Shown here one piece after another: positions 1-64,000 of a DNA stretch of 64,000 nt. A program made the position numbers and the translations under genes. The stretch is from contig OZ223209.1 of the NCBI GenBank assembly GCA_965140415.1, positions 2,016,001 to 2,080,000 of the forward strand, read 5' to 3'. The DNA is from Myxococcota bacterium. Its GTDB lineage: Bacteria; Myxococcota_A; SURF-8. The first letter of the stretch is position 1; each line of letters starts with the position of its first letter. A model generated the notes under the pieces. That model was not told the DNA's origin. It did no database searches and was given only the letters and a program-made list of their open reading frames with translations.

Positions 1-819
1 GACAAGGCGATTGCGGAATATGAGAAGGCGTTGAACCTGAATTCCCGCAATTACGAATACTATCACCGTGCTGGCTTGGCCTACTACAGCAAAGGTGACA
101 AAGAGAAAGCCCGCTCTTCTTTCGAAAAAGCGCTGGAACTTTCTCCCAGCTATGCAGAATCGGCGTTCTATCTCGGTCGGGTAGCAATGGATAAAGGTGC
201 TTACGACCGGGCCACAGAGTATTTCGATCAGGCCATGCAACTGGACAAGCAGAACCCGGACATTCTGTACTACAATGGCTGGCTGCTGGAAAAGCAGGAG
301 AAGTTCCAGGATGCCCTGGATTTCTACGACATGTCCCTCAAGATTCGCCCGAAGTTTGCTCCGGCGTATCTTAGAAAGGGCATCACGCTACGCGAACAGA
401 ACAAATACCCGCAAGCGATCGCCATGTTCCGGAAAGCGAACAAAATCGATCCCACAATCAATACGGCGCGTATCGAATTGGGTGACTGCTACTTTGAAAT
501 GAAGAGGTACAAGCAGTCCATCAAACAATACAAAGATGCCATCAAGTTGAATCCGGATAGTCCGGAAGCACATTTGAAATTAGGGATGGTTTATCAGGAG
601 ATGGGCAATCCAAGGAATGCCGTGAAATACCTGAAGCGTGCAGTGGACTTTGACTTCAACGATCCTGTTCCTCATCTGAATCTCGGTTATGCGTTCAAAG
701 CTCTGCGCAAACGTAGCGATGCCGTGCGCGAATTCGAAACCTACCTTGAATTGAACCCGACGGCGATTGACCGTCAGGATGTGGAAGACGAGATCTACTG
801 GCTGAAAAACCGCCGCTAG
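1..819 (+). CDS. TPR repeat protein, 5'-truncated by window edge
   Basis: Frame open from base 1; serial 34-aa TPR units (e.g. AHLKLGMVYQEMGNPRNAVKYLKRAVDFD). Confidence 0.9.
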   Translation, partial: DKAIAEYEKALNLNSRNYEYYHRAGLAYYSKGDKEKARSSFEKALELSPSYAESAFYLGRVAMDKGAYDRATEYFDQAMQLDKQNPDILYYNGWLLEKQEKFQDALDFYDMSLKIRPKFAPAYLRKGITLREQNKYPQAIAMFRKANKIDPTINTARIELGDCYFEMKRYKQSIKQYKDAIKLNPDSPEAHLKLGMVYQEMGNPRNAVKYLKRAVDFDFNDPVPHLNLGYAFKALRKRSDAVREFETYLELNPTAIDRQDVEDEIYWLKNRR

Positions 820-921
820 GCTTGTCGTTCGTTTAACAGTTTTTGCAGCCGGTTTGCCAATTATGGGCATTCCGGCTGCATTCATGTTTGGCTCTGTTTT
901 CGAGTTGTACTGGAGAAGAAC

Positions 922-2163
922 ATGTTTCGGCTCGCTTACGGTTCAACGGAGATCGAACTCGATTCCCCGCTCGTGCAACACGCTACAATCATTCAGCCGC
1001 GTTCGGCTACCCCTATTGAAGATCCCCCCGCCTACCTGAACAATCTATTGCAGAAGCAACATTTACTGTCGGACCAATTGAGCCATTCTGATCGTCTGCC
1101 GGTGACGCTGGTTATACCGGATCTGACGCGCGGCGAGCATTTTGCAACATTGCTGCCGGTGTTGATTCATTATCTGCAAAATCAGGGAGTAGGGCGGGAA
1201 GAGATCCGAATACTGGTGGGCGGTGGGGCGCATCGACTTCACACAAAGGAAGAAATGTTGCGTCTATTGGGCGAAGCCGCTTCATGGTGTCAATGGAGTA
1301 TGCATGACTGCGACAGCGATGTGCTTGTGGATCTCGGTCAAACGCAAAGGGGTACTTCCATAAAAGTGCATCCCTGGCTGACACAAGGTTCCGTCATCGT
1401 ACTTGGAGTTGTGAAGCACCACTATTTTGCAGGCTATTCAGGTGGACGCAAAGCGATCCTGCCCGGTTGCGCATCGCGTGATTCCATTCTGGCCAATCAT
1501 TCACTTTGCTTTGAGCGAGAGCAGGCCAAACGTCATCCCGGTGTGGGACTGGGACGCCTGACTGGCAACCCGGTGCATGAAGACATGCAGGAGGCAGTGG
1601 AAAAAGTGCGTGTAATCGCCGCTTTGCAATTAGTATTGGGAGCGGATCACCACCCGGCAGCCATGTTTTTCGGCGAATTGAGTCAGGCGTTCGATCTCGC
1701 TACCCAGCAGGCCGATCGATTGTTTCGTTTCGATCGTGGTGAAGGTGCGGATTATGTGTTGGCCAGTTGCTCCGGTTATCCGGGGGACATCAATTTCGTG
1801 CAGAGCCACAAAGGAATTCACCATGCGGCGAGTTTCGTGCGCCCTGGCGGCGTGATCGTGATCTTGGCGCAATGTCGGGAAGGCATTGGTAATCCTGATT
1901 TACTCGACTGGGCGAGCATCGGCGATCCGGTAGAGATGATTCAGCGTTTGAAGCGAAGTTATTCTGTTCCCGGTCAAACCGCTTTGGCGATGCTGGAAAA
2001 AGCGGCACGTTATCGTATTTTTCTGTTTAGCGAGTTGCCCCCAGAGCAGGTGAAATTGTTAGGAATGACACCGCTCGATTCTGCGCAGCAGGGCTTGCAA
2101 CAATTATCAGGACAGGGGAGGGGTGTGATTCTTCCTCATGCCGATCAAACCCTGGCGATATAG
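922..2163 (+). CDS. LarA (nickel-pincer lactate racemase) superfamily protein
   Basis: PDLTR, GAHR, HDCD, HYFAGYSGGRKAILPG, NPVHEDM and QSHK motifs; GGAGA RBS. Confidence 0.85.
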   Translation: MFRLAYGSTEIELDSPLVQHATIIQPRSATPIEDPPAYLNNLLQKQHLLSDQLSHSDRLPVTLVIPDLTRGEHFATLLPVLIHYLQNQGVGREEIRILVGGGAHRLHTKEEMLRLLGEAASWCQWSMHDCDSDVLVDLGQTQRGTSIKVHPWLTQGSVIVLGVVKHHYFAGYSGGRKAILPGCASRDSILANHSLCFEREQAKRHPGVGLGRLTGNPVHEDMQEAVEKVRVIAALQLVLGADHHPAAMFFGELSQAFDLATQQADRLFRFDRGEGADYVLASCSGYPGDINFVQSHKGIHHAASFVRPGGVIVILAQCREGIGNPDLLDWASIGDPVEMIQRLKRSYSVPGQTALAMLEKAARYRIFLFSELPPEQVKLLGMTPLDSAQQGLQQLSGQGRGVILPHADQTLAI

Positions 2164-2184
2164 TCCTTTCTGGAAGTTGGTCCT

Positions 2185-2928
2185 CTAGCCCGTTCCTTCC
2201 TCCAGGATTTGTCCTTTGATGCCGATCTTGATGAAATTCAGCGGAATCTCGTTGCCGCTTTTCTTCAACGCCTCTTTGGTAAGGTGCAACAGACCCGAGC
2301 AGCAGGGAACCTCCATAATCGCGCAGGTGATCTGCTTGATCGGGTTCTCGAAGATGGCGGCCAGTCGCTGGATGGATTCATCCATTTTATCCAGTTTGGG
2401 ACAGGTCAGGATAATGGTGTTGCCACGAATCAGCTTTCGATGCAGATCAGGGAACGCCGCCGCAACGCAATCGGCGACTAGCACTACCTTCTTGTCATTA
2501 TAGAAAACACCGGACGGCGGCATTAAACGGAGTTGGATGGGCCACTGCGATAACTCGGAAGCCGCAGGCCCACGATCATCGGTAGAGGAATTCGCCACCG
2601 ATTCGTTGCTTTGCGATGCAGGCTGCAATACTTGCACCATGCTGCCGGCACAACCACAGGCCATTGTTTCCGCCGGGTTTGCCGCTTTATGCGCCAGGTG
2701 TGCTTCGACCGCTTTTTCGTCGAACTCGTCGGCTTCACGCTCGATGATTTCCAGCGCGCCCTCCGGGCAGGCTCCGAGGCATGCTCCTAAGCCATCACAA
2801 AAGCTGTCCTTGATAACACGCGCTTTGCCGTCGAGGATCTGCAACGCGCCTTCGGCGCAATCGATTACACAAAGTCCGCAACCGGTGCATTTTTCTTCGT
2901 CGATTTTAATAATTTTGCGTACGGGCAT
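2185..2928 (-). CDS. 2x[4Fe-4S] ferredoxin-domain protein with Cys-containing C-terminal domain
   Basis: CTGCGLCVIDC and CDGLGACLGACP; QWPIQL, ADC, CPKLD and MEVPCC motifs. Confidence 0.85.
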   Translation of the reverse strand: MPVRKIIKIDEEKCTGCGLCVIDCAEGALQILDGKARVIKDSFCDGLGACLGACPEGALEIIEREADEFDEKAVEAHLAHKAANPAETMACGCAGSMVQVLQPASQSNESVANSSTDDRGPAASELSQWPIQLRLMPPSGVFYNDKKVVLVADCVAAAFPDLHRKLIRGNTIILTCPKLDKMDESIQRLAAIFENPIKQITCAIMEVPCCSGLLHLTKEALKKSGNEIPLNFIKIGIKGQILEEGTG

Positions 2929-2942
2929 GATGCTGCATCCTC

Positions 2943-3206
2943 TCAGCTTGGGTCCGGGTTTTCCTGTTGTTCGCGTAGTGCTCGTGTAGCCAGAAATTCT
3001 TTATAGCGCTCTTCGCCAAGGCATTCCTTGGCAGCGGCGCACCATTCGGCGCAACTGGGAACGCTCTCTTTTTCGATCACTTCACGACAGTGGGGACAGC
3101 GGCGGCGAAATTCATCCGAGAAGATTTCCACTTCTGCGCCGCAATTGGGGCAACGGTAAAAAGCCGCTGTCAGTCGCCGCATGTCTTTTCCTGGACAGTT
3201 CGCCAT
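2943..3206 (-). CDS. Small Cys-rich zinc-ribbon-like protein
   Basis: CPG, CPNC, CPHC, CAEWC and a further Cys (8 Cys in 87 aa); GGAG RBS; 14 bp from next gene. Confidence 0.75.
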   Translation of the reverse strand: MANCPGKDMRRLTAAFYRCPNCGAEVEIFSDEFRRRCPHCREVIEKESVPSCAEWCAAAKECLGEERYKEFLATRALREQQENPDPS

Positions 3207-3293
3207 GATTACTCCATGTTGATAAGCGTTCCAACCATTTAAACATCACCTGGAAACTATGAAATTGCAATGACCTGTTCGAGGACTCGAAAT

Positions 3294-3317
3294 GCGGAAG
3301 GAGAAAGCTCCTTCTGC
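3294..3317 (-). terminator. Hairpin downstream of hcp (possible terminator)
   Basis: GCGGAAGGAG-aaag-CTCCTTCTGC inverted repeat; short U tract. Confidence 0.5.
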
Positions 3318-3330
3318 CATCTTTAAAACA

Positions 3331-4950
3331 TCAGGCCAGACAGGCTTTCAAATCCTCTTCCACTGTTGTGATCAGAGCGATGTTGAAATTTTCCACCAGC
3401 ACATTGAGAACGGGAGGCGTGACAAACGCCGGCAGCGTCGGTCCCAGACGAATGTCTTTGATTCCCAGGTGCAGCAATGTCAACAGAATCGCCACCGCCT
3501 TCTGCTCGTACCAACTCAGAATGAACGATAACGGCAGGCTGTTGACGTCGGTGTCAAACGCATTGGCCAAGGCCACTGCGATCTGCACGGCGGAATAAGC
3601 ATCGTTGCACTGGCCGATATCCAGCAGACGTGGAATGCCGCCGATGTCCCCATATTCCAATTTGTTGAAACGATATTTGCCGCAGGCGAGTGTCAAAATC
3701 ACGCAATCCTTCGGTACGGCTTGTGCGAAATCCGTGTAGTAATTGCGGCCCGATTTGGCGCCATCGCAGCCCCCGACCAGGAAGAAATGCTTGATATCGC
3801 CGTTTTTAACTGCGTCGATGACCTTGTCGGCCACACCCAGCACGGCATTTCGTGCAAAACCGATGGTAATCGTTTTTTCTTTTTCATCTTCGGTGAAGCC
3901 GGGAGCGGCCAGGGCGGCGTCGATCACCGGCGTAAAATCGTAACCGTCGATATGCTCCACTCCGGGCCAGGCGACCAGGTCGGTAGTGAAAATACGCGCT
4001 TTATACGATTCCTGTGGTTTCTGAATGCAGTTGGTGGTCATTAAAATCGCACCTGGGAACGCTTCGAATTCCTTGCGCTGATTCTGCCAGGCGGAACCAT
4101 AGTTTCCTGCCAGATGCTTGTATTTCTTCAAACCTGGATAGGCCAGCGTCGGCAGCATTTCCCCGTGGGTATACACATTGATGCCTTTGCCTTCGGTCTG
4201 TTGCAGCAGTTCGTCCAGATCCTTTAAATCATGTCCTGAAACCAGAATGCACTTGCCTTTTATCGGAGTGACGCGCACCGCCGTCGGTTCGGGGTGGCCA
4301 TAAGCGTCGGTATTGGCTGTATCTAATAGCTCCATCACCTTCAGGTTGACTTCACCGACTTTCAAGGCCATCCCGGTCAATTCTTCTACGGAGTGATCTT
4401 CCGTTATGAAGTTCAGCGCCTCATGCAAGAACGCATAGACATCGTCATCCGTGACACCCAGAATTTCGGCGTGATCCATGTAGGCGCAAAATCCCTTGAT
4501 GCCATAGGTAATCAACTCCTTGAGCCCGGTGATGTCCTCGCCTTCAATCGCCTTGCGATTTACGATGGAAATAGTTTCGCCTTTAGCCACGAGCAGACTT
4601 GGATCGCCATCAAGATCCATCGTCGCCAAACCATCTAAACCATTTCCCGCAGGTTGGGTCTGTTCGTACAATCCCTTGGCCACAGCACGCCATTCCGCCG
4701 CCTCTCCGATCAGACGTTGCAGTCGGTTGGGATCGAAATTGACATTGGTAATGGTGGTGAAAACCGCCTGCACCGTGAAGCGGTCGATCTCCTTGTGGCG
4801 CACTCCGGCGCGATGCATGTACATCGAGATGCCCTTGGTGGCCGCTAAAAGCAAATCCTGTAACGCGGCGACTTCCGGACTTTTTCCACATACACCGATG
4901 TTGGTGCATCCGCTGCCTTTGGCTGTCTGTTCACATTGATAGCAAAACAT
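3331..4950 (-). CDS. hcp: Hybrid cluster protein (hydroxylamine/NO reductase)
   Basis: MFCYQCEQT..GC..GVCGK N-terminus; SGHDL, THGEMLP, GGCDG, LACGKY, GQCND and WYEQKA motifs. Confidence 0.97.
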   Translation of the reverse strand: MFCYQCEQTAKGSGCTNIGVCGKSPEVAALQDLLLAATKGISMYMHRAGVRHKEIDRFTVQAVFTTITNVNFDPNRLQRLIGEAAEWRAVAKGLYEQTQPAGNGLDGLATMDLDGDPSLLVAKGETISIVNRKAIEGEDITGLKELITYGIKGFCAYMDHAEILGVTDDDVYAFLHEALNFITEDHSVEELTGMALKVGEVNLKVMELLDTANTDAYGHPEPTAVRVTPIKGKCILVSGHDLKDLDELLQQTEGKGINVYTHGEMLPTLAYPGLKKYKHLAGNYGSAWQNQRKEFEAFPGAILMTTNCIQKPQESYKARIFTTDLVAWPGVEHIDGYDFTPVIDAALAAPGFTEDEKEKTITIGFARNAVLGVADKVIDAVKNGDIKHFFLVGGCDGAKSGRNYYTDFAQAVPKDCVILTLACGKYRFNKLEYGDIGGIPRLLDIGQCNDAYSAVQIAVALANAFDTDVNSLPLSFILSWYEQKAVAILLTLLHLGIKDIRLGPTLPAFVTPPVLNVLVENFNIALITTVEEDLKACLA

Positions 4951-4982
4951 GGGATTCTCCTTTTCAGGCTAATTAAGGAAAA

Positions 4983-5000
4983 AAGACTCCTAATACCGAA
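4983..5000 (-). promoter_or_regulatory. Candidate Rrf2 operator upstream of hcp
   Basis: AAGACTCCTAATACCGAA, 17/18 identical to 5537-5554 upstream of the Rrf2 gene. Confidence 0.7.
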
Positions 5001-5051
5001 AATGCCAACCAAGTTTACCTACTGCATTACTCATCGTTCAAACTCCAAAGT

Positions 5052-5507
5052 CTATGATTGTATTGGAAGCTGTCGTTCCGAACGCATGTCAAGAGCGGGA
5101 AGCAGTAGCAGCTCCGAAAGATGTATTTCGCCAAGTTCCCTGGTGACCAGATCCGTGACTCGTCTCATCAATCCTTGTAGGCGACAATGGCCTTTCTGGC
5201 ACACCGGTTCGCCTAAAAGACATTGTTCTCCGGCAAAAGGTCCATCGACTGCTACCAGGATTTGCAGCAGGGTGATGTCCTTCGGGTCATGATCGAAATA
5301 GAATCCGCCTCGTTTTCCTCGGGTGGACTGAATAAAGTTTTCGCGTGCCAGGCTTTGCAGCACCTTGCTTAAGTGAGATTCCGAAACCGAAATATCGGCA
5401 GCGATCCGGCTGGCGGATACCGGCTGATTGGGACCGAGCGTTGCCATGTATGCCAGGGCGTGAATGGCGAGGTTACTGGCTTCTGATAAATTAAGTAGGG
5501 ACTTCAT
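5052..5507 (-). CDS. Rrf2-family transcriptional regulator
   Basis: SESHLSKVLQSL, STRGKRGGF and ITLLQILVAVDG motifs; three C-terminal Cys (CLLGEPVCQKGHC). Confidence 0.93.
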   Translation of the reverse strand: MKSLLNLSEASNLAIHALAYMATLGPNQPVSASRIAADISVSESHLSKVLQSLARENFIQSTRGKRGGFYFDHDPKDITLLQILVAVDGPFAGEQCLLGEPVCQKGHCRLQGLMRRVTDLVTRELGEIHLSELLLLPALDMRSERQLPIQS

Positions 5508-5532
5508 TATGCCACCTGAAGAACAAAAACAA

Positions 5533-5572
5533 TATTAAGACTCTTAATACCGAATAAAGGGGTGGATGTCAA
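5533..5572 (-). promoter_or_regulatory. Sigma70 promoter of the Rrf2 gene with overlapping candidate operator
   Basis: Minus strand TTGACA-17 nt-TATTAA; operator copy at 5537-5554 and palindrome TATTAAGA-C-TCTTAATA overlap the -10. Confidence 0.75.
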
Positions 5573-5695
5573 TATAAAAAATCTGGAAAAATCTCTATCA
5601 TCAGTGCGAAGTAAAACAATTTCTTATCATAACAATGGTTTAGGTGAATTTAGGCTTGAGCTTTTTCATATGGAAAAAATCGACACAGCATCTTA

Positions 5696-5729
5696 AAAAC
5701 GACGAAATCCCCACCGGAAGATGGGGATT
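5696..5729 (-). terminator. Probable intrinsic terminator of the Cys-rich lipoprotein gene
   Basis: AATCCCCA..TGGGGATT stem followed on minus strand by TCGTCGTTTT. Confidence 0.5.
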
Positions 5730-5774
5730 CCAAGAACAATTCAAGCGAAGGAGTGAATTGTGATCGTTTGATAC

Positions 5775-7757
5775 TCAGGGGCAGATTACCGTGATGCAGT
5801 CGATCAACCCTTTTCCCGGTCCTTCGAAAAACGCCTCGCAGGTATCGGCATATTGACCGGACTCGATGATCGCCCATTGAGCGACGGCTTCCTGGTAGTT
5901 GTCGGCGGTCAGGTTATCGATGCAGGTTTGCAAATAGCCCGCTTCACAATTACCCATAATTTCACAACATTCGTTCAACAGTCCGCAATAATGGCTGATG
6001 CTGCTGTCCATGTAACTTCCTACAACCACGCACTGCTCGTTGATGCAGTGAACCTCTGCTTCCTGCGGGCAGGGATCTTCAGGCGGGCAAACTCCCGATG
6101 TGTAGGCGGTATAGTCGGAAGGATCGACGTTGACATTGGCTGCTGCACACACGCAACCCTTTGAAAACAGCTTACAATCGCTATCTTGCGCGCAGGTATC
6201 GTTCGGGTAATTGGACACGCAATGACCTTCCACGCAATCCACCGGCAGGAACTGACAGGAGTTGTCCGCCGTGCACTGCGGGTAGCTTGGAAAATGATGG
6301 ATATTCACGGGCGTACAGGAAAGGGGGTTCATCGGCAGACTGTCGCAACAACTCGATTCCGCTTCCATGCGATACGCCGTGCAATCGTCACGGGTGGTGC
6401 AGGTGTCGTCGAAGGTAATGCTGGTGCGTGTCGTGCAAAGTCCCTGGGTGTCTTCGATCAATGTGCGCGAAGAAGCAATGGCGGCTCCCAGCAGTTTCTG
6501 GTAAAGAGCTATCAAGGCGTCTTCGATGCTTTGTGAGTGAGATCTCTGTTCATCCGTGATTTCGTCGCCAGCCAAACAATAATAGGAAAAACCGATTCCG
6601 TCCTGGTACTTCGGCTCGAACAGCCATACTCTTCCCCCACCTGCATCTCCACAATCAGAATCCGAAACATCGCAAGGCAACTCGGGCAATTCCGTGTTGA
6701 GTAATTCCACCAAGTCGTCCCAGTCGGCAGTATCTACCCATCCCGTAACATTCGCCGGAAATCCACCGGTGCAGTTGTAATGCTGTAACTCATAGAAAAG
6801 AGTCTCGAAAATGCGAAGCGTAAAAATCTCGTATCCCTCTCCATCAAAAGACTGCTCTCTTGTGCAGTAATCACCCGAAGAGGGGCCGCCTGGATATATC
6901 GATGCATACAGAACTTCCTCGCCGATAAACCCCAATTCGCTGCGCTGCTTATGGCAGGCACTGGCACGGCTTTCCGGTTCGTCGTTCGTACCGGGAGATG
7001 GCGCCAAGCGATTGCTCTGCTGAGATTCCTCCTTGGAAGCCTGACCATCCCTATCCTGATCTTTGTACAGGGACAATGCCAGCTGCACCGCATTTTCCAC
7101 ACTGGCTAGCATATCTGCGTTGTGAGTCGCATCAACCCGTACAATGCCGTCGGTATCCGCTTCAAGTTGAGTTAGCAAACTATTTGGTAACAATACCCCG
7201 AGATCGACAAGCGCCAGCCAAAAATGGTAGGTATCCGATGAAAAACGAAAGACTTCGCCCGGAGTAAACACCAGTTGCCTCCCTAAATCCAGTTCCAATG
7301 AGACAGTTCGTCCCGCTTTCGTCATACCTTGTGCTCTAAACGTGCTGTTTTCAGGAAATTGCAGGCGCATTTGACAGAATTCTCGATCGGGGGGGACTTC
7401 CACCTGCAAACCGGGGCGTTCGTCGTCCAGAACGGACATTTGCGCCGCCTCTGTGGCTTCTAACAGCAAACCATCAGTGTCGTTGCAGGTCTGTTGATCC
7501 GGCCAGAAAACGGAATCGATGTCCAATTCCACCGTGTGCCATTCCACGGCAGCATCTTCATCGGAATCCGGAACGACATCGAAGTTCAGGAATATTGTAG
7601 CTTTAGGGTTGCCGTCTCCGCTACCGGTACCGAAAAGAACGTAGCTGCGCTGCAAGGCATCGAAGGTAATGTCGGATTTCTCCGAGCAGGCCGATCCAAG
7701 AATCAGCACTGTGCCAAGTAGCAGAAAAGTCCACAGAAATTTTGCACGATACGTCAT
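5775..7757 (-). CDS. Cys-rich lipoprotein of unknown function
   Basis: AAGGAG RBS before ATG 7757; signal peptide ending LGSAC; DQDRDG Ca-loop-like motif; C-terminal CxxDxDC-type Cys-rich repeats. Confidence 0.75.
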   Translation of the reverse strand: MTYRAKFLWTFLLLGTVLILGSACSEKSDITFDALQRSYVLFGTGSGDGNPKATIFLNFDVVPDSDEDAAVEWHTVELDIDSVFWPDQQTCNDTDGLLLEATEAAQMSVLDDERPGLQVEVPPDREFCQMRLQFPENSTFRAQGMTKAGRTVSLELDLGRQLVFTPGEVFRFSSDTYHFWLALVDLGVLLPNSLLTQLEADTDGIVRVDATHNADMLASVENAVQLALSLYKDQDRDGQASKEESQQSNRLAPSPGTNDEPESRASACHKQRSELGFIGEEVLYASIYPGGPSSGDYCTREQSFDGEGYEIFTLRIFETLFYELQHYNCTGGFPANVTGWVDTADWDDLVELLNTELPELPCDVSDSDCGDAGGGRVWLFEPKYQDGIGFSYYCLAGDEITDEQRSHSQSIEDALIALYQKLLGAAIASSRTLIEDTQGLCTTRTSITFDDTCTTRDDCTAYRMEAESSCCDSLPMNPLSCTPVNIHHFPSYPQCTADNSCQFLPVDCVEGHCVSNYPNDTCAQDSDCKLFSKGCVCAAANVNVDPSDYTAYTSGVCPPEDPCPQEAEVHCINEQCVVVGSYMDSSISHYCGLLNECCEIMGNCEAGYLQTCIDNLTADNYQEAVAQWAIIESGQYADTCEAFFEGPGKGLIDCITVICP

Positions 7758-7793
7758 GGTATACTCCTTGTTATTCAGTATTTGGCTATCCCG

Positions 7794-8776
7794 TTTTAGA
7801 TTCAAGGTTTTATTTCGTTTTTGGCTCTTCAGTCGCATCGTCGAGCAGAGGAAAAAGCTGTACATTCAAGCGATAAGCCACTTCGATCGGTTCCGGTTCG
7901 ACGATCAGTTCTTTTACGTCGTTCAGTTGCTGCGCCAACAGTTCTTTTAGCGCCTCGGCCTGTCTGCGACTGATCGCCATGGTGATTCCGCTGATAAAAC
8001 GCCGTTGTTGCGGATAGGCTTCAATCGCTTCCGAACCGAGCCGGATCATCTCGCGATGAAAATTGCGCACTGACAAGCGGGCGGCTTTCGTCGAATCTTC
8101 CCGGTCGGCAAATTCACCGATAAACGGGTCGCGAGGCTGTAACTTACCCTGGGGATTCCTGCTCAGAAAGCCAAGCTCGATCAACCGGTTAAGTCCGCTG
8201 CGCGCCTGTCGTGGCGTAATGTGAGGTCGTAGTCGGGATGCAATCCAGGATGGATCTTCCTTGAAATCCTCAACACTCACAAGCTCCCGCAGTACCGGCA
8301 AGTACCATTGCGAATAAAACTCATGTCGAATCAGCTCCGCATTGTGCATGGCTCGTTTGCCTCCCAATCGTCGTAATTGCTCCATGATCATCTGGCGCTG
8401 CTCATCGTTGCTGGCCTGGTCCAACTCGACCAGGTGTAAAAAATAGCGGGTTTCACGGTTGCCGAGACCAAGCGCCTGCGCATAGCGTTGGGCGGCTCGT
8501 GGGCTCAGCTTGGCGTAGCCGGTTGCAATTTGCCAGAAGTGGTTGGATTTGTCGGAGTAGCCCGCTTTCTTCTGAAGGTATCGATGCGAGAAGGCGGCGT
8601 CCTGGCTGTTGTAGTCTGCGTAGATGTCCTGAAGAAATCTTTTATAGTCCAAATAATCATACGCAGTAATATTCTTTCTAAGTTTTTTCATAACATCTAT
8701 ATTCCTTTGTAATCACGAGTATTAGTCTACTTTTAATTTTGGATTGCCGTCAACATGAAAACCTTGAATACTAAAA
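7794..8776. repeat. Inverted repeat pair flanking the first TIGR02147-like gene (7794-7811 and 8758-8776)
   Basis: TTTTAGATTCAAGGTTTT versus AAAACCTTGAATACTAAAA: reverse complements apart from a 1-nt indel. Confidence 0.8.
7810..8691 (-). CDS. TIGR02147/DUF4423-like protein (putative HTH regulator)
   Basis: YLDYKRFL..FSHRYL N-terminus; FYSQWYLPVLREL; NFHREMI..EAI; C-terminal YRLNVQLFPL. Confidence 0.85.
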   Translation of the reverse strand: MKKLRKNITAYDYLDYKRFLQDIYADYNSQDAAFSHRYLQKKAGYSDKSNHFWQIATGYAKLSPRAAQRYAQALGLGNRETRYFLHLVELDQASNDEQRQMIMEQLRRLGGKRAMHNAELIRHEFYSQWYLPVLRELVSVEDFKEDPSWIASRLRPHITPRQARSGLNRLIELGFLSRNPQGKLQPRDPFIGEFADREDSTKAARLSVRNFHREMIRLGSEAIEAYPQQRRFISGITMAISRRQAEALKELLAQQLNDVKELIVEPEPIEVAYRLNVQLFPLLDDATEEPKTK

Positions 8777-8779
8777 TTA

Positions 8780-8800
8780 TCGCGTAAAATCATTACGCGA
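8780..8800. promoter_or_regulatory. Inverted repeat in leader of the first TIGR02147-like gene
   Basis: TCGCGTAA-N5-TTACGCGA centred 99 nt upstream of ATG; counterpart at 62994-63012. Confidence 0.7.
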
Positions 8801-9014
8801 GTAGATGTGCAGGAAAACTGTGGGTAAGCGGATTGACCCAAGAAACGGAGTTTTCGATGTTTTTTCCGGGAAGAAATCGCCTGAAACCTGGAATAAACCT
8901 GGTGGAAAGAGTGAAAACGAAGCGTCATTCAGTCAAAGATTGAAGACGGTTTTTTGCGAGCGAATTAGCGAGTAATATCAAGCAGATAGATCTGAAAAAA
9001 AGCACCGAAAAACG

Positions 9015-9043
9015 TTGACAGAATTTGGGGTTTGGCATATATT
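9015..9043 (+). promoter_or_regulatory. Sigma70 promoter of gyrA
   Basis: TTGACA-17 nt-TATATT. Confidence 0.75.
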
Positions 9044-9149
9044 AAGTTGATTGTTTGACGGGCTGGATAATCGACGCTAAAAGCGGATTTTCGAGAATCC
9101 GGCGCGGTTTGCTATTTTTTTGATATTCGCGACATCAAAGGATGTAGAT

Positions 9150-11696
9150 ATGCTGTTTCAGCCGAAAGAAATTCCGGTCAATATCGAAGAGGAAATGAAA
9201 GAATCCTACATGGAATATGCCATGTCGGTCATCATTTCTCGTGCATTGCCGGATGTGCGTGACGGACTCAAGCCGGTTCATCGCCGGGTTTTGTACGCCA
9301 TGTACGAAATGAAAAACTTCCATAATCAGTCGTATAAGAAATCGGCCCGCGTGGTCGGTAACGTCATCGGTAAATACCACCCACACGGCGATTCTGCGGT
9401 GTACGACACGATCGTTCGTATGGCTCAACCGTTCTCGCTGCGTTACCCGATGGTCGACGGCCAGGGTAACTTCGGTTCGGTCGATGGCGATCCCGCAGCG
9501 GCTATGCGTTACACCGAAATCCGTTTGGAGAAAATCGCGGCGGAAGTGCTGACCGACCTGGAAAAGGAAACGGTCGATTTCCAGCCCAACTACGATGGGT
9601 CGGAGTTGGAACCTATGGTCATGCCGACGCGCCTGCCCAGCCTGTTGATTAACGGTGCTGCGGGTATCGCAGTTGGTATGGCGACCAATATCCCTCCCCA
9701 TAACCTGGGCGAAGTCGTCGATGCGGTAATCCAGTTGATCGAGAATCCGGATTTGGGCGTTAAAGAATTGATGGGGGTCATTCCCGGTCCCGACTTCCCC
9801 ACCGCCGGTTTCATTTACGGGCGGGAAGGTATTGAAAGCGCCTATACAACCGGACGCGGCATTATCAAACTGCGTGGACGAGCTGTCGTCGAGCGCAATC
9901 GGCGCAACGATCGGGAATCCATTGTCGTGACCGAAATTCCCTATATGGTCAACAAGTCCAAACTGATCGAAAATATTGCCGATCTGGTTAAAAAGAAAAA
10001 GCTGGAAGGTATCTCCGATCTGCGTGACGAGTCCGATCGCGAAGGCATGCGCATCGTCATGGAACTCAAGCGCGATGCGGTCGCTGGCGTGTTGTTGAAC
10101 AACCTGTATAAGCTCACTCAGATGCAGACCAGTTTCGGTGTGATTCTGCTTTCTCTGGTCAATGGCCAGCCCAAGGTGCTGGACATCAAGCAGATGTTGC
10201 AGTATTTCATCGATCACCGCCGCGATGTGGTGACGAGGCGCTGCATTTTCGAATTACGCAAAGCCGAAGAGCGCGAACACATTTTGGAAGGTTTGAAGAT
10301 CGCGCTGGACAACATCGACGAAGTCGTCAAGACGATTCGGGCGAGCAGTACTCCCAGCGAAGCCAAGGAACGCTTGATCGCTCGTTTCGGCCTTTCCACG
10401 CGCCAGGCCCAGGCTATTCTCGATATGCGCCTGCAACGCCTCACCGGTTTGGAGCGCGACAAGATCATCAGCGAGTTGAAACAGGTGCGTGAGGAAATCA
10501 AGCGTCTGAAAGCGATCTTGGGCAGCGAAGCGCTGTTGATGGACGTGATCAAGCAGGAACTTCAGGAAGTTCGCAACAAGTATTCCGATGCTCGCCGAAC
10601 GGAAATCGTCGGCGAATCCCGCGAATTGTCGGTGGAAGACCTGATCGTGGAAGAAGACATGGTCGTCACCGTTTCGCATTCGGGCTATATCAAGCGAAAT
10701 GCCATTTCCCTTTACCGCGCACAGCGCCGCGGCGGTAAGGGAAAGACCGGTATGACCCCCAAGGCCGAGGATCTAGTGACCGATCTCTTCGTGGCCAGTA
10801 CGCACGACACTATTCTGATTTTCTCCGACAAGGGCATTGTTTACTGGTTGAAAGTACATCAAATTCCGCAGGGTGGTCGCGCCACACGCGGCAAGGCGAT
10901 CGTCAACCTGGTGCAAATGGCCAACGGGGAACACGTGGCGGCGATTCTGCCGATTCGCGAGTATCGCGAGGACTACAATGTGATCTTCGCCACCAAGAAC
11001 GGCGTTGTTAAAAAGACCAGCCTGATGGCCTATTCCAATCCTCGCAGCGTAGGCACTAAAGCCATCAACCTGGATGAAGGCGATGAAATCATCGATGTTC
11101 GCCTGACCGATGGCAGCAAGCACATTCTGCTTTCCTCCTTGAAGGGTAAAGCGATTCGCTTCAAAGAGGAAGAAGCTCGCCCTATGGGACGTGTGTCGCG
11201 TGGAATCAAGGGAATCACACTGGCCGAGAATGACCGGCTGGTTTCGATGGAAGTCTTGTCGGAAGGTGCAACCATTCTGTCCGTGACCGAGAACGGCTAT
11301 GGAAAACGCAGCAGCACCGATGATTATCGCATTCAGGGCCGTGGCGGTCGTGGTATCATCACCATCAAGACGACGGAACGCAATGGCGATGTCGTAAGCG
11401 TGAAGCAGGTCACCGACGATGATGACTTGATGCTGATTACCAACAAGGGAATCATCATGCGTATGCGAACGGCGGGTTTGCGCGTGATGGGCCGCAATAC
11501 GCAGGGTGTCCGCCTGATCAACCTGGATGCGGAAAGCAAGGTGGTGTCCATCACCAAGTTGGCAGAGCAGGACGACAAAGCCGTTGATGGTATTGACGCC
11601 AAAGCGGACGGGTTCGAAGAAGAGCCGACACAAGAAGAGACCGAGAGCGCACAAGGTGAAGAGACGGATCCGAAATCGACTGATTCCAAAGACTAA
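9150..11696 (+). CDS. gyrA: DNA gyrase subunit A
   Basis: [32 protein letters not shown]; GyrA-box QRRGGKG; acidic tail; AAGGA RBS before ATG 9150. Confidence 0.98.
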
Positions 11697-11726
11697 GGAT
11701 CCAATTGCGATATCTGTCATGAATAA

Positions 11727-11753
11727 CCCGCCCGTTTTCGGGCGGGATCTTTT
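11727..11753 (+). terminator. Hairpin after gyrA
   Basis: CCCGCCCG-tttt-CGGGCGGG then ATCTTTT. Confidence 0.6.
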
Positions 11754-11780
11754 CGACTACGACGAACGAAACGGTGAACG

Positions 11781-13037
11781 ATGGATACGATACGTTGGTT
11801 GCTGTTGATTTTAGTATTGGTATCGGTCGGCGCGTTCTATCTGTTTCTCTACAAACCCTCCTATCAGAAATTCTACGATCGCGGAATCAAGCGCTATGCC
11901 GAGCAGGAATATGAACGCGCCGCGACGGAGTTTCTAAAAGCCATCAGCGAGGCGGAAGAAAGCGAGGCACAGCAGGCGCGTGAAGTGTTGATCGACGCCA
12001 GCATGATGACCGCGGAAATCTATAACCTTCGCCTGGGTAAGCTTCAGGAAGCCATTCAACAGTACGAAGAAGTTGCAAAAAACTTTCCTCATCATCGAAA
12101 AGCCGTTCTTGCACTGGACGAAATCGCATCCATCTATCTCAACAAGCTGGACGATCCACGCAAGGGTATCGAAACATTGGTTCAATTGGTCAACCGGGTG
12201 CCAAAACCGGATCATGTAATGCGTTACAAGCAACGAATTCTGCAAGCCTATCTGTCATTGCATGAGTTCGAACAGGCAGCCATCGAGGGGCTTGACTGGT
12301 TGAAGCAGGAACCGAATGCACCTGGCAACGGGCGTCTGCTTTTTCTGGTCGCCGATGCTCTTGGGTATCAGGCGAAATGGCAGCAGGCTATTGAATTGTA
12401 CAAGCGCATCGAGAATGAATACCCCAATGCTCCGGAAGCCAAGCTGGTGCATTTTGAGATCGGAAATTGCTACTTGAAGCTCAAGCGCTACGACGAGGCG
12501 ACCAAGGCTTTTGAAAAAGCGCTGGAAACCTATCCCAATGCCGATGTCGTCCGGTTACGCATTCAGGAAACCAAGGGGCGCTTGTTGAACGAAACGGATG
12601 ACGAGGGTCTGCCGCATTGGGTCAAGCAACGTAACCGGAACCGGGATGTAGAGCCTTTCCCGGAAGATCATTCCCGACGCAGCATCAAGCATATCATCAA
12701 AGACGATGACGAAAAGAAAGCCAAACCTTCCACTACCAAGCCTGCTAAAGCGAAACCGACAGTGAAATCCAAAGCGGTAAAAAAATCTCCCAAAACGAGC
12801 AATACCAAGCCGGAAAAAGCGCCAGCGAAGTCTGTGAAAGATTCGGTCCAGCCAGCCGCACAGAAGCCGACAACGATACCAAAGCAGCAACCAAAGCAAC
12901 CTGCTCAGAAAACGGAAAAGAATGCCGCTTCAAAAGCGGAAGCAAAACCCATAGCGAATTCTGCAAAGAAAACGGCAACTCCTCCAGCCGCCAAAGAAAC
13001 CGCCGCCCCTGAGCCGATTGTTCCCGTTACACCTTGA
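11781..13037 (+). CDS. Membrane-anchored TPR protein with Lys/Pro/Ala-rich disordered tail
   Basis: N-terminal TM helix; TPR units ending YP/FP; low-complexity C-terminus. Confidence 0.8.
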   Translation: MDTIRWLLLILVLVSVGAFYLFLYKPSYQKFYDRGIKRYAEQEYERAATEFLKAISEAEESEAQQAREVLIDASMMTAEIYNLRLGKLQEAIQQYEEVAKNFPHHRKAVLALDEIASIYLNKLDDPRKGIETLVQLVNRVPKPDHVMRYKQRILQAYLSLHEFEQAAIEGLDWLKQEPNAPGNGRLLFLVADALGYQAKWQQAIELYKRIENEYPNAPEAKLVHFEIGNCYLKLKRYDEATKAFEKALETYPNADVVRLRIQETKGRLLNETDDEGLPHWVKQRNRNRDVEPFPEDHSRRSIKHIIKDDDEKKAKPSTTKPAKAKPTVKSKAVKKSPKTSNTKPEKAPAKSVKDSVQPAAQKPTTIPKQQPKQPAQKTEKNAASKAEAKPIANSAKKTATPPAAKETAAPEPIVPVTP

Positions 13038-13054
13038 CGATTCAAGTATGACGC

Positions 13055-15931
13055 TTAAAAGTCGATGTTGTCACCGACTTCGTAGGATATGGGTTGCATG
13101 AAATCCCATGAGGCGAATGTGTCCAGATATACGGCGCGATAGGTGGCCATAATCGTTAATACTTTTTTGACGTAATTGCGGGTTTCGAGGAATTCAATCG
13201 ATTCGATGAATTCATCCCATTCCAATTCAGGATGACGTTGCAGCCAGATTTCGACGTTATGAGGGCCTCCGTTATAGGCTGCGATTGCCAACGGCCACTG
13301 TCCCTGAAATTTCTTCTTCAACTCCGATAGGTACCAGGCGCCGAAGCGAATACTGGTTTCCGGTTTGTACAGCAGCGAGTGGCTATGGCTCGCTTCACCG
13401 TTACTATCGGCGATCTTGGCACCGGTGGCGGGCATGATCTGCATCAATCCCAAGGCGTTCACTCGCGAAACGGCATGTGGTTTGAAATAGCTTTCCGTAC
13501 GCATAATCGAGAGCAGCAGGTCTTCCCGTACGTTCGATTCTTCGCTGAAACGACCAATGGTGTCGGCAAAAGCGGGAGGATAGGTCAACATGGTTCGGAA
13601 AGGCTGTGGAATCTGTTTTCGATCAGCCCTGGTTAATCCGGCAGTGAATACGCGAAAAGCGCCGGAAATATCTTGATACTCAAGAAAACAAGCCAGGATG
13701 TCGAAAGCGAATCGTTTTGGAACTTGTTGCAGGGCTTGCAGTCGCTCCATGCGCAAGGCAGCTTCAGCGGGTGTCTCGTCTTTGTAAGGCGTTTCATTTG
13801 TGCGTGACTGCAACTCGATCCAGCGCTCCACGAAACCTCGTAAAGCAGCGGAGGCTCGTTCGTAATATCCCAATTCCTGCCAGACGACGGCTTGTTTCAG
13901 CTTAGGAAAAAGTGCGGCATACGGTTTGACCCACTTCCTCAACCGACTGTGACGGCTCGATCTGGTAGCCACGAAACCGATTGCTTCCGTTTGAAAGCGT
14001 TCCATCATACTGTGATGAAAGAGCTGCGAAGTAAACAGTGGGGATTGTCGCAGGATATCCACAGCATCTCTCCAGTTTCGTTTACGTTCGCGAAGAACCA
14101 GCATCACATCCGGATCGTCAACGGTGGCCTCTTGGATGGGGTCCAAGTGCAAGGGGTCGAGTTCGCCGACGACAGCGTGGGTTTCATCGATCACCAAAAA
14201 GGAATTCAATCGAGCCTGAGCGGCCAGCCTGTAGTAGTGACGGCGCTCGTCTCCGGCCAGATAAACGAAATAGCTTTTGGCGCGTGTGTAGTCGTGACGC
14301 TGTTCATAGATACGCCCGATCCAGTAGCGACAGGCGGAGGCATAGGAAGAACGCGGGTAGTTGTCTAGCAAGTCCTTGAAACGGGATAATGCAATGTCGA
14401 ACTTTCCTGCACGATAGGCGAACCAGCCCCGAAACCACAAGGCTTTGCGCGCCAATGAGTCGCGTCGATAACGTTGCTGGAAATCTTGTAGCAGGCGGTC
14501 GGCGTCCTCGTAGCGACCGGAGCGATTTCCGGTCAGCCAGGCGGCCATAAAGCGCGCCATTTTGGCCAATCCCGATTTCGGAAAACTATCCGCCATTTCC
14601 AGGTAGGTATCGACCGCGCGTTGCAATTGGTTCTGTCGTCCCAGTGTTTTGGAGATCATGTACAGGTACTGGTCCTTTTCGCTTTGCAGACCGGATTCGG
14701 TATAATACAGATCCTGAAACACCTGTAGCGCCTCTGAATAACGAGTCAGATAAGAAAGCGTCTGCCCTTGTTCGTACAAAAGCTTGGCATTGACAGTCCG
14801 GTCAAATCCGTCGGAGCCGGGGGGATGTTCCTTCAAGTGCTGTTCGATCAACGCCAAGCGTTGCTCGTCGCGCCGCTCGGTTTTCAGACGGCTGACTTCC
14901 CGCAGTAACGCAGTCCCATACGCAACTGGGGGTTGGGCAATTTCCTCATTCAATTGCTTGCGACGTTCTTCCGCTACACCACAGTAACGACAACTCGGGT
15001 CGAAGGGCTGCATCCGGCGCAATAACAAACGCTCTTTTTCCGTTTGTTTCAATGCCCTGTAGGCGCGAGCGCGCAGCCAGTATAAGTCGTTTTGTCGGGG
15101 ATGCGAAGGAGGATCGTCTAACTCGAAACCCGGTAAGGTCTGGGCGTACGAGCTATACTCCCGTTCGAAATGCAAGGTCAACCGGGCAGCCTTGCCTGCT
15201 TCTCCTTCTTCAAGCAAACAAGCGACTTCACCCAGTTGTGCGTCGAAAAAGTGTGTGCGCTCCAATTTTCGGCGAATCGTTTCCGGGGAAGAACCCGCGC
15301 GAATCCAACGCAAACGGCGATATTGGCGTCGCGCCTGATCGTACTGACCTGTTTTAAAATGTGCTTCGGCCAGCATCCAGCGCAGATCGTCATTGATGGC
15401 GCTGAACGCGCCGATAGTCTCCGGAAGTAGCTGTGCTGCCAGTTGATCCTGATCGAGTTCCAGATAGGCACTGGCCAAGGCCAGCTTGATGCGCTTGTCC
15501 CAGGTTTTGTAAAATGGACTCTGTTGCAGCGCGAAAAAGATCTGCAACACTTCCAACCAGTTTCGCTTCCGAATCTGTTCGACTCCCTGCTCATACAGGG
15601 CGGCGGCTTCCTTTTTGCTATGACCCACGGCAAGACGGTATCGGTATCCCGGATCGCTCTGGTCGGTCGCGATGGAAAGCGGCTCCTGATGTTCTTGCAC
15701 TGATTCCGGTTGGCAGGATACATTCCGTTCGGCTTCGCCTTCGCGCTCGCGATCCCACTCGGGATCGGGGTCCGCATCCCAGTCCAGATCGGCGTCTACA
15801 GCCGAATTTTCAACCGCTTCGCCTTCAAAAGGATCGCCTTCTGCGAATGCGCTTGTCCAGGCGATCCAGATCAACAGCAACAGCAGGATAAGTTGAGACT
15901 TTTTCAGATGATAATATAATCTATTCAACAT
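13055..15931 (-). CDS. Soluble lytic transglycosylase (SLT domain) with TPR scaffold
   Basis: Signal peptide; IMRTES, ALGLMQIMP, AAYNGG and ETRNYV motifs. Confidence 0.92.
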   Translation of the reverse strand: MLNRLYYHLKKSQLILLLLLIWIAWTSAFAEGDPFEGEAVENSAVDADLDWDADPDPEWDREREGEAERNVSCQPESVQEHQEPLSIATDQSDPGYRYRLAVGHSKKEAAALYEQGVEQIRKRNWLEVLQIFFALQQSPFYKTWDKRIKLALASAYLELDQDQLAAQLLPETIGAFSAINDDLRWMLAEAHFKTGQYDQARRQYRRLRWIRAGSSPETIRRKLERTHFFDAQLGEVACLLEEGEAGKAARLTLHFEREYSSYAQTLPGFELDDPPSHPRQNDLYWLRARAYRALKQTEKERLLLRRMQPFDPSCRYCGVAEERRKQLNEEIAQPPVAYGTALLREVSRLKTERRDEQRLALIEQHLKEHPPGSDGFDRTVNAKLLYEQGQTLSYLTRYSEALQVFQDLYYTESGLQSEKDQYLYMISKTLGRQNQLQRAVDTYLEMADSFPKSGLAKMARFMAAWLTGNRSGRYEDADRLLQDFQQRYRRDSLARKALWFRGWFAYRAGKFDIALSRFKDLLDNYPRSSYASACRYWIGRIYEQRHDYTRAKSYFVYLAGDERRHYYRLAAQARLNSFLVIDETHAVVGELDPLHLDPIQEATVDDPDVMLVLRERKRNWRDAVDILRQSPLFTSQLFHHSMMERFQTEAIGFVATRSSRHSRLRKWVKPYAALFPKLKQAVVWQELGYYERASAALRGFVERWIELQSRTNETPYKDETPAEAALRMERLQALQQVPKRFAFDILACFLEYQDISGAFRVFTAGLTRADRKQIPQPFRTMLTYPPAFADTIGRFSEESNVREDLLLSIMRTESYFKPHAVSRVNALGLMQIMPATGAKIADSNGEASHSHSLLYKPETSIRFGAWYLSELKKKFQGQWPLAIAAYNGGPHNVEIWLQRHPELEWDEFIESIEFLETRNYVKKVLTIMATYRAVYLDTFASWDFMQPISYEVGDNIDF

Positions 15932-15932
15932 G

Positions 15933-16379
15933 CTAGAATGATTGTTCCGCCTTGTATTTGAAAACGTCCAGTCGTTGCCGCATCAAGGTGTCGGCGAGGA
16001 AAGTTGAAAGAAAAGCGGGAATCGGTCCCTTTAAAGCGACTTTTTGACGAACAGACAAACGCAGGCGTTCCCGCTCCAGCGGTTCGATTCGAAACTCGCC
16101 GCTCCAATTGGAAAGAAAGCGTCCCTTCTGCAAGTTCCAACCCACTCGGTAAAAGGGTTCCTCCTGTAACGTAAGTGTAACAGGTAATTCCATTCCCCAG
16201 ACTTTCAAGCGCAGAGCCAGATGCTTTTCATGCCCGTCAACCGGTTGCTGCTCGATTTCCTGTATCTCGGGAATCGAAGCGGGGTAGGCTTCGTAATTCG
16301 TCAATACGGCAAACAGCCTTTGCGGGCTGGCCTGGATTTCCTTGGAGATCCGATTTTTGTCGCTAGTGAAACTACGCAT
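15933..16379 (-). CDS. SRPBCC/cyclase-dehydrase family protein
   Basis: IQASPQRLFAVLTNYEAYP..IP pattern; 148 aa; abuts SLT gene. Confidence 0.75.
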   Translation of the reverse strand: MRSFTSDKNRISKEIQASPQRLFAVLTNYEAYPASIPEIQEIEQQPVDGHEKHLALRLKVWGMELPVTLTLQEEPFYRVGWNLQKGRFLSNWSGEFRIEPLERERLRLSVRQKVALKGPIPAFLSTFLADTLMRQRLDVFKYKAEQSF

Positions 16380-16704
16380 CGTTTCTTTTCGTTTCAGGGT
16401 GCATCAAGTAACACCGAATTGGCGCATTGTAGCGGAAATAGGAGAGCCGAGCAAGCGTGCTTATGAAAGGGGAGAATCAATCGTGAGATGTGGAATCTTT
16501 TTCCTTGCACCGCTGGCTTTATCCTGGTTATTGAAAGCTGCCATCGGTTTCGTTATCAATCCGAAAAAAAAAGATCGCTCTGGACGGTCGGAACAGAGCG
16601 AATGGGTTGGATGGAAATCACAATGCTTTTCTGGCCTTCCTATATGAAATTATGCTAAAAAATAACAGTTTCTTCATAGTTCACCAATGAAAAGGAACGA
16701 AGTC

Positions 16705-18885
16705 ATGCGTATCTCTGCTTTACGTGTTTTCGGCGTGTTTCTACTTTGCTGCCTGTTTCTATACGCCTGTTCTGATTCCTCTGAGGATTCGCCCTGGCAG
16801 GGAGATGCAGACGAACCGGAGTTGGAACTGGAATTGGAAGTGGAACTGGAGCAAGAGCAGGAAATCACACCGGTTAATATCGATGCCGCTACAAAAGGCT
16901 TTCAACTTTATTATAAAGAGCGGGTAGAGCGGGCGGTCATCGCATATAACCGCTACGCCATTTTCGGCGATGTCGGTCTGGGCACCAACATCGGAAAAGC
17001 GGGAATCAAAAAGAGCGGGCAGGACATCGAAGTCGTGGCCGGTCCCAACGATAACAACATGATCGGTTACAACACCTGGCATGCCTATATGGCGTATCGC
17101 GTGTTCGGTTCGCGCATCCTGGAGTTGACCCTGCTGCGTATGTTGGAAGGACTGAGCTTTCAAGAGGGCGTCAGCGGTCATCCCGGCCTGACAAATCGCA
17201 TGGCGTTGACCGGTTGGACACTGCAAATCGACGGCCTGAACGGCAGCAGCACAAGAACGCGCGATGGAGCGGAGGTTCAATCGCCCTACAGTATCGAAAG
17301 CGCGCTGGAAACGGAGATCATCCATGCATTTTTCGATCAGTTCCGTTTTACCTATCGTCTGAATCCGGCGGATTTCATGTTCGACTACATGCCCGGCGTT
17401 GAAGTCGGTCCCTATGCCGTGACCTACAGTTTCAGTATGTTGCCCGATTATATCCGTGTTTCCGACTGCTGCGCCACGATGATGCGCACCCCGGAAGGTT
17501 ATGAATGGGAGGGCGCATTCTGGAGCAATCACAACAGCCGCGACAATTTCCCGGATCTCGGTTTGGGGTATCTGGTGGCGCTGGCGTTGGAGCAGGATGA
17601 TTCCATCCCGGAAGAGTTGCATGTTGCCGCCACGCAAGCCATGCAAGCCGGGCAGCGTGTGGGCGATCTGGTGCAACAGTACGAGGGCAAACTGATGACC
17701 GTGGACGAGCACCATCCTTACGACTCGCTGGTGGTTGCCGGCGCGCTGCGCCCGGATGGAGAAACGGAAATCGAGGATCTGGGCAGTCTCTCCGATTGCC
17801 AGACGGCTTTTCTCGCTCGCGCGATTTCTTCTCAGGGCTTGCCCTTACCGGTTCCAGAACTTCCTTTGCCCGGTTCCATCGAGTTTCTGCTGGAAGGCTT
17901 GATCGATGAATGCCATGCCCCCGAAGGGGTTCGCATGTGTAGTGGTCTCGGTGATGCCTTCTGTGAAGGTACCTGGGGCGAGGCTGAGAACATGCACTTT
18001 TTCGGTCATCCCTGGTTGGAGTTCGCGCGGGAAATCGAAGAGGATTCCCCTGGTTCGGCGCAAACCCTGATCGGCTCGTTTCAGGATGACTACTACGAGA
18101 AGACCCTGGCTGTTGTCGCTATCGTCGTTTATGCTGAGACTGTCGGTGATGAAGCCCTGCTTGAGGAAGCGAGAGGAGTCTTGCTGGATATGACGAAGCT
18201 GATGCGCACCTTTGCAGATATCATCTACGAGAAAACCCAGCCGGATCGATGGGTTAACCGGCGCTATGAAGCGGCATTATTCGATGGTTATGGAGGTTTG
18301 GAGGTTCCGGTGGAAGATCTTAACGACTTCGCCCGCGCCGAATCCCACATGGCCCGTTTGGAATCGCTGCTCACCTTAACAGACACCGAACCGGCTGCTT
18401 TATTGACGGATGAAGAAATCTTCGCCCAGGCGGAGGAGCGGCTTGCCGGTCGCAGTGAGACCGTCAAGCAGCGCTATGAGGATCATTATGGCAGTACCCC
18501 TCCGATCCGCCGCACCGATGACGGCTACGAGGCGCGCCGTTACGAGTCGGAAGCGCTTACGGACTGGCAGCCTGTCTCTCGTCCGCAACACCAGATCGTC
18601 GGTGGGTTCAAACTGATGGAAGCGATCAGTTTATGTATTACTGCACCGGAACGGTTGGATTGCACCTGGGCTAAACTCGGTTGTGCGCGTCCCGATCTGA
18701 ACGCCGACCGCAAGGTGGATGAAAGTGACCAGCAGCAGTTCGATTCGCTTTTTCAAAATTATCAGGGACAAGCCTGCGATGACGGAAACCAGTTCTGCGA
18801 GGGGGTCGATTTAGACCAGAGTGGACTGGCGGACGAATACGACCAGGCGTTTATGCTGGCGGCGCAGGGGTGCTGGTACGAGTAG
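16705..18885 (+). CDS. Lipoprotein of uncharacterised enzyme-like family with C-terminal dockerin/EF-hand-like motifs
   Basis: Lipobox LYAC; acidic linker; ND, SGHPG..R and NSRD motifs shared with 21177 and 26558; DLNADRKVDESD and DLDQSGLADEYD; alternative start 16687. Confidence 0.7.
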   Translation: MRISALRVFGVFLLCCLFLYACSDSSEDSPWQGDADEPELELELEVELEQEQEITPVNIDAATKGFQLYYKERVERAVIAYNRYAIFGDVGLGTNIGKAGIKKSGQDIEVVAGPNDNNMIGYNTWHAYMAYRVFGSRILELTLLRMLEGLSFQEGVSGHPGLTNRMALTGWTLQIDGLNGSSTRTRDGAEVQSPYSIESALETEIIHAFFDQFRFTYRLNPADFMFDYMPGVEVGPYAVTYSFSMLPDYIRVSDCCATMMRTPEGYEWEGAFWSNHNSRDNFPDLGLGYLVALALEQDDSIPEELHVAATQAMQAGQRVGDLVQQYEGKLMTVDEHHPYDSLVVAGALRPDGETEIEDLGSLSDCQTAFLARAISSQGLPLPVPELPLPGSIEFLLEGLIDECHAPEGVRMCSGLGDAFCEGTWGEAENMHFFGHPWLEFAREIEEDSPGSAQTLIGSFQDDYYEKTLAVVAIVVYAETVGDEALLEEARGVLLDMTKLMRTFADIIYEKTQPDRWVNRRYEAALFDGYGGLEVPVEDLNDFARAESHMARLESLLTLTDTEPAALLTDEEIFAQAEERLAGRSETVKQRYEDHYGSTPPIRRTDDGYEARRYESEALTDWQPVSRPQHQIVGGFKLMEAISLCITAPERLDCTWAKLGCARPDLNADRKVDESDQQQFDSLFQNYQGQACDDGNQFCEGVDLDQSGLADEYDQAFMLAAQGCWYE

Positions 18886-18899
18886 GATAAACGAAAGAA

Positions 18900-18921
18900 G
18901 GCGCAGTCTTTCGACTGCGCC
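18900..18921. terminator. Hairpin between convergent genes
   Basis: GGCGCAGTC-tttc-GACTGCGCC; U-rich tail on minus strand. Confidence 0.65.
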
Positions 18922-18950
18922 CGCTTGTGGTAACTTGAAACTCCGTAGAG

Positions 18951-19883
18951 TTACTTGTAGCTCTTCAGATACTTGAACAGTTCGCTGTCGGTCGTCATGA
19001 TCAGCGAATTGTCCTGGCTTAACGTTTCACGGTAGATTTCCAGGGTTTTCACAAACGAGTAGAAATCCGGATCGCGGCTGTAGGCGTCTGCGTAGATGCG
19101 CGTAGATTCTGCGTCGGCTTTACCTTTGATCTCCTGAGAAGTTCTGTAAGCTTCCGAAGTGATCTGCTTAAGCATCTTATCCTTCTCACCTTCGATCTTC
19201 TGAGCTTCACCACGACCTTCCGAGCGGAATTTCTCCGCGATCTGCTTTCTTTCCGCAATCATGCGTCCGTAAACGGATTTGCGGACTTCCTCGACGTAAT
19301 TGATGCGCTTGATTTTTACATCGACCAGATCGATGCCGAATTTTTCCAACTTGGCGCGACTGGCTTTCAAGATGCCCTGGGTGATCTTCTCCCGTCCCAC
19401 TTTGACTTCGCCTAAGTGGCTCTTTTCTTTGGTCTCTTCCAGCCCGATCTCGAAGGTATCCAGTTCCCGGTTGGTTTTACGAACCGTCTCGATCAGGGGA
19501 TGACTGGTCACGAAGTTGCGCACTCCGGCGTCGATGATGTCGTCCAGGCGGGCCATCGCGCTACGTTCGTTATTCACGGTCTCCAGATATTTCAACGGAT
19601 CGACAATCCGCCAGCGGGCGAAGGTGTCTACCCACAGATAGGTTTTGTCCTTGGTCGGAATTTGACCGGGATCGCCATCCCACTCCAACAGGTTTTTAGG
19701 AAAGACATTCACCCGCTGGATAAATGGAAGTTTGAAATACAAACCCGGTTCGACCTTGGGCTCGCCCACTGATCTTCCGAATTGGGTAATAACCACTTGC
19801 TCGGTTTCGTCTACGGCAAAGGTGCAAGTTAGAAAAATGAAGACGGCCAGAATAATGACGGATAGGGCGATAAGCTGTTTCAT
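18951..19883 (-). CDS. hflC: FtsH modulator HflC
   Basis: SPFH domain; VITQFG, PGLYFKLPFIQ, RMIAERKQIAEKFRSEG, DPDFYSF. Confidence 0.95.
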   Translation of the reverse strand: MKQLIALSVIILAVFIFLTCTFAVDETEQVVITQFGRSVGEPKVEPGLYFKLPFIQRVNVFPKNLLEWDGDPGQIPTKDKTYLWVDTFARWRIVDPLKYLETVNNERSAMARLDDIIDAGVRNFVTSHPLIETVRKTNRELDTFEIGLEETKEKSHLGEVKVGREKITQGILKASRAKLEKFGIDLVDVKIKRINYVEEVRKSVYGRMIAERKQIAEKFRSEGRGEAQKIEGEKDKMLKQITSEAYRTSQEIKGKADAESTRIYADAYSRDPDFYSFVKTLEIYRETLSQDNSLIMTTDSELFKYLKSYK

Positions 19884-20905
19884 TTCGTCACCCCCTTTCC
19901 CTGACCGAGATTGAGTAGCGGCAGGAAGTTTTTCTGATCTTCGTCCACGATTGTCGTTTTGCCCATGCGCGGCAACAGGCCTTTCATGGTTTCGAGATAG
20001 TATCGCCTGCGGGTTACATCCCTCGCTTTGCTATATTCCTTGTACAGCGCCAGGAACCGGCTGGCGTCACCCTTCGCACGATTGACCCGGTCCATCGCGT
20101 AACCTTCCGCACCACGGATCATCTTTTCCGCCTCACCTCGTGCTGCCGGAATGGCCTTGTTATAATCTTCACGAGCCTGATAAATCATCTTCTCTTTTTC
20201 CTGAGTCGCCTGATTGACTTCGTTAAAAGAAGCCTGTACAGCTTCGGGAACGTTGGTCTTTTTCATTTCAATGGTCACGATGTCGATACCCGTTTCGGCG
20301 TCGTCCATTTCTTTTTGCAGCAGTTCGCGCGTTTGATCGGCGATTTCTTCGCGCTTGCTGATCACTTCATTGATCGAACGATCTCCGACGACCAGACGCA
20401 TGGTGGCTTCGGACAGATCGCGCAATGTTTTTTGCACGTCGCGAACTTTGAACAGGAAATTCTTTTCGTCCTTTACGCGATACTGTACGATCCAGGGCAC
20501 TACGGCGACATTGAGATCGCCGGTCAGCATGAGCGATTCTCCCAGATAGGCTCGTCCGCTGGCGTATTCGGTGCGCACTCCAGCGCGCAGCGTACGCAGA
20601 CCGAATTCCTCCTTGTACACGTACTTCACTTTGACTTTGGTAACCTTTTCGATCCCGACCGGAAGTTTGAAACTCATTCCGGGCTGGGCCGTGCGTTCGT
20701 ATTTTCCGAAACGCTGCACCACCCCGACTTCATCGACGGAAACCGTATACACGCAGGTTACTAGCCACAATCCAAGTAAAATCGGAAAGGCGAACCAAAT
20801 TCCCGATGCACTATTCTTCATTTTCTGCTTGAATTGTCTGACCACTTCATCCAGATCCGGTTGTCCGGACCCGTTCCCGTTTCCGGGATGAATCTCAAAA
20901 GGCAT
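19880..20905 (-). CDS. hflK: FtsH modulator HflK
   Basis: VVQRFGK, MLTGDLN, IPAARGEA, VTRRRYYLETM; 4-nt overlap with hflC. Confidence 0.95.
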   Translation of the reverse strand: MPFEIHPGNGNGSGQPDLDEVVRQFKQKMKNSASGIWFAFPILLGLWLVTCVYTVSVDEVGVVQRFGKYERTAQPGMSFKLPVGIEKVTKVKVKYVYKEEFGLRTLRAGVRTEYASGRAYLGESLMLTGDLNVAVVPWIVQYRVKDEKNFLFKVRDVQKTLRDLSEATMRLVVGDRSINEVISKREEIADQTRELLQKEMDDAETGIDIVTIEMKKTNVPEAVQASFNEVNQATQEKEKMIYQAREDYNKAIPAARGEAEKMIRGAEGYAMDRVNRAKGDASRFLALYKEYSKARDVTRRRYYLETMKGLLPRMGKTTIVDEDQKNFLPLLNLGQGKGVTK

Positions 20906-21176
20906 TGTTAACTCCTCATTCTCAAATTATGCGAGTTTCATACTATGCGATGCCAATGCTTGGGTCAAGGTAAGCCGGAAAAAGAAAGACGATTCTGATC
21001 TGTAATCTCATAAGTGGTTGGCATTATTGTGAAATATTTATAATAATTGAGAATTGGTAAATGTTGAATCAAGTAAATCGGTCCAAATTCCCTTGCTTCC
21101 ACACTCGGTTTGAATATGCTGAACGTCTGGAATGGCTTGTACAGTGAAACCTAATTGTTTGAAAGTGACGTACCGC

Positions 21177-23630
21177 ATGAAACACACTCATATCATTCTT
21201 TCCCTGATCCTTCTTCTCTGCTGGATTCCCATGACCGCCTGTGATTCTTCGGATGACGATCCGGTAATCGATGGCGATCTGGAATTGGAAGGTGAGCAAT
21301 CCGAGCTTGAAGAACTCGATGGGGATGTTGAAACCGAAACCGAAGCCGAAGACGAATCCGATCCCATGGCGCTTTTGCCCAACGAACCGGATGCAGCCGA
21401 TCCTGCGCGCGTGATGACCGACGAACCTTATCTTCAGGAGTTTAACCACACGACGAACGAAGTTCCCGAAGGCATGGGTGCTTTGGTTGCGTTAGTCGAA
21501 CCGCCGCAGAGCTTAACGGGCTTCAATCATCCCAGTTACATTGCGTCTCGCGGAATCTGGCGGCAGAACGAACAGGAAAGCTGGGAGATGGTGACAATTC
21601 CGGAAGCGTCATCGGGTCTGATCGCCGCTGAAACCGCCCTGGATACGCTCTTTCTCGCCAGTGCGGATACGCTTTACAAAGTCGAAATGGATGCCACGCT
21701 GTCGGTTGTTGCCGAAGTCACTCCGGGAGTTCAGATTACCAAGCTGGTTTTTGCGGATGACGAATTGATCCTGCTGACCACGAATGGTTGGGCGAGATAC
21801 AATGGAACCGATGCGCCCCAGTGGCAGGCGTTGGAAAATGTTCCGACAACCTTACTGAAAAAGGACGACACGCTTTATCTGGCCTGGGAGAACGTTCTGG
21901 CCGCTTATCCGATCGATGACTTGCCGCAAGTGAGTAACGAGAACTGGCGAGTTGCCCTGGAAATCGGCGTTCCGGTGGCGATTCTGGCCGACCGCACCTT
22001 GCCCGAAGCGCTAGATCTGGTTGTCGTCGGTTCCGATGGCCTTGCCGCATTCAATGTTGAGAGCGATCAGGCGACGAAAGTGCAACCCGACCTGTTCGAA
22101 ACGGGATACATTCCGCTAAACGGAGCCGTAACGGGGGTGGAAGATTCCAATGGTGGTTTTCTCGTCGCTGCCGATGGCGGTGCGTATCGTATTATCGATG
22201 ACGATCTCGGCCCGGAATTCCGGGTGTATGTCCCTGAACGCTGGATGCCCAGCGGCGACGTTCGTGACGTGCTGGTGCAGGGCGAGGGCGTGGGCGGCAA
22301 ACTCTTTTTCGCCACTTCCGCAGGTCCGGGCTGGGTGGATCGAAAAATGTGGACCATCAAGGACAAGACCGACGCCATGATCGAACGCATCGTTTTGCGT
22401 CACAATCGGGAAGGTGCGCTGGCGGATTCCCGCCTGACTGTTCCGGGCGATTTGTCTACCAGCATTCCTTATGACAGCGACAACGATGGCGGCTGGACCT
22501 GTTACTGGGTGCTTTCCGAATGTTTCCGTTACAAGCTTACTGGCGATGCCGAAGCCAAGGCGCATTTCGATGAGTCGCTGGCTCGTATGCTCAGCTTCCG
22601 CACATTGACCGGCACTGACTATTTCCTGGCGCGCTCGGTGATCCGCATCGACGGTTGCCAGTTGGATGACTGCGACGGTCCTGATGATGGTGAGTGGTTC
22701 AAGTCTCCTGACGGTGAATGGTGGGTCAAGGCCAATACCAGTAACGACGAAGTCACCTCGCACATGTTCATGATGGGCCAGGCGTATGATTACTGCGCAG
22801 ATGACGAGCAGAAAGAAGCCATCGCCGCGCATGTAGATGGCATCATCGGTGGAATCGTGGAAAACGGCTACATGCTGTTCGATCCACAAGACGGAAAATG
22901 TACGAAATACGGACAGTTCGATCCTTTCTATGTCAACGATTGGTTTGATGGTTCCGTTGGCGACGGTGGCCGTCGGTCGGCGCAGATGCTGGGCGCGCTC
23001 AATTTGGCATACTATCTTACCGGAAAGCAGAAGTACCTCGACGCCAAAGAAGAATTGATGAGCGAATATCATTACGATCTCAATATCAGTAACATCGCAG
23101 ACGCCGAAATTTATCCTTTCTGTGCGGGAAGCGGTGACTGTGACGAACTGGCCATGCAGGCGTTCTGGCCGCTTCTTCGTTACGAATGGGATCCGGCGTT
23201 GCGGGAACAATGGATGATCGGGTGGAATCGGCTTTACTCGCAGCTTGTCACACAGGAAGATATCTTCTGGGACATCACCAATGCCGCGTTCGGCGGTGAA
23301 ATGGATTACGATTTTACCAACGGCAAGCGCTGGTATCGTCGTTATCCGACCGATCTCGTGCGCTGGAACATTCGCAATCAGGGAAAACGCTTGGATGTCG
23401 GCTCTGTCCCCGCGTATTACATGGTCAAGGAAGAAAACCCCAACTATTTCAAGCGCGCGGACGATCACATTTTTCCCGGCGACGAGCGCCCGAACATTCG
23501 CCACAATGGCCCGCAGTTCCAGTTCTCCGGCGGCTGGGGAAGCTTGCGCGAGCTTGACGGCGGCGACGCGCTCTGGCCGTATTGGCTAGGTCGTTATTAT
23601 GGGTTTATTGCGGAGCCTGAAGCACGATAA
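21177..23630 (+). CDS. Lipoprotein: propeller-like N-terminal region plus uncharacterised helical enzyme-like domain
   Basis: Lipobox MTAC; DGD/acidic linker; SDNDGGWT, ANTSNDE and YWLGRYYGF motifs. Confidence 0.75.
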   Translation: MKHTHIILSLILLLCWIPMTACDSSDDDPVIDGDLELEGEQSELEELDGDVETETEAEDESDPMALLPNEPDAADPARVMTDEPYLQEFNHTTNEVPEGMGALVALVEPPQSLTGFNHPSYIASRGIWRQNEQESWEMVTIPEASSGLIAAETALDTLFLASADTLYKVEMDATLSVVAEVTPGVQITKLVFADDELILLTTNGWARYNGTDAPQWQALENVPTTLLKKDDTLYLAWENVLAAYPIDDLPQVSNENWRVALEIGVPVAILADRTLPEALDLVVVGSDGLAAFNVESDQATKVQPDLFETGYIPLNGAVTGVEDSNGGFLVAADGGAYRIIDDDLGPEFRVYVPERWMPSGDVRDVLVQGEGVGGKLFFATSAGPGWVDRKMWTIKDKTDAMIERIVLRHNREGALADSRLTVPGDLSTSIPYDSDNDGGWTCYWVLSECFRYKLTGDAEAKAHFDESLARMLSFRTLTGTDYFLARSVIRIDGCQLDDCDGPDDGEWFKSPDGEWWVKANTSNDEVTSHMFMMGQAYDYCADDEQKEAIAAHVDGIIGGIVENGYMLFDPQDGKCTKYGQFDPFYVNDWFDGSVGDGGRRSAQMLGALNLAYYLTGKQKYLDAKEELMSEYHYDLNISNIADAEIYPFCAGSGDCDELAMQAFWPLLRYEWDPALREQWMIGWNRLYSQLVTQEDIFWDITNAAFGGEMDYDFTNGKRWYRRYPTDLVRWNIRNQGKRLDVGSVPAYYMVKEENPNYFKRADDHIFPGDERPNIRHNGPQFQFSGGWGSLRELDGGDALWPYWLGRYYGFIAEPEAR

Positions 23631-23656
23631 AGCCCTATCGCATTTCATGAAACCAC

Positions 23657-23686
23657 AACGGCGACCTCATTTCCGAGGCCGCCGTT
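23657..23686. terminator. Hairpin between convergent genes
   Basis: AACGGCGACCTC..GAGGCCGCCGTT. Confidence 0.55.
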
Positions 23687-23709
23687 AACATCTTTATGAC
23701 ATTATGACA

Positions 23710-25812
23710 TCAATAATTGATCAACATTTCCACATCTGCTTCCACCACCACATAACCACCTGATGAGGAAGGTGTAATAGAAATTTGACTACCACTATAG
23801 TTAATACAAGTGTCACTTAAATACGTTGTCGACCCCGACGTATCATAGGCGAATCGTGTCGGACTACTCGTTGAACTGGGCCAGTATGTTGCGGTCATGT
23901 TGGCGTACCAGAACGTCGCCGTCGTGTCGGTATCGCCAGTCAACCTGCCGTTCAAATAATAAGTCCGCGCACTTGTACTGGAATTTATAATGATAGACTT
24001 AAAGGAATAATGCCGACGGGCATTGCTACCCATATCCACCATCTCAGCCGGAATGGTTTCATGCACATAATAATAACTGCTGCTGCTACAATCATCCGCG
24101 CTGGTCCCGATATGCAATTCCAAAGTAGAGGACTCTCCCTTCATTTTCGGGTATCTTGCATCGGCTTGACTGCGGATTAAAAGATCATCATTGGAATCGT
24201 TATTAAGTATTCCTTCCTCCAATAGATCAGAATAGGCCGAGAACCGATCCGTGCTCAGCGTACCAGCAGTGATATTACTGGCGTTCTGATAATAGGAGCC
24301 CTGTTGTCCATCAAGCAGATCTGCGTCCAACCCGGAGCCGGCGCCATCGTCGTCCAGAATTTCGCCTAACGCTGCGCCGTCTGCCAGATCTGCCGCCGCC
24401 ACCGTGCCATCGACGATCATCGAAGAGGTGATGCTGTCCGCTTGATCCTCATTAACATAAGTTAAATCATGATCATGCGTGCTTAACGAGTAGCTTTCGG
24501 CCAAATCCGCCGCCGCCACCGTGCCATTAACGATCATGGAGGATGTTACGCTGTCGGTTTGGCCTTCATTAACGTAGGTTGTATCGTGATTGTGATCGTC
24601 TGCGGCATAGCCGTTATTGGCGACCCAGGTGTCGACCTGTTCTTCATCGACCGTCGTGTTTTCATCGGTTGCGCAGGTCCATTCTGTGCCGGTCCATTTG
24701 GCGATTTCGTTCTCGGCGCATTCCAGATCGGCCAGTGTATCGGTGTTTGGATCGGTGGTGTCGATATCGGTTGCGCAGGCCCATTCGGTGCCGGTCCATT
24801 TCGGGACTTCATTCTCGGCGCATTCCAGATCGGCCAGTGTATCGGTGTTTGGATCGGTGGTGTCGATATCGGTTGCGCAGGCCCATTCGGTGCCGGTCCA
24901 TTTGGCGACTTCGTTCTCGGCGCATTCCAGATCGGCCAGCGTATCGGTATTTGGATCGGTGGTGTCGATATCGATTGCGCAAGCCCATTCGGTGCCGGTC
25001 CATTTGGCGATTTCGTTCTCGGCGCATTCCAGATCGGCCAGTGTATCGGTATTTGGATCGACGAGATCCACGTCACATTCCCAGTCTGCCCCATTAAATC
25101 GAGCGATTTCACCGGTTAAGCAACTCAGTCCGCCTAGCGTGTCTTGATCTTCTGTGCTGTTTTCATCCGCTGCGCAGATCCACGCATTGCCATCCCATTT
25201 CGGAACCTGTCCGCTTTCGCAACTCAATGCTGCTAAAAGATCCGTATTGGTGTCAACCGTGTCGATATCCGGGGCGCAGATCCAGCTATTTCCATCCCAT
25301 TTCGGAATTTCATTGGCAGCACAGGCAAGCGTGGCTTTGGCCAAAGTGTTGACAGTCGGATCGCTTTCTTCTGTCAGATAGCCTTGCTCGTCGAAAAGAT
25401 CGCGAATTTCACCTTCACTGAGCGCATTGTCCGCTACTTGCGCGCGAGAAGCATAGGGCGCGGAGGCAATCGGCTGGCGCGGCGCAAGTTCCTCGTCGTC
25501 GCCGATGCGGATGCCGATCCAAAGTGGTGAACCGCTAAATACGTTGGCATCCAGTGGATTGATGGCTCCACCCAGTTCGACATTCAGCACGCCAAGTGCA
25601 ATCTCGACATTCTTTGTCTGCTGCCAGATGACATCTCCATCTGTCGCTGCATTGTAAAGTGTAAATACAATGACATAGCTGCCATCCAGCGCCTCTCCAT
25701 CGGTGTCGGTCAGATAGCCTTGAAAGGTCATGCTTTCCGGCACTTCGGCAAAAGCCGTCATGCAGAGAAGCATAAGCAGCGCTCCAAATATTGCGTTTGT
25801 AATGGTTTTCAT
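23710..25812 (-). CDS. Secreted fibre/adhesin-like repeat protein
   Basis: Signal peptide (AFA); N-domain FQGYL..PRQPIASAPYA; seven Cys/Trp repeats; two HxH repeats; GSGLDADLLDG motif. Confidence 0.75.
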   Translation of the reverse strand: MKTITNAIFGALLMLLCMTAFAEVPESMTFQGYLTDTDGEALDGSYVIVFTLYNAATDGDVIWQQTKNVEIALGVLNVELGGAINPLDANVFSGSPLWIGIRIGDDEELAPRQPIASAPYASRAQVADNALSEGEIRDLFDEQGYLTEESDPTVNTLAKATLACAANEIPKWDGNSWICAPDIDTVDTNTDLLAALSCESGQVPKWDGNAWICAADENSTEDQDTLGGLSCLTGEIARFNGADWECDVDLVDPNTDTLADLECAENEIAKWTGTEWACAIDIDTTDPNTDTLADLECAENEVAKWTGTEWACATDIDTTDPNTDTLADLECAENEVPKWTGTEWACATDIDTTDPNTDTLADLECAENEIAKWTGTEWTCATDENTTVDEEQVDTWVANNGYAADDHNHDTTYVNEGQTDSVTSSMIVNGTVAAADLAESYSLSTHDHDLTYVNEDQADSITSSMIVDGTVAAADLADGAALGEILDDDGAGSGLDADLLDGQQGSYYQNASNITAGTLSTDRFSAYSDLLEEGILNNDSNDDLLIRSQADARYPKMKGESSTLELHIGTSADDCSSSSYYYVHETIPAEMVDMGSNARRHYSFKSIIINSSTSARTYYLNGRLTGDTDTTATFWYANMTATYWPSSTSSPTRFAYDTSGSTTYLSDTCINYSGSQISITPSSSGGYVVVEADVEMLINY
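24660..25062 (-). repeat. Four near-identical 102-bp (34-aa) tandem repeats
   Basis: DPNTDTLADLECAENE(I/V)(A/P)KWTGTEW(A/T)CA unit; period 102 bp (24721 vs 24823). Confidence 0.95.
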
Positions 25813-25876
25813 AATGGTCTCCTTGTGATCTCAAGAGAAAATAGAGTATTTCTAACGTAGTTTTTCATTTCTTCGT

Positions 25877-26356
25877 TTATTGCTGCGGCATGATTAGCGG
25901 TTTGAATTGCAACCGGTATTGGTCGCTTTGAGCTTGCAACATCAGTGGTGCCGGTGCAAAACTGAAATGCAATTGGTATTCACTGGATTGTACACGCCCT
26001 CCGGCACTGACCCAGCGACCGCCAGTTAAACCGTCAGGCATGACGACGCTGCTATCGCCATCAGCCTGATCGCCGTCGGGTATATCTCCATCCGATTGAT
26101 CGCCATCGGGCGAATCTCCATCCGGGAGATCACCGTCTGAGAAATCGCCATCCGGGTTGTCGCCATCCGGAAGATCACCATCCGACTGATCGCCGTCTGC
26201 ATGATCTCCATCCGGGAGATCACCATCGGAAAGATCCCCATCCGTAATTGTATCTCCGTCGGAAATATCGCCATCGGCTGGGGGGGACGTCGTGTCATCG
26301 CTGCAACCACTTACCAGCACGATAGCTACAACGAGTAAAAGGACTGAAAGCCGCAT
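25877..26356 (-). CDS. DGD-repeat lipoprotein
   Basis: GGAGG RBS; lipobox VSGC; 15 DGD units; short C-terminal domain GGRVQSSEYQL. Confidence 0.8.
   Translation of the reverse strand: MRLSVLLLVVAIVLVSGCSDDTTSPPADGDISDGDTITDGDLSDGDLPDGDHADGDQSDGDLPDGDNPDGDFSDGDLPDGDSPDGDQSDGDIPDGDQADGDSSVVMPDGLTGGRWVSAGGRVQSSEYQLHFSFAPAPLMLQAQSDQYRLQFKPLIMPQQ
26054..26275 (-). repeat. 15-bp coding repeat, DGDxx x15
   Basis: Counted directly in translation. Confidence 0.9.
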
Positions 26357-26557
26357 TATCCACCTCCGAAAGTCTATGAAAGGAAAGAGGTTTCCTAAAA
26401 ATACAGGGAAAGCACACCAAACCCGATCAAGTGTTTACGTTAACTTGATCTTTGTATACAGCTTTTATTGACGCTCTCTGTTGAATGGACTACGTTATTT
26501 ACCAGTAGGATATCATTCTTCACTGTGCTGTCAACCCACTTGTTTTCTGGAGGAACC

Positions 26558-28483
26558 ATGAGTAAACGAAACGCCATCATCGCTCTGATCCTGGTTTTAT
26601 GCCTGTGTGCTTTCATCACCGCTTGTTCATCGGATTCTTCCGAGATCGACGGCGATCAGATCGATGGCGACACGATCGATGGCGATGATTCTGAATCGGA
26701 AGAACTCGAAGGCGAATGCAGCAACGGAGAAGCCTACTGTTCCGAAGATGGGCGTATGCTCGAAATCTGCGAGGATGGTCAGTGGCAGTCGCAGGATTGC
26801 TGGCGTGTTGCAACCGGAAGCTGCGTGGATGGCGCTTGCGTTCCCGTGTGGTCGGCCTGGCAGGGGAAAGGGCTGTTTTCTTCCTGTGAAGACGATCCTC
26901 ACGCCGTGTCCTATTCGCTGGCGGAAAAGGCGGCGCATCTGGACAAACTGATGCCCGCCCTGCACATCTATCCCACGCATGGACTGGTGACGCCTGTTCG
27001 ATTGCGGGAAGATTATTTCAGTGACTGGGCGACTGCCAACGGCACGAGCGTTGATCAGATGACGGAGGCTCAATACCTGCAAGCCGAGGAAGACGCCACC
27101 AAGGATGATGTGATCGCTAGGGATACCGGGGAGAATGACGGCTTGTTTTCCAGTATTTACGTCGCTTCCCAGATTTTGCGCTATGCCGCGACGAAGGAGC
27201 AGGAAGCACTGGAGAACATCAAGTTGTCACTTGGAGGGACATATCGCCAGTTGCTGATTACCGGAACACCGGGAGTGTACACGCGCGAAATTAAAACACC
27301 GGGAGTTCCGGGCATGAGTTGTCCGGAGAACGACTGCCGCTATTTCCCGGACATCAATCGTGACGATATGGATAAGGACGACAATCGCTGGGTGCGCGTG
27401 CAGAATGGCTGTATCCAGCATTTTGGCGGCGAAAACGCCACCTATACCAGCGATACCGAATGCACCGGGGAATGGATCACGGAAGAAACCTGCGGTTTGG
27501 ATGAGTATAATGGTTATTGCTGGCTGGATAACGTCTCGCAGGATGAATACTCCGGTCATATGATGGCGGCGGCGCTGGCGGCGAAACTGGTCGATGATGA
27601 CGAGGTTCAGGCCATCGCCAAGGACATTTACGATCAGGTGCTCAATCATCTGGTAGACAACGACCTGGGGTTGATCGATCACGACGGTCTGACTACCGAG
27701 CATGGGCGTTTCTGGGCCTATTCTCTTACGGATTATCCCGGCTTCAATGCATTGTTCGTTTTAAGCTGGTTTTTGTCCGGTATCGAAGCGACCGGGCAAG
27801 AACGGCTGTTGGAGTATTACGAAAACTGCCTGTGGAAGTCGGAAGGGCCGTCGGATTGCATTCCGCATCTGATGGAGAAACCGGATAAAGCCTACATCGA
27901 ATACATGGAGGAAGCCCTGATTTTGTATGTGGGCGAGAATGCCTGCATGTCCAACTGGAACAACTTCAGTATGGCGTTCTTGTCGATTCTGCCTCTGATC
28001 ATGAACGAGACCGATCCCGTGCGACGCGCCCGTTACCAGTACGTGCTGGAAGAGCATATGATTCGTGAGAAAGTGGCTGGAACGGAGAACTACAACGTGC
28101 GTTCCGTCATCGTGCAGAACAATCCGATGTACAACTTCATCTATGCTGCCATGCGCGACAACAGCGAGGGTCCCGATATTGACGCCGTTAACGGTGCGAT
28201 CTGCCAGCTTCGCCAGTTCCCCATTTCCAAGGCCGATTACGATCGTGACGTTTCCCACGACGGTCGCCCGGAAAATACCGAGTGTACCGCGCGTAATGGC
28301 GGCTATCTGGCCGACACCCCACTGGAAATCTGGCAGCGTTGCCCGCAGACGAACGTTTTCTGGAACAACCCCTACAAATGGGAAAGCTGTTCGGAAAATC
28401 ATAATCGCATCCATCCCGGTTCCGACTACCTATTTACCTATTGGCTGGGGCGTTACTTCGGATTCCTTGGTGAGGCGGATTAG
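26558..28483 (+). CDS. Lipoprotein, paralogue of the C-terminal domain of 21177-23630
   Basis: GGAGG RBS; lipobox ITAC; DGD linker; GENDGLFS, DNVSQDE and YWLGRYFGF motifs. Confidence 0.78.
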   Translation: MSKRNAIIALILVLCLCAFITACSSDSSEIDGDQIDGDTIDGDDSESEELEGECSNGEAYCSEDGRMLEICEDGQWQSQDCWRVATGSCVDGACVPVWSAWQGKGLFSSCEDDPHAVSYSLAEKAAHLDKLMPALHIYPTHGLVTPVRLREDYFSDWATANGTSVDQMTEAQYLQAEEDATKDDVIARDTGENDGLFSSIYVASQILRYAATKEQEALENIKLSLGGTYRQLLITGTPGVYTREIKTPGVPGMSCPENDCRYFPDINRDDMDKDDNRWVRVQNGCIQHFGGENATYTSDTECTGEWITEETCGLDEYNGYCWLDNVSQDEYSGHMMAAALAAKLVDDDEVQAIAKDIYDQVLNHLVDNDLGLIDHDGLTTEHGRFWAYSLTDYPGFNALFVLSWFLSGIEATGQERLLEYYENCLWKSEGPSDCIPHLMEKPDKAYIEYMEEALILYVGENACMSNWNNFSMAFLSILPLIMNETDPVRRARYQYVLEEHMIREKVAGTENYNVRSVIVQNNPMYNFIYAAMRDNSEGPDIDAVNGAICQLRQFPISKADYDRDVSHDGRPENTECTARNGGYLADTPLEIWQRCPQTNVFWNNPYKWESCSENHNRIHPGSDYLFTYWLGRYFGFLGEAD

Positions 28484-28489
28484 GGAAGC

Positions 28490-28966
28490 ATGACAGCCTT
28501 TCGAATTATCCTATTGGCGGAAGTTCCTTTCGCCATTCCGGTTCTTGTTCGCCTGTTCGTTGAAGAATGGTATTCCTGGTATGGGCCGGAAGGCTCGGGG
28601 AATGCTGAAGCCGACCTGAAACGGTGCTACAACCGGGAAAAACTCCCGATTGCGTTAGTCGCGTTGAACGCCGAAAGCGAGGTTTTAGGGACGATTTCTC
28701 TGAAACAGGAATCCCTTGGCAGTGAGTATGGTTTCACGCCCTGGGCTGCAGCGATGGTCGTTCAGCCTGCCTATCGACGCCGAGGCGTTGGAAACGCACT
28801 CATCGAAGCGATTGAAAACCTTGGAAAGCGACTTGGATTCGACGCACTCTATGCGTCGACGGACTCCGCCTCCGGCATTCTGTTGAAAAGGAACTGGACA
28901 GCGACGGGACTGACTGCGAAGTCGCAGCGAGGAAGCGTTTCAATTTATGCGAAACTCCTGGTTTAA
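28490..28966 (+). CDS. GNAT-family acetyltransferase
   Basis: Acetyl-CoA motif VQPAYRRRGVGNALI. Confidence 0.85.
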   Translation: MTAFRIILLAEVPFAIPVLVRLFVEEWYSWYGPEGSGNAEADLKRCYNREKLPIALVALNAESEVLGTISLKQESLGSEYGFTPWAAAMVVQPAYRRRGVGNALIEAIENLGKRLGFDALYASTDSASGILLKRNWTATGLTAKSQRGSVSIYAKLLV

Positions 28967-29007
28967 ATTGTTCGGTTTGTAATTTCGGCCAGAGATGCTC
29001 TATGAAT

Positions 29008-29895
29008 TCAGTTTTCCCTGTTGCGGTCGCGGATCAAGCCTTCCTGTGCGGTAGAGGCGATCAGTTTGCCGTCGCGGCTGAAGATGCGACCGAAATTCAA
29101 ACCGCGCGCCCCGGTCGCGCTGGGACTATGCATGGCGTACAGCAGCCAGTCGTCCATTCTGAAATCGTGATGGAACCACATGGCGTGATCCAAACTGGCC
29201 ACCTGCATCGTCGGATCCCAGAACGTTCGGCCGTGTGGATACAACGACGTTCCCACCAGTCCGAAATCCGAGGCATACGCCAGCAGATAGCGGTGAATGA
29301 CCGGGTCGTCCGGGAGTTCCTGTAAGGATTTGAACCAGGCAAAGCGCACCGGCTCCTGTTTCTCCGGGGTGAATGGGTCTACCGGATTGACAGGGCGAAT
29401 GACGATAGGACGGTCACAGAGCAGCTTGTTGCGCAAGAATGCCGGGATTTTGTCTTTGACTTTGCGCGCCAGTTCCAACTCGGAAACGAAGCCTTCCGGG
29501 CCCGGAACCTGCGGCATGACTGCTTGATGCTCGAAACCTCTTTCGCGAAGCTGGAAGGAAGCGGACATTGAAAAGATGGCCCGACCTTTTTGAATGGCCA
29601 CCACGCGCCGGGTGGTGAAGGAGCGACCGTCGCGGATGGGATCAACATCGTAGACAATCGGCAGCTTTGGATCGCCGGGACGAAGGAAATAGGCGTGTAG
29701 ACTGTGTACCGGGCGAGCCTTTTCCACGGTTTGAGAGGCCGCCGACAAAGCCTGCCCGAGCACCTGACCTCCGAAAATATTGCCGAAGCCCAAGTCCTGG
29801 CTTTTACCCCGGAAAATGTTTTCCTCGATCTTTTCCAGGTTGAGTAAGGTCAATAACTCCGCCAATACATTTTTCTGTTTTCCGCATTCCGTCAT
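29008..29895 (-). CDS. tesB: Acyl-CoA thioesterase II
   Basis: FGGQVLGQAL, HSLHAYF, YASD, SLDHAMWFH, QEGLIR. Confidence 0.95.
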   Translation of the reverse strand: MTECGKQKNVLAELLTLLNLEKIEENIFRGKSQDLGFGNIFGGQVLGQALSAASQTVEKARPVHSLHAYFLRPGDPKLPIVYDVDPIRDGRSFTTRRVVAIQKGRAIFSMSASFQLRERGFEHQAVMPQVPGPEGFVSELELARKVKDKIPAFLRNKLLCDRPIVIRPVNPVDPFTPEKQEPVRFAWFKSLQELPDDPVIHRYLLAYASDFGLVGTSLYPHGRTFWDPTMQVASLDHAMWFHHDFRMDDWLLYAMHSPSATGARGLNFGRIFSRDGKLIASTAQEGLIRDRNREN

Positions 29896-30190
29896 TGGTT
29901 ACCTCAATAATTCATCGCAAAATCACGCCTTAAAGACGTTTTAGCAGGCCGTTTTCATCCAAGATTATAGTATTATTTCGGTGGAGAACGCAGGCAAATC
30001 TCAATTCTTTTCAGGCTTCTGGTTACCAGCTAGCATTGTTTTTCGTTAATGGAAGCTCGGCAATCATAACCAATTCATTACATTGAAACGAACGAAATCT
30101 AATTGTTCACTCATCAAATCATGACTTAACCCCTGTAGTACATCTACCTGAAGACGTTGACTCGTCAACAATCAAATAGGGAGGATAACC

Positions 30191-31819
30191 ATGATCGCCG
30201 GCGTTCAGAAAAATATTCCGAACATGCAGGGGATATCACTTCACAGTATCGTGGACGTTGTCGCTGTAAAAGTTACGTTGCTGCTTGTGGCGCTATTTCT
30301 AGTTGCCTGCGGGTCATCCGATCAATTGGATGAGGAACCGGTTAGCGAAAGTCAGGAGGAAACGACTGCCGCCGGATATGGAGCGGAACGTTCGAATGTG
30401 TTTGCATCCTGTGACCCCACAACGGATGAACAGTGGATCGATTTCGTTCACGTTGCGGATCTACATGCTCACTACGCGGTGAAGGAGAGTCATCTACAGG
30501 ATAGTCCGTACGCTCGTATCAAGGAGTTTCAGTACGAAATACTTGAAGAGAATCCTTTTACATTGTTAACAGATGGCGGTGACGATCATGAAAAGGGTTC
30601 CGTCGCCGAATTGATCAGCAATGGCGAAAGCACTAAAGAAATTGTGGATGCCATGGATTTCGATTTGCGGGTGATCGGCAATCACGATTTCGCATACGGC
30701 GAAAACCATCTTCTGGAATTTTCAAACGACTTGGACCATGTGGTGCTGGCTTCCAACACGAGCTATACGGGGGGATCTGAAATCGGATTCGGCGCATCGG
30801 AGTTTTCCCTGTTGCGTGTGGGATGTGTCACAATCGGCGTCTTCGGTATGGTTGGAAAACCCTGGAACGAGCATCACCGGCAATACAATGGCCAGTTTAT
30901 GGAAAACTTTGAATCCCGCTTCGACTTGTCCACCCGAGCGACGGAATTGACGAAGAAATTACGTGAAAAGGGTGCGGAACTGGTTGTGATGGTCAGTCAC
31001 CTGGGATTGAGCTTGGATGAGGACGTGGCGCAGAATGTGAATGATGCTTTAGAAGAACAAGGGAAACGCGGTCTGGATGTGATACTGGGTGGCCATTCCC
31101 ATTCCAAATTACGGGAACTTCGCAAGATCGGAGATACCCGCATCGTTCACGCGGGAAGTAAGGCTCAGTACATCGGACATCTTCGAATTCTGGTGAACAA
31201 CGATAGCGGTCAGATTGAAGAAGACGAATTCGAGTTGGTCGACAACGGTCCGGGAAGCCGTGAGCCGGACCCGGTGATGCAGGCCGTTATTGCAGAAGTG
31301 ATGGATACCTACGCTCCTGAAGCCTTTCATGTATTGGGTGCAGTCAGCCGCGATATGGATCATATCGAACTGGGAGATCTGGCAGCCAGAATCGCAAAGG
31401 AACGCCTGGCAGCACAGGCGGCGCTGATTCGCCAGGAAGTCAATACGCCAACCTGGGAAAAGGGGATGTTGACTCAGCAGAACATTCTGGATACGTTCCG
31501 TGTCAACCGCATGCCCAGTGGTACTCCCGGAATAAATAGCTTATTTCTGACTACTCTTCCGGCGGATGACTTATTCAGTCTGTACGATCCGCTGCCAGAT
31601 GGCTGGAGCTTCATTGGCCCGAGTTGCATCAAACCCGGTGTGAGTTACCGTATTGCCATCCAGAAGCGAGCCGCACTAAATCCCGAAGACGAAACGCCGT
31701 TGCCTTTGACATTGACCGATCCACAACCGGTAATGGAATTATGGGAACTGGTCGAGGAATATGCTCGGGAGCGGAATGCGGAAGGACTCTTTTTGGATAG
31801 CGATTCTTCCATATTGTAA
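30191..31819 (+). CDS. 5'-nucleotidase-like metallophosphoesterase lipoprotein
   Basis: DLH, DGGD, GNHDF, SHLG and GGHSH motifs; lipobox LVAC. Confidence 0.85.
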   Translation: MIAGVQKNIPNMQGISLHSIVDVVAVKVTLLLVALFLVACGSSDQLDEEPVSESQEETTAAGYGAERSNVFASCDPTTDEQWIDFVHVADLHAHYAVKESHLQDSPYARIKEFQYEILEENPFTLLTDGGDDHEKGSVAELISNGESTKEIVDAMDFDLRVIGNHDFAYGENHLLEFSNDLDHVVLASNTSYTGGSEIGFGASEFSLLRVGCVTIGVFGMVGKPWNEHHRQYNGQFMENFESRFDLSTRATELTKKLREKGAELVVMVSHLGLSLDEDVAQNVNDALEEQGKRGLDVILGGHSHSKLRELRKIGDTRIVHAGSKAQYIGHLRILVNNDSGQIEEDEFELVDNGPGSREPDPVMQAVIAEVMDTYAPEAFHVLGAVSRDMDHIELGDLAARIAKERLAAQAALIRQEVNTPTWEKGMLTQQNILDTFRVNRMPSGTPGINSLFLTTLPADDLFSLYDPLPDGWSFIGPSCIKPGVSYRIAIQKRAALNPEDETPLPLTLTDPQPVMELWELVEEYARERNAEGLFLDSDSSIL

Positions 31820-31857
31820 TTGCGGGGTGATCGATCGATTCGGGGCTGGGACTACAC

Positions 31858-32373
31858 TCAGGTTTTATTGCGGTCGATCAGCTTCCGCACCGTGTCCACC
31901 AGGTTACGACCCCCGGCGGTGAAGCCGGTCAGTAACTCGACACGCTGCACGAGTCGGGAGGCGGCACGCCGCTCCGCAGCGCTTTCGCCGTTTTTCTTAA
32001 GCTGTATGCCGTCGGCCAGCAGTTCCAGAAATTCCTCGTGTACGGCGGTGATCTGGCGCGACATGCGATCCAGCATGAAACTGAGCGTCACCCGCCACAG
32101 ATCGGTCACCGCTTCGTAATGTTCTTTGCGGGAACCTTTTACCCAGACTTTGCGGGCAAAGCCGCCTTCCATCAGGGTTTTTAATGCCGTGCTGACGTTG
32201 CCGCGCGATGCGCCGGACAATTCCATGATCTCATCCTGGGTCAACGGACGGTTCGACAGTACCAGCCGCCCCAGAACGCGCCCCTCCGAAACACCCACAA
32301 TGCCGATATCTTTGGCAAAGCGGCCCATTGCCTCAACGAGTTGGTTTTCGAGATCCGCGATTACGCGCGCCAT
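31858..32373 (-). CDS. GbsR/MarR-family transcriptional regulator
   Basis: GRVLGRL..PLTQDEIMELSGASRGNVS..GSRKEHY. Confidence 0.85.
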   Translation of the reverse strand: MARVIADLENQLVEAMGRFAKDIGIVGVSEGRVLGRLVLSNRPLTQDEIMELSGASRGNVSTALKTLMEGGFARKVWVKGSRKEHYEAVTDLWRVTLSFMLDRMSRQITAVHEEFLELLADGIQLKKNGESAAERRAASRLVQRVELLTGFTAGGRNLVDTVRKLIDRNKT

Positions 32374-32527
32374 TTTCAAACCTTTTTGAAAATCATAAAA
32401 ACAAAACCACTTTATCCTATTGTGTGCAGTGCGTCAAGAGCAGGATGACGCGTCATTTTGTCGCTTGCCTATTCAAGGACAGCCGCTATAATAAGCTTAC
32501 ATTCAATAGCTTTATAGAGGTTGAACG

Positions 32528-33769
32528 ATGTTGCAGGCTGGATTCGGAAAACAGGAGATCACCCCGGCTGGGACGACGTCATTGGCTGGGTATTTCACGT
32601 GGTTGAAGCAGCGTCGCTCCAGCCATATCCGCGATCCGCTTTTTGTGCGCGCGATCGCTTTGCGGGACGGCGACACGACCTTGATTCTATTGGCTTACGA
32701 TCTGCTGCTGATCACCGATTCCATGCAACGCGACCTTTGTGCGCGTCTTAAAGGCTGCGGTGCAACGGTGATCGTGCATGCAACTCACACCCATTCCGCA
32801 CCGGGAGGCTATTGGAATACCTTCACCGCACGCTTGGCAATGGGAGCTTATAAGCCGGGTATGATGGAGTTTCTCTGTCATGCAGGGGAGGGCGCAGCCA
32901 GGCAGGCGATGGATGCATTGGCTCCCTGTCACTGGTCGGTGCGTAGCGGTCATCTGCCCGAACTGGCCAAAAACCGTCGCGACGAAAACGGCCCGGTGGA
33001 TGATGGCTTGTGGGCGCTGCGTTTCATTCGAGACGCCAAGGAAGACAAAGAGGGGCTGTTGGTGGGTTTCTCCGGTCATCCGGTGATCGTTGCGGAACGC
33101 GAACCAGGCGCCGTTTCCGCAGATTTTCCCGGAGAAGTCGTGCGGCGTATTGAGGAAAAGGTGGCTTTCGCTGCATTTGTAAACGGTGCGCTGGGCGGGG
33201 TAGACGTTCACTTTCCTGATGTGCCGATCCCGGTGGAACAGAATTTACAGGAGCAGGCCGAACCGATTGTAACCGAAGCGTTGAAAGTCCGCCGTCGCCC
33301 AAAACGCAAAAAGGCCGGTTTGCGCATCGCTTGGCGTGAGTTTGCATTGCCACCGCGTGCGCAGGTGACTCCGACCTTCAAGGATCAACCGGGATGGCGC
33401 ATTCTCACAAAACCATTGGCGGCGCTGGCGTCTACGCTGTTCGACAGGGCGGAGATTCGTTCATATACGCTCAAAGGCTTTGCGCTGGGAGATGTATTGT
33501 TTATCGGCACCCCTGCTGATCTGGGCGTGTCGGTGAGTCTGGCTATTCAGCAATATGCCCGCGACAAGGGCTTTGCCTTTCCCTTCGTTGCCTCGCAATG
33601 CGATGGCTATATCGGATACCTGCACCGAGAGTCGGATTATGAACGGACGCCCAGCAAGGAGACGCGCTCCATGGCCATCTATGAAAATGTCATGAACATC
33701 TTTGGTCATGCTGCCGGAGAAGAACTGCTGACCAATGCATGCAGCTTGATCGATGAGTTGGTGGTGTAG
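32528..33769 (+). CDS. Neutral/alkaline ceramidase-like N-terminal-domain hydrolase
   Basis: EITP..LAGY, DPLFVRA, ATHTHSAP, HP and SADFPG motifs. Confidence 0.75.
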   Translation: MLQAGFGKQEITPAGTTSLAGYFTWLKQRRSSHIRDPLFVRAIALRDGDTTLILLAYDLLLITDSMQRDLCARLKGCGATVIVHATHTHSAPGGYWNTFTARLAMGAYKPGMMEFLCHAGEGAARQAMDALAPCHWSVRSGHLPELAKNRRDENGPVDDGLWALRFIRDAKEDKEGLLVGFSGHPVIVAEREPGAVSADFPGEVVRRIEEKVAFAAFVNGALGGVDVHFPDVPIPVEQNLQEQAEPIVTEALKVRRRPKRKKAGLRIAWREFALPPRAQVTPTFKDQPGWRILTKPLAALASTLFDRAEIRSYTLKGFALGDVLFIGTPADLGVSVSLAIQQYARDKGFAFPFVASQCDGYIGYLHRESDYERTPSKETRSMAIYENVMNIFGHAAGEELLTNACSLIDELVV

Positions 33770-33772
33770 TTG

Positions 33773-34975
33773 ATGGAACACATGTACGTATGGATGCTTT
33801 CCGGGGGAGTTGCGGCTCTGCTCTTGCTGATTGTCTTGATCTGGCGGCTGACTGTATCTGCGCGACAGGCTCGGCGCGATTTGGAGCGGCAGCAGTTGCA
33901 GACGCGACTGGAACAGGTCGAGCATCATGTGGCGCAGTCACTCGCTGATGTATCGGAAAAAACCGCGTTGCGCCTGAACGATCTGTCCGAACGGCTCGAT
34001 GCCAAATTTCAGCAGACGGCGCAAATCCTGGCACAGAACCTGGGCGATGTGTCCGGTCGTATCGATAAACGCCTGGGAGACAGCATTCAAATGGCCCGGC
34101 ATTCCTCCGAGCAGACCAACCAACGTCTGGAAGGAGCAAGCCGCGCCGTTGGCGATGTGCAGGCCCGGTTGGTGGAACTTTCCGAAGCCAACCGCCGTAT
34201 TTTCGAGTTGGGTCGCAGCATGAAGGAGTTGCAACAGATCTTGAGCGCACCCAAGCTGCGCGGTGTGCTGGGGGAAATCTTATTGGGAGAACTACTCGGT
34301 CAGATTCTCCCTGCCAGTCTTTACGAATTGCAATATGCCTTTTCTACGCGGGAGACGGTGGATGCCGTGGTGCGACTACAGGGAGGCATTTTGCCCATCG
34401 ACGCCAAGTTTCCTTTGGAGAATTTCCGCAAGCTGGCTCAGGCCACCGATCCGGACGAACGCGGGAAAATCAGGCGCGTCTTTCTGCGGGATGTCAAAAA
34501 GCGCATCGATGAAATTGCGACGAAATATATTCGGCCCGACGAAGCCACACTGGAGTTGGCGCTTATGTATATTCCGGCGGAAGGTGTTTATTACGAAAGC
34601 TTCCTGCGCCCCGATTCATACGGGGCGGACTTGTCCGACTACGCCCTTTCCCGGCGCGTGATTCCCGTTTCTCCCAATAGTCTGTATGCCTATTTGCAGA
34701 TCATCCGTATGGCGGCTCGTGGTTTGCAGGTGCAGTCGCATGCCCGCGAAATACTGGATCTGCTCGGTTCCTTGAAAGTGGAATTCGATCAGGCGAAAGA
34801 CGAAGCCGCCAAGCTTGGTCGTCATCTTGGCAATGCTGTAAACAGCCAACAGGCATTGGATCGCCGTCTGGATCGGCTGGGGAATACGCTGAAACGCCGG
34901 GATGACCTGTTCGACTTGCCGGAAAACTCACCTGGAAATGGAGAAGAGTTGGCGAGTCGAGATGCTTCAAGGTGA
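33773..34975 (+). CDS. rmuC: DNA recombination protein RmuC
   Basis: N-terminal TM, coiled coil, RGVLGE, IDAKFP, MYIPAEG, VSP. Confidence 0.92.
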   Translation: MEHMYVWMLSGGVAALLLLIVLIWRLTVSARQARRDLERQQLQTRLEQVEHHVAQSLADVSEKTALRLNDLSERLDAKFQQTAQILAQNLGDVSGRIDKRLGDSIQMARHSSEQTNQRLEGASRAVGDVQARLVELSEANRRIFELGRSMKELQQILSAPKLRGVLGEILLGELLGQILPASLYELQYAFSTRETVDAVVRLQGGILPIDAKFPLENFRKLAQATDPDERGKIRRVFLRDVKKRIDEIATKYIRPDEATLELALMYIPAEGVYYESFLRPDSYGADLSDYALSRRVIPVSPNSLYAYLQIIRMAARGLQVQSHAREILDLLGSLKVEFDQAKDEAAKLGRHLGNAVNSQQALDRRLDRLGNTLKRRDDLFDLPENSPGNGEELASRDASR

Positions 34976-35051
34976 CCGATTTGTGCTGTCGGGGTTTCGA
35001 TCAACAGTCAGTATGCCAATCTGCTGGTCAGTTGTGGGAGGCCTGGATCGT

Positions 35052-36560
35052 TTATTGTACCACTTTCGCAACTAATGCATTTTCGTCTTTGTATACAATC
35101 TCGAACCCTTGGCCGGTATTGATCTGAGCTAACAGACCAGCGGCAGTTCCCGAGAACAGTTTTGAAATCACAACATAATGAGAATTGAATCTACTGACGA
35201 TGATGTGATTTGCGTTGGCGTTAGGTTTGCGTAACAGTAGAATGAAGTCTTTGTACAAATCTGCGTCGTAATAGGCCATTAGCGAATGGTTTGCACCTTC
35301 GGTGTAGCGGTATTCCGGTGCATAGTACAGCAGTTCGGAAAAGTCACCGCTGTAAACGTTAAAAATGACAGACCCCTTTTCCACGTTCGCCTTCAGGTAT
35401 TGGGTAACCCCTTTCATCCGTTCCGGGGTGAATGCGGCTTTCTGACGCAGATTGTATAGATCCGGAATCGTATGCATCGAGGCTGCGATCAAGGCTACAG
35501 CTAAAAGAGCCGCTCCCAGTGTATTACCCAATTTCTTACGAGCGGTTTCCTCGCTTAGCAGAAATCCTACTGCAAGTATCGGGAAAAGTCCGAAGTATTC
35601 AAAAAAGCGTACCGAGTGTACGGTTGCTGCGAAGTACAGCACGCAAAGTGCAAGCAAGTGCAAACTTTCCACTTTGGGTATTTTGCGATTGAGTAAATGC
35701 AGGCTCATGGCAATTCCCAATAGAATCAATGGGATAGTGCATTCTGTCAATACTCGGAAGATGCTTAATCCGTGCCATTCCGCAGGAGCGGCGACTCCAA
35801 CTGGGGAGTGGGATAAAAACAATGTATGACCCACCAGAAACGTGATTGAGTTGGGGAAGGTCGGGTTTAAAACCAGCGATACGGAAAAGCCGAGCACTGG
35901 TGCAAGCAGCAACGTAGACACCCACTTTCCCTCTCGTAGTCGAACGAGAAAAAAGTAAAGGAAAGCGATTGGAATTATTTGTAAAGAAGCATGATAAAGC
36001 CAGCCATAAATCAATGACACAATAAAAATCGGTACTTTTTTCCTTTGGTACAGCGTGTGTAAGAACAAAACGAGAAAGAATACGGATGCGGTGACCGGGC
36101 GAGGCATCAATAGGCGTTCAGCAAACGGCATGATCCCTAGAAATAGTAATAATAACAGCAATGTAGGGAAGCGTAATTTCATTTTGGCAAATAGAATGCC
36201 GACTGCCAAACAAACCAAGGCCAGCCATACCAATGTTGCAGTGGAAGTGGCAAGCAGTGGATCATCGATCAGCAGTGCAAAGGGAGAGAGGAGCAGATTG
36301 AACAGCAAGTGTTGATCGGCGAAATGCGTCGCCAGATCGGAAAATGGCAATGTCGGAAATTGCCGTATAAAACCATGCGTTGCGTAAAGCTTGGCCATGG
36401 CGAGATGGTAGTAGCCTAAGGGGTAATTCGTCGCATGCTTGGCTCCCAAGTACATCGCAGCAAGAATCAGTACAAGAATTGACACAGCAATAAAAGTAGC
36501 GATTTGCAGGGACTTTTGAGGTTTGGAATGAAGGGAGGAAACCTCTATTTGGTTAGCCAT
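35052..36560 (-). CDS. Polytopic membrane protein, probable GT-C-fold glycosyltransferase-like
   Basis: About 11-13 hydrophobic segments; YHL..FP.LPF..FADQHLLF loop; EW and RF.EY motifs; soluble C-terminal domain. Confidence 0.6.
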   Translation of the reverse strand: MANQIEVSSLHSKPQKSLQIATFIAVSILVLILAAMYLGAKHATNYPLGYYHLAMAKLYATHGFIRQFPTLPFSDLATHFADQHLLFNLLLSPFALLIDDPLLATSTATLVWLALVCLAVGILFAKMKLRFPTLLLLLLFLGIMPFAERLLMPRPVTASVFFLVLFLHTLYQRKKVPIFIVSLIYGWLYHASLQIIPIAFLYFFLVRLREGKWVSTLLLAPVLGFSVSLVLNPTFPNSITFLVGHTLFLSHSPVGVAAPAEWHGLSIFRVLTECTIPLILLGIAMSLHLLNRKIPKVESLHLLALCVLYFAATVHSVRFFEYFGLFPILAVGFLLSEETARKKLGNTLGAALLAVALIAASMHTIPDLYNLRQKAAFTPERMKGVTQYLKANVEKGSVIFNVYSGDFSELLYYAPEYRYTEGANHSLMAYYDADLYKDFILLLRKPNANANHIIVSRFNSHYVVISKLFSGTAAGLLAQINTGQGFEIVYKDENALVAKVVQ

Positions 36561-36839
36561 TCGATGGTTCGCTTTCGTGAAGATTGTGTGTCCAATTCAA
36601 ATAAATGCTATCCTAAAAATGGAAATTCAACAAGAAAATTAAGGGCTAAGGCAGATTCTGAGATCAAGCTGAAAATTATTAATTTAAGGTTGCGTAATGA
36701 TTATAGGCAAAACTGTGTCGGCTCTTTTGTCTGAATGCAATAAAGTGCAGAAAATGCAAACATCAAATGTCAATATTTTTGAAATAAGCAGAATATAAAT
36801 ATAGTGAATTCTAAAAAATGCGAAATAAGAAGAAAACAG

Positions 36840-36868
36840 TTGACAGTTTTGTGTAGCGAGGGGTAGCT
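36840..36868 (+). promoter_or_regulatory. Sigma70 promoter of amtB operon
   Basis: TTGACA-17 nt-TAGCTT. Confidence 0.6.
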
Positions 36869-36898
36869 TTTCCTAAATGAATGACAAGGAGAGTTACC

Positions 36899-38239
36899 AT
36901 GCTTCGCCAAATGGAAATCAAGTTGGACAGGGACAACAAGATCTCGATAGGGATGCTGCTGCTGTTGCTTTTTCTGCCGAATGTAGCTTTTGCCGAATCG
37001 GGAGCGGCGACTTTGCCGGTGGATACGGGAACCACGGCCTGGATGCTCATTTCCACAACACTGGTTCTGTTGATGGTGCCCGGTCTGGCGATGTTCTACG
37101 GCGGTCTGGTGCGAACCAAGAATGTCTTGGGAACGATGATGCACAGTTTCGCCGCCATGGCGATTATCGGTGTGATATGGACTGTATTCGGATATGCCAT
37201 GGCGTTTGGACCGGGGACAGGCTGGGCCGGTTGGGACTGGGATCTGGTGTTGCTTCGCGGTATCGATAGTGGTTTGATGCCGATTGACGTCAATGGTCAG
37301 CAGATGGCGATTCCCATGCTGGTATTCGCCATGTTCCAGGGGAAATTCGCCATTATTACTCCGGCTTTGATTGCAGGTGCTTTCGCCGAGCGTGTACGCT
37401 TTAAAAGCTACTGTATTTTCATAGCTCTATGGAGCATCCTGGTGTACAACCCGCTCTGTCACTGGGTCTGGTCGGGCGATGGTTTCCTGGCGGGAAAAGC
37501 GATTGATTTCGCTGGCGGAACGGTCATTCATATCAGTTCCGGTGTGGCCGGTCTGGTCATTGCGCTTTTCCTTGGATCGCGCCGAGGCTATCCTGCAACT
37601 GCCATGCATCCTTCCAGTCTGGTTATCACCATGATCGGGGCAGGGCTGTTGTGGGTCGGCTGGTTCGGTTTCAATGCCGGCAGCGCGGTTTCCAGTGGCT
37701 TGCAGACCGCTCAGGCTTTGACTGTCACACAGGTTTCGGCGGCTATGGGCGCATTGACCTGGATCGTGATCGAAAGCATTCATCTTAAGAAAGCCACAAG
37801 CCTGGGGATGGTCTCCGGTATCTTGGCGGGACTGGTGGCCATCACTCCGGCGGCTGGAGATGTGCAACCTGCTGGTGCCATCGTACTTGGCGCGTTGGCT
37901 TCGATGATCTGCTACGGCGGTATCCAGTTGAAAAACCGTCTTGGTTACGACGACTCGTTGGATGTGTTCGGTATTCACGGCGTAGCGGGAATTGTTGGCG
38001 CCATCGGACTGGCGTTTCTGCTTCGTCCAACCGAAGGACGCCCGCCATTTCTGGAGCAGTTGATGTACCAGGGAGAAGGGGTGCTTATAAGCATCGTGTA
38101 TTCCGCTGTAGTGACCTTGGTACTTGTAATTGCTATCGAAAAGCTGTTCGGTTTCAAGATGAGCGAGACGGAGCAGATGGTGGGAATGGATCACGCTCTG
38201 CACGGGGAGCATGCTTATGGATTGTTGAATCTGGACTGA
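36899..38239 (+). CDS. amtB: Ammonium transporter
   Basis: FYGGLVR, DFAGGTVIH, WFGFNAGS, DDSLDVFGIHG; both pore His present; AAGGAG RBS. Confidence 0.96.
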   Translation: MLRQMEIKLDRDNKISIGMLLLLLFLPNVAFAESGAATLPVDTGTTAWMLISTTLVLLMVPGLAMFYGGLVRTKNVLGTMMHSFAAMAIIGVIWTVFGYAMAFGPGTGWAGWDWDLVLLRGIDSGLMPIDVNGQQMAIPMLVFAMFQGKFAIITPALIAGAFAERVRFKSYCIFIALWSILVYNPLCHWVWSGDGFLAGKAIDFAGGTVIHISSGVAGLVIALFLGSRRGYPATAMHPSSLVITMIGAGLLWVGWFGFNAGSAVSSGLQTAQALTVTQVSAAMGALTWIVIESIHLKKATSLGMVSGILAGLVAITPAAGDVQPAGAIVLGALASMICYGGIQLKNRLGYDDSLDVFGIHGVAGIVGAIGLAFLLRPTEGRPPFLEQLMYQGEGVLISIVYSAVVTLVLVIAIEKLFGFKMSETEQMVGMDHALHGEHAYGLLNLD

Positions 38240-38289
38240 ATGATGCTACAGGATTGATTGTTTAACGCATCGAAACGGAGAACGAAGCC

Positions 38290-38631
38290 ATGAAAATGAT
38301 TGTTGCCATCATTCAGCCGGATATGCTGAACCAGGTTAGAGAAGAACTGGTTAAAGCGGAGATTACAAGGATTACCGTCAGTCGCGTAGCCGGGCGAGGC
38401 CGAGCGACGGAAACCTATTTGTATCGCGGTCAGGAAGTTCCTCCGACGCTTCATCCGAAAATCCGGTTGGAGATTGCCTGTAATGACGAATTCGTCGATA
38501 TCACCGTAGATACCATCCTCAAGGTGGCTCGTCACGGAGATGGAACTACGGGCGATGGAAAGATCTTTATCCTGCCCTTGGAAGAATGTATCCGCATCAG
38601 TACGGGGACACGTGGAGGAAAGGCGATTTAG
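38290..38631 (+). CDS. glnK: P-II nitrogen regulatory protein (amtB-linked)
   Basis: MKMIVAIIQP, YRG, PK, GDGKIF, IRISTG; directly downstream of amtB. Confidence 0.9.
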   Translation: MKMIVAIIQPDMLNQVREELVKAEITRITVSRVAGRGRATETYLYRGQEVPPTLHPKIRLEIACNDEFVDITVDTILKVARHGDGTTGDGKIFILPLEECIRISTGTRGGKAI

Positions 38632-38643
38632 AAATCGAATCTG

Positions 38644-39570
38644 CTAGGATTCATCGAGCTTGCGGTTTCGATTGAACGCGGCGCGGGGCAGTGGTTGAAT
38701 GACTGTCGGTTCGCTGGTGTAAGGCTGGAATTCTTCGCCGCCATATAACATGTAATAGCGCGTCCAATGACCGTCGCAGCGATCCTGAAACACACAGTGC
38801 TCGCAGGCGTCGGCATGGGCTTTATCCGGATGTTTTGTGTATGTATACTGTTGCTGAATGGTCATATATTTATCGGCGCAGTCTTCATAACCTTTCAAAA
38901 AGCAGATCGGAATACCGCAGATGTCCGGTACACGACCAGTAACGCCAAGCTTGCGACACTCATCCAGTGCCGCATGTAGCTCCGCTTGAAAGTCCGTGAT
39001 TTTTGGAATCAGAGCCGGTGTCTGCCAGGCACGGTAGTAGGGATTGATCACGCTGAACACTAATTCCACTTTCGAGCCGAACAGGCGATGCATCACCCGC
39101 ACATATTCGGACATATGTCGCATATTCGGTGTGCAGATCACGTAGTTCAGCGTAACGGAAACACCTTGGTCCAGTAGGTTGCGGATGCCTTTCAATGTTA
39201 GTCGAAATCCACCGGGACGGCGGGTCAGATAGTCGCTTAGAGCTTCAGTGGCTGCGTGCAGCGACACAAAGCAGTCCGTCAGTCCAGCGTTTACCAATGA
39301 TGCCGTAAAGTCGGGATCGGCAAAGCGCATGGCGTTGGACTGGATACTGGCGCGGCGTTGTTTTTGCCGGATATAGTCGAGCAGTTTCGGTAGCATCGGC
39401 GATAGCGTCGGCTCGCCACCGGATATCTCGATTGCTTCATCCGAGGCGACGTTATCCAGAATGTGTTGAATGTCCGACCATTTGGAAGTGAGATCCTGAG
39501 TGTTTTTCGGATCGGCACCGCAGAACAGGCAATTCTGGTTGCAGTGTTTTTCGATCCGAAGCAGTGTCAT
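38644..39570 (-). CDS. Radical SAM protein (third of three)
   Basis: CNQNCLFC, SGGEPT, PIC and CEHCVFQDRCDG; GAGGAG RBS before ATG 39570. Confidence 0.9.
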   Translation of the reverse strand: MTLLRIEKHCNQNCLFCGADPKNTQDLTSKWSDIQHILDNVASDEAIEISGGEPTLSPMLPKLLDYIRQKQRRASIQSNAMRFADPDFTASLVNAGLTDCFVSLHAATEALSDYLTRRPGGFRLTLKGIRNLLDQGVSVTLNYVICTPNMRHMSEYVRVMHRLFGSKVELVFSVINPYYRAWQTPALIPKITDFQAELHAALDECRKLGVTGRVPDICGIPICFLKGYEDCADKYMTIQQQYTYTKHPDKAHADACEHCVFQDRCDGHWTRYYMLYGGEEFQPYTSEPTVIQPLPRAAFNRNRKLDES

Positions 39571-39571
39571 C

Positions 39572-40606
39572 CTATTTCTCCTCGGTGATGGCGGAAAATT
39601 CCGATTCGCCATAGATTTCGAGGTAGTTGGACCAGACGCCGCCGCAGATTGGCAGCCACAGACAGGATTTGCAGGCGGTTGTCAGGCTTTTAAGCTCCTC
39701 TTTTTTCAGATCCTGCCAGATAAAGCGCTGCGTACCTTCCTCATCGGTCAAACGGTCGGTGGGATTGCCGAAGGAGGAGACGAAGGTTCGAATGTCCGTG
39801 TATTCGCCGATATAGCGGTGGCGCTTGTCCAGATCGTTGAAAAAGTCGGGTGGGAACGCACAATAGGGAATTTCACCAAAGGTTAAACGAATCTTGAACT
39901 CTCGTTCATTCAGATCGATCAGATCCAGAATCTGAGGGATGGCCTCATGGTAGCGGGGAACCAAGTCCTGTTTGTCTTTCGCTCGTCCTTCCGGACGGAT
40001 GTAGTTGAAACGGATATCGCTGATTCCGAGTTGCCTGAAAAAACGCACGAAACGCGGCAAGGTCGGCAGATTCTTTTGATTCAGCACGGCATTGATGCTG
40101 ATTACCGTTTTGCATACGCCATCTTTGCGCAGGCGTATCAGATTGCGGATGGCGCGAAGCTTGCGGATAAACGCGCCTTTACTGTTGGACAGGTAATCCT
40201 CTATCGAAGGAACTTCCGAATGGATGGACAGGCAATAGCGGTTCACGCCCAATTCCGCCGCTCGCTTGGCGAATTCCCAATCTCCCAATCGATACCCGTT
40301 GGTGTTCAATGTGATATCGTTAAATCCCAAGTCGCGAGCGGTTTCGAGCGTTTCGGTGAACCAGGGATACAGCGTCGGTTCGCCGCCCAATAAGCCCAGG
40401 CTATGCAGGCCGTGTTCCTGCGCGTAAAAACGCAACTCCCCTTTCAGTTTCTCCAAAGGAACCCAGCGTCGTTGCGCAGCCGAGGAATTGCTTTGCATGC
40501 AAAACAGGCATTTGTGATTGCAGGCATGACCCAGGTTGATGTCCACCCGTTCGCCACCGCCCTGTTTTGAAGAGAGCGGAATGTCCATGTTGCGCGGCTT
40601 GTCCAC
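39572..40606 (-). CDS. Radical SAM protein (second of three)
   Basis: CNHKCLFC, GGEPT, TNG, PYC and CKSCLWLPICGG; GTG 40606 with GGGGAG RBS (alternative ATG 40588). Confidence 0.9.
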   Translation of the reverse strand: MDKPRNMDIPLSSKQGGGERVDINLGHACNHKCLFCMQSNSSAAQRRWVPLEKLKGELRFYAQEHGLHSLGLLGGEPTLYPWFTETLETARDLGFNDITLNTNGYRLGDWEFAKRAAELGVNRYCLSIHSEVPSIEDYLSNSKGAFIRKLRAIRNLIRLRKDGVCKTVISINAVLNQKNLPTLPRFVRFFRQLGISDIRFNYIRPEGRAKDKQDLVPRYHEAIPQILDLIDLNEREFKIRLTFGEIPYCAFPPDFFNDLDKRHRYIGEYTDIRTFVSSFGNPTDRLTDEEGTQRFIWQDLKKEELKSLTTACKSCLWLPICGGVWSNYLEIYGESEFSAITEEK

Positions 40607-40608
40607 GA

Positions 40609-41658
40609 TCAGCGCTCCCCTCGTTCTAAAATTGTCGGATCTTGTAGAAGAGATACGCCTTCTACCAGGGTGCCGCTTACCGGGACAAATTCCCGCGTTC
40701 CGCGCCGCCTGACGTATTCGGTATGTACTCCCTCGCAAATATCGCGATAGCGACAGCGAGTGCAACTTGCAGGCTTGATTTTGTAATGTCCCTTGGTGAT
40801 AAGGTTCTGAGGTTGTTTGCGGCTGGAGTTGGTTGCCACGAACTTGTTGACTTCACGCTCAACGGCACTTTCGCTCCAATACAACTCATCCATATATCGT
40901 TCTATGCCCTTTAAACGGCACAGCGGAACGTGTCCGATTGTAATTGGGATTTCCGGTTGTGCAAGTTTCAGCGCCTCACGCAAGGGCGCGTCCAACTGCT
41001 TATAGGTTGGCACCAGATTTTCGAAATGATCGTAAGCGCCGCCGATGGGACGCACGAAGGCCCAGAACAGGCGCTGTGCGCCGGAATCCAGTTGATGGCG
41101 CATCATATCGGGCAGTCGTTGCACGTTGCCGTTGTAAATTACGCTGCTAAGCGAAAACGGCATATTCTGCACTTTCAGGTTCTCCATCGCCAGGCAAACT
41201 TGATCGAAAGCTCCCGGCGATTGTACCGCCGCATCGTGCGTTTCGGCGTCGTGTCCGTGTAGGGACAGATAAAGCCGTGTGATGCCCGCAAGTTGCAAGG
41301 TGCGTGCGAACTTCTCATGGCGCAGCATGCGCCCGTTTGTGGTGAGCATAATGGTTTGGAATCCCAAGCGTTTCGCTTGAGCCACCAAGGTCGGAAAGTC
41401 CTTTCGAATCGTCGGTTCACCGCCCAGAAAAGTCAGATGTTGGAAGCCGCGCCCATACAGATCCTTCAGTGTTTTTAGCAGGAATTCGGTCGTTAAGGTT
41501 TCATGGACCTGTTTTGAAATATTCTGTTCACGGTTGCAGATTTCGGAGCAGAACACACACCGGTTGTTGCAGGCGTAACCTAAATTGATTTCCACCCGTT
41601 TTTGCTTGGGGTGCAGCAGCAAACTGTCGCTGACGTGTTCCGGGTTCTGTGTGGCCAT
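40609..41658 (-). CDS. Radical SAM protein (first of three)
   Basis: CNNRCVFC, GGEPT, TNG, PLC and CTRCRYRDICEG. Confidence 0.9.
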   Translation of the reverse strand: MATQNPEHVSDSLLLHPKQKRVEINLGYACNNRCVFCSEICNREQNISKQVHETLTTEFLLKTLKDLYGRGFQHLTFLGGEPTIRKDFPTLVAQAKRLGFQTIMLTTNGRMLRHEKFARTLQLAGITRLYLSLHGHDAETHDAAVQSPGAFDQVCLAMENLKVQNMPFSLSSVIYNGNVQRLPDMMRHQLDSGAQRLFWAFVRPIGGAYDHFENLVPTYKQLDAPLREALKLAQPEIPITIGHVPLCRLKGIERYMDELYWSESAVEREVNKFVATNSSRKQPQNLITKGHYKIKPASCTRCRYRDICEGVHTEYVRRRGTREFVPVSGTLVEGVSLLQDPTILERGER

Positions 41659-41702
41659 CGAATATCCGACTACCTTTGCAAGGACTCGTTACTCATGTTC
41701 CG

Positions 41703-41731
41703 ATCATGGAACCCGGATGGGGAAAAGTCAA
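41703..41731 (-). promoter_or_regulatory. Sigma70 promoter of the radical SAM operon
   Basis: Minus strand TTGACT-17 nt-CATGAT. Confidence 0.6.
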
Positions 41732-41778
41732 GGATCTGGCCGGTGTTTGTAACTCGAACGTTGCAAAATCGCTTGTTA

Positions 41779-43944
41779 TCACTGGGAATCGCTACGTTGG
41801 TAGATGCCATCCAGCAAATCCAGCATTTCAGCCGGGCTGTTGGTGGGTAGTTGACAGGCTTGATTGACACACACATAGGCCGTTGCCTGTCTGTTACGCT
41901 CCGTATGGTCTTTTGTAAAGGTAGCGTAACTGCTTATTCCAGGTAGGCTTTCCGTGCTGGGACGGAATAAGACCACTTTGTTCGGAAGAAACGTCTTTCG
42001 GAGAGCATGAAACATTTTCCCGACATCTTCTTTTCCTGGTTTGCCTACTATTACAACTTCCGCCGACGGTCCCAGGCCGAAATCCACCGAAAGCAGCAGC
42101 CGGGTGTATTCGAAGGGGGCGCGCTGCACACTGGTGGAAAATGAGCGCCACAGCATATCCGCACGCATGATATAACCCAGATCGCCGGTAATGCGACCCA
42201 GGCGCAGCAAATTCATAGCGGCGACTGAATTGGCGGAAGGTACGGCACCATCGTAAATTTCCTTTTGGCGCGTAATCAACTGCTCGCCGGATTCATCGTA
42301 AGAGTAAAACCCGCCGGAAACCTGATCCCAGAAACGTTCAATGAAATCATCCATGTATTCGTTAGCCAAGTGAAGATACTGGATGTTGAAGGTCGCTTCA
42401 TACAGATCCAGCATGGCGGCAATCGTGAAGGCGTAATCGTCGGCGAATGCGGCGATGGCTGCCTCGCCGTCCCGATAACGGTGCAGCAAACGTCCGGCAT
42501 CGTCGGTCAGGCGATGATGTAGAAATGACGCCGCCCGCTCTGCGGCTTTCACATACCGATCATTTTCGAATACGCTGCCGGCCAGAGCCAATGCGGAAAT
42601 CATTAGCGCGTTCCAGTCGGTCAGGATTTTGTCGTCGAGATGAGGCCGCACACGTTCGTTGCGGGCCTGGAAAAGTTTTTCTCTAATGGGCTCCCACTTT
42701 TCCCTGATCTGACTGATCTGCCAAGCAGAAAGGGTATCGTTTTGTGTTAGCAATTCCGAACGATTCAGGATGTTCAACCCAGTAGCCTGTCCGCTGGCTT
42801 CCTCTTCGAAGTTACCTTCGCTTTTGACGCCATATTCCTTGTGGAGAAATTCCATTTCCAGAGGAGTAAGCAACTCTTTCAATTCCGCTTCGCTCCAGAC
42901 GTAAAACTTGCCCTCTACTCCTTCGCTGTCGGCGTCTTCAGCGGAATAGAAACCGCCATTGGGTGCTTGCAAATCACGCAGCACATAGCTGAGGATCTCA
43001 TTGGCAACCTGCTTGAACAGATCGTCTCCGGTGGCTTGGTAGGCTTTGGTGTATAGGCTTGCCAGCTGCGCCTGATCGTAGAGCATTTTCTCGAAATGCG
43101 GCACCAGCCACTGACGGTCGGTGCTGTAACGATGGAAGCCGAAGCCGACGTGATCGAACATTCCCCCGGCATACATGGCTTTCAGACTTTTCTTGACGAT
43201 GTCCAGCGGCATCGATTCGCCCGAACGTTTCCAATAATTCAGCAAGAATTCCAATTTATGCGGAGTGGGAAACTTGGGTTGGCTACCAAAACCGCCCCAT
43301 TGCCGATCTACCATGCCCAACAGGCGCGTATAGGCGGCATCCAGTACGCTTCGATCTATGGCAGGACCGGGAGCATCCTGGACCATTTCCTCAAGTGCGG
43401 TCTGTACCTGCTGGGCGGATTGCAGCAGTTTTTCGCGGTGGGTTCCCCACAATTCACCGACTTTGTTGATTAAATCCATCATTCCCAGTCTTCCGGCCTG
43501 GGTCTGCTTCGGAAAATAGGTGCCGGAAAAGAACGGTTGTTTATCGGGTGTCATGATAATCGTCAGCGGCCAGCCGCCGTTACCGTTCATCATTTGACAG
43601 ACCGTCATATACACTTGGTCGATGTCCGGGCGTTCTTCCCGGTCCACCTTGATGGAAATGAAAGCCCGATTCAGCGCCTCGGCCACTTCCGGATCTTCAA
43701 AGGATTCATGCTCCATTACGTGGCACCAGTGGCAAGTCGAGTAACCGATGGAAAGAAAGATGGGCTTGTCCTGTTCTTGCGCCCTGTTAAAAGCCTCGTC
43801 ACCCCAGGGATGCCAATCCACCGGGTTATAGGCATGTTGCAGTAAATACGGGCTTTTCTCGTTTATCAAACGGTTGGGTTGGCCAGATGCAATGGCTCCC
43901 GGACTCGAAGTTGTCTGACTTTGTTGTTGTTCTTGCCCTGCCAT
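41779..43944 (-). CDS. Thioredoxin-domain protein, YyaL/SSP411 family
   Basis: [55 protein letters not shown]. Confidence 0.93.
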
Positions 43945-44228
43945 GACTACGACTCCGATCGTCAATGCAACCCATAACAGGTTGCTTGAAATTGAAAATA
44001 GCGTCTTCTAAGCCTTGTCTTAAAGCTGTGATGGTAACGGTGCATCACTTGGTGGCTACGTCGATTTCATGACGCTTGCAAGGCTTGTAGGTGGGACTTG
44101 AACGGAAAGGGCTTTATTCCCATCGAATCGGATGCGAGGAATTTTGCAAACAGGCGCAACCCTGCGATATCCGCGGTGAATTGCCGGGAAAGGAGAGGAT
44201 AAGGCACATTGGTGATGTGAAACGGTGC

Positions 44229-44906
44229 TTATTTTTCCAGGCCAACGAGCTTTTTGAACTCATCCAGGCCGATTTCTTCTATCCATTTTCCGATTCTGCG
44301 GGATGGTCCCTGTTCTTCGAAGACGGAGATCACTTTGTCGGTCAGTTCTAACGCCTGCTCGTCGCTGAGTTGATCTGCCAGCGGTTGTGCAATGCGGGGA
44401 ATCAGACCGCCGTTGCCGCCCACAGCGGCCTTCCAGCCTTTCGGTGTACCGTACAGTGCGAAATCCTTGATGGCGTTTTCCGCACACTGCATGTGGCAGC
44501 CGGAAACTCCGATTTTGAACTTGAACGGAAGTTTCTTGCCGTGGAAACGTTTGTCCAACTCCATTCCGATTGCATATGCGTTTTGCTTGGCATAGGTGCA
44601 GTAAGGCGTTCCGGGGCAGAATTTGACACTGCGAATGCAAGCCCCGATGGCCTGGCCCGGTTCGACTCCGACATCCTGCCAGAATTCACCCAGGCGTTCT
44701 TCATCGATACCGATGAACATGAAGCGCTCGGCGCTGGTCATTTTAATGGCGTCTACCTGGTACTTTTCCGCGATATCCGCGTACTTACGAAGTTCTTGCG
44801 GAGTCACGAAGCCACCCGGCGCATGCGGGGCGACGGCATAGCGTCCGTTTTTCTGCACGACGGCCACCTGTTCGGCTATTCGAAGTTTTTTTTCCACCGG
44901 CCACAC
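44229..44906 (-). CDS. Stand-alone nitrite/sulfite reductase siroheme-[4Fe-4S] domain protein
   Basis: CPGTPYC and KIGVSGCHMQC; likely start GTG 44897. Confidence 0.85.
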   Translation of the reverse strand: MWPVEKKLRIAEQVAVVQKNGRYAVAPHAPGGFVTPQELRKYADIAEKYQVDAIKMTSAERFMFIGIDEERLGEFWQDVGVEPGQAIGACIRSVKFCPGTPYCTYAKQNAYAIGMELDKRFHGKKLPFKFKIGVSGCHMQCAENAIKDFALYGTPKGWKAAVGGNGGLIPRIAQPLADQLSDEQALELTDKVISVFEEQGPSRRIGKWIEEIGLDEFKKLVGLEK

Positions 44907-45128
44907 CTCGTTGTTGTGATCCTGTTGACCGGAAGTATAGCATTCTTCCCCCCTGGGTACAAGCTCACCGATCAGTCCGGAATGCAGCTTTCTCCTTGCG
45001 GGACGTAACCGCTGTTACAGCCGAATCCGCATTCACCCTCGGTGCAGATGCCAGCAACAAAATAAGATATGCTTTTACATCGGAAATTGTTTTGAAGAGT
45101 TAAGCGAATATGAAAAACGTTGTATCTT

Positions 45129-45617
45129 TCAGTATCTTTCGTCGCGCATCTGTCGGCTGACATCGCGCTGCTTGATGTCCTCGCGGCGGTCGAAAAGTTT
45201 TTTACCCTTGGCCAAGCCGATTTCCACCTTGGCGAGGCCATGCTTGAAGTAGATGGATAAAGCCACGATGGTGTAACCACGTTCTTTGACTTTTACGGAT
45301 AAGCGATGAATTTCGCGGGCGTGCATCAGCAATTTGCGTGGGCGCAGCGGATTATGGTTGTAACGATTGCCCATTTCGTATTCGGCGATGTGGCAGTTTT
45401 CAAGCCAGAGTTCACCATTCTTGATGCGCCCGAATGCATCGACCAGCGAAGCCTGCCCCGCGCGCAGCGATTTGACTTCGGTGCCGGTGAGTACGATCCC
45501 TGCCTCGAATGTATCTGAAATATGGTACATAAAGCGCGCTTTGCGATTGCGCGCAACGACTTTGTGACCTTCTGCGGTTACGCCGCCGTTTTTCTTTTTC
45601 TTGTTCTTTCCTGCCAC
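45129..45617 (-). CDS. smpB: SsrA-binding protein
   Basis: NRKARF, EAGIVLTGTEVKSLR, RKLLMH, GKKLFDRR; GTG 45617 after GGAGG. Confidence 0.96.
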   Translation of the reverse strand: MAGKNKKKKNGGVTAEGHKVVARNRKARFMYHISDTFEAGIVLTGTEVKSLRAGQASLVDAFGRIKNGELWLENCHIAEYEMGNRYNHNPLRPRKLLMHAREIHRLSVKVKERGYTIVALSIYFKHGLAKVEIGLAKGKKLFDRREDIKQRDVSRQMRDERY

Positions 45618-45690
45618 GATCACGCCTCCTGCGGCCATCTTAGCTGTAGAACGAATGCGATGCCATGTTTTTTTCCGTTATAGCAAAAGC

Positions 45691-48651
45691 TTAGGATTTG
45701 GCGGTTTTCGATTTGGCTACCGTGGTTTTCTTTTTCCGTTTTGCAGCAGTGGGTTTAGTGGCTGTGCGCTTGGGTGTTTGTTTGTGGCTTTTCTGTGACC
45801 CGGTTTGTGTCTTTCCTGTTTTGGAAGATCCACTGTTTCCGAGTTTGGCTTTCAGAAAGCGTCCCGTATGTGAGTTCGAACTCGTTGCGATTTCTTCCGG
45901 CGTGCCAGTGGCAACGATTGTGCCGCCTTTATCGCCACCCTCCGGTCCCAGATCGATAATATAATCCGCCGTTTTGATGACATCGAGGTTATGCTCGATG
46001 ACAATGACCGTATTGCCGCTTTCTGTCAGGCGGTTCAGTACGTCGAGCAGTTTGTTGATATCGTCGAAATGCAGGCCAGTGGTCGGCTCGTCCAGAATAT
46101 ACAGCGTGCGCCCCGTAGAGCGCTTTGAAAGCTCACGAGACAACTTGATGCGCTGCGCTTCGCCCCCGCTTAACGTCGTTGCCGGTTGACCCAGTCCGAT
46201 ATATCCCAGTCCGACTTGCTGTAACGTTTTCAGCTTATTATTGATCGAAGGGATGTTTTCGAAGAATGCTGTGGCCTGATTGACGGTCATCTTGAGGATG
46301 TCGCTGATGTTTTTCCCTTTGTAGCGGATTTCCAGGGTTTCCCGGTTGTAACGCTGGCCGCCGCACTGTTCGCATTGCACATAGACATCCGGCAGGAAAT
46401 GCATTTCGATGCGATTGACGCCCGCGCCTTCGCAGGATTCGCAGCGTCCGCCTTTGACGTTGAAGGAAAAACGTCCGGCCTTGTAGCCGCGAGCCTTGGC
46501 TTCCGGTAATTGCGCCAGCAAATCGCGAATCGGAGCAAACACCTGGGTATACGTGGCCGGATTGCTGCGCGGCGTGCGCCCGATCGGAGATTGATCGATG
46601 GCCACGACTTTGTCGATGTGCCGTAAACCGCTTACCTTTTTGCAGTTGACCGGCTTACGGTTGCGACGCGCACGCAAACTCAGACTTGGAAGCAGGGTAT
46701 CGATCACCAGGGACGATTTACCGGAACCGGAAACTCCGGTGACGAGGATCAACGATCCAAGCGGGAAGGAAACATCCAGGTTTTTCAAATTGTTTGTATT
46801 GCAACCGGAAAGTGTCAGCTGCTTTTCCGACTTCGAACGACGTTTGACCGGAACCGGAATGCTACGTTTTCCGCTTAAGTATTGACCGGTCAAGCTTTTC
46901 GAATTTGCCAGAATCTGTTTGGGCGTTCCCTGGGCGACGACTTCGCCTCCGTGGATTCCAGCGCCCGGTCCCATATCCACCACATGATCCGCGCTTAGGA
47001 TGGTGTCTTCGTCATGCTCTACGACGATGACCGTATTGCCGATGTCGCGCAGGCGTTTCAAGGTGGCCAATAGCCGGTCGTTGTCGCGCTGATGCAGACC
47101 GATGCTCGGTTCATCGAGAATATACAGTACGCCAACCAGCGAACTGCCGATCTGGGTTGCGAGTCGGATGCGCTGGCCTTCTCCGCCGGAGAGCGTAGCC
47201 GAACTGCGATCCAGAGAGAGATAATCGAGACCGACGTTGTTCAGGAAACCGAGTCGCTCCCGGATTTCCTTGAGCAGCCGCCCGGCGATGAATTCATCCC
47301 GCTCCGAAAGCGTCAAGGTGCTGAAGAAGTCAAGGCATTGCTCGATGGTCAGCCGTGTCAACTCGATGATATTTTTATTTTCCACGCGAACGTGTAAGGC
47401 TTCCGGACGCAAGCGGTTGCCGTTGCAGGTGGGACAGAGCGTATAGCTCATGTAACGTTCCAGTTCTTCGCGTACCTGCTCGCTCTGCGTTTCACGGTAG
47501 CGTCGCTCCAGGTTGGGAATAACTCCCTCGAAGGGACGATGATAACTGTGATGCTGCTCGGCGCCGTTGAAATCGAAATGAATGCTCTTGTTTCCCGAGC
47601 CGTACAGAAGGACTTGCTGGACCTTTGCGGGAAGTTTGGCGAAAGGCGTCTCGACCGACGCTTTATAGGCGTTTGCCACCGATTCGAGCATGAAATAGTA
47701 ATAAAAACCGGTGCGTGAGTTCCAGGGCATCACCGCGCCTTCACGCAAGGACAGGCTTTCGTCGGGGACGACCAGTTCGCGGTCGAAGTACATCTTCATA
47801 CCCAGGCCGTGACAGTCGGGGCAGGCTCCGTGGGGGTTGTTGAAGCTGAACAGGCGTGGCGAGATTTCCGGGTAGCTGATGCCGCAATCCACACAGCCGA
47901 AATGCTCGGAGAAGGTGTAGCTTTCTCCTTCCGTGGTTTCGATCAGAGCTAGCCCGTCGGCCAGTTTCAACGCCAACTCCATGCTTTCCGTCAGTCGATT
48001 GGCGATGCCTTCGCGCAGCACCAGTCGATCCACAAGGACTTCGATGGTGTGCTTGAGTTTGCGATTCAGTTCCGGTTCCGTTTCAGACAGATCGATCATT
48101 TGACCGTCAACCCGCACGCGGATATGACCGTCGCGCCGGAACTGTTCGAATTCCTTGCGGTATTCGCCTTTACGACCTCGAACGACCGGCGCAATGACGA
48201 GAAAGCGGGTGCCCTCCGGCATTTTCAGGATCTGATCGACCATCTGCTGCACGCTTTGCTTGCTGATGGCTTTGCCGCAGCTGTAGCAGTAGGGCTGCCC
48301 GATGCGCGCGTAAAGCAAACGGAAATGATCGTAGATTTCGGTTACGGTGGCGACGGTGGAACGCGGGTTCTTACTGGCCGTTTTCTGCTCGATGGAAATC
48401 GCCGGGGAAAGACCCTCGATGGCGTCTACATCCGGTTTGTTCATCTGTTCGAGAAACTGGCGGGCGTAGGCGGAAAGCGATTCCACGTAGCGTCGCTGTC
48501 CTTCCGCGTAAAGCGTATCGAAGGCGAGGGAGGATTTACCCGATCCGCTCAGTCCGGTAATGACGACGAGTTCGTTTCTGGGCAGACTGACGTGGATGTC
48601 TTTCAGATTGTGTTCTCGGGCACCCTGGATAATGATGTTTTTCTCGGTCAT
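45691..48651 (-). CDS. uvrA: Excinuclease ABC subunit A
   Basis: GAREHNLK, two Walker A GSGKSS, LSGGE signatures, zinc fingers. Confidence 0.98.
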
Positions 48652-48693
48652 GAAAGGCTGCCGTTTCCGTATGTCGCGTGATAAGGATGTGCG

Positions 48694-49719
48694 CTAACTC
48701 GATTGGGATTGTTGTTTAATGCGGTCTGCGGCAAAAGCCGCCGCCTGGATGATGGCGGAAAACAGGCTTTTTTCCGAGGCATAGCCTTTGCCAGCGATAT
48801 CGTAAGCGGTGCCATGATTGGGAGAGGTGCGGATAATCGGCAATCCCAAAGTGATGGTTACGCCGAAGGAGTTATCGATCAGACGATGGGCGATGGCTCC
48901 CTGATCATGATACATGATGATGACGGCATCGAATTCTTCATCCCGTGCACGTAAAAACGCATGTTCGACCGGCAAGGGGCCGGTAACGCGCATTCCCTGG
49001 TTTCTTGCTTCTGTTACCGCTGGCATGATGTGTTCGGTTTCTTCCATGCCGAACAATCCGTTCTCGCTGGCATGAGGATTCAGACCGACGACCGCCAGGC
49101 GTGGGCGTTTGATTTTGAAAGATGTTTCCAATGCCTTGTACGTCAAGGCAATGGCGTTGTATACACGTTCTTTGCAGATCAGGTTCGGCACTTCACGAAT
49201 GGGGACATGACTCGTCACACGGGCGACGCGCAAGTGATCGCTGGCGATTAGGGTGGCGCTGTGCTTTGTTTTGGTAATCGATTTCAGCAGATCCGTATGA
49301 CTGTGATGATCATACCCGGCTTCGTGCAGCATGGCTTTGTTGATCGGACAGGTCACCAAGGCATCTACCTGATTGGAGACGGTCATCTCCGCTGCTTTAA
49401 CGATATAAAAGGTGCTGACCAGTCCCAGATCGGTGCGCGGCTGGCCATATTCGAACTGATCCAGATTGATGTTCGAGAGTGGAATGAGGTTCGCCGTTTT
49501 GTCTTGGGCCTGATCGGGCGATTGGATCGGATTGAAAATCACCGAGCCGCCCATTTCGCGCTGAACTTTACGCAATACCCCTTCATCGCCTAAAACGATT
49601 GGTGTGCAGTGCTCGTAAATATCGGGACGGGATAAACTGCGGATAATAATTTCCGGGCCGATCCCGGCAGGGTCGCCCATGGTGATTGCCAGCTTTGGAT
49701 GCCGCATTTCCGCTGTCAT
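48694..49719 (-). CDS. pdxA: 4-hydroxythreonine-4-phosphate dehydrogenase family
   Basis: MGDPAGIGPE, LNPHA, MYHDQG, HGTAYDIAG; downstream of surA. Confidence 0.88.
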   Translation of the reverse strand: MTAEMRHPKLAITMGDPAGIGPEIIIRSLSRPDIYEHCTPIVLGDEGVLRKVQREMGGSVIFNPIQSPDQAQDKTANLIPLSNINLDQFEYGQPRTDLGLVSTFYIVKAAEMTVSNQVDALVTCPINKAMLHEAGYDHHSHTDLLKSITKTKHSATLIASDHLRVARVTSHVPIREVPNLICKERVYNAIALTYKALETSFKIKRPRLAVVGLNPHASENGLFGMEETEHIMPAVTEARNQGMRVTGPLPVEHAFLRARDEEFDAVIIMYHDQGAIAHRLIDNSFGVTITLGLPIIRTSPNHGTAYDIAGKGYASEKSLFSAIIQAAAFAADRIKQQSQSS

Positions 49720-50744
49720 TATTGATTCTCCTGCCCGGATTCTTCCAGATCCAGGATAGCCTGCTTGGGGGGCTGATTCATTTTAATATCGATGAAGGCT
49801 TTCGAGCGTAACTGCTGTACCCAGGTTTTCATTTCTCGCTTCATCGCTTCTTCGCGAAGGCGAGCGCTGATTTCCGCTCTTGCTTCTTCGTACCCTTTGG
49901 GGGGAACCGGGCGTTTATCTGCCAGTTGAATGACGTGGAATCCGAATGGACTTTTAACCACTGGAGAAACTTCGTTGACACTCAACTTCAAGACCGCGTT
50001 TTCAAAGGCTTTTACCATGACACCTTTTCGGAAGTATCCCAGATCGCCTCCGAAACGCGCCGTCGGCCCTTCCGACAGTTCCCTGGCCAGCGCTTCGAAA
50101 TCTTCACCTGAACGATATCGGGCGAGGGCATCTTCGGCGCGTTGGCGTTGTGCCTGCTCCACTTCCGCCGTGTCGGATTTCAACAGGCGAAACAGGATGT
50201 GGCGGGCGCGGTATTCATATTCCTGCGCTGCGGAAATGTTTTCCTTTTCGTAGGCGGTTTTAACTTCCGCTTCGGAAATCTTTACGCGGTTTCCGACCTT
50301 GGCATTGATGAAGTTCCATTTACGTAATTGCTTGCCGATTTGCTTTCGATACTCGGTCCATTCGATGCCTTGCTGGAACAGCGCTTTCTTCAGTGTTTCC
50401 TTGTCCGGAATGTTGTTCTGTGCCATGACTCGTTCGATGGCGGCATCCACTTCTTTTTCATCGACATCGAATTTGAGTTCTTTCAACTGTTGCTCAAGCA
50501 GCATGTCTTCGATCAGTTGATCCAGCACTTTCGTGTAAATCTCGTTCTTTTTCGTGGTGAGTTGCTCAGGATCGCGGATGCCGACCAGCATACTCTGGTA
50601 GCTTTGGGCCTGTTCCTTGACTTCCGAAAGCAGAATGATTTCGTCGTTTACGACGGCTGCAATCCGTTCCACAACTTCAGCTCTGGCTATGGGAGACAGT
50701 AATAGCAGGCATGCCAGCAGCAGACCGATCATGTTTCGTCTCAT
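49719..50744 (-). CDS. surA: SurA-like chaperone/PPIase
   Basis: ERIAAVVNDEIILLSE; parvulin domain HIL..GGDLG..FGFHVI. Confidence 0.85.
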   Translation of the reverse strand: MRRNMIGLLLACLLLLSPIARAEVVERIAAVVNDEIILLSEVKEQAQSYQSMLVGIRDPEQLTTKKNEIYTKVLDQLIEDMLLEQQLKELKFDVDEKEVDAAIERVMAQNNIPDKETLKKALFQQGIEWTEYRKQIGKQLRKWNFINAKVGNRVKISEAEVKTAYEKENISAAQEYEYRARHILFRLLKSDTAEVEQAQRQRAEDALARYRSGEDFEALARELSEGPTARFGGDLGYFRKGVMVKAFENAVLKLSVNEVSPVVKSPFGFHVIQLADKRPVPPKGYEEARAEISARLREEAMKREMKTWVQQLRSKAFIDIKMNQPPKQAILDLEESGQENQ

Positions 50745-51682
50745 GGGGAGACCCTCGTTTTCTCGGCGAAGCCGGGGTTAAGTTCCACCGGAAAACGTCG
50801 CCGTAACGTTTTCATCAGCGTTTCTTCCGCTTCGGTCTTCTTTTCTTCGAATAACTCTTTTTCAAGGTCCATGCGTACCTGTTCGAAAGTCAGTTGACGA
50901 GCAGGCAAATGGTCCGTGATCATGAAGATATGATAACCGAAATCGCTTTTAATGGGTTTATTCGGCGTTCGCCTAGGCAGATCGAAAACCAAATGGAATG
51001 GATCGGGTAGTTTTCCACGATGGACCCAGCCCAGATCGCCACCTAATTCCTTTTCCGGTGTGATGGACAATTCCTGTGCGAGATCCTCGAAGGCTTCTCC
51101 CCTGAACAGGCGGCGACGTACTTGTGTGGCTTCTTCTTCTGTTGCTACCACAATTTGTTTTACGCGCACCATTTCCGGTTGAGCATAACGCTCCGGTTGC
51201 TTGTCGAAAGCGGCCTTTGCTTCCTGTTCCTTGACCAGGATTCGCGAATAGATCTCCTCGCGAAACAGTCGTTGAATGGTGGCCTGTTCGGCGGTCCGTT
51301 TGATCAGGTCGTTGACGCTCATCTGAACCTTGTCCGCAGCGGTTTGCAGATCCGCTTCCAAAGCGGAGCCAAACAGGTCTCGAAGGCGCTCATCCAAGGC
51401 ATCTTGTGGAAGCACGACCTGACGACGTTTGGCTTCTTGAAGCAGCAATTTACGGGAGATCAAATCTTCAAGCGCCGACTGTTGCATAGCCAAAAAGGCT
51501 TCGCTTCCGATATCCGGAATGAATTCATCTCCTGCCAGTAGCCGGACTTCATCGAAAACTTCGCCTTCCGTAATCGTTTCGTCTCCCACGCGAGCAAGCC
51601 AAGGAACCTCGTTGCTGGCTTCCTGGTTGGTGCAACCGAGCAGAATCCCCGCGAGTAGCATTGTCAGTATTAATGCGCGCAC
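50741..51682 (-). CDS. Parvulin-type PPIase lipoprotein
   Basis: Lipobox LLGC; GGDLGW and FGYHIF motifs. Confidence 0.85.
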   Translation of the reverse strand: MRALILTMLLAGILLGCTNQEASNEVPWLARVGDETITEGEVFDEVRLLAGDEFIPDIGSEAFLAMQQSALEDLISRKLLLQEAKRRQVVLPQDALDERLRDLFGSALEADLQTAADKVQMSVNDLIKRTAEQATIQRLFREEIYSRILVKEQEAKAAFDKQPERYAQPEMVRVKQIVVATEEEATQVRRRLFRGEAFEDLAQELSITPEKELGGDLGWVHRGKLPDPFHLVFDLPRRTPNKPIKSDFGYHIFMITDHLPARQLTFEQVRMDLEKELFEEKKTEAEETLMKTLRRRFPVELNPGFAEKTRVSP

Positions 51683-51766
51683 GCCTCGTCCGCTCCTGTG
51701 GTTGGCCCGCTTACTAAGACAGGCGCTTGTGTTCTGGGTCGCAACGCGTGTTGCGGTGCATCTGAT

Positions 51767-52843
51767 TTACTTCGGTTCCGTCGGCTTCGAGTCGTTCTTT
51801 TCATCTTTGCTGCGGGGACGAGTGTTTTCTTTGCTGATACCGTTTTTAGGAACATCGTCAGGACCGGCACCCGGCACCGAGTATTGATTGAGCAGTTGCT
51901 CGTTGATGTTGATTGCGGCGCCTTTTTGCAGCTTCGCCACGAAATTGTCCATCATATCGGTGCGGCGCTGCTTGTACAGGCGATGCTGAATCTGACCTTT
52001 GACCTGTTCGAAATCGCGCTGAATGGCATCGCGTTTGCCGGTCAGGCGCAAGACGTGATAACCCAATTTCGTTTTCACCGGACCTGCGATGTCGTTGATC
52101 TGCTTCATCTTGAAAACCGCATCGGAAAGCGCTTTCTCCAGCGGTCCGCCATCGGTTGTAGAAGCGAAATATCCCAGATCTCCACCACGGTTTTTGTTGG
52201 CGTCGTCGTCACTGTTCTTTTTGGCCAGTTTACGGAAGGCGTTGGGGTCTTTCTTGGCAGCCTTGGCTTCTTTTACCAGTTTCTTCGCTTTTTTCAGAGC
52301 TGCTTTCCGCTCTTTGTCCGTGGCATCTTCCCCAACTTTGATAAGAATGTGGCTGGCGCGCCGCATAGCCGGTTTGTTGTACTGGTCCTGGTGTTCCTGG
52401 TAATATTTCTTAAGTTCTTCGTCGGTGATATCCTCGCGCTTGACCTTGTTTTCCAGTTCATCGCGCATCAGTTTCTGTGTCATGACTTGCTTCGCCGAAC
52501 GTAACACTTCGGGATCTTTGTCGTATCCCTGTTTTTGTGCTTGCTGCACGATCAACTCGAAGCGGATCATGTTATCCAGGAATTCCTTCTTTTTTTCCAG
52601 CGTGTTGTAGCGTGCGCGGATATACGGCGATTGCTTTTCCATGCGCTCGGTGAATTCGTCCATGTAGATCTTGTAGCCGTTGATTTCGGCCAGAACGTCG
52701 CCTTTGCCCTCGGCTTGCAGCCAATCGGAGGAGGGGGTGGAAGATGTTGCGGTTGAGGAACCGGAATTCTTGTCGCAGCAGCCGAAAACGAGCAAGCCCA
52801 GCCCAAGCACGATCATATTCAAGAATAGGATTGTCCTTGTCAT
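51767..52843 (-). CDS. Parvulin-type PPIase lipoprotein
   Basis: GGAGG RBS; lipobox VFGC; ASHILI, GGDLGYF, GYHVL. Confidence 0.88.
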   Translation of the reverse strand: MTRTILFLNMIVLGLGLLVFGCCDKNSGSSTATSSTPSSDWLQAEGKGDVLAEINGYKIYMDEFTERMEKQSPYIRARYNTLEKKKEFLDNMIRFELIVQQAQKQGYDKDPEVLRSAKQVMTQKLMRDELENKVKREDITDEELKKYYQEHQDQYNKPAMRRASHILIKVGEDATDKERKAALKKAKKLVKEAKAAKKDPNAFRKLAKKNSDDDANKNRGGDLGYFASTTDGGPLEKALSDAVFKMKQINDIAGPVKTKLGYHVLRLTGKRDAIQRDFEQVKGQIQHRLYKQRRTDMMDNFVAKLQKGAAININEQLLNQYSVPGAGPDDVPKNGISKENTRPRSKDEKNDSKPTEPK

Positions 52844-52883
52844 TTTACTAACCTCCAAGATAAAAAATCTTTAACAGTTCCGA

Positions 52884-55800
52884 TTAGTTGAGTCTCGAAC
52901 CGGTGCTTGTACCATAATCCAGTAGCTTGTGCAAGAGGTTTTTGGCGGTCTGGATGGGGTCTTCCATTTCGTGTGTCAAGAAGGTGTACACCAGGCGATT
53001 GTCTGGTGTGAATTGATAGGGACTTTTCGTTTTCATGACCAGTTCCACCACGGCGTCGGGGGAAACGCGTCCGTGCTGACCCAGTTGGATGGAGACGCGA
53101 TCGTTTGCCAGGTCCAAACCGGCGGCATTGAGTTTGCGCAGCAATACCTTCAATTCGATCAGACGAATCAACGTGCGGGCGGGTTTGGGTGCATGACCGA
53201 AACGATCGACCATTTCTTCTTCGAGCGTTTCCACGGTTTCCTGTTCCCGGCAGCCGGAAAGGCGCTTATATAATTGTAGGCGCTGCGTGGCGTCGGGCAC
53301 ATAGGAATCGGGCAGATAGGCGGGTTGGGCGCAGTTGATCTGCGGCTCGATTTCCGGGTGAACCTCCTTGCCGCGTAATTCCATAACGGCTTCTTCTATT
53401 AACTGCATATATAAGTCGATGCCGACCGTGGCGATGTGACCGGATTGCTGCTTGCCCAGAATATTTCCCGCACCGCGAATTTCCAAATCGTGCGAGGCGA
53501 TGCGGAAACCGCTACCCAGTTCGGTGAATCGAATCAGCGCGGCCAGCCGTTTCTGGGCGTCGCGTGTCAGATTGGAAGGGGAGGGGACCAGCAAATAGGC
53601 ATAGGCGCGTTCGCGTCCACGTCCCACCCGTCCGCGAAGCTGGTAGAGTTGGGCCAAACCGAATGTGTCGGCGCGGTTGACAATCATGGTGTTGACGGAG
53701 GGAATGTCGATGCCGGATTCGATGATGGTGGTTGTGACCAGCACGTTGCATTTGCGCTGCACGAATTCGAGCATGACCTTTTCCAACTGGCCTTCGCTCA
53801 TCTGCCCGTGTGCGATGCGGACCGTGGCGGTCGGCACCAGACGTTTGACCATCAAAGCCACGCTTTCAATCGATTGCACCCGGTTATGCACCAGATAAAC
53901 CTGGCCGCCGCGGGATAACTCGGTATTAATGGCGTCACGGATGACTTCCTCATCGAACTTGGAAACGAAGGTGCGTATCGAGAGCCGGTCCGCAGGCGGT
54001 GTTTGGATGACGGAGACATCGCGCACACCGGAAAACACCATGTTCAGCGTTCGGGGAATGGGAGTGGCGGTGAGCGTGAGAACGTCTACTTCCGTGCGGA
54101 ATTTCTTTAGTCGCTCCTTGTGAGCTACTCCGAAGCGTTGTTCTTCATCGATGATCAATAATCCAAGGTTCGGGAATTCGACATCTTTGCTCAATAGGCG
54201 ATGGGTACCCACGACGATATCCACTTTGCCTTGCTTGACACGCTTGATGATCTCGTTCTGCTCTTTCGTTGTACGAAAACGCGAAATGGTCTCGATTGTG
54301 ACCGGGTAGTTCTTGAAGCGCTCGATCATCGTTTCGCCGTGCTGCAAAGCCAGAACGGTCGTTGGAACCAGAATCGCAACCTGTTTGCGGTCCAGTACGG
54401 CTTTGAAGGCCGCCCGGATGGCCACTTCCGTTTTGCCGAAACCGACGTCGCCGCAAACCAGCCTGTCCATCGGTTTGGGTTTGGTCATGTCGCGCAGCAC
54501 ATCCTTGATGGCGCGCTCTTGGTCGGGTGTTTCTTCGAAAGGAAAGGTCGCTTCGAACTCGCGAAAGTAGTTGTCCGGAGCACTGAAGCTGAATCCGACG
54601 GCAACCTCGCGCTTGGCGTAGAGCTTAAGCAGTTCTTCCGCCATTTCCCGGATCGAGGCTTTCACCTTCGTCTTCATGCGCTCCCAGCGCGTGCCGCCCA
54701 TGCGATCCAGTTGCGGTACTTTGCCATCGGCTCCGGAGAATTTCTGGATTTTGTCTAGTTTCGTGACCGGCAAGTACAGTTTGTCGCCGCCCAGGTATTC
54801 GATGAACAGGTAATCGTTACCGATGCCGCCCGCAGTCAGGTGCTCCAGCCCGCGATAGACGCCGATGCCGTACTCGATGTGAACGATGAAGTCGCCTTCC
54901 GAGATTTCATCCAGAGAGGTCAGGAATGCGTCTTTATCGAAGTCCAGCGTTTTAACACGCTTTCTTCGTTTGCGTTCCCCAAAGATTTCCTCTTCCGAAA
55001 TAAGAACCAGTTTCGATCCAGGCCAGACCTGCCCGGTTTTCAGCGTTCCGACCACGATGTGAAACTGATCGGGGCGATAATCTCCCGTTTTCGCCCACAA
55101 TGCCGGGAAACTGCCCGGCCAGAAAGCTGCTTTTAGACCGTACGGTTCGAACATTTCCGTAAGTCGCTCCGCTCGTGTGGAGGAGCCTGCGACCAGGGTG
55201 ACGAAATAGCCGGTTGCGATCCAGTCGCGCATCTGCTTGATCAGCGGTTCCAGAATCTCCACCCGTCCGCGTCGCTGCAACAACTCCTGCTTAAGGGGCT
55301 CGTGGTCGTCCCAGCGAAACTTGAAAGCGGTATCGGGTTGACTGTCTCCGACGCGCAGATGGTGAGAGCGAATTTGATGGCTGTGCTGGAAGCGCTGTTC
55401 GATTTCATGCCCGGTCTGGATGTAGTTCTCGACCGGCAGTGTCAGATCTTCATCGTGCTTACGTTCTTCCTGCTGAACCAGCAGGCGTTCCAGGCGATTG
55501 TCGAACAGTCGTTGCAGACCGCCAGGATTGTCCAGCAGAATACGGGTGTTGGACGACAGATAAGCGAACAGCGGTGCCAGTTCTTCGTAGAATAGCGGGA
55601 GAAACGGGTCCAATTCCGAATCGTACAGCCCTTCATCGAGATTTTGCAGCATCGTCTGCATGTGACGGTCGAACAGGCCGTGCTCGCGAGCCAGTGACGT
55701 CAACTGATTCCGGCCACGTTCGCAGATTTCCGGGGTCAGCACCAGTTCGCGTACCGGGATCAGGTAGGCTTCTTCCAGTTCCGCGACGGATTTCTGGTTG

Positions 55801-56462
55801 CCGGGATTGAACAGCCGGATCGATTCCAGCGTGTCGCCGAAAAATTCCATGCGCAGCGGCCAGCGGTACAGCGGGGAAAAGGCGTCGATAATTCCCCCGC
55901 GCTTGGAGAAGCCACCAGCATCTTCCACGATAGGCGTGGAGATGTACCCACCCTGAACCAGCCTTCTCAGCACTTCGTCGCGATCGATATCCGCCCCGGC
56001 AAGCAGGTATTCGGTTTGGTTCAACAAGGTGCGTTTGGGGATATAGCGCCTCATCAAACCCCATGCGGTAGTGATGGTGATTGCGGGTCGAAACGGCTGC
56101 GACAAGCTGTAAAGCGTTGCCAGGGTGTCCATTTCACGCTGGCGTGAGGGAAGCAGCCTGCGGGTTTGATAAGGAGAAAGTTCTTCCGGTAGCAATGGAG
56201 CTACACGACGTTCACCCAGAAAATGGACATCTTCTTCATCTTTGCCAAGGAAAAACTGTAGATCCCGGACCAGTTCGTGGGCATCGTCTTCTTCAAGCAT
56301 CACGACAAGCAGTGGTTGTCTGCTCTGCTTGATCAAATCCGCCACGAACGCCGCGCGCGCCGGTCCGCTGACGCCCTCCAGATCGACGCTTTCCTTCTGT
56401 ACTCGCTTCAATACATCATCGGCGAGCGTAGAGAGCAGGGGATGGAATTTTTCGGTACTCAT
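52884..56462 (-). CDS. mfd: Transcription-repair coupling factor
   Basis: GDVGFGKTEVA, DEEQRFGV, QLRGRVGR, DLEIRGAG; CarD-like RID domain. Confidence 0.97.
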   Translation of the reverse strand: MSTEKFHPLLSTLADDVLKRVQKESVDLEGVSGPARAAFVADLIKQSRQPLLVVMLEEDDAHELVRDLQFFLGKDEEDVHFLGERRVAPLLPEELSPYQTRRLLPSRQREMDTLATLYSLSQPFRPAITITTAWGLMRRYIPKRTLLNQTEYLLAGADIDRDEVLRRLVQGGYISTPIVEDAGGFSKRGGIIDAFSPLYRWPLRMEFFGDTLESIRLFNPGNQKSVAELEEAYLIPVRELVLTPEICERGRNQLTSLAREHGLFDRHMQTMLQNLDEGLYDSELDPFLPLFYEELAPLFAYLSSNTRILLDNPGGLQRLFDNRLERLLVQQEERKHDEDLTLPVENYIQTGHEIEQRFQHSHQIRSHHLRVGDSQPDTAFKFRWDDHEPLKQELLQRRGRVEILEPLIKQMRDWIATGYFVTLVAGSSTRAERLTEMFEPYGLKAAFWPGSFPALWAKTGDYRPDQFHIVVGTLKTGQVWPGSKLVLISEEEIFGERKRRKRVKTLDFDKDAFLTSLDEISEGDFIVHIEYGIGVYRGLEHLTAGGIGNDYLFIEYLGGDKLYLPVTKLDKIQKFSGADGKVPQLDRMGGTRWERMKTKVKASIREMAEELLKLYAKREVAVGFSFSAPDNYFREFEATFPFEETPDQERAIKDVLRDMTKPKPMDRLVCGDVGFGKTEVAIRAAFKAVLDRKQVAILVPTTVLALQHGETMIERFKNYPVTIETISRFRTTKEQNEIIKRVKQGKVDIVVGTHRLLSKDVEFPNLGLLIIDEEQRFGVAHKERLKKFRTEVDVLTLTATPIPRTLNMVFSGVRDVSVIQTPPADRLSIRTFVSKFDEEVIRDAINTELSRGGQVYLVHNRVQSIESVALMVKRLVPTATVRIAHGQMSEGQLEKVMLEFVQRKCNVLVTTTIIESGIDIPSVNTMIVNRADTFGLAQLYQLRGRVGRGRERAYAYLLVPSPSNLTRDAQKRLAALIRFTELGSGFRIASHDLEIRGAGNILGKQQSGHIATVGIDLYMQLIEEAVMELRGKEVHPEIEPQINCAQPAYLPDSYVPDATQRLQLYKRLSGCREQETVETLEEEMVDRFGHAPKPARTLIRLIELKVLLRKLNAAGLDLANDRVSIQLGQHGRVSPDAVVELVMKTKSPYQFTPDNRLVYTFLTHEMEDPIQTAKNLLHKLLDYGTSTGSRLN

Positions 56463-56523
56463 GGCAACTTCAGAAACCAACCGGGTTACGTGTACCTGCC
56501 GTAGGTTGGCGGGGCAGGTTACA

Positions 56524-57579
56524 TCAGGATCTGGGCATCACTCCCAAAGCCAGCCGCACTTTCTCCATTGTTTGCTGTGCGATCTCGGAAGCTTTTTGCG
56601 CTCCGGCGTTCAGGATGTCGCGTATGTCATCTGGATGCTTGGCCAACTCGGCGCGTTTTTCACGAATCGGCATGATGACGGCATTGATGTGATCCGCCAC
56701 TTTGCGTTTGCATTCGAAGCAGCCGATTCCTGCTGTGCGGCAACCTTCCGCCGCCCACTGCTGTTCTTCTTCGCTGGAAAAGATTTTATGCCATGCATAG
56801 AGGTTACATTCTTCGGGAACGCCCGGGTCTTTGCGACGTTGCCGGCGCTGGTCGCTAACGGACTGGCGTGTGACCAGTTCGATGACCTGTTCTTCTGTCG
56901 CGGTCAATGGGATGTGATTTCCCAGGCTTTTGGACATTTTGTTTTCGGCGTCCAGGCCCATCAGACGGGAGGCGTTGGAGAGCAGCGGGGCGCACTCGGG
57001 GAAGACCTGCCCATAGCGATTATTGAAGCGCCGGGCGATATCGCGCGTCAGTTCGACGTGCTGGATCTGGTCCTCTCCCACCGGTACGACTTCTCCCAGG
57101 TAGAGCATGATATCCGCCGCCTGCAAGACCGGATAGGTAAACAATCCGGCATTGACGCGCCCTGCCTTGGCCAGGAAGCTGCCCCGGTCTTCTTCGTCCA
57201 GGTAGTCTTCATTATCTTCGGCTTCATCGGCGAATTGTGCGGTTTTCGCCTTGAACTGCGTCATGCGCATCAACTGACCCAGCGGCGTGACCGAGTTCAG
57301 GATCCAGGCCAGTTCGGTATGTTCGCGCACGTGCGATTGCACGAAGATCGTACATCGTTCCGGGTCCAATCCACCGGCGATATAGTCCATGGCCGCATTG
57401 ACGGTGCGGTCGGACATGACGGCGATATCGTAAGGAATGGTGATGGCGTGATAATCCACGATGCAGAAGATGCAATCGTAATCGTTGATCAGATTGACCC
57501 AGTTTCTGAGGGCACCCATATAATTACCAAGGTGAAGTTCGCCGGTTGGCTGCATGCCCGAAAATAAACGCTTTTTCAT
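56524..57579 (-). CDS. trpS: Tryptophan--tRNA ligase
   Basis: SGMQPTGELHLGNY, YPVLQAADI, VPVGEDQ, KMSKS. Confidence 0.97.
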   Translation of the reverse strand: MKKRLFSGMQPTGELHLGNYMGALRNWVNLINDYDCIFCIVDYHAITIPYDIAVMSDRTVNAAMDYIAGGLDPERCTIFVQSHVREHTELAWILNSVTPLGQLMRMTQFKAKTAQFADEAEDNEDYLDEEDRGSFLAKAGRVNAGLFTYPVLQAADIMLYLGEVVPVGEDQIQHVELTRDIARRFNNRYGQVFPECAPLLSNASRLMGLDAENKMSKSLGNHIPLTATEEQVIELVTRQSVSDQRRQRRKDPGVPEECNLYAWHKIFSSEEEQQWAAEGCRTAGIGCFECKRKVADHINAVIMPIREKRAELAKHPDDIRDILNAGAQKASEIAQQTMEKVRLALGVMPRS

Positions 57580-57588
57580 GTGCGCCTC

Positions 57589-58056
57589 TTACTTGATCGA
57601 ATTAAAAAGTTCCGGCTGCGTCTGGCGCAGCGCCTCAAACAATACAATGGAGACGGCATTTGACAGGTTGTAACTCCTGATCTGGCCGACAATGGGTATC
57701 CCTATCACCTGCTCACCCGCTTTGGCAAGAAGTTCTTTATCCAGCCCGCGAGTTTCGCGCCCGAACACAAGGACATCGTCCGGGTGGTATTTGACGGACG
57801 AGTAGTAGCGGTCTGAGGTTTTGGTTGCATACCACATGCGGGAGCTTCCATTGGTTTCCAGAAAAGCCTGCCAAGAAGGATGTACCGTCAGGTCCACATG
57901 AGGCCAGTAGTCCAGTCCTGCGCGCTTCAAATAACGGTCTTCCAGCGAGAAACCAAGCGGTTCGACAAGGTGAAGAGGAATCTTCATGCCCGCGCACAGT
58001 CGCGCGATAGACCCTGTATTCGGAGGAATTTCCGGTTCTACAAGTACAACTTTCAC
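57589..58056 (-). CDS. trmL: tRNA (cytidine34-2'-O)-methyltransferase
   Basis: PEIPPNTG, RAGLDYW, FGRETRGL, RSYNLSN. Confidence 0.93.
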   Translation of the reverse strand: MKVVLVEPEIPPNTGSIARLCAGMKIPLHLVEPLGFSLEDRYLKRAGLDYWPHVDLTVHPSWQAFLETNGSSRMWYATKTSDRYYSSVKYHPDDVLVFGRETRGLDKELLAKAGEQVIGIPIVGQIRSYNLSNAVSIVLFEALRQTQPELFNSIK

Positions 58057-58067
58057 GTGATGTCTCC

Positions 58068-59063
58068 TTATTTCAAGCCGGGTTGCCAGAGATAATAAAA
58101 GCCGGTGCGTGGGGAAAGTACGGACATATCCGCTCCTACACCCAGTTCCATCAGGGAGCGTGGGGCAGGTGACTGTGTGGTGGAGCGGTAGAAATTGTCG
58201 TTGCTTACATAATTGTGACGGTAAACCACCACGCGGGCATTGTCGGGTAAATTTGCCAGTTCCTTCGCCTTGGCAATGGCGTCGTTGGCATAGCCGATCG
58301 AATCGATCAGTTTGAGTTGCAATGCCTGCCCGGCAGTATAGATTCGGCCATCGGCAAGTTCGCGCACCTGCTCTTTCGTCAGTTCTTCGCGTTCATCGGC
58401 AACGACAGAAATGAAGCGGTCGTAGAGTTCATCGATCATGCTTTGGAAAATGGCCCGCTCCTGCTCGCTCATGTTTCGGAAATAGGAACCCATGTCCTTG
58501 AACGATCCTGATTTGATTGTATGTGCCCGAACGCCGATTTTCTGCGACAGTCCCTCAAACTCGATGGTTTGAAAAACCACTCCGATGGAACCCGTAATGC
58601 TCGTCGGATGCGCCATGATGTGATCGGCGGCAACGGCAATGTAATATCCGCCACTGGCAGCGACGTCCATGATCAGGGCGACAACCGGAACACCGGTATC
58701 TTGTTTGTAGCGTTGAATTTCCCGGTAGAGGATATCGCTGGCTGTGGCAGTGCCTCCTCCGCTGTCGATACTGAGTAACAATGCTTTGATGTCGGGATCG
58801 CGGCGTGCTTTTTGCAAAACTGCGGTCAGTTCTTCCAGCATGGAAGGTGTACTTGAAAGCAAGCCTCGTTTAGGGCGCGTGTCGATCGTCCCATTGACGG
58901 TAGCCAGTAATATTTTTTGATCTGTCGTACCCTGTAGCGTCGTTTCTCCAAACTCGCTGTAGTGGTCCGGAAAGAGGCTGATTCGTGGCGAACATCCGGG
59001 TAGAGAGGCCAATAGCAACAGTAGCAGAGCGGTTGCAAATGGAATTGAAAGACTGGTTTTCAT
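58068..59063 (-). CDS. sppA: Signal peptide peptidase SppA (short form, lipoprotein)
   Basis: AASGGYY, TGSIGV, KSGSFKD, DGRIYT; lipobox LPGC. Confidence 0.92.
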   Translation of the reverse strand: MKTSLSIPFATALLLLLLASLPGCSPRISLFPDHYSEFGETTLQGTTDQKILLATVNGTIDTRPKRGLLSSTPSMLEELTAVLQKARRDPDIKALLLSIDSGGGTATASDILYREIQRYKQDTGVPVVALIMDVAASGGYYIAVAADHIMAHPTSITGSIGVVFQTIEFEGLSQKIGVRAHTIKSGSFKDMGSYFRNMSEQERAIFQSMIDELYDRFISVVADEREELTKEQVRELADGRIYTAGQALQLKLIDSIGYANDAIAKAKELANLPDNARVVVYRHNYVSNDNFYRSTTQSPAPRSLMELGVGADMSVLSPRTGFYYLWQPGLK

Positions 59064-59294
59064 GTTCTGCTCTCCTTGTTTAGACCTATGAAAACATCAA
59101 AAAGGGCTGCATTCTACGGCGGTGCTCGGTACATGTCAATTGAAAGCAACAGTGGAGGAAATTCTTTTGAATATACTCTAAGTTTTGGAAAAAACTTGGG
59201 AATTAGGTTCGTTTTGGGCCTGTATTCATGGGGGGGATCTGGAGCCTGTTCCCGCAGAGCCGCATATTTTCAAGCAGAGATCGTTTTTTTTTGC

Positions 59295-59323
59295 TTGACT
59301 CTTCCTTATAAGGTGACTATAAA
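59295..59323 (+). promoter_or_regulatory. Sigma70 promoter of the HU gene
   Basis: TTGACT-17 nt-TATAAA. Confidence 0.7.
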
Positions 59324-59378
59324 TATAGTGAAATTATTCCGGCAAGTGTTTTATCAACGTCCCAGAGGGAGAGGAAAA

Positions 59379-59858
59379 ATGGCAGAGAAAAAAGCCAAGA
59401 AGGCACCGGCGAAAAAAGCTCCGGCCAAGAAAGCAGCTGCGAAGAAAGCCCCGGCCAAGAAAGCTCCGGCCAAGAAAGCTGTAGCGAAGAAAGCCCCGGC
59501 GAAGAAAGCTCCGGCCAAGAAGGCTCCGGCCAAGAAAGCCCCGGTCAAGAAGGCCCCCAAGGCGTTCAAAGCTAAGGCCGTCTCCACAAAGGCTGCTTTG
59601 CTTGAACAGCTCAAAGACAGTGTCGGTGCTGAACTGTCTGCAAAGGCGACTGCGGAAATCGTTGAGAACCTGTTCTCGATCATCTCGCTTTCCATCAAGA
59701 AGAATGCTCGTTTCACGATTCCGGGTTTCGGAACGTTCAACGTCAAAAAACGGAAAGCTCGCACGGGCCGCAATCCTCGCACTGGCGACAAGATCAAGAT
59801 CAAAGCCAGCAAGACCGTCGGCTTCAAGCCCACCCCGAAATTCAAGGACATGCTGTAA
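59379..59858 (+). CDS. HU-family DNA-binding protein with N-terminal PAKKA repeats
   Basis: [19 protein letters not shown] core; GAGG RBS; 11 AKKAP-type units. Confidence 0.92.
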
Positions 59859-59889
59859 GCATCAGGGCTTAGCGATCGTATGTGTAAAG

Positions 59890-59914
59890 AGGCTCCGGGT
59901 TCCGGAGCCTTTTT
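59890..59914 (+). terminator. Intrinsic terminator, probably bidirectional
   Basis: AGGCTCCGG-gtt-CCGGAGCCT-TTTT. Confidence 0.8.
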
Positions 59915-59983
59915 ATATTAATGACGTTTCATAATATCCTGTTGCTATGGAACAGGAACTCTTGCTTTGACGAAATCTGCCGA

Positions 59984-61027
59984 TCAGGCCAGTTGAATCG
60001 CCTGATTTCCCGGTGGGTGAACTTCTCCGATAATACGAGCGTTCGTGAGCCCATTGTTTTGTAAAGCTGTAAGAAGATCGCTGGCGATTCCTGAAGGCGC
60101 AGACATCAGCAACCCCCCGGAGGTTTGCGGGTCCAGCGCCAGCCACTTGCGGTTGGCGGTGAGAGAGGGCAGGAAGGCGACCCTCTCGCGGACGAAATCG
60201 AGGTTTCGCATGCAGCCGCCGGGGATTACTCCCTGATCGATCAGATCCAGCGCGCCAGGTAAAACAGGGAGATCGCGGGATTCAATTCGGAAACTGACCC
60301 CGCTGGCATTGGCGAAGCGATAAGCATGACCCAATAATCCGAAGCCGGTAACGTCGGTAGCTCCTTTGATGTCGAATTCGTTCATCCGTTCCGCTCCCGA
60401 GCGATTGAGCAGGCACATGGATTCCACTGCCGGACGGACTTCCTCTTCCGTAATCAGATCGACTTTCCTCGCTCCGGTTAAAATAGAGGTGCCTAGCGGT
60501 TTCGTCAGAATGAGTTTGTCACCGGGGTTTGCGCCACTATTGGTAACAAGCCTGTCAGGGTCGACAAGGCCGCTTACCGCCAATCCGAATTTGATCGGGT
60601 GATCGTCGATGGTGTGTCCGCCTAAGATATAAGCATCCGATTCCGCAACCTTGTCTGCCGCTCCTTTGAGCATGGAAACCAGTACATCCGACGGGAAATG
60701 CTGCGACGGAAACATGACCAGCGACAGGGCGCAGATGGGACGGCCTCCCATCGCATAGACATCCGAAAGGGCATTGGCTGCCGCAACCTGTCCGAAGTCA
60801 TAGGGATAATCCACCATCGGCGGAAAGAAGTCGGTTGTTTGCACGAGATATTCACCGCTGGGAAGTCGCAGGATGCCGGCGTCGTCGTGCGTACTTGCTC
60901 CCACAATGATATTCGGATGGCTGGGCAGGGGTACTTCGCGCAGGATCTCTTCCAACGCTTTAGGACTCAACTTGGCGGAGCAGCCACCGGCTTCCACGGT
61001 TTGAGCAAGTCGAATTACATCGTTCAT
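59984..61027 (-). CDS. selD: Selenophosphate synthetase, Cys-containing form
   Basis: GGCSAK, DDAG, TTDFF, NALSDVYAMGG, TDVTGFGLLGH, DPQTSGGLL. Confidence 0.95.
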   Translation of the reverse strand: MNDVIRLAQTVEAGGCSAKLSPKALEEILREVPLPSHPNIIVGASTHDDAGILRLPSGEYLVQTTDFFPPMVDYPYDFGQVAAANALSDVYAMGGRPICALSLVMFPSQHFPSDVLVSMLKGAADKVAESDAYILGGHTIDDHPIKFGLAVSGLVDPDRLVTNSGANPGDKLILTKPLGTSILTGARKVDLITEEEVRPAVESMCLLNRSGAERMNEFDIKGATDVTGFGLLGHAYRFANASGVSFRIESRDLPVLPGALDLIDQGVIPGGCMRNLDFVRERVAFLPSLTANRKWLALDPQTSGGLLMSAPSGIASDLLTALQNNGLTNARIIGEVHPPGNQAIQLA

Positions 61028-61064
61028 CGTTTCTGCCTCGATAAAAGCTACGATTTGAAAACAG

Positions 61065-61667
61065 CTACGGTTTAATGACCTTGCCTGCCTGGCTCAGGAT
61101 AGACAGAATATCGTACATGTTGGAAACTTTACCGCAGGCGCGTTCATCCATAAGGTTGTAGTAGTCCAGGCAGGTGCCGCAAACGATCACGGAAATTCCC
61201 TGTTGCTCCAACTCTGCCACCGCTTCGGCGGTTTTCGTACCTTTCTTCAAAAGCTGTACGCCGCGATGCATGAAAAGCAGGTGAGACGGGCGCGGGGTGA
61301 CGTCTTTGATCGTTTGCAGAAAGGTTTGCATCAATGCTTTACCGAAATCCTCTTCGCCGTCAACGCCGACGCGATTGGTGGAAACGTAAATGACGTGGGG
61401 AGCCGTGGTGCTGCAATAGCTTTCCGCCTGACCCGATTCCGCCTGGACGCCTTTGGTGATGGTCAGTGTCGTTACCGACCCCTCTTTTTCAAGTTTCACC
61501 TGGCCGCCCGATTCCTGCACGAAGGTCTCTACATTCTTGGCCGAGGTGTCATTATCGACCAGCACTTGCATCTGATCACCTTCTGCAAGTGGATCGAAAA
61601 CTTTCTTGGTCATGACCAACGGCACTGGACAGGTTTTTCCTTTTGCATCGACGATCGGTTTGGACAT
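61065..61667 (-). CDS. yedF: Sulfurtransferase-like selenium metabolism protein (TusA + DsrE domains)
   Basis: DAKGKTCPVP; CGTCLDYY..VSNMY; upstream of selD. Confidence 0.85.
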   Translation of the reverse strand: MSKPIVDAKGKTCPVPLVMTKKVFDPLAEGDQMQVLVDNDTSAKNVETFVQESGGQVKLEKEGSVTTLTITKGVQAESGQAESYCSTTAPHVIYVSTNRVGVDGEEDFGKALMQTFLQTIKDVTPRPSHLLFMHRGVQLLKKGTKTAEAVAELEQQGISVIVCGTCLDYYNLMDERACGKVSNMYDILSILSQAGKVIKP

Positions 61668-61703
61668 GGAGTACTTCCTTTCTAGGATTGACCTAAATAT
61701 GTT

Positions 61704-62135
61704 TTATTTTGATTGGTGCAGCAATTCCTGAGGCGGTTGATTGGGGACTTCGCCAAGAAAAATATTGGTGGCTGTGGCTATGGCGATGACTTCGCCTGTT
61801 TTCTCTCGAACGAGCCTGGTTTCAATCACGGCCTGGGTTTTACCGTATTTCACGACGTTTGCCGTACCCAGCAGAACATCTCCCGCCTTTGCGGGGCTGA
61901 GATAGTGGGTGGACATTTGCAGTGTGGTGGTCTGGCGATCCGGCACGGCGGAAACGACCGCCGGTCCGATGCAGTTGTCCAGCATTCCTGCTAAAAGGCC
62001 GCCCTGGATCAGGCCATAAGGGTTTTCCATTTGAGAATCGGGAGAAAATCGCACAACGGCACGACCGTCTGTTGCCTCGATCAGTTCCGCATGAAGAAAT
62101 TCAAAGCAGGGAGGCGGAAAAGTAGGAATTCGCAT
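61704..62135 (-). CDS. PaaI-family thioesterase
   Basis: NPYGLIQGG..MLD hot-dog fold motif. Confidence 0.85.
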   Translation of the reverse strand: MRIPTFPPPCFEFLHAELIEATDGRAVVRFSPDSQMENPYGLIQGGLLAGMLDNCIGPAVVSAVPDRQTTTLQMSTHYLSPAKAGDVLLGTANVVKYGKTQAVIETRLVREKTGEVIAIATATNIFLGEVPNQPPQELLHQSK

Positions 62136-62406
62136 GAGATGTCGATCCTTTCGATACTTGAATCAGGATGCACGCAAGAAGAATGAAGCTTATCGTAGTA
62201 AATTTCCGTCGTTTGTCAACTAAGTCTATCGATCTCATCAAACAATGATTGTGCTCGCTTTAGTGAACGGCAGGATTGGTTACAGTGAACGAAGAGTGAA
62301 AAATCGGACAAAGAAAAGTGTTTATAATTTTCAAAAAATTGATAAACTCCTCTGAATTGTGAAGGAGACTTTTTTACTACAACAACTAGGATCGCATTAC
62401 AGTACG

Positions 62407-62874
62407 ATGAAACAATGGCCTTCAATCATAGTCGATGTCCTCTACCTGTTTTGTGGAGCCTTGTGTTTTGCTGGCTTGGCCGCCCTTTATCTGATTCACC
62501 TGGATGTCTCCTGGTATAGTGTCGACCTTTACCTTTTTCCCGCGCTGATCGGGGTCATTATTGGAGGATTGTTTCGCATTGCAAGCATTCGACAAGCCCA
62601 TGAAGTGCAACTCCAGGCCAGCACGGATTTCAGCAGCAGGGATGTATTGACCTTGTGTGCGTCCTGCAAGAAAATCCGAATCGACCACGAGCATCCGTTA
62701 GACCCGAATTCCTGGCGTTCAATCGAATGGTATCTTTCCTACCTTACCGATCTGCCTTCCAGTCACGGGATCTGTCCCACCTGCGCGGATCGTCTTCTAG
62801 ATGAAATCGAACATGATCGAAGAACCGAACGTACTGAAACCAGTATCCGTCCGGGTGAAGGCAGTACGCACTGA
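62407..62874 (+). CDS. Two-TM protein with C-terminal CxxC...SHGICPxC domain
   Basis: Two hydrophobic helices; CASCKKIR..W..IE.YL..SHGICPTC. Confidence 0.7.
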   Translation: MKQWPSIIVDVLYLFCGALCFAGLAALYLIHLDVSWYSVDLYLFPALIGVIIGGLFRIASIRQAHEVQLQASTDFSSRDVLTLCASCKKIRIDHEHPLDPNSWRSIEWYLSYLTDLPSSHGICPTCADRLLDEIEHDRRTERTETSIRPGEGSTH

Positions 62875-62993
62875 CCTGAAGTACATAAGCAATCCAATTC
62901 GCTGCTTCCATATCCTCGTTTCCGGGTGTCTTCGTCTGCGTCTACCTATAAACTGAATGTGTGCTTTACTAGCTGTCGGGGAAGGTGCTAAAC

Positions 62994-63012
62994 TGTGTAG
63001 GTAAACTACACA
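62994..63012. promoter_or_regulatory. Inverted repeat in leader of the second TIGR02147-like gene
   Basis: TGTGTAG-N5-CTACACA centred 100 nt upstream of ATG 63103. Confidence 0.7.
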
Positions 63013-63102
63013 ATAATGTGAGAATTGTCAAACTTTGTTCTTGTAATAATTGAAAATCGGCAATACGATTTAGCTAGTGATAACAGAGCGAAAGAACGAG
63101 TT

Positions 63103-63969
63103 ATGCGTATAGGCAAGAAACTATTGAGTGTGTATGAGTTTACGGATTGCGTTGACTTCCTTCTTGCGACTTATCATGCTCGACACAACGAAGACCCGGA
63201 TTTCTCGTATCGCTACCTTCAAAAACGAGCGGGCTATTCAAGCAACAGCAATCATTTCTGGCAAATCCTGACGCGGCGCATGGAACTGAGTCAACAGGCC
63301 GCCAGGCGTTATGCCAAGGCCCTGGGGTTATCGGCACGTGAGCGGCAGTTCTTTGCGATCATGGCGTTGATGAACCAGGCCAAAACCGATGAAGACCGAA
63401 ACCAATACTACCAGCAGCTTAGACAATTTTCAGAGTTCAAGAACCGGGCGCATGGCGTGGACCTTCGTTATGAATACTACGAGAAGTGGTATTACCCGGC
63501 TTTACGCGCGCTGGTGACCTTGGATGGATTCAAGGAAGAAGCAGGCTGGATGGCGCGTCAGCTTTGCCCGGCGATTACCGCCAAGCAGGCTTCCGACGGG
63601 ATCGAGCGATTGTTGAAATGGGGGTTTCTCGTTCGGGACGAGCAAGGAAGATTGCAACAGGCGGACCCGTTTATTGGCAGTGTGGCTGATCGGGCCGATG
63701 ATGGCGTAGCGAAACTGGCGTTGCATAACTATCACAGGCGCATGATCGAATTGGGTTCGGAAGCCATCGAATCATTTTCCCAGAAGCAGCGCTATGTGGC
63801 GGGAGCGACTCTGGCGCTTTCGAAACGGCAGGTGGAAGAAATACGAAAAGTGACCGAGCGCTACCTTGAAGAAGTGAATGCCCTGGTGGCGGAAGAGGAG
63901 CCGATCGAAGCGGTGTATCGCTTGAATGTGCAACTTTTCCCGCTGGCTGGAATAAAGAAAACAAAATGA
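63103..63969 (+). CDS. TIGR02147/DUF4423-like protein, paralogue of 7810-8691
   Basis: FSYRYLQKRAGYS..NHFWQI, YYEKWYYPALRAL, DPFIG, YRLNVQLFPL. Confidence 0.85.
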   Translation: MRIGKKLLSVYEFTDCVDFLLATYHARHNEDPDFSYRYLQKRAGYSSNSNHFWQILTRRMELSQQAARRYAKALGLSARERQFFAIMALMNQAKTDEDRNQYYQQLRQFSEFKNRAHGVDLRYEYYEKWYYPALRALVTLDGFKEEAGWMARQLCPAITAKQASDGIERLLKWGFLVRDEQGRLQQADPFIGSVADRADDGVAKLALHNYHRRMIELGSEAIESFSQKQRYVAGATLALSKRQVEEIRKVTERYLEEVNALVAEEEPIEAVYRLNVQLFPLAGIKKTK

Positions 63970-64000
63970 AGACGAATTCGCCTATAATTCAATAGTAGTA

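Follow-up and report, generated by a model that had tools for sequence, protein, structure and literature searches.

A candidate paralogue-specific operator for putative homodimers of TIGR02147/DUF4423 proteins upstream of their own genes in a Myxococcota genome

Two paralogous genes of the TIGR02147/DUF4423 family, here called A and B, are encoded in a 64,000-nucleotide stretch of contig OZ223209.1 of a Myxococcota bacterium (assembly GCA_965140415.1, positions 2,016,001 to 2,080,000 of the forward strand; hereafter the window). Each gene is preceded by a 19-bp palindrome that, on comparative evidence, is probably an operator bound by a homodimer of the adjacent TIGR02147 protein, specific to its own paralogue and autoregulatory; we put the probability of this full statement at about 0.65. 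That the repeat acts as a DNA site rather than as an RNA element is very probable. In the proposed mechanism a homodimer of the TIGR02147 protein would bind the palindrome upstream of its own gene, the site consisting of two 7-bp arms and a 5-bp A/T-rich spacer and preceding the predicted transcription start by about 72-73 bp. Each paralogue would recognise a private half-site and govern a single regulator-lipoprotein operon, the one that encodes it, without cross-talk, and positive autoregulation would be exerted through contact with RNA polymerase or through DNA bending. The features concerned are listed in Table 1.

Table 1. Genes, predicted promoters, predicted 5' untranslated regions (UTRs) and proposed operators, in coordinates of the window.
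Feature	Positions	Strand	Remarks
Gene A, TIGR02147/DUF4423 protein, 293 aa	7810..8691	-	Profile matches
Gene B, TIGR02147/DUF4423 protein, 288 aa	63103..63969	+	Profile matches
Gene encoding a lipoprotein-like protein, secreted and Cys-rich, immediately after A	5775..7757	-	Probable start codon: the Met preceding the signal peptide, ~52 nt past the stop of A
Predicted sigma-70-like promoter of A, TTGACG-18 nt-TAGACT	8724..8753	-	Promoter scan; first T of the -35 box 37 bp from the palindrome centre
Predicted promoter of B, TTGTAA-17 nt-TACGAT	63041..63069	+	8/12 consensus matches, below the scan threshold; TTG 38 bp from the palindrome centre
Predicted 5' UTR of A, ~26 nt, with AAGGA	8692..8717	-	Start placed 7 nt after the -10 box
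Predicted 5' UTR of B, ~27 nt	63076..63102	+	Start predicted
19-bp palindrome of A, CGCGTAA-tgatt-TTACGCG, proposed operator	8781..8799	-	Centre 99 nt before the ATG, ~-73 from the predicted start
19-bp palindrome of B, TGTGTAG-gtaaa-CTACACA, proposed operator	62994..63012	+	Centre 100 nt before the ATG

The products of both genes are assigned to the family by profile scores. Against the whole-protein model TIGR02147 (NCBIfam 'Fsuc_second') A scores 202.1 bits and B 202.8 bits at a cut-off of 50, and against PF14394 (DUF4423) they score 111.3 bits (residues 119-282 of A) and 105.7 bits, respectively, at a gathering threshold of 30 bits. The two proteins are 47% identical. The single-contig genome of 5.98 Mb encodes four TIGR02147 members above the cut-off, namely A, B and the more distant C and D. 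In the maximum-likelihood tree, built from 26 proteins, A clusters with L035 and L007 (support 97/94 and 90/93), and B with L036, L032 and L058 (95/92). This split across different subclades, each with orthologues in other genera, marks A and B in the tree as old paralogues. A full-text literature search found no description of a cis-element or a function for TIGR02147/DUF4423, in agreement with the sequence-only reading of the window, to which no cis-element of the family was known. The one paper found to name the family does so in a protein list, where Bd3700, a 'DUF4423 domain-containing' protein, appears with other Bdellovibrio proteins that increase as the bacterium grows within its prey (PMC12546842).

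The arms of the repeats of A and B are complementary at all seven positions (7/7 in both, a 7-5-7 arrangement). The sequence-only reading had already placed such inverted repeats before the two start codons, and both its coordinates and the pairing were confirmed. Direct reading likewise bore out that the three differences between the arms of A and B, at positions 1, 3 and 7, are compensatory, each being mirrored on the other arm, and that the blocks ATAAT.T.AG.ATT, AAT..AAAAT, CT.GTGAT.ACA.AG and GTT-ATG occur at equal offsets in the two upstream regions. When the last 110 nt before the genes are compared without gaps, 52/110 positions are identical in that register, as against 25-38/110 in 12 other registers. 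The 5.98-Mb genome contains the degenerate 19-mer YGYGTAR-N5-YTACRCR at the sites of A and B and nowhere else, for a genome-wide expectation that we calculate at about 1.4. Elsewhere in this genome, 53 of 1730 upstream regions (3.1%) carry a perfect 7-5-7 repeat, and no spacer length is preferred in these regions. A chance origin of the repeats of A and B is unlikely.

Conservation was examined in homologous upstream regions drawn from 40 related genomes, a species-genome collection, metagenome contigs and 16 further paralogue loci. This sample comprises 96 distinct upstream regions, 68 of them non-redundant at no more than 70% protein identity; the A/B clade is represented by 17 regions, whose proteins are at least 40% identical to A and which were aligned with MAFFT. 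The repeat aligns in all 17 regions of the A/B clade, and the flanking bases are not conserved. Among the 119 stem cells of this alignment 88.2% can pair if G:U is allowed, the individual types being 94 strict Watson-Crick cells, 11 G:T, 6 A:C and 8 others, and five of the seven stem pairs change on both sides among the 17 sequences. The covariation score of the alignment was reached by none of 500 shuffles (0/500) and collapses when the registers are slid. Pairing, two-sided changes, the shuffles and the register collapse together indicate that the symmetry of the repeat is under selection. The 'compensatory' pattern is equally predicted by a symmetric DNA site for a homodimer. The half-site YGTGTA is conserved as a sequence in this clade, beyond what mere pairing would require, and the arms of several orthologues are complementary at only 5/7 positions. 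Automatic, consensus-based site finding mislocated 7 of the 17 palindromes; the MAFFT alignment and offset profiles were relied on instead.

The position of the repeat relative to a promoter-like motif is conserved as well. In 15/17 orthologues a TTG trinucleotide begins 34-35 nt past the first base of the right arm, which places it 37-38 bp downstream from the centre of the repeat; the background is 0.53 per offset. In 11/17 a TAnnnT comes 23-24 nt further on. An A/T-rich stretch separates the palindrome from the -35 box. In the orthologue L040 the -35 box lies 27 bp from the repeat centre, one helical turn closer. These promoters are consensus matches only: an unconstrained choice of the best promoter took other sites in several sequences, and the promoter scan did not report the sub-threshold promoter of B. 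The predicted -10 box ends 29-34 nt before the start codon, which would give A a 5' UTR of about 26 nt and would centre the palindrome near -72/-73, outside the transcript. The sequence-only reading had considered either a structured leader RNA or a paralogue-specific dimeric operator abutting a -10-like ATAAT. The ATAAT was rejected as a -10 box, since TAnnnT is present at that offset in only 4/17 orthologues. The abutting -10 was thereby lost from the operator reading, and its other element, a dimeric operator specific to each paralogue, is supported by the comparative evidence of conservation, geometry and half-site specificity.

The same geometry recurs beyond the A/B clade, in counts from a sample whose related genes are not independent. 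Perfect 7-5-7 repeats are present in 13 of the 68 representatives; dinucleotide shuffles give 1.19 +/- 0.97 (maximum 4), and other spacer lengths occur 1-5 times. The combination of a palindrome of at least 6/7 with TTG at +37/38 is found in 19/68, for 0.77 +/- 0.87 (maximum 4) in shuffles and 1-5 for six other pairs of offsets. A profile anchored on the promoters has its peak at 37/38 (16/50 at a match of at least 5/7) and a second peak at 27 (7/50), one helical turn closer, and of 57 repeats of at least 6/7, 19 have the TTG at +37/38 and 7 have it at +27/28, against a background that we estimate from the offset counts at about 1.3 per offset. In the C/D clade the palindrome is centred 73 nt before the ATG, the TTG is at +38, and the -10 box ends about 6 nt before the ATG. 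This arrangement implies, for the predicted promoter, a leaderless transcript with the palindrome again at -73, so that the repeat could not be part of an mRNA from that promoter. By the same rule a palindrome of at least 5/7 at +37/38 is absent from 39/68 family representatives. In Fibrobacterota and in two Myxococcota genomes, direct reading reveals repeated single half-sites instead. The putative operator architecture is thus well supported in this Myxococcota order and is also clear in some other lineages; it is claimed for these groups rather than for every member of the family.

An AlphaFold2 model of A, built from 53 aligned sequences, has a pLDDT of 91.4 and a pTM of 0.83. It comprises an XRE-type helix-turn-helix (HTH) domain at about residues 14-98, a winged helix at about residues 115-198 and a C-terminal dimer interface at residues 209-285. 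Residues 14-98 resemble the HTH domains of HigA, DdrO, P22 c2, the 434 repressor and C proteins (Z 6-8.3); the comparison with DNA-bound HigA gives a Foldseek probability of 0.98 and an rmsd of 2.7 over 78 columns. Residues 115-198 resemble the winged helices of ArsR and MarR proteins (Z 6-7), and the DUF4423 part is similar to 4g6q (probability 0.89), an uncharacterised structure. These similarities are at the level of fold: the protein matches no Pfam HTH family at E values up to 10, a profile search of PDB sequences gave SlyA at E 0.025 and HigA and C.BclI only at E 0.6-1, and Foldseek against the PDB returned no match at E of 0.001 or less for either the first, low-confidence model or the later, high-confidence one. 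The model of the homodimer scores 0.73, the best of three controls being 0.00, with at least 94% of contacts agreeing between runs and a partner pLDDT of at least 80. In calibration, the mark used for this score was reached by 20/30 proteins solved as pairs of one chain and by 1/23 solved as single chains. The modelling thus supports a homodimeric TIGR02147 protein as a prediction.

After each of the four paralogues comes, in the same orientation, a gene encoding a large secreted lipoprotein-like protein; in the case of A this gene probably forms one operon with the regulator. A common N-terminal domain unites the lipoprotein-like proteins encoded after A, B and C (24-31% identity, E 1e-9 to 1e-34); the protein encoded after D matches that after A weakly (E 1e-6). 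Across the sample, an open reading frame of at least 100 aa starts between -56 and +220 nt from the regulator stop in 61 of the 63 loci with enough downstream sequence, and in 23 loci it overlaps the stop by 4 nt. By eye, most of these frames open with a signal peptide, a Cys and a motif like G-x-G-S-x-x-G-N-P; a crude lipobox pattern flags 24/63. The recurrence of secreted lipoprotein-like genes after the regulators suggests that the controlled unit is probably a regulator-lipoprotein operon.

The direction of control is suggested by the arrangement of the promoters, which by our reasoning favours activation over repression by roughly two to one. The site is fixed and helix-phased at -72, or at -62 in some relatives, the -10 boxes are weak, and one extra site of the C type is found in the genome; activation is favoured because of these three features together. 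The alternative that survives best, itself unlikely, keeps the palindrome as the operator of the cognate TIGR02147 protein and makes that protein an autorepressor, acting by looping, by oligomerisation or by blocking an UP element. Autorepression is the commonest mode among small regulators, and many XRE-type and MarR-type relatives, by the names of the structural matches, are repressors. However, the predicted site is clear of the -35 box, the -10 box and the start, and its helical phase is kept at either 37-38 or 27 bp from the -35 box. Moreover, -10 boxes such as TAGACT, TACGAT and TAGGAT resemble those of activator-dependent promoters, and the extra C-type site stands in matching geometry before another lipoprotein gene, all of which speaks for an activating operator.

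The half-sites differ between paralogues and the geometry does not. Within this genome a single geometry is combined with a different half-site at each of the four paralogues, namely CGCGTAA (A), TGTGTAG (B), CGTTCAC and CGGTAAC, and in relatives with 5, 6 and 8 paralogues the half-site likewise differs for each copy. In the tree of 26 proteins the classes of half-site coincide with the protein clades. Residues around the third helix of the N-terminal HTH also vary by operator class, S-N-H-F-W-Q being paired with YGTGTAR, S-K-S-H-L-K-M-V with CGTTCAC and N-N-Y-L-K-M-I-I with TGAAAAC. The rule-based extraction of sites used for this comparison mislocated at least one site, that of row L029, and five of its rows, at 5/7, look like chance picks. 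Agreement between half-sites and clades is expected under the operator reading; it would by itself be no proof of the binder, because a gene and its upstream region are inherited together.

A search for further sites with no more than two mismatches to the four symmetric operators gave 12, 3, 18 and 15 sites, against about 19 expected by our own arithmetic, and hence no excess. The extra C-type site mentioned above, near genome position 1617052, is the sole additional one that looks meaningful. A pattern of the A/B type with no further genomic copies is as expected for a local, self-directed site.

These results also bear on the possibility that the palindrome is bound by another regulator, for example of the CRP/Fnr type, or by a global factor. 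The core GTGTA...TACAC of the A/B half-sites has a loose resemblance to CRP-family sites. Such a binder is nevertheless improbable: it would have to account for four half-sites of one geometry, each beside one paralogue in a single genome, and for half-site classes that track both the protein clades and the HTH helix. The lack of further copies of the A/B pattern in 5.98 Mb, with no excess of sites at two or fewer mismatches, is also unlike a global regulon. The adjacent TIGR02147 protein is accordingly preferred here as the candidate binder.

Less probable still is that the repeat is transcribed from a promoter further upstream and forms an RNA hairpin in a structured leader, with a role in stability, attenuation or protein binding. 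The pairing of 88% of the cells when G:U is allowed, including 11 G:T cells that an RNA stem would tolerate, is compatible with such a leader, and both leaders of the window fold with the hairpin (z-scores -1.5 and -2.9). A scan classes the hairpin of A, with TAATTTTAG after it, as terminator-like. The structured leader of about 110 nt proposed in the sequence-only reading is nevertheless not supported. The promoter-like motif lies 37-38 bp downstream of the repeat in 15/17 orthologues, and in the C/D clade, which is predicted to be leaderless, the repeat is 73 nt before the ATG. RNAalifold yields a single helix of 7 bp (-5.67 kcal/mol), short of a multi-helix structure, and the single-sequence folds of A and B differ outside the hairpin. 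Conservation of the half-site sequence exceeds what pairing explains, and the G:T cells (11) are not clearly more frequent than A:C cells (6). In a search of Rfam with the region 8400..9200 around A, at E values up to 10, the best E values were 1.1 and 9.8; these two matches score 17.2 bits (threshold 48) and 15.9 bits (threshold 53.4), which is at chance level for this region. As for the terminator, that reading of the hairpin of A was rejected: the gyrA gene upstream of A is in divergent orientation, leaving nothing to terminate, and most orthologues have no T-run.

That the similarity of the A and B upstream regions is a functionless remnant of duplication, or chance, is hardly credible: A and B are indeed paralogues and whole cassettes are duplicated, but the proteins have diverged to 47% identity in old subclades with orthologues in other genera, and the repeat is kept in 17/17 and its promoter distance in 15/17 orthologues between flanks that are not conserved.

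The proposed operator of a dimeric TIGR02147 protein can be compared with several known systems. The controller (C) proteins (C.BclI, C.Csp231I and C.AhdI), with their C-boxes, are dimers with an XRE-type HTH that bind a palindrome upstream of their own promoter in an autoregulated operon, as is proposed here, and C-protein operons of restriction-modification systems often have leaderless transcripts. The N-terminal domain of A matches C.Csp231I with Z 6.5 and C.BclI with Z 6.2, the sequence match to C.BclI being weak (E 1). However, C proteins are single-domain proteins of about 80-100 aa whose boxes abut or overlap the -35 box, whereas the TIGR02147 proteins have about 290 aa with, in the models, an added winged helix and a C-terminal dimer domain, a single palindrome is predicted near -72, and there are no restriction-modification genes.

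The lambdoid, 434 and P22 c2 repressors are likewise HTH dimers on two-fold symmetric operators of 14-18 bp, with diverged helices matched to diverged operators and with autoregulation, and fold matches to P22 c2 (Z 6.5) and to the 434 repressor (Z 6.0) were obtained. Their operators overlap the promoters, with activation from about -42, and belong to a phage setting; the cassettes described here are chromosomal paralogues of different domain architecture, each having one predicted site near -72, with no tandem operators observed. HigA antitoxins and DdrO, the best fold matches of residues 14-98 (Z 7.4-7.6), are dimers on palindromic operators of their own operons; in the present case there is no toxin partner, a secreted lipoprotein is encoded downstream, and the sequence match reaches only E 0.6.

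The predicted position of the site recalls the class I sites of activators such as CRP, which are located at -61.5 or -72.5. These are likewise two-fold symmetric and helix-phased, some 62 or 72 bp before the start, which in the present case is a predicted one. In contrast to CRP, the candidate binder is not a member of the CRP family, the site has 7-bp arms and a 5-bp spacer, and it would be private to one gene with no global regulon. HetR of filamentous cyanobacteria, according to the titles of PDB entries, is a protein of about 290-300 aa with an N-terminal HTH that binds a palindrome as a dimer. Its hood domain matched residues 204-282 of the first model (Z 6.5) with no sequence similarity, and this was treated as a lead only. 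A relationship to HetR was rejected: HetR had headed the Foldseek results for the first, low-confidence model (E 0.07), and the high-confidence model gave a probability of 0.12 and a TM score of 0.19. The A/B element would thus represent a known type of mechanism, the autoregulatory operator of a dimeric HTH regulator, and no new kind of mechanism is proposed.

At the level of the family, we tentatively suggest that TIGR02147/DUF4423 proteins of several phyla (Myxococcota, Fibrobacterota, Bdellovibrionota and others) may constitute self-activating, insulated cassettes of one regulator and one secreted lipoprotein. Such cassettes would share a grammar of 7-5-7 sites at -72 or -62, often with leaderless transcripts, in which the third helix of the HTH sets the half-site, and the regulator may receive feedback from its lipoprotein in the form of an envelope or extracellular signal. 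If this is true, the target of every TIGR02147 paralogue could be read from the genome. For this large paralogous family with no assigned function, the present analysis offers a role that can be tested at the bench, that of dimeric DNA-binding regulators with predicted private operators and target operons. The natural pairs of regulator and operator, with one geometry and different half-sites, would provide a ready system in which to study how paralogues avoid cross-talk, and an operator code readable across the multi-phylum TIGR02147/DUF4423 family would be a first handle on its function.

In the source genome, each of the four TIGR02147 regulator paralogues (A and B in the window, the more distant C and D outside it) is followed by a same-strand gene encoding a secreted, cysteine-rich, lipoprotein-like product. 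The proteins encoded after A, B and C have in common an N-terminal domain of about 230 amino acids (E-values of 1e-9 to 1e-34), which indicates at the sequence level that the unit duplicated among the paralogues is the complete regulator-lipoprotein cassette, not the regulator alone. A comparable ORF (at least 100 amino acids, near the regulator's stop) lies downstream of the regulator in 61 of 63 loci from several phyla, with a 4-nt overlap between this ORF and the stop of the regulator in 23 of them. On the other side of gene A, a near-consensus promoter-like site was observed about 80 nt upstream of the gyrA start.

Coordinates of the paralogues and associated features
Feature	Location	Strand	Remark
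Paralogue C	G000:C1:2394893-2395780
Paralogue D	G000:C1:4125209-4126109
Lipoprotein-like gene after A	window 5775..7757	-
Lipoprotein-like genes after B, C, D	G000:C1, outside window	same as respective regulator
gyrA	window 9120..11696	+	divergent from gene A
gyrA promoter-like site	window 9015..9043	+	TTGACA-17-TATATT, 11/12
Second C-type palindrome	G000:C1 ~1617052-1617070 (locus L119 ~2053-2071)	-

In the C/D clade (C, D, loci L003 and L004, and their relatives), the 7-5-7 inverted repeat proposed as the operator is positioned exactly 73 nt upstream of the ATG. The predicted -35 box (TTGC..), preceded by a T-run, begins 35 nt 5' of the ATG, so that the predicted -10 box ends only about 6 nt before it, and the mRNAs of this clade are, judging from promoter position, probably leaderless.

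In L040 and the GTTTTC-N5-GAAAAC group (L069, L078, L079, L081, L082, L087 and L099), the distance from the palindrome to the predicted -35 is 27 bp and not 37-38 bp, a difference of one helical turn towards the promoter. By-eye reading of the upstream regions of five Fibrobacterota loci (L045, L046, L047, L049 and L052) and three from other Myxococcota (L013, L030 and L108) showed no single 7-5-7 palindrome but a GTACTCA-like half-site that recurs two or three times at separate places, in direct or inverted orientation, which may represent a different operator layout within the family. The A/B-clade homologue L023 (G002:C20) contains an in-frame TGA, and its palindrome is degraded, with at most 4-5 of 7 positions complementary; it may be a decaying copy in which gene and putative operator are being lost together.

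The second C-type palindrome, at L119, deviates from the symmetric site by one mismatch and is followed 38 bp downstream by a promoter-like site (TTGTCT-17-TACGAT). The downstream gene encodes another secreted lipoprotein-like protein. The palindrome is a candidate site for regulation in trans by paralogue C.
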